From: a virus | UHGV virus genome: UHGV-0195094 | Length of the DNA: 17,065 nt | Direction: 5' to 3' (one strand) | Shown here: positions 1 through 17,065 of the stretch, in pieces | Position numbering within the stretch: position 1 is the first letter of the stretch | How the letters are laid out: each line of letters starts with the position of its first letter | Position numbers and translations under genes: made by a program | The notes under the pieces: generated by a model | What the model was told of the DNA's origin: nothing | The model's input: the letters and a program-made list of their open reading frames with translations, nothing else | The model's database searches: none

Positions 1-35
1 GCCCCTTTAAGATAAAATGCCCGTTCTCATTTCCC

Positions 36-64
36 ATTATATCATACATACCTCGTACTGTCAA
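36..64 (-). promoter_or_regulatory. Consensus SigA/sigma70 promoter facing the left genome end
   Basis: Minus strand reads TTGACA (64-59), 17 nt, TATAAT (41-36), with an extended -10 TG (TGATATAAT). Confidence 0.8.
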
Positions 65-75
65 TAGGTAAAATC

Positions 76-105
76 TGCACAAACAATCAGTAGAATTCTT
101 GTGCA
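76..105. promoter_or_regulatory. Palindromic putative protein-binding site TGCACAA-N16-TTGTGCA
   Basis: TGCACAA at 76-82 and TTGTGCA at 99-105. The same arms and spacing recur in the right ITR (16960-16989) while the spacer differs. Confidence 0.45.
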
Positions 106-124
106 ATATTTTAGTGCAAATCAA

Positions 125-153
125 TTGACAAAAAACGGTACCTATGGTATTAT
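125..153 (+). promoter_or_regulatory. Early SigA-type promoter (rightward)
   Basis: TTGACA (125-130), 17 nt, TATTAT (148-153), with extended -10 TG. Lies upstream of the first ORFs. Confidence 0.8.
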
Positions 154-266
154 ATATATAGAAACAAGGAAGACAACAAAATAAAGAAAAAAGAGAGGTA
201 AAATGATATGATATGAATTAAAGAAAGTATTAGTATACAACTACACAACAAAAAGGAGATAGAAAA

Positions 267-548
267 ATGAAAGAAATTAATCAGTACACAAAGATAGGGC
301 AAGAGTTGTTAGCACTGGCTAGGCGAAATGAGGGCTTCGATCTATCAGATGTATATAACAACCCAAGTTATTCAAAAAGACAAACATATGAGAGATATGT
401 TTGTGAGGCACTTGACGACGGTGATATACGCACTTTTCACATTTGTTCACATAACACTTTTAGTTTCACCTGTGCGTGGGATTCAAAAGACGGCGTTCGC
501 TATAGCACTTCGCAAAATGATTACTTGATAAAGGGAGCGACATTATAG
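267..548 (+). CDS. Hypothetical early protein (93 aa)
   Basis: ORF with a strong SD (AAGGAG) upstream and the first substantial ORF after the early promoter. No family recognised. Confidence 0.8.
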   Translation: MKEINQYTKIGQELLALARRNEGFDLSDVYNNPSYSKRQTYERYVCEALDDGDIRTFHICSHNTFSFTCAWDSKDGVRYSTSQNDYLIKGATL

Positions 549-606
549 GTGTAGCGATAGGCGCTATCCCAGTTTCAACGCTGGGACACCTTTCCGGCAT
601 CAGCCG
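547..606 (+). ncRNA. Compact structured RNA element: three-way junction plus small hairpin
   Basis: AGGTG(547-551)/CACCT(587-591) closes TAGCG-ATAGG-CGCTA (552-566) and TCCCAG-TTTCAACG-CTGGGA (567-586) with no unpaired junction bases. CGGC-ATCA-GCCG follows (595-606). It is a GC-rich island in AT-rich intergenic DNA. Strand assumed from the flanking genes. Confidence 0.55.
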
Positions 607-639
607 TGTAAAAAAACAATAAAAAGGAGAAAAAAGATT

Positions 640-921
640 ATGAGAGAAAGAATGGTCACAAGAACAGTAACACAGACAACAGCAAAGGTTATGTGTTTAA
701 ACGTAACAACGGCAGAGGTAACTATCAACGAGTACACAATAGGCGGAACGTATACAGACTCAGATTTGCTCAAGAAATGCAAGAAACTTTTCGAAACAGA
801 CGAGTTCAAACTGGTTCACATTGAATCATCAAAAGTAGAAGAGATTCTACTGGGAATGACAGAAGAGGATTTTATCCGCTATGCAACCGTCTTACCACCA
901 AGGAAAGCACAGGGTGATTGA
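640..921 (+). CDS. phi29 p6-like dsDNA-binding protein, paralog A (93 aa)
   Basis: SD AAGGAG. The N-terminal MVTRTVTQTT and C-terminal LLGMTEEDFIRYATV resemble the phi29 p6 pattern as recalled (MQREITKTT...YELPVEKFLEVATV). Clearly similar to 1504-1800. Confidence 0.7.
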   Translation: MRERMVTRTVTQTTAKVMCLNVTTAEVTINEYTIGGTYTDSDLLKKCKKLFETDEFKLVHIESSKVEEILLGMTEEDFIRYATVLPPRKAQGD

Positions 922-932
922 TTCACCCTTTT
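911..932 (+). terminator. Hairpin / weak intrinsic terminator
   Basis: AGGGTGA-TTGAT-TCACCCT followed by a short T run, overlapping the stop of 640-921. Confidence 0.5.
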
Positions 933-992
933 CCAGAATTAGAACATTGTTAAAAATTTCACGAAAGTACTAGAAAAGAGGTAAAATGGTAT

Positions 993-1241
993 ATGGTTAT
1001 AAACAGCTTAGTATTTAAATTAAAAAAGCAACTAGCAACGGAAGTAAAAGGTAAAGTGTACGTTTCATATGATAAAAACGGTATATATGTAAGCGTTGAA
1101 AACTCTGCATATGATATTTGGTGTACTAAAATACCCGTTTTACGAGCTAAAGTATCTGAGCAAAAAATGGTAACAATTCTAACACGAATAGTCATAATGC
1201 AATACAAGGAAGATATTTTAAACAAGTATTTTCTTAAATAA
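993..1241 (+). CDS. Hypothetical basic protein (82 aa)
   Basis: ORF with a GAGGT SD upstream that fills the gap before the next promoter. No family recognised. Confidence 0.7.
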   Translation: MVINSLVFKLKKQLATEVKGKVYVSYDKNGIYVSVENSAYDIWCTKIPVLRAKVSEQKMVTILTRIVIMQYKEDILNKYFLK

Positions 1242-1255
1242 TTTTGCAAATACGC

Positions 1256-1284
1256 TTGACAAAAATTCGTCTTTCTGATATAAT
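1256..1284 (+). promoter_or_regulatory. Consensus SigA promoter for the ncRNA / replication operon
   Basis: TTGACA (1256-1261), 17 nt, TATAAT (1279-1284), with extended -10 TG. Confidence 0.88.
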
Positions 1285-1321
1285 TAATAATGTCAGAAGA
1301 ACATATTTGCTCAATACAAAA

Positions 1322-1348
1322 AGGGTGGCTTTCAAATACAGCCACCCT
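1322..1348 (+). other. GC-rich hairpin in the leader of the tRNA-like RNA
   Basis: AGGGTGGCT-TTCAAATAC-AGCCACCCT, a 9-bp perfect stem. Confidence 0.7.
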
Positions 1349-1356
1349 GACCTCCA

Positions 1357-1441
1357 GGGTGGTTCGTCTAGCTGGGAAAGGCATTCAGAAAGTAAACGGG
1401 TTTGGCACTGAAAAATGTGGGTTCGACTCCCACATCACCCT
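1357..1441 (+). ncRNA. tRNA-like RNA: full cloverleaf with a 19-nt loop in place of the 7-nt anticodon loop, no encoded CCA
   Basis: Acceptor GGGTGGT(1357-63)/ATCACCC(1434-40). T8 present. D arm GTCT-AGCTGGGAA-AGGC. Anticodon stem TTCAG(1384-88)/CTGAA(1408-12) with loop AAAGTAAACGGGTTTGGCA. Variable region AAAT. T arm GTGGG-TTCGACT-CCCAC. Discriminator T1441. Confidence 0.85.
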
Positions 1442-1503
1442 TTAGCACTAAAAGTGCTAGTAACAATAAATACACACTATAAAAAAGAAAGGAAGTAAAA
1501 AAC

Positions 1504-1800
1504 ATGGCAAGAGTACCAATGGTTACAAGAACCATCACAACAACAAAAGCAATTGTAATGTGCGTAGATGTAGAAGCGGGAGAGCCTTTTAACAAGGAAG
1601 TAACAGTCCCACGCACCTACAAAGATAACGATTCTTTACTGAAAACAGTAAAGCCAATCATCGAGACTGAAACGGTAAAAGCGGTTTACATCGTGGACAA
1701 AACAGAGATCGAAACTCTGTACGGAATGACCGAACAGGAGTTTATCGAACACGCAAAAGTATTACCAGAAAGAACAGCTAAACCCGAAAAAACAGAATAA
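1504..1800 (+). CDS. phi29 p6-like dsDNA-binding protein, paralog B (98 aa)
   Basis: SD AAGGAAG. Motifs MVTRTITTTK...LYGMTEQEFIEHAKVL. Sits immediately upstream of SSB-TP-polymerase, the position of gene 6 in phi29. Confidence 0.78.
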   Translation: MARVPMVTRTITTTKAIVMCVDVEAGEPFNKEVTVPRTYKDNDSLLKTVKPIIETETVKAVYIVDKTEIETLYGMTEQEFIEHAKVLPERTAKPEKTE

Positions 1801-1821
1801 TAAAAAAGAGGAGAAAAAACT

Positions 1822-2175
1822 ATGATTAATATTATCTCAAATCAGGAATATAATGACATCGAGAAATATCTTATGACTATTTCACCATCAATAGAGAGTA
1901 TGAAAAATTTACCAGACGGTGAAAAGATCCCGGTAAAGAAATACATGATTTTTCAGGATGTGAAAGAAAATACAGGCGAAACAGTAGAAATCTTATCAAT
2001 TCTCACACCAGATAACAAAGTATACTCTGCCCAGAGCGGAACGGTAAAGCGTTCATTCAATGATATTGTAAATATTATGGGTGATAAGCCGTTTACCATC
2101 ATCAAAACATCTGGCAAGACAAAAGCCGGTAGAGATTTTATCAATTGTATTCTTGATGTAGAGTCAATTGCATAA
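1822..2175 (+). CDS. Single-stranded DNA-binding protein (phi29 p5-like, 117 aa)
   Basis: SMKNLPDG, DNKVYSAQSGTV and SGKTKAGRDF match recalled phi29 p5 motifs (SFKNLPDG, DGSLYSAISKTV, QGTSSKGNVF). SD GAGGAG. Synteny fits. Confidence 0.85.
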   Translation: MINIISNQEYNDIEKYLMTISPSIESMKNLPDGEKIPVKKYMIFQDVKENTGETVEILSILTPDNKVYSAQSGTVKRSFNDIVNIMGDKPFTIIKTSGKTKAGRDFINCILDVESIA

Positions 2176-2194
2176 AAGCTAAAATAAGAGGGAG

Positions 2195-2219
2195 GGGAAG
2201 CGTAACAGCTTCCCTTTTT
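2195..2219 (+). terminator. Intrinsic terminator/attenuator after SSB
   Basis: GGGAAGC-GTAACA-GCTTCCC followed by TTTTT, between the SSB and terminal protein genes. Confidence 0.8.
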
Positions 2220-2236
2220 CAATAGGAGGACATTGT

Positions 2237-2809
2237 ATGGCAAAGAAGACGACACAATACACAAAAAACAGAAATCGTATCTTACGATATATAAAGAGGC
2301 ATAAAATATCACAATATGTTAATTTATATATACCAACAGAACTACAATTAAGGAAACAAGGTGTAAAAGGAAAAGAACTAGCTAAACTCACTAGAACGTT
2401 AAAAGGAATAACCCCAAAATATCTAAAACAAGAAGCTACTCAAAACAAAGAGAGAGAATTCAGAGAAAGTAAAACAGATAATGTATTAGAAAACGGTATT
2501 TCTCAAGTAATAATCAATAATTTCAAATCACAAATATTGCATTTTCCGAAAGAAATATCTGACAAGGTTATTGCTTTTATAAACACACTGATAAACGAAC
2601 AAGGGATAGACTCAGTTGCATACTCTCTGGAGCATATGCCACTACAATTTCATGAAATCCTAAACAAAACAGGATATGACAGCAACTCAGCTATGCAAGA
2701 GTTCGCTAGTTCGCTAGTAGAATACTTACCAGACGCTTCCGATGCTTACAAAGAAGAATTAATAGAAGCGTTTGAATATAACGAACTAGGGTATAATATT
2801 GAGGATTAA
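2237..2809 (+). CDS. Putative terminal protein (replication primer, 190 aa)
   Basis: SD AGGAGG. Directly upstream of and overlapping the polymerase start. Very basic N-terminus and acidic, apparently helical C-terminus. Assigned by synteny and composition only. Confidence 0.65.
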   Translation: MAKKTTQYTKNRNRILRYIKRHKISQYVNLYIPTELQLRKQGVKGKELAKLTRTLKGITPKYLKQEATQNKEREFRESKTDNVLENGISQVIINNFKSQILHFPKEISDKVIAFINTLINEQGIDSVAYSLEHMPLQFHEILNKTGYDSNSAMQEFASSLVEYLPDASDAYKEELIEAFEYNELGYNIED

Positions 2810-4781
2810 AAAATATCGTTATTTTATGTGTGACTTTGAAACAACTGTTTATAAAGGTCAAGAGAATACAGAGGTTTGGGCATCGGCATCCGTAGAACTA
2901 TATACTGAAAAGGTAGAAATATTTCACAGCATTGACGACCAATATAATTATTTTCTATCTTTAAATTCAAACGTTATAGCGTACTATCACAACCTAAAAT
3001 TTGATGGTGCTTTCTGGTTGTCTTATTTGCTGATAGATAAAGGTTTTAAACAGGCTACAAATAAAGTTGGAGAATCAGAGTTTTCTATAGAATGGCAATC
3101 TGAAAAAGAAATGAAAAATAAAACATTCAAATATAGTGTATCTGATAAAGGCCAATGGTACACTATTATAATAAAAGATAACAATCATTTTATTGAAATA
3201 AGAGATTCACTAAAATTATTACCTTTCAGCGTAAAAAGAATAGGAAACAGTTTTAAGACAAAGCACAAAAAACTTGAAATGGAATATACAGGTTTTAGAT
3301 ATGCTGGTTGTAGTATAACAGACGAGGAGAAAAAGTATATAGCAAATGACGTTTTAGTTGTTAAAGAAGCACTTGAAATTATGTTCAACGAGGGGCATAA
3401 TAAACTAACTATAGGTTCATGTTGTTTGGAAGAATACAAAAACATCTGTAAGCACACGACAAAGAAATTGCTTGATTACGATGAAATGTTTCCAGACATT
3501 TACACGTTACATATAAAGGAAGAACACAAGTATAATACCGCTGGTGATTATATAAGGAAAAGTTATCGTGGCGGATGGTGCTACCTTGTAAAAGGAAAAG
3601 AAAACAAAGTACACACACATGGAACAACCGCCGATGTAAATTCTCTATACCCAAGTATGATGCATAGCGAAAGTGGAAACAAATACCCAGTAGGCAAGCC
3701 AAAGTTTTGGAGTGGAAATTTCATTCCACCAGAAGTTATAGCAGAAAATAAATATTATTTTGTAAGGATAAAAACCAGATTTTATCTCAAGAAAAATATG
3801 CTACCTTTTATACAGATAAAAGGATCGTTTTTATACAAGGGAACAGAAGCACTGGAGACATCTGATATTTACGATAAAGATACTAATAAATATTATTCAT
3901 ATTACAGGGACAGTGATGGTAATATGTGCGATACTAGAGTAGAATTAGTATTGACAATGACAGATTATGAACTGTTAAAAGAACACTATGAATTAGTTGA
4001 TTTTGAAATATTAGATGGCTGTTGGTTTTATTCTATGATCGGGATTTTTGATGAATACATTGACACCTACAAAGAAATGAAACAGAAAAGTACAGGTGCT
4101 TTACGAGAATTAGCCAAACTATTCTTAAATAATTTATACGGTAAAATGGCAAGTAGTACAGATAGTTCTTTTAAATATGCTTATGTGAAAGAAGATAATT
4201 CTATAGGGTTTGTACCTGTGATAGAGAACAACAAAACACCAGGCTACATCCCAGTAGGTTCTGCTATCACAAGTTATGCAAGAAACTTTACAATCAGAAC
4301 CGCTCAGAAAAACTATTATGGTGTTGATAAACCCGGCTTTATTTATGCAGATACCGACAGTATTCATTGTGACTTACCGCCCGAAAAGATAAAAGGAATC
4401 AAAGTACACGATAAAAACTTTTGCTGTTGGAAACTGGAATCCTCTTGGGATAAAGCAATTTTCACCAGACAGAAAACCTATATTGAGCATGTTGTAGCAG
4501 AAAACCTAGAACCTATTGAACACCCATACAACAATATAAAGTGTGCTGGTATGCCACAAAAATGTAAAGATTTATTTGAACTATCCATGAGTTCAGATAT
4601 TTCTATAGAAGATAAAGAATGGAGTGATGAAGAAAAAGAATTCTTATTTGACGAAAACGGTAAACAAATTGTTAGAACATTTAATGATTTTAAAGTAGGG
4701 TTGAAAGTACCGGGTAAGTTAAGACCAAAGCGTATACGGGGTGGAATCTTACTGGTAGAAACAACCTACGAGATGAGGTAA
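2799..4781 (+). CDS. Protein-primed family B DNA polymerase (660 aa, TTG start)
   Basis: ExoI CDFETT, ExoII YHNLKFDG, ExoIII YIANDV, SYRGG, motif A DVNSLYP, motif B KLFLNNLYGK, motif C YADTDS, KTY. Confidence 0.97.
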   Translation: MRIKKYRYFMCDFETTVYKGQENTEVWASASVELYTEKVEIFHSIDDQYNYFLSLNSNVIAYYHNLKFDGAFWLSYLLIDKGFKQATNKVGESEFSIEWQSEKEMKNKTFKYSVSDKGQWYTIIIKDNNHFIEIRDSLKLLPFSVKRIGNSFKTKHKKLEMEYTGFRYAGCSITDEEKKYIANDVLVVKEALEIMFNEGHNKLTIGSCCLEEYKNICKHTTKKLLDYDEMFPDIYTLHIKEEHKYNTAGDYIRKSYRGGWCYLVKGKENKVHTHGTTADVNSLYPSMMHSESGNKYPVGKPKFWSGNFIPPEVIAENKYYFVRIKTRFYLKKNMLPFIQIKGSFLYKGTEALETSDIYDKDTNKYYSYYRDSDGNMCDTRVELVLTMTDYELLKEHYELVDFEILDGCWFYSMIGIFDEYIDTYKEMKQKSTGALRELAKLFLNNLYGKMASSTDSSFKYAYVKEDNSIGFVPVIENNKTPGYIPVGSAITSYARNFTIRTAQKNYYGVDKPGFIYADTDSIHCDLPPEKIKGIKVHDKNFCCWKLESSWDKAIFTRQKTYIEHVVAENLEPIEHPYNNIKCAGMPQKCKDLFELSMSSDISIEDKEWSDEEKEFLFDENGKQIVRTFNDFKVGLKVPGKLRPKRIRGGILLVETTYEMR

Positions 4782-4784
4782 CAT

Positions 4785-5291
4785 ATGAACTGTAAAGATT
4801 GTTTTTGGAAGTTCGACAACGAATGTGAACATTGTTATAAGTGGAGGAATATCATGAAAGCAAAACAGATTAAAATTAAATACTTGAGAGAATACATGAC
4901 CAGAGTATACCCAAGAAAAAATGGTGACTGGTTAGACTTACGAACTGGCGTTGATGTCTTTATGAAAAAAGGGGATTTTCAGTTAATCCCTTTAGGCGTA
5001 GCGATGCAGTTACCAGAAAACACCGAAGCATTACTAATCTCTCGTAGTTCTACATTTAAAAAATATGGAATCATTCAGGCAAATAGTGTAGGGCTCATTG
5101 ACGAATCCTATTGTGGTGAACAGGATGAATGGATGTTCCCGGCATATGCAACGAAAGATATTGTCATACCTAAAAATACACGTATCTGTCAGTTCCGCAT
5201 ACAGGAACATCAACCACTAGTTAAAATAACAGAAGTAGAACACTTATCAGGAACAAACCGTGGTGGTTTTGGAAGTACAGGAGAACGGTAA
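4785..5291 (+). CDS. dut: Trimeric dUTPase (alternative start at 4854)
   Basis: Motifs DWLDL, SRSS, GLIDESYCGE, RICQF and RGGFGSTG. A second in-frame ATG at 4854 has a GGAGG SD. Confidence 0.95.
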   Translation: MNCKDCFWKFDNECEHCYKWRNIMKAKQIKIKYLREYMTRVYPRKNGDWLDLRTGVDVFMKKGDFQLIPLGVAMQLPENTEALLISRSSTFKKYGIIQANSVGLIDESYCGEQDEWMFPAYATKDIVIPKNTRICQFRIQEHQPLVKITEVEHLSGTNRGGFGSTGER

Positions 5292-5449
5292 TGTATGAAC
5301 AGATTTTGGATAAAGTAATGCGTGAGTGTCTTGCGCACAAAATGGAATGTAAAACATGTAAATATCATAGTTTGTGTGACAGATACAATATAACACCGTT
5401 TGGCGTTAATACCTATATTAAATGCTTATTTGACATTAGCAAAGAATGA
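5291..5449 (+). CDS. Small Cys-rich protein (52 aa; not in the ORF track)
   Basis: TAATG stop/start overlap with dut. Translation MYEQILDKVMRECLAHKMECKTCKYHSLCDRYNITPFGVNTYIKCLFDISKE. Ends at the terminator. Confidence 0.7.
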   Translation: MYEQILDKVMRECLAHKMECKTCKYHSLCDRYNITPFGVNTYIKCLFDISKE

Positions 5450-5485
5450 AAAAAGACCGGGGCGAACATAGTTCGTTACCCGGTC
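5449..5485 (-). terminator. Intrinsic terminator of the ATPase transcript (possibly bidirectional)
   Basis: Long stem GACCGGG...CCCGGTC (5455-5485) with inner CGAAC/GTTCG, followed on the minus strand by T6. Lies between convergent units. Confidence 0.85.
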
Positions 5486-5492
5486 AATTCTA

Positions 5493-5603
5493 TATCTATA
5501 ACTTATGCAACATCAAGTGCGCTCAGCGAAAACGACAAATCATCCAGCACTATCTTTCAAGTGTGCTACCTGAATGACTCACTTGTGATAACATAAGAAG
5601 ATA
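5493..5603 (-). ncRNA. Candidate prohead RNA (pRNA)-like structured RNA
   Basis: Minus strand forms a long interrupted helix (TATCT/AGATA, CTTATGT/GCATAAG, CAAGTG/CACTTG) into a three-way junction. One arm is AGTCATTC/GGATGATT + AGGT bulge + AGCAC/GTGCT hairpin. A TGT linker leads to a short CGTTT-TCGCT-GAGCG hairpin. G-U pairs favour the minus strand. Confidence 0.6.
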
Positions 5604-5605
5604 CC

Positions 5606-6640
5606 TTAATAACTTAGTGCATTTAATATAGCTTCCTTGCATCTCATATCCTTAAATCTAAAACATCCTCGTTCAAAGAGATAACGCAAGTTACTCAAAA
5701 AGAAATCATTTCTTTTTAGCATAACATAATTTATGGAATGGTCATCTGTAGTGACCGTTATTTTCATAGGAAAAGTGCTGTCTGGTTTGTCATCACAATA
5801 GATAAAACCACTTTCCGCAAATTCCTTTACACCAAAATCATTTCCTTTATATTTTAACGTGCAGATATAACGGCTTTTTCCAGTAGGTTTTTCGATGAAA
5901 CTGTAGTTATCATTCAAATACACATTCTCACTACTATATGCAACATAATTATTTTCCTTAAAAGCACGATTGAAGCCACTCTCTTTCTGACTATCAGAAG
6001 CACTTTCAATGAACCCCTGTTCTAACACATACCCATCACCACGCAAAAACTTTGTTTCACCGTTCAGCCTATTACATATACCCATAGCTACATAATAAGG
6101 ATTGATAATACTTACTTGGTTTGCTAACATAAAAACAGGAACATACCTTACCTGTTCGCCTTGACCTCTGGCAATACTTGTGTGTACGCTCAAAAACTTT
6201 GTAATCTCGTCCGTACAGTAGTGATTGCTTTCACTCTGGAATTCGTCAAAGATCATCCTAGTAATATCAGAAAATAAATGTGAATATTTTTTAATACTAT
6301 CAGAACTGTTTAGTGCAATAGCATATCCGCAACTTTTGTCATTAATAAACAACTCTTGGAAAATCCCTTTTGCTCTCTTTTTAGCTGTCATGGTTTTATC
6401 AGGAAAAAACAGTCCTTTTAAATCCTTAAAGAATTTATCTGCGACATCGTCCAGTTCATAATTATATCTATAAATAAGCCCAAACTTTTCCCCTTTATCA
6501 AGAAACCTGTTTACGCAAAGTCTGCCAAAATAGGTTGTCTTACCGCCAGTGCGATTTGTAGTACACATATAGATTTCTGGTTTTTTGCCGTTCAAGTCCA
6601 ACATGGACAAAAGTTTTGTTCCATCGTAATAATTTCCCAT
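5606..6640 (-). CDS. DNA packaging (encapsidation) ATPase, phi29 gp16-like (344 aa)
   Basis: Walker A-like NRTGGKTT, Walker B MIFDEFQ, LANQVSIINPY motif. SD AAGGAG on the minus strand. Confidence 0.93.
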   Translation of the reverse strand: MGNYYDGTKLLSMLDLNGKKPEIYMCTTNRTGGKTTYFGRLCVNRFLDKGEKFGLIYRYNYELDDVADKFFKDLKGLFFPDKTMTAKKRAKGIFQELFINDKSCGYAIALNSSDSIKKYSHLFSDITRMIFDEFQSESNHYCTDEITKFLSVHTSIARGQGEQVRYVPVFMLANQVSIINPYYVAMGICNRLNGETKFLRGDGYVLEQGFIESASDSQKESGFNRAFKENNYVAYSSENVYLNDNYSFIEKPTGKSRYICTLKYKGNDFGVKEFAESGFIYCDDKPDSTFPMKITVTTDDHSINYVMLKRNDFFLSNLRYLFERGCFRFKDMRCKEAILNALSY

Positions 6641-6665
6641 ATATTAGTTCTCCTTATTAATATTT

Positions 6666-6694
6666 ATTATACCACAACTATTTACTTTTGTAAA
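6666..6694 (-). promoter_or_regulatory. SigA-type promoter for the ATPase unit
   Basis: Minus strand TTTACA (6694-6689), 17 nt, TATAAT (6671-6666), with extended -10 TG. Confidence 0.78.
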
Positions 6695-6709
6695 GTTTTA
6701 TGATATAAT
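6681..6709 (+). promoter_or_regulatory. SigA-type promoter for the lysis/structural operon
   Basis: TTTACT (6681-6686), 17 nt, TATAAT (6704-6709), with extended -10 TG. Confidence 0.75.
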
Positions 6710-6742
6710 TATTTGTGAAGTAAAGAAAGAAAGGAGAAAGGG

Positions 6743-7081
6743 ATGGAGCAGTTTTACCCTATTTTTTGTGCCTTGGCGTTTAATCTTTTAGACTTACTGA
6801 CAGGGATTGTTTCAGCGATTAAGGATAAAGAGATTAAATCGTCAAGGCTCAGAGATGGATTATTTAAAAAAGTTGGGTTTATTCTGTGCTACGGTATTGC
6901 ATGGGGCATTGATACCTACGGATACCTCGTCGGGTTTGACCTAACCGTAGCAATACTGCCAGTAGTTGTCCTATATTCATGTACTACTGAACTGGTATCT
7001 ATTCTGGAAAATATTTCAAAAATTAATCCAGATTTGTTACCTGACAAACTAATGGAAATGTTCCACGTTAGCAAGGAGTGA
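6743..7081 (+). CDS. Holin (Cp-1/phi29-type phage holin family, 112 aa)
   Basis: Hydrophobic segments with DLLTG...SSRLRDGLFKK...ELVSILEN, the signature of this holin family. SD AAGGAG. Confidence 0.9.
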   Translation: MEQFYPIFCALAFNLLDLLTGIVSAIKDKEIKSSRLRDGLFKKVGFILCYGIAWGIDTYGYLVGFDLTVAILPVVVLYSCTTELVSILENISKINPDLLPDKLMEMFHVSKE

Positions 7082-7085
7082 TGAT

Positions 7086-7343
7086 ATGCACAAATTCAGT
7101 ACAGTGAAAAGTGGATCAAAGGGTACAGATGTGATTGTATTACAGACAGTCCTTTCCTTATTACATTATACAGGAAAAGACGGAAAACCACTGACAATTG
7201 ACGGTGTGTGTGGAACGAACACGGTGTTCGCCATAAACAATTTTCAAACAACGACTAGGGCATATGGATATGAGTGTGGCACAAACGGTGCAAACGATGG
7301 ATGCTTTGGTGAAAGATGCTGGAAAGTGTTGGGGGTGATGTAA
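7086..7343 (+). CDS. Stand-alone peptidoglycan-binding domain protein (85 aa)
   Basis: GSKGTDVIVLQ..L....IDGVCGTNT..AI..FQ....DGCFG..CW is the PG_binding_1 pattern. No catalytic domain. Confidence 0.85.
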   Translation: MHKFSTVKSGSKGTDVIVLQTVLSLLHYTGKDGKPLTIDGVCGTNTVFAINNFQTTTRAYGYECGTNGANDGCFGERCWKVLGVM

Positions 7344-7344
7344 A

Positions 7345-8406
7345 TTGCCTGACATTAATAAAGCGTATTCATGGGCTGTCAATACATGTAATGCACCGAA
7401 CGTTGGATATTCTCAAGTGTATAGAAATCAACAAACCGTAAATGGTATAACCTATTACGATTGTAGCAGTTTTATCAATTATGCGTTACTAGCCGGTGGT
7501 TGGGAAACGCCAGAATATGCACCAAACCACAACCCGTTTACCACAAGTGTAGAAATCAATGTGCTGTTATCACTAGGTTTTACCGATGTTTCTAGCGATC
7601 CTGAGTATCTTCCGGGGGACATTGGATGGACTTCTGGTCATACTGAAATGTGCTATAAGGGTGGAACAGGAAAAGGCGTTTTCATGGGAGCTCATACAAG
7701 TAAAGTACCTCTCGCAAATCAGGTGTCAATCAGTGACCATGAACGTTCTTTTCCAAGAAAATTCAGATACGGCTCAGGTGGTGCTTCTGGTTACGGGTGT
7801 TCCGTTTATGTAATCGCAGCTATAGCGGGAAATCTCAGGCAAGAATCAAACGTAAATCCCGGCATATGGGAGGGATTACGAGAGGGAACATGGACAGAAT
7901 TAAAGCACGGTTTTGGTTTAGGGCAGTGGACAAACACTGGTGGAGATACACACGGAAGACTTTATAAGTTACATGAGTGGTTGTCGACGCATGGATATGC
8001 GGATGATAGTGGTGAGGGGCAATGTCAGTATATCATAGAAGAAAATGTTTGGTACTCTACAGGCGAAGCAAGTGCCTACTCTTCACTTTCTGACTTCCTA
8101 GCATCAGACAGCACTGACATTACACATTTAACTCACGCTTGGAACATAGGTTGGGAGGGTATTCACGATAGTTCATGGGATACTCGTGTGACATACGCAA
8201 AAGAAGCATATCAGTATATTGTAGACCATGGTAACGATTCAAGTATTACACAATGGATTACAGGTAACAGGTACTTGAATGTGGAAGAAATGCTAAACAA
8301 TTCTGTAATGCTTTTTAGGTTTTTTAGTGCCGGAGGTGGTGGCGGTGGTACACCGTCAGAGAAAAAAGAAAAAATGCCTCTATGGATGATGGTACGATAT
8401 AGGTAA
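7345..8406 (+). CDS. Cell-wall hydrolase: NlpC/P60 peptidase + phage tail lysozyme-like domain (353 aa, TTG start)
   Basis: GYSQ..R....YDCSSFI...PGDI...GHTEM (NlpC/P60 Cys-His). IAGNLRQESNVNP...GFGLGQWT (phage tail lysozyme). Gly linker and short hydrophobic/basic C-terminus. Confidence 0.85.
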   Translation: MPDINKAYSWAVNTCNAPNVGYSQVYRNQQTVNGITYYDCSSFINYALLAGGWETPEYAPNHNPFTTSVEINVLLSLGFTDVSSDPEYLPGDIGWTSGHTEMCYKGGTGKGVFMGAHTSKVPLANQVSISDHERSFPRKFRYGSGGASGYGCSVYVIAAIAGNLRQESNVNPGIWEGLREGTWTELKHGFGLGQWTNTGGDTHGRLYKLHEWLSTHGYADDSGEGQCQYIIEENVWYSTGEASAYSSLSDFLASDSTDITHLTHAWNIGWEGIHDSSWDTRVTYAKEAYQYIVDHGNDSSITQWITGNRYLNVEEMLNNSVMLFRFFSAGGGGGGTPSEKKEKMPLWMMVRYR

Positions 8407-8421
8407 GAAAGGAGAATAGTA

Positions 8422-8568
8422 ATGTTTGAAAAAGGGTTATACAAACATGAAGAGGGATTCACCGTACTTGTAACAGACGACGGTAAGATTATGTTATCAC
8501 CAGACCACCCTCTTTCCATGAGATTAAGTGAACTTTTTAATACAGAAAAATGGACAAGAGTAGAGTGA
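8422..8568 (+). CDS. Small hypothetical protein (48 aa; not in the ORF track)
   Basis: SD AAGGAG. Translation MFEKGLYKHEEGFTVLVTDDGKIMLSPDHPLSMRLSELFNTEKWTRVE. Fills the gap between the lysin and scaffold genes. Confidence 0.8.
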   Translation: MFEKGLYKHEEGFTVLVTDDGKIMLSPDHPLSMRLSELFNTEKWTRVE

Positions 8569-8580
8569 AAGGAGTAACGT

Positions 8581-8886
8581 ATGGCTGTTAGAACAAGGGA
8601 AGAAATCTTGGAAAGCCTTAGAGGTAGGTTCGGTGATGATCCGACAGACGATGATATCGCTATGTTAGAAGATATCACAGACACTTTTACAGACTTTGAA
8701 GAAAAAACAAGTGATGCTACAAACTGGAAAAATAAATATGAAGAGAACGACAAAGCATGGAAGAAAAAATATTCAGACCGTTTTTTCAGTAAAGACGGTG
8801 ATGGAAATGGCAACCCCGGTGATTCTGGTGAACCAGAGGATAAGCCGATGAAAACATTTGATGATTTATTTACAGTAAAGGAGTGA
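8581..8886 (+). CDS. Putative head scaffolding protein (101 aa)
   Basis: Small acidic protein with coiled-coil character immediately upstream of the MCP, as for phi29 gp7. C-terminal TFDDLF. Confidence 0.7.
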   Translation: MAVRTREEILESLRGRFGDDPTDDDIAMLEDITDTFTDFEEKTSDATNWKNKYEENDKAWKKKYSDRFFSKDGDGNGNPGDSGEPEDKPMKTFDDLFTVKE

Positions 8887-8892
8887 CAATAA

Positions 8893-10305
8893 ATGCCAAG
8901 AAGAATTGCAAACAGTACACTGAATGCGTCAACGATTGACATTATGAATGTGATCCGACAGAACGCAAGCTATGACTATCAGCAAAATGTACCTGTGGTG
9001 CAGAACGTGACAGACATTCCCCGTGTCGGTGAAGTAATCTATGGTACACCGGCATTTGCAAATCAGTTTTTAAACGCACTGGTAAACCGCATCGCAATCG
9101 TGCGTATGCAGAGTGCAACATTTAACAACCCGTATTCCATGTTAAAAAAAGGTTATCTGGAATTCGGTGAAACAGTGGAAGACATTTTTGTTTCCATTGC
9201 AAAAGCAGTGGACTTTTCCACTGAGAAAGCAAGTGGAAGAGAATTTAAAAGAACCATGCCGGATGTACGGTCAGCATTTCATGTGATGAACTGGCGTGTG
9301 ATGTATCCAGTAACCATTCAAGATATGGACTTACACCAGGCATTTCTTAGCATGGATGGTGTGCAGAACCTGATTGCAAAAATCGTTGATGCTGTTTACA
9401 CTGGTGCTGAGTACGACGAGTTTCTGCTCTTTAAATATTTGCTGATTAAAGCTATCTCACATGGTAAAGTAAAAACCCAGTCCATCGTTGCGGATGCTGA
9501 TTTGAAAACAAGTGCAGTTGCTTTCCGTGGAACTAGCAATCTGTTACCGTTTGTGAGTTCTGATTACAACAGTGCAGGTGTGAAAACAAATACACCGAAA
9601 GACAGACAGGTTATTTTTATGGATGCTAACTTTAATGCATCGTTTGATGTGAATGTACTTGCAAGTGCGTTTAACATGGACAAAGCCGACTTCCTTGGAA
9701 GACTGTTTATCATCGACAAGTGGGACACTTTTGACAACGAACGGTTTGACATTATTCGGGATAACTCTGATGGACTGGAAGAAGTAACGACAGACGAACT
9801 GGCGTTGATGAAAAACGTAAAAGCAGTGATTCTTGACGAAAACTGGTTTCAGGTATATGATAACATGAATAAGTTCACAGAGAAATACGTTTCTTCTGGT
9901 CTGTACTGGAACTATTTCTACCATACATGGAAAACTATCAGTAGTTCTCCTTTTGCTAACGCTGTTGCATTTGTGGACAGTACAGCCGATGTGGCATTAC
10001 CAGAAACACTTACGTTACACTGGGATGCAAAAGACGAAACAGAAAAAGCAATCGCTCTGACAATGCACGCAGACGCTGAGGGTGTTACACTTGCCCCGAA
10101 TGAAGTAAACTTTGTTCAGACAGATGCACTTACTACAGTTGGCATTGCAGTGCAGAAATATGGCGGTATGTTAATTCCAGACAGTCAGTTTGGTACAGCA
10201 ATGACGGTTGTAGCAAACATTGGTGAACAGTTGTATGAAGCAACTAAAACCGTTACACCTACAGATGTACAGGTGAATGGTACTTTAACACTGAATAAGA
10301 AATAA
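8893..10305 (+). CDS. Major capsid protein (phi29 gp8-like, 470 aa)
   Basis: ANQFLNALVNRI...FNNPYSMLKKG.LEFGETVEDIFV...GLYWNYFYH are motifs typical of phi29-like MCPs. The beta-rich C-terminal extension is probably an Ig-like domain. Confidence 0.95.
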   Translation: MPRRIANSTLNASTIDIMNVIRQNASYDYQQNVPVVQNVTDIPRVGEVIYGTPAFANQFLNALVNRIAIVRMQSATFNNPYSMLKKGYLEFGETVEDIFVSIAKAVDFSTEKASGREFKRTMPDVRSAFHVMNWRVMYPVTIQDMDLHQAFLSMDGVQNLIAKIVDAVYTGAEYDEFLLFKYLLIKAISHGKVKTQSIVADADLKTSAVAFRGTSNLLPFVSSDYNSAGVKTNTPKDRQVIFMDANFNASFDVNVLASAFNMDKADFLGRLFIIDKWDTFDNERFDIIRDNSDGLEEVTTDELALMKNVKAVILDENWFQVYDNMNKFTEKYVSSGLYWNYFYHTWKTISSSPFANAVAFVDSTADVALPETLTLHWDAKDETEKAIALTMHADAEGVTLAPNEVNFVQTDALTTVGIAVQKYGGMLIPDSQFGTAMTVVANIGEQLYEATKTVTPTDVQVNGTLTLNKK

Positions 10306-10312
10306 GATACAA

Positions 10313-10336
10313 GGGACAGGGGTAACAACCTGTCCC
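10313..10336 (+). other. Hairpin after the MCP (mRNA stabiliser or weak terminator)
   Basis: GGGACAGG-GGTAACAA-CCTGTCCC, an 8-bp perfect stem with no U tract. Confidence 0.6.
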
Positions 10337-10350
10337 GGAAATGAGGTAAT

Positions 10351-10641
10351 ATGGCAGAACAGTTTTTATCAGATACAGTGGATAGTTCAGGGTATGCACA
10401 CCCTACAGTCGGAGAGAATATTAGAAAAGGGGCAAAAGACCCTATCACTATTATTGACGCATTTACAAATGATACAGACAAGGCAAAAATGACCAACGCA
10501 TTAGATGTAACTTCAGAAGATTTAAAACACGCCATTGTTTCTATGCTTAGTGGAGAAAGATTTCACTTTGGAAGTCTGGATGCTGACCCGTTGACAAGTG
10601 AACAGGTAACTAAAATCAAAACATTTCTTGGAATTGTGTAG
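10351..10641 (+). CDS. Hypothetical virion protein (96 aa), possibly head fibre/decoration
   Basis: SD GAGGT. Sits between MCP and tail, where phi29 encodes gp8.5. The ORF is solid but the function is a positional guess. Confidence 0.6.
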   Translation: MAEQFLSDTVDSSGYAHPTVGENIRKGAKDPITIIDAFTNDTDKAKMTNALDVTSEDLKHAIVSMLSGERFHFGSLDADPLTSEQVTKIKTFLGIV

Positions 10642-10649
10642 GTGATTAA

Positions 10650-12179
10650 ATGTATATCCAACCGCAAACAAATATAAGGATTTTACAAAACGTTCCTTTA
10701 GATACAACTTACGAACACACTATTTATTTCAGTAGTGCAAGTGCACAACAGTCTTATTTTGCTGGTAAACAGAAGTATAACTTGGGTAATTATACATACC
10801 AAAGAGTGAATAAGGGCGTTGCTAGAGTTGGCATTAAAGCTGACAGCTTATATGACTGTAATTACATGATGTTTCAGAACAGTGCTTATGGCTCAAAATG
10901 GTTTTATGCTTTTATCACTAGCGTTGAGTTTGTAAATAATGAGTGTTCAGAAATTACATTTGAACTGGATGTTATGCAGACTTGGTTTTTCAATTATGAT
11001 ATGGAGTACTCTCTTGTGGAGAGGGAACATGTGGACGACGATGTGGCAGGATTTCATATCGAACCTGAGAATGTGGAACTGGGGGAGTATGTATTTAATG
11101 ATTATAAAAACTTATCAGCTGTACTAAACCCGTTAGCTGTTTACATTCTGGTGAATGACACGGATGAAGCATCTTCTGGAAGCGTATATGATGGTGTATA
11201 TGGCGGGTGTACTTTGTATGCATACAATCTTAGTGATACAAGCGGTATAAACAGTCTGATTAATACTTACAATCAAAAACCAGAGGCTATTGTCGCTATG
11301 TATATGGCACCTGTAATTGGAGTTGGCAAAACTATTCCCGATGGTGGTATGACTGTTAAATACTCAGCAAATGCTTATACTGTTAGCGGTGAGGCAGAAG
11401 CTGTAAATGTAGGTTCATGGGAGATTGACGGATATAAGCCAAAGAACAGAAAATTGTTTACTTACCCATACAATTTCTTTTCCATTGGAAACAACGATGG
11501 CAGTAGCTTGGCACTTAGATATGAATTTTTTGACAAAAGAAAGCCACAATGGAATATTCGTGTACCTATTACAATGCCTATCCAATGCACTTTAAGACCA
11601 ACAAACTATAAAGGTAGTACTGGTGTTTTTTCTAACGAATCGCTGACTCTTTCAAATTACCCTATGTGTTCTTGGAGTACGGATGCTTTTAGAGCGTGGC
11701 TGGCGCAAAACGCTATACCTATTATAGCTAATGCTGGTGTAAAAGCTGGGACAGGTGCAGTGATGGGCGGGTTGCCTATGGCTGGTGCTTCACTATTAAG
11801 TAGTGCCACAAACGCGCTCGTAAGTGGCTATCAAGCATCTATTCAAGCGGATATTACAAAAGGTAATCAGAATCATGGTAATAATAACGTGGCTTCCGGG
11901 TTGCAGTCATTTTATGGAGGCAGATGCAGTATCACAAAATACTATGCTAGGATGATTGACGAATACTTTACCATGTTTGGATATGCTATTCATAGGGTAA
12001 AAATACCGAACAGAAATGGCAGACCACACTGGAATTATGTAAAGACAATAGGGTGTAATATTGTTGGTAGTGTTCCGGCAGATGATATGAGGAAAATTTG
12101 TGGTATCTATGACGCAGGTGTTACGTTCTGGAAAAACGGTGATGAAATTGGTAACTATTCACTGGATAATACGATATAA
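10650..12179 (+). CDS. Tail knob / major tail protein (phi29 gp9-like, 509 aa)
   Basis: NVPLD..YEHTIYF, CNYMMFQN...KWFYAFIT.VEFVN....I.FELDVMQTW, EREH, YFTMFGY, WNYVKT and GVTFW motifs of gp9-like proteins. Confidence 0.92.
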   Translation: MYIQPQTNIRILQNVPLDTTYEHTIYFSSASAQQSYFAGKQKYNLGNYTYQRVNKGVARVGIKADSLYDCNYMMFQNSAYGSKWFYAFITSVEFVNNECSEITFELDVMQTWFFNYDMEYSLVEREHVDDDVAGFHIEPENVELGEYVFNDYKNLSAVLNPLAVYILVNDTDEASSGSVYDGVYGGCTLYAYNLSDTSGINSLINTYNQKPEAIVAMYMAPVIGVGKTIPDGGMTVKYSANAYTVSGEAEAVNVGSWEIDGYKPKNRKLFTYPYNFFSIGNNDGSSLALRYEFFDKRKPQWNIRVPITMPIQCTLRPTNYKGSTGVFSNESLTLSNYPMCSWSTDAFRAWLAQNAIPIIANAGVKAGTGAVMGGLPMAGASLLSSATNALVSGYQASIQADITKGNQNHGNNNVASGLQSFYGGRCSITKYYARMIDEYFTMFGYAIHRVKIPNRNGRPHWNYVKTIGCNIVGSVPADDMRKICGIYDAGVTFWKNGDEIGNYSLDNTI

Positions 12180-12191
12180 GGTGGTGAGAAA

Positions 12192-13067
12192 GTGAGAAAA
12201 AGAATAGGTAATGGTCAATTTGAGGAAAGTGCTTTACTGAACAATATAACATATATGCAATATTTCAACAGGCTTACAGAGTTAGCCATATCTATGTTTG
12301 AGTGGCAGAATTTGCCACCTACCGTTGACCCTAGGTATCTTGAATTGCATCTATTTCAAAACGGGTGCATGGTGTATTTCAATGATGATGTGATTGGCAA
12401 TCTTTGTTTAGATTGTCTGCCAAACGGAAACTTTGATGTATACGGAAATCCTGTAAATAGAAGAGCGTACTCAAGTTATAACAACTATCAGAGAGATTTA
12501 AAAGAAGACGATAGTGTTATCATATGGAATAACTATCTGAGAACGAATTCTATTGTAGATATTAAAATGTACGCAAAACGCTTGTATTTACTGGACAGAA
12601 TTATCGATGTAAATGCCAATGCTCAGAAAACACCTGTACTGGTACAAGGTACAGAAAAACAACGACTTACATTATTAAACCTATATAAAGCATATGATGG
12701 AAACACGCCTTTCATTTTTGGGGATAAGAACCTCGATTTAAACGCTTTGAAGTGCTTGAATACAGGAGCACCTTATGTGGCAGATAAAATTTATCAATTA
12801 AAAACGCAGATATGGAACGAAGCGTTGACTTACTTAGGTATTAGCAATATTAACATTCAGAAGAAAGAAAGGTTAATTACAGACGAGGTTACAAGAAATC
12901 AGGGTGGTACAATTGCTAGTAGGTATAGTAGATTACAGGCTAGGCGTGAAGCAGTTGATAAGATTAATGCCATGTTTGGTACTAATATAAGGGTAGATTA
13001 CAGAGAAGATTTTCAAGAGATTAGTGATAACGATGGTAAAAATACTATAGAGGGGGGTGATTTTTAA
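12192..13067 (+). CDS. Upper collar / portal connector (phi29 gp10-like, 291 aa, GTG start)
   Basis: MFEWQNLP.TVD.RYLE..L, NANAQKTP, WNEALTYLGI.N....KKERLITDEV. Confidence 0.95.
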   Translation: MRKRIGNGQFEESALLNNITYMQYFNRLTELAISMFEWQNLPPTVDPRYLELHLFQNGCMVYFNDDVIGNLCLDCLPNGNFDVYGNPVNRRAYSSYNNYQRDLKEDDSVIIWNNYLRTNSIVDIKMYAKRLYLLDRIIDVNANAQKTPVLVQGTEKQRLTLLNLYKAYDGNTPFIFGDKNLDLNALKCLNTGAPYVADKIYQLKTQIWNEALTYLGISNINIQKKERLITDEVTRNQGGTIASRYSRLQARREAVDKINAMFGTNIRVDYREDFQEISDNDGKNTIEGGDF

Positions 13068-13883
13068 TTGGCAGTTTATACTACTTTATTAAGAAACATA
13101 GTAGAAGAAAAAGCTGGTTTAGCCTCTTCTAAAGGTTACGCATCTGTAAACGAACTTATTACAAAAGCTGTTCCGCTCATTTTTAATTTTGACTTTCCGA
13201 TATTTGATGAAAGATACAGAAATGTTCTTTGTAGCAAAATATTAAAACATTATTATATGAGAGAAATTGGAACTGAGACTTACGGACTATGGCATTTATA
13301 TTTAGATACGACACTTAATGAAATAATGCCGTATTATAACAAGTTATATGAAACAGAACTATTAAAGTTTAATCCGTTATATGATATTGACCTTAAACGT
13401 ACTCACAACAACAAAAACGATAGAACAGAACAGAGAACAACCGGAACAAATAAAACAATTACGGAACATAACAATAGCAGTACTAATACAAGTAATAGTG
13501 GAACAGGTAGCGGTTCATCTAATAATAACAACAAAACAGTAAATAAATATAGTGACACTCCGCAAGGTGGTTTACAAAATATTGAAAACGAAACTTACCT
13601 AACCAACGCTACAATTAATAACGTGAATAACAATTCAACAGACAGTAGCAATTATTCAAACAGTGAATCAACTGAAAATACAAACGACAAAGCCATAAGC
13701 GACAACGGAAACATAAATGAAAATGGAACTATAAACACAACAGAGGATTATCTTGAAATAATCCAAGGTAAAAACGGTGGTAAAAGTTATTCTGAACTAA
13801 TAACAGAATATAGAAACACGTTCTTAAACATAGATGCGATGATAATTGACGAATTACGCGACTTATTTATGTTAATATATTAA
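13068..13883 (+). CDS. Lower collar protein (phi29 gp11-like, 271 aa, TTG start)
   Basis: FDFPIFDE...HYYMREIG.ET...EIMPYYNKLY, an N/S/T-rich middle with SDTPQ, and C-terminal LRDLFM. Directly follows the portal gene. Confidence 0.92.
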   Translation: MAVYTTLLRNIVEEKAGLASSKGYASVNELITKAVPLIFNFDFPIFDERYRNVLCSKILKHYYMREIGTETYGLWHLYLDTTLNEIMPYYNKLYETELLKFNPLYDIDLKRTHNNKNDRTEQRTTGTNKTITEHNNSSTNTSNSGTGSGSSNNNNKTVNKYSDTPQGGLQNIENETYLTNATINNVNNNSTDSSNYSNSESTENTNDKAISDNGNINENGTINTTEDYLEIIQGKNGGKSYSELITEYRNTFLNIDAMIIDELRDLFMLIY

Positions 13884-13894
13884 GGAGATTTTAT

Positions 13895-16867
13895 ATGGAT
13901 AACTTTACAATAGTAAATAAATGTAAGACAACCCCTTGGCTTGTACTTCCTACTGTATACACTGACGCACTTTCCTATTATGAACAAGTAAACAAATTGT
14001 GCTATGTTGTTAATCAGTTGATTGATAATAATAACAAAATTCCCGATTATATTAAGGAACTTATAAACCAGTTTCTTGAAAGCGGAAAAATTACTGATAT
14101 AATTACTTCTGCACTGTCTGAGTTCATACTAAACGTAAAATATCCACCGCAAGGTATACCATCTGCAAAAGGTGATGGGCTAACAGATGATACGGAAACC
14201 TTTACAAAATGTATTGAGTATGCCAAGAAAAAAGGTGGGGTTGTTTTCATTCCGTATGGTTCATATCTGATGAATAATATTGACCTTAACGGTGTTTCTC
14301 TTTTTGGTATGGATAAACACACAACAAAAATAGTTGCAAAAGGTGGCATTTCTTCACCTTTTATTAAATTAAATAATGCCGGAATTTACGGTATTACTGT
14401 AGACGGAAACTCAGATACCCAAGTAAACGATATTACTGGAATTCAATCATCGAATTGTTCTATTAACGAGGTAATAATTAAAGATTGCTATACCTGTATA
14501 TCAGCAGAAAGTGGTAATATTGATATTTCTAATATTAGCTTAACAGGAACTGGACATATAGGTATTTCCATTACAGGTGAAACCACTTTGTCAGGTAATA
14601 ATGTTTATATTAGCGGTATACAGACAATGGAAAGTGGTGTTAAAGTAGATACACAATCCACGGCTATTATAACAAATATTGCTAGTCACTTAAATTTTGG
14701 ATCAGTTATTGACTGCAAAGGTAATAACTCAAAATTTACCGGAAATATATCTGGAAATGCTAATAGGATAAAAAACACTGGCACAAACAATGTAATAGCA
14801 TTTAACGGTTATATTGATGAAAGCTGTACTAATGTATCGAGATCAGGAGATAGCCTAACTGAAAACTATGAAACAGTAAATCGTAGTGGATCACAGGTTA
14901 CTGAGAATTTTACTAACGTAAATAGTAGTGGTTCAGAGCTTACTGAGAATTTTACTAACGTAAATCGAAGTGGTGAAACTAAAATAACAAAATTTAAATC
15001 CGTCACTGAAACAGCTACAGAAAAAACAGTAAACTCAGATACTACTGTAAACGGTGATGTATTTCTTAACACAAATGCCCCGTTAAAATACGGGGAAATT
15101 GAAAGTAAATATGGTACTAAAGTTGTAGCAATGATGGATAAAAACGACAACCCGTATTATATCAATGTGTATGACCCTAATTCAGTTACACCAGAAAGCG
15201 ACTTAGTTTTAAATAATCACTTTTTATTCAGAACCGTTAATGAAACTAAGTCTGAATACTGGACAGCTGATACTTATTATGGTGGCGTTCAGGGTGGGTG
15301 CATAGTTAATAATAATATTATATGCCTCTATCCAACTACTTCAAATACAAACGATACACTTTTGATTGAATTTTCAAAAAACGGTAATCAAATAAGAAGT
15401 GCAACTTTACCTCTTGGTCATGGTAACGATATTTGTTACAATGATGGTAAACTATATGTTGTACCAAATGAATACTGGATTGATGGCCAGTTCAGAAAGG
15501 TAAACTATTTATTTGTAATTGACTACGATACGCTTACCTTAATACAAACAGTTGTAACAAGTCAAATACTTTATGGTTGTTGTTTCTTCAATAATAAAAT
15601 ACACAGTTTAACAAACGTTGCCCCGTACAATCAGATTGTGTCTGTCGATCTTTCTACAGGTGAAACAACAAATGAGATTTTAATAACTGACACCAGATAT
15701 ACAATAAAATTCCCACCTACATTGCAAACAATGTGCTGTGATAAAGAATATATTTACATTCTCACAGCCTATCCATCTACTATCATAAAGGTAAATCGAA
15801 CTGGAAACATTGAACAGTTTATAGGTGTTCCGTATGAATCTGGTCAGTATCCAATAAACGAGGCAGAGTTTTGTGACATTGACAGCAACGGAACGTTTGT
15901 ACTTGCAGGCGTAACATACACATACTCTTATTCGTTCTCAATATTTTTTGAGTACGGGGATATTTTCTCCAGTGATGAATACAATAATGCTGTAAACATA
16001 AGTGCTTATATTGATAACGTGAATAGTAAAAATACACCAGATGGTAGTGAAGATAATCCATATTATTGTCTGGATGAAATTTTCCTAAAATACAGGTTTA
16101 AGAAACTAGGTGTTATAACAGCATTCATAAAGGGTAATGGTAAAAATTATCTGTACTCAGAATTATACGATTCTACTATTGAAATTAGAGGTAATAATAA
16201 CCCGGTTATACAGGGGGTTGGATTGTCAGGATGTGTGGCACTTTTATCTGGACTTACCATTAACAATCACAACCAAAGAGGACAAGCTATTGCTGTAAGA
16301 AACAGCACTATATTTTTTGGAACAAACTCTATTACTGGTAATATTTATGCTGAAAGAAATATTTTACAGTTCTCAAATTTATCCAATATCCCAGAAAATT
16401 GTATAATAGCATATAACTGTAAAATCAGCTGTTTATCTCCAATCGCAGTTAAATTTCTCAACGATCAATCTTCAAACTGTGAAATTAATGGGTTTGTTGT
16501 CAGTTCCACTAATGCTAGTAAATTACCGTTTAGAGCGGGTATTACAGCTAACTACCCGGCTCTTCTTATAATTAGTGGTGGAACAGTAAATCTAAACGGT
16601 AACAATGCGGATAATTTGAAAGCACTTAGTAGAAAAGTAGAATGTACTATTAGTGAATTTAATGCATGTGGTAATGTATATTATGAAGATAGTAGTAACA
16701 CAGTTAAAATTGTGCTTGCGGGGTATCGTAATAATAAACCTATAATAATACACGGCAATGTTGATTTAAATAAATTAACTAGTGAGTTAAAATATTACGA
16801 TATAGAAGCCAAAACTGATACAGCAACTAACCCATACGCACAATTAAAATTTTATATGGGGTATTAA
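13895..16867 (+). CDS. Tail appendage / receptor-binding protein (990 aa)
   Basis: N-terminal LPTVYTDALSYYEQV anchor. AKGDGLTDDT...GGVVFIPYGSY marks the start of a pectate-lyase-like beta-helix. Then 14-aa repeats, a beta-propeller-like middle (QGGC, GHGND, EAEF) and DGSEDNPY followed by a second beta-rich region. Position of phi29 gp12. Confidence 0.85.
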   Translation: MDNFTIVNKCKTTPWLVLPTVYTDALSYYEQVNKLCYVVNQLIDNNNKIPDYIKELINQFLESGKITDIITSALSEFILNVKYPPQGIPSAKGDGLTDDTETFTKCIEYAKKKGGVVFIPYGSYLMNNIDLNGVSLFGMDKHTTKIVAKGGISSPFIKLNNAGIYGITVDGNSDTQVNDITGIQSSNCSINEVIIKDCYTCISAESGNIDISNISLTGTGHIGISITGETTLSGNNVYISGIQTMESGVKVDTQSTAIITNIASHLNFGSVIDCKGNNSKFTGNISGNANRIKNTGTNNVIAFNGYIDESCTNVSRSGDSLTENYETVNRSGSQVTENFTNVNSSGSELTENFTNVNRSGETKITKFKSVTETATEKTVNSDTTVNGDVFLNTNAPLKYGEIESKYGTKVVAMMDKNDNPYYINVYDPNSVTPESDLVLNNHFLFRTVNETKSEYWTADTYYGGVQGGCIVNNNIICLYPTTSNTNDTLLIEFSKNGNQIRSATLPLGHGNDICYNDGKLYVVPNEYWIDGQFRKVNYLFVIDYDTLTLIQTVVTSQILYGCCFFNNKIHSLTNVAPYNQIVSVDLSTGETTNEILITDTRYTIKFPPTLQTMCCDKEYIYILTAYPSTIIKVNRTGNIEQFIGVPYESGQYPINEAEFCDIDSNGTFVLAGVTYTYSYSFSIFFEYGDIFSSDEYNNAVNISAYIDNVNSKNTPDGSEDNPYYCLDEIFLKYRFKKLGVITAFIKGNGKNYLYSELYDSTIEIRGNNNPVIQGVGLSGCVALLSGLTINNHNQRGQAIAVRNSTIFFGTNSITGNIYAERNILQFSNLSNIPENCIIAYNCKISCLSPIAVKFLNDQSSNCEINGFVVSSTNASKLPFRAGITANYPALLIISGGTVNLNGNNADNLKALSRKVECTISEFNACGNVYYEDSSNTVKIVLAGYRNNKPIIIHGNVDLNKLTSELKYYDIEAKTDTATNPYAQLKFYMGY
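14828..14995 (+). repeat. Four in-frame 42-bp (14-aa) tandem repeats in the tail appendage
   Basis: TNVSRSGDSLTENY / ETVNRSGSQVTENF / TNVNSSGSELTENF / TNVNRSGETKITKF. Identical 26-mer TTACTGAGAATTTTACTAACGTAAAT at 14898 and 14940. Confidence 0.9.
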
Positions 16868-16874
16868 TATCAAT

Positions 16875-16906
16875 GGGTACAGATTTTTTTCTGTACCCTT
16901 GTTTTT
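16875..16906 (+). terminator. Intrinsic terminator of the late operon
   Basis: GGGTACAGA-TTTTTT-TCTGTACCC followed by TTGTTTTT, just after the last stop codon. Confidence 0.88.
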
Positions 16907-16941
16907 ATCTGAAATAAGCAAATTGTATTGAAATTAATAAC

Positions 16942-17065
16942 TGATTTGTACTAAAATGTTGCACAAGAATTGCACTGAATGTTTGTGCATATTTTACCTA
17001 TTGACGGTACAAAGGATGTGTGGTATAATGGGGAAATGAGAACGGGCATTTTATCTTAAAGGGGC
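16942..17065. repeat. Right inverted terminal repeat (ITR)
   Basis: Reverse complement of 1-123. The terminal 35 bp are perfect. Confidence 0.97.
17001..17029 (+). promoter_or_regulatory. Consensus SigA/sigma70 promoter facing the right genome end
   Basis: TTGACG (17001-06), 17 nt, TATAAT (17024-29), with extended -10 TG. Confidence 0.8.

What the first reader, a model, noticed from the sequence alone, without database searches (positions are those of the whole stretch)
1357..1441. tRNA cloverleaf with a 19-nt 'anticodon' loop: candidate phage tRNA mimic or decoy
Seen: every tRNA architectural element is intact (7-bp acceptor, T8, A14, D-loop GG, 5-bp anticodon stem, 4-nt variable region, GTTCGACTC T arm). 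The TTCGTCTAG D-arm start and short variable region recall tRNA-Glu/Gln-type scaffolds. However, the anticodon loop is AAAGTAAACGGGTTTGGCA, 12 nt too long, and CCA is not encoded. Its last 7 nt (TT-TGG-CA) would resemble a Pro(UGG) loop if 12 nt were looped out, although C37 is non-canonical. It sits ~70 nt downstream of a consensus promoter and is flanked by hairpins (1322-1348, 1443-1459). Intact stems around an aberrant loop argue against random decay. Inference: a non-decoding tRNA mimic, such as a decoy for tRNA-targeting anti-phage nucleases or toxins, a T-box/synthetase/stringent-response modulator, or an RNase P/Z-cleaved processing module for the p6-SSB mRNA. tRNA genes are not a usual feature of genomes of this size and type.
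Basis: partly seen in the sequence, partly recalled or inferred. Interest (0 to 1): 0.82.

Follow-up and report, generated by a model that had tools for sequence, protein, structure and literature searches.

The report
tRNA-shaped punctuation marks in gut phages
A small phi29-like phage and many of its gut relatives carry one to four tRNA-shaped sequences without a usable anticodon in front of their early genes; these likely act as cut-here marks for the host's tRNA-trimming enzymes, and the flagged one holds a conserved insert that would be released as a small RNA of unknown job.

Summary
The cloverleaf at 1357-1441 is real and conserved. It is not an intron tRNA, an assembly error or a decaying gene. 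The window is a complete phi29-like phage genome; its nearest cultured relatives infect Clostridium symbiosum. In 152 of 156 (partly redundant) related loci a tRNA-shaped element sits at the same place, in front of the p6-SSB genes. Acceptor and T stems covary and CCA is never encoded (0 of 92). The anticodon arm is absent, looped or replaced by up to about 60 nt. Separate 37-51-nt copies (acceptor plus T arm) lie between other early genes, including window 547-592. A hairpin starts 0-3 nt after the discriminator in 97 of 98 large elements. Best reading (0.55): host RNase P, then RNase Z, cut these elements out and leave hairpin-capped mRNAs, as plant mitochondrial t-elements do. No cleavage or transcript was shown. 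The insert is nearly invariant within the window's clade (1 of 29 columns vary), and different inserts occur in phages with 99.8% identical polymerases, so the large element may also be a natural tRNA scaffold for a swappable RNA cargo. An anticodon-nuclease decoy is unlikely. Not found in Rfam 15 or in ten paper searches.

The parts
1256..1284 (+). sigma-A type promoter, 12 of 12 consensus with TG extension, predicted to drive leader, element, p6 and SSB
   Evidence: promoter-like motifs at the same place in the representatives printed
1291..1356 (+). predicted 5' leader of about 66 nt (start inferred): conserved first half, hairpin 1322-1348, C-rich spacer 1349-1356; would be released by RNase P
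   Evidence: 3 compensatory pairs in the hairpin
1357..1441 (+). large tRNA-like element: 7-bp acceptor, D arm, T arm, U73, no CCA
1384..1412 (+). extended anticodon arm (insert): 5-bp stem, 1x4 internal loop, probable 4-bp inner stem, 6-nt loop; no decoding loop
1443..1459 (+). trailer hairpin 1 nt after the discriminator; would cap the 5' end of the p6-SSB mRNA after an RNase Z cut
1504..1800 (+). p6-like dsDNA-binding protein gene (ribosome-binding site about 1489-1495)
   Evidence: phrog_6370, E 2e-5
1822..2175 (+). phi29-type single-strand binding protein gene
   Evidence: PF17427
547..592 (+). small tRNA-like element: 6-bp acceptor plus 6-bp T stem (12 bp), D-like hairpin, no anticodon arm; overlaps the stop codon of ORF 267-548
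   Evidence: z -3.44 with its trailer hairpin
595..606 (+). trailer hairpin of the small element, ahead of the second p6-like gene
640..921 (+). second p6-like gene, downstream of the small element
   Evidence: phrog_6370, E 6e-5

Best explanation
The 85-nt sequence is a conserved tRNA-shaped element without a decoding anticodon that likely serves as a cutting signal for the host's RNase P and RNase Z in the phage's early transcript. Shown: the fold is maintained, lies on the sense strand between genes, lacks CCA and is followed at once by a hairpin. Inferred: RNase P cuts before G1357; RNase Z then cuts after U1441; the p6-SSB mRNA starts with the 1443-1459 hairpin, which would shield it from 5'-to-3' decay (RNase J1; recalled, not from a call); the leader and the tRNA-like body with its insert are released as small RNAs. 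The short copies would split the rest of the early operon the same way.
For: What is kept is what RNase P and RNase Z read (acceptor stacked on T arm, D/T loops; PMC4919922 section 5.1), and what is lost is what they do not need. 152 of 156 loci have the element at this place; 92 distinct sequences of 47-119 nt, 0 of 92 with CCA. Sequence-based alignments covary: 11 of 18 pairs with two-sided changes in 13 sequences of the 117-119-nt type, 6 of 39 pairs in the window's clade, 0 of 500 shuffles as high. Armless forms fill the same slot (14 of 14 loci of the L011 clade; cultured phages CS229P1 and CS229P2). A trailer hairpin, which was no part of the search descriptor, follows in 97 of 98 large, 30 of 40 and 63 of 68 small elements, against about 5% in shuffles. 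Small copies are intergenic (100 of 108 descriptor hits) and most lie 35-65 nt before a start codon; both small forms keep a 12-bp helix (7+5 or 6+6). A related clade without any element (0 of 62) starts its p6 transcript with a weak hairpin directly at the promoter in 37 of 41 loci that could be evaluated. B. subtilis RNase P cuts CCA-less precursors in vivo and precedes RNase Z (PMC1874595, passages).
Against: No transcript, end map or cleavage was seen. In 21 of 102 small elements with an ORF end nearby, including window 547-592, a cut at +1 would clip the upstream stop codon; plant t-elements do give reading-frame-internal ends (PMC1920247), but in a bacterium this costs protein. The window has A at -1, not the preferred U; U-1 in 64 of 92 comes mostly from two large types. 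C74 occurs in 43 of 92 large elements and may slow RNase Z (recalled). A pure cutting signal does not explain why the insert is more conserved than the acceptor stem (1 of 29 against 7 of 15 columns) or why inserts are swapped. The precursor's lowest-energy fold pairs the acceptor 5' strand with the upstream hairpin instead. The 719 of 732 paired cells are partly circular, because the descriptor required pairing.
Confidence: 0.55

Rival explanations
1. Natural tRNA scaffold: the selected product is the excised tRNA-bodied RNA, which displays a swappable insert that acts in trans (on a host defence, a tRNA-binding protein or an mRNA). Processing is only how it is made. Not exclusive of the best explanation.
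For: Insert nearly invariant within the window's clade. One 117-119-nt insert with 9 or more invariant core bases sits on three different tRNA bodies and is scattered over the polymerase tree (17 changes for 19 rows, at least 4 forced). Phages with 99.8%, 99.3% and 98.2% identical polymerases carry different types. Perfect promoter in front; a canonical tRNA-Ile(UAU) fills the slot in L013. Phage T5 has annotated tRNA-like stable RNAs of unknown function.
Against: Armless elements suffice in several clades (15 of 152 loci, some with an uncertain acceptor start; 14 of 14). No target found: no complement of the window insert in 256 loci, no Rfam hit to any insert in 12 loci. Mosaic recombination alone can scatter alleles. 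It does not explain the small copies.
Confidence: 0.25
2. The element is not excised; its compact fold plus the trailer hairpin is a roadblock to 5'-to-3' decay, or only RNase P cuts and the tRNA-like body stays as a 5' cap on the mRNA.
For: Explains copies that overlap stop codons (21 of 102), C74 in 43 of 92 and T-loop variants (UGC-type loops in 28 loci; 6-nt loops).
Against: The strict 12-bp length, the lack of CCA in all 92 and a separate hairpin right after position 73 fit an RNase Z cut better.
Confidence: 0.1
3. Decoy for anticodon nucleases or other tRNA-targeting anti-phage enzymes.
For: tRNA body intact; strong promoter; allele turnover looks like an arms race.
Against: No 7-nt anticodon loop in any type except L013; the arm is absent in many. 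A decoy for enzymes that read the acceptor end or elbow is not excluded and falls under the scaffold reading.
Confidence: 0.04
4. Conformational switch: the upstream hairpin's 3' arm competes for the acceptor 5' strand and so gates processing or p6 expression.
For: In the window the hairpin's 5' arm nearly equals the acceptor 5' strand, and the alternative fold is the predicted minimum.
Against: The identity is not kept in the other clades printed; the upstream hairpin is complete before the acceptor is transcribed.
Confidence: 0.03
5. Intron-containing tRNA-Pro(UGG), or a decaying tRNA gene or assembly error.
For: ARAGORN with introns calls Pro(TGG) with a 12-nt intron; the partial copy at the end of contig L001 has a broken anticodon-stem pair.
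Against: None of the 8 ways of removing 12 nt gives Y32, U33 and purine 37 together; U73 and G1-C72 are not proline identity (recalled); 15 isotypes are called at one locus; stems covary; the same arm recurs in 16 loci.
Confidence: 0.03

Closest known systems
Plant mitochondrial t-elements (Forner et al. 2007, PMC1920247; abstract and section 35 read)
   Same: T-arm-containing tRNA-like folds next to genes, whose ends coincide with mRNA ends made by RNase P and RNase Z; some cuts fall inside reading frames.
   Different: Here in a bacteriophage early operon, up to four per genome end, each with a trailer hairpin, one with an exchangeable insert; no ends mapped here.
mascRNA/menRNA (Rfam RF01684; PMC10424219, passages)
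   Same: Small non-aminoacylated tRNA-like element cut from a long transcript; one small element (L031) scores 32.1 bits, E 0.014.
   Different: Below the gathering score of 42.5; 1 hit among 12 loci; mammalian lncRNA 3' ends; resemblance is likely convergent.
Phage T5 RNA1 and RNA2 (NC_005859, annotated 'tRNA-like stable RNA with unknown functions')
   Same: Phage-encoded tRNA-shaped RNAs that are not annotated as decoders.
   Different: T5 copies lie in a tRNA gene cluster of a 122-kb phage; here they punctuate protein genes of 14-18-kb phages that have almost no tRNAs. Sequences were not compared.
YrlA bacterial and phage Y RNAs (Chen et al. 2014, PMC4201824, passages)
   Same: D arm, T arm and acceptor mimicry; one is cut by RNase P and gets CCA.
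   Different: Y RNAs lie beside a Ro60 gene and carry a Ro-binding helix; no Ro60-like hit among the 20 window proteins (PHROGs only) and no Rfam Y RNA hit.
Engineered tRNA scaffold (Ponchon and Dardel; cited in PMC7961669, passages)
   Same: Foreign RNA placed in the anticodon stem of a tRNA body.
   Different: Man-made; here natural, and a cargo role is unproven.
tRNA-Glu of Clostridia
   Same: D-arm start and 4-nt variable region match two tRNA-Glu(CTC) genes.
   Different: Acceptor and anticodon arm differ; only 2 of 41 sampled genomes gave such a tRNA; other types in the family have other bodies.

Membership tests
tRNA (RF00005) | 7-bp acceptor, D arm, T arm with conserved bases | tested here: met
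   relatives score 41-51 bits with RF00005; the window itself gave no hit
tRNA (RF00005) | 7-nt anticodon loop with Y32, U33, purine 37 | tested here: not met
tRNA (RF00005) | aminoacylation and decoding | not testable with these tools
   needs experiments
intron-containing tRNA | removal of the insert restores one consistent canonical loop | tested here: not met
   0 of 8 registers; 15 isotypes at one locus
t-element-type processing signal | T-arm motif in a tRNA-like fold next to a gene boundary, on the transcribed strand | tested here: met
t-element-type processing signal | element ends coincide with mapped RNA ends | not testable with these tools
   no usable RNA reads
t-element-type processing signal | RNase P and RNase Z substrate features (12-bp helix, no CCA, U-1) | tested here: inconclusive
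   12 bp and no CCA met; A at -1 in the window, C74 in 43 of 92
mascRNA-menRNA (RF01684) | covariance model score above gathering threshold | tested here: not met
   best 32.1 against 42.5 bits
YrlA Y RNA | adjacent Ro60 gene and Rfam match | tested here: not met
phi29-type pRNA | about 117-nt junction with two complementary loops | tested here: not met
   element shrinks to 47 nt; a separate conserved candidate lies at 5490-5605 minus

The most novel reading that the evidence does not exclude
These phages run a tRNA-punctuation system in a bacterial cell and have turned the slot before p6 into a natural tRNA scaffold: a strong promoter drives a tRNA body whose anticodon arm is an exchangeable RNA cargo of at least six types, swapped between near-identical phages like anti-defence genes.
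Probability: 0.25. Interest if true: 0.85.

Novelty: new variant of a known kind. Interest (0 to 1): 0.66.

Why it matters
tRNA punctuation is known from mitochondria and from MALAT1. A phage family that repeats stripped-down tRNA shapes between its early genes would extend it to bacteria and give natural minimal RNase P/RNase Z substrates (37-51 nt, including a 6+6-bp form). A cultured phage-host pair (CS229P2 on C. symbiosum) carries an armless version, so the processing claim can be tested directly. The swappable inserts offer a small, clean system to ask what the long-annotated tRNA-like RNAs of phages do.

Tried and rejected
Expression: no RNA holder listed; one wastewater run of uncertain type gave two 151-nt contigs; no evidence either way. 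Host: no CRISPR-spacer-like match stood out in 399 scored genomes of the class of G002, so the host is inferred only from cultured relatives (polymerase 67.5%, SSB 38%). The window's own assembly is not held. BLASTN of the element against cultured phages gave only short matches. Antisense target of the insert: none in 256 loci. The 117-119-nt insert pattern hit 11 contigs, all 15.7-17.5 kb. A link to type III antitoxin RNAs was considered; passages of PMC4627078 gave no support. Pairing of the C-rich spacer with the p6 ribosome-binding site was inspected by eye, fits only some clades and was not tested further. pRNA role rejected. The first tree took the wrong window protein and was redone. 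The first pair count on A3 misplaced both flanking hairpins and was redone. No Pfam scan of the window proteins was completed. Outgroups: no element in CI644P4, CI461P1, phiCP7R, Athos, three distant faecal contigs and L253; single hits inside genes of phi29 and Av-1 were judged chance. The L009/L010/L012 group also lacks it. mostly returned contigs already held. Paper searches: searches found no description of these elements (one search returned only unrelated papers). Fremin et al. 2023 (PMC10690425; passages and supplement tables 3 and 4 searched) lists candidate RNAs of gut phages, but the files with alignments and drawings could not be read, so the element may be among its unnamed candidates.

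Full report
Setting. The window is a complete phi29-like phage genome: inverted terminal repeats at both ends, protein-primed DNA polymerase, SSB, two p6-like genes, packaging ATPase on the minus strand, head, tail and collar genes. The closest cultured phages are CS229P1-3 of Clostridium symbiosum (polymerase 67.5%). The host of the window's phage is not known.

Observation. Standard tools miss the element and its folding energy is unremarkable (z -0.49), so I tested it by comparison. In 14 clade members aligned by sequence (13 distinct), 99.6% of 507 cells of the proposed structure pair, with three two-sided changes in the acceptor and three in the upstream hairpin. The anticodon arm with its 19 nt is the most conserved part: 1 of 29 columns vary, against 7 of 15 in the acceptor strands and 13 of 16 in the tail. 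A partial copy at the end of contig L001, not in that alignment, has two more changes, one breaking a stem pair.

Family survey. SSB-anchored searches gave 164 usable loci, 156 with enough upstream DNA; IMG/VR and metagenome copies overlap, and 116 different polymerases remain. A descriptor for a T arm followed by an acceptor strand hits 329 times in 367 kb of early sense strand, 25 times on the antisense strand, 16 times in 459 kb downstream and 79 times in 1,102 kb of shuffles. 152 of 156 loci have an element just before p6; loci carry 0 (3), 1 (44), 2 (45), 3 (61) or 4 (3) hits, a few of them chance. The 92 distinct p6-proximal elements are 47-119 nt long. All 12 top-half pairs vary and stay paired (719 of 732 cells against 455 after column shuffling; partly circular, since pairing was required), and none encodes CCA. 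An independent check on 13 sequences of the longest type, aligned by sequence alone, shows two-sided changes at 11 of 18 pairs. The anticodon arm is missing, or a 15-24-nt loop, or a bulged stem, or a multi-hairpin domain. Rfam scores four such relatives as tRNA with 14-55-nt inserts and one, L013, as a plain tRNA-Ile(UAU). ARAGORN's intron mode assigns 15 isotypes to this one slot (86 calls in 163 loci), so those calls are artefacts.

Small copies. Upstream in the early operon lie 37-51-nt elements of acceptor, short D-like part and T arm. Of 108 distinct distal hits 100 are intergenic, most 35-65 nt before a start codon. They come as 7+5 bp (41) or 6+6 bp (75), both 12 bp. The window has one at 547-592, before the second p6-like gene. 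A hairpin follows the discriminator within 0-3 nt in 97 of 98 large elements, and within 6 nt in 30 of 40 and 63 of 68 small ones; shuffles give about 5%. This feature was not part of the descriptor.

Range. Elements occur in CS229P1 and CS229P2 (53 nt, armless, right after a stop codon and before p6), in two faecal contigs and in 14 of 14 loci of the L011 clade. They are missing from phi29 and the other distant phages tested and from a related clade with another gene order (0 of 62), where the p6 transcript begins with a weak hairpin at the promoter in 37 of 41 loci that could be evaluated; 21 could not.

Mechanism. Bacterial RNase P reads the acceptor stacked on the T arm and the D/T loops and prefers U at -1 (PMC4919922, section 5.1). 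In B. subtilis it cuts CCA-less precursors in vivo, and RNase Z then cuts after the discriminator; long 5' leaders inhibit RNase Z (PMC1874595, passages). The elements keep exactly these features. I infer excision by RNase P then RNase Z, leaving mRNAs that start with a hairpin; protection from RNase J1 by such hairpins is recalled knowledge. This works like plant mitochondrial t-elements (PMC1920247, abstract and section 35). Against it: no RNA data; 21 of 102 small copies, including the window's, would lose the upstream stop codon; the window has A at -1; 43 of 92 have C74; a competing fold is predicted for the window's precursor.

The insert. On a polymerase tree of 117 rows the window's type is one clade (10 rows, support 94), but the 117-119-nt type needs 17 changes for 19 rows (at least 4 forced by well-supported branches; 131 of 500 shuffles as low), and different types sit in phages with 99.8%, 99.3% and 98.2% identical polymerases. 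The same long insert core occurs on three different tRNA bodies. A cutting signal does not need this. It suggests a cargo displayed on a tRNA body, as in the engineered scaffold (PMC7961669, passages), though recombination of neutral alleles is possible and I found no target.

Known kinds. Non-decoding tRNA-like RNAs of phages are on record (T5 RNA1 and RNA2; Y RNAs, PMC4201824, passages), and RNase P cuts some phage RNAs and mRNAs (PMC11143913, passages). Repeated intergenic tRNA-like elements with trailer hairpins in phi29-like phages were not found in Rfam 15 or in ten searches. The alignment files of PMC10690425 could not be read and may list them as unnamed candidates. Earlier notes of this scan describe tRNA mimics in other phages; they are leads, not support.

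Verdict. Real, conserved, non-decoding, family-wide. New variant of a known kind. Interest 0.66; processing signal 0.55; cargo scaffold 0.25.

Noticed in passing
window 5490-5605, minus strand: About 116-nt structured RNA right after the packaging-ATPase stop, followed by a terminator-like hairpin. Long closing helix and two inner hairpins with complementary loops are seen in the aligned relatives (80 loci fetched, every second distinct row viewed). Candidate prohead RNA (pRNA) of this phage group; no Rfam hit.
   Followed up: partly
window 1291-1356 and relatives: The leader has a conserved plan: a short motif ending in TTGCCA in most other clades, a covarying hairpin, and a C-rich tail (C at -4 to -6 in 62-71 of 92). 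It would be released by RNase P and could be a small RNA that pairs with ribosome-binding sites. Unexplained.
   Followed up: partly
L013 577-650: A canonical tRNA-Ile(UAU) gene in a 15-kb phi29-like contig, in the slot that relatives fill with non-decoding elements; possibly the ancestral state.
   Followed up: partly
L044, L050 and 26 similar loci, before p6: AU-rich 68-71-nt element whose T loop has G at position 55 but keeps U54, C56 and A58.
   Followed up: partly
window 640-921 and 1504-1800: Two p6-like paralogues, each preceded by its own tRNA-like element and trailer hairpin.
   Followed up: partly
window 36-64, minus strand: A 12-of-12 promoter match pointing out of the left genome end, with no room for a gene; a similar strong match at 17001-17029 points out of the right end.
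   Followed up: no
L309-L374: A large related clade has p6-SSB downstream of the polymerase gene and no tRNA-like element before p6.
   Followed up: partly
L010 728-924: A clade without the element has a different structured-looking intergenic stretch in its early region.
   Followed up: no
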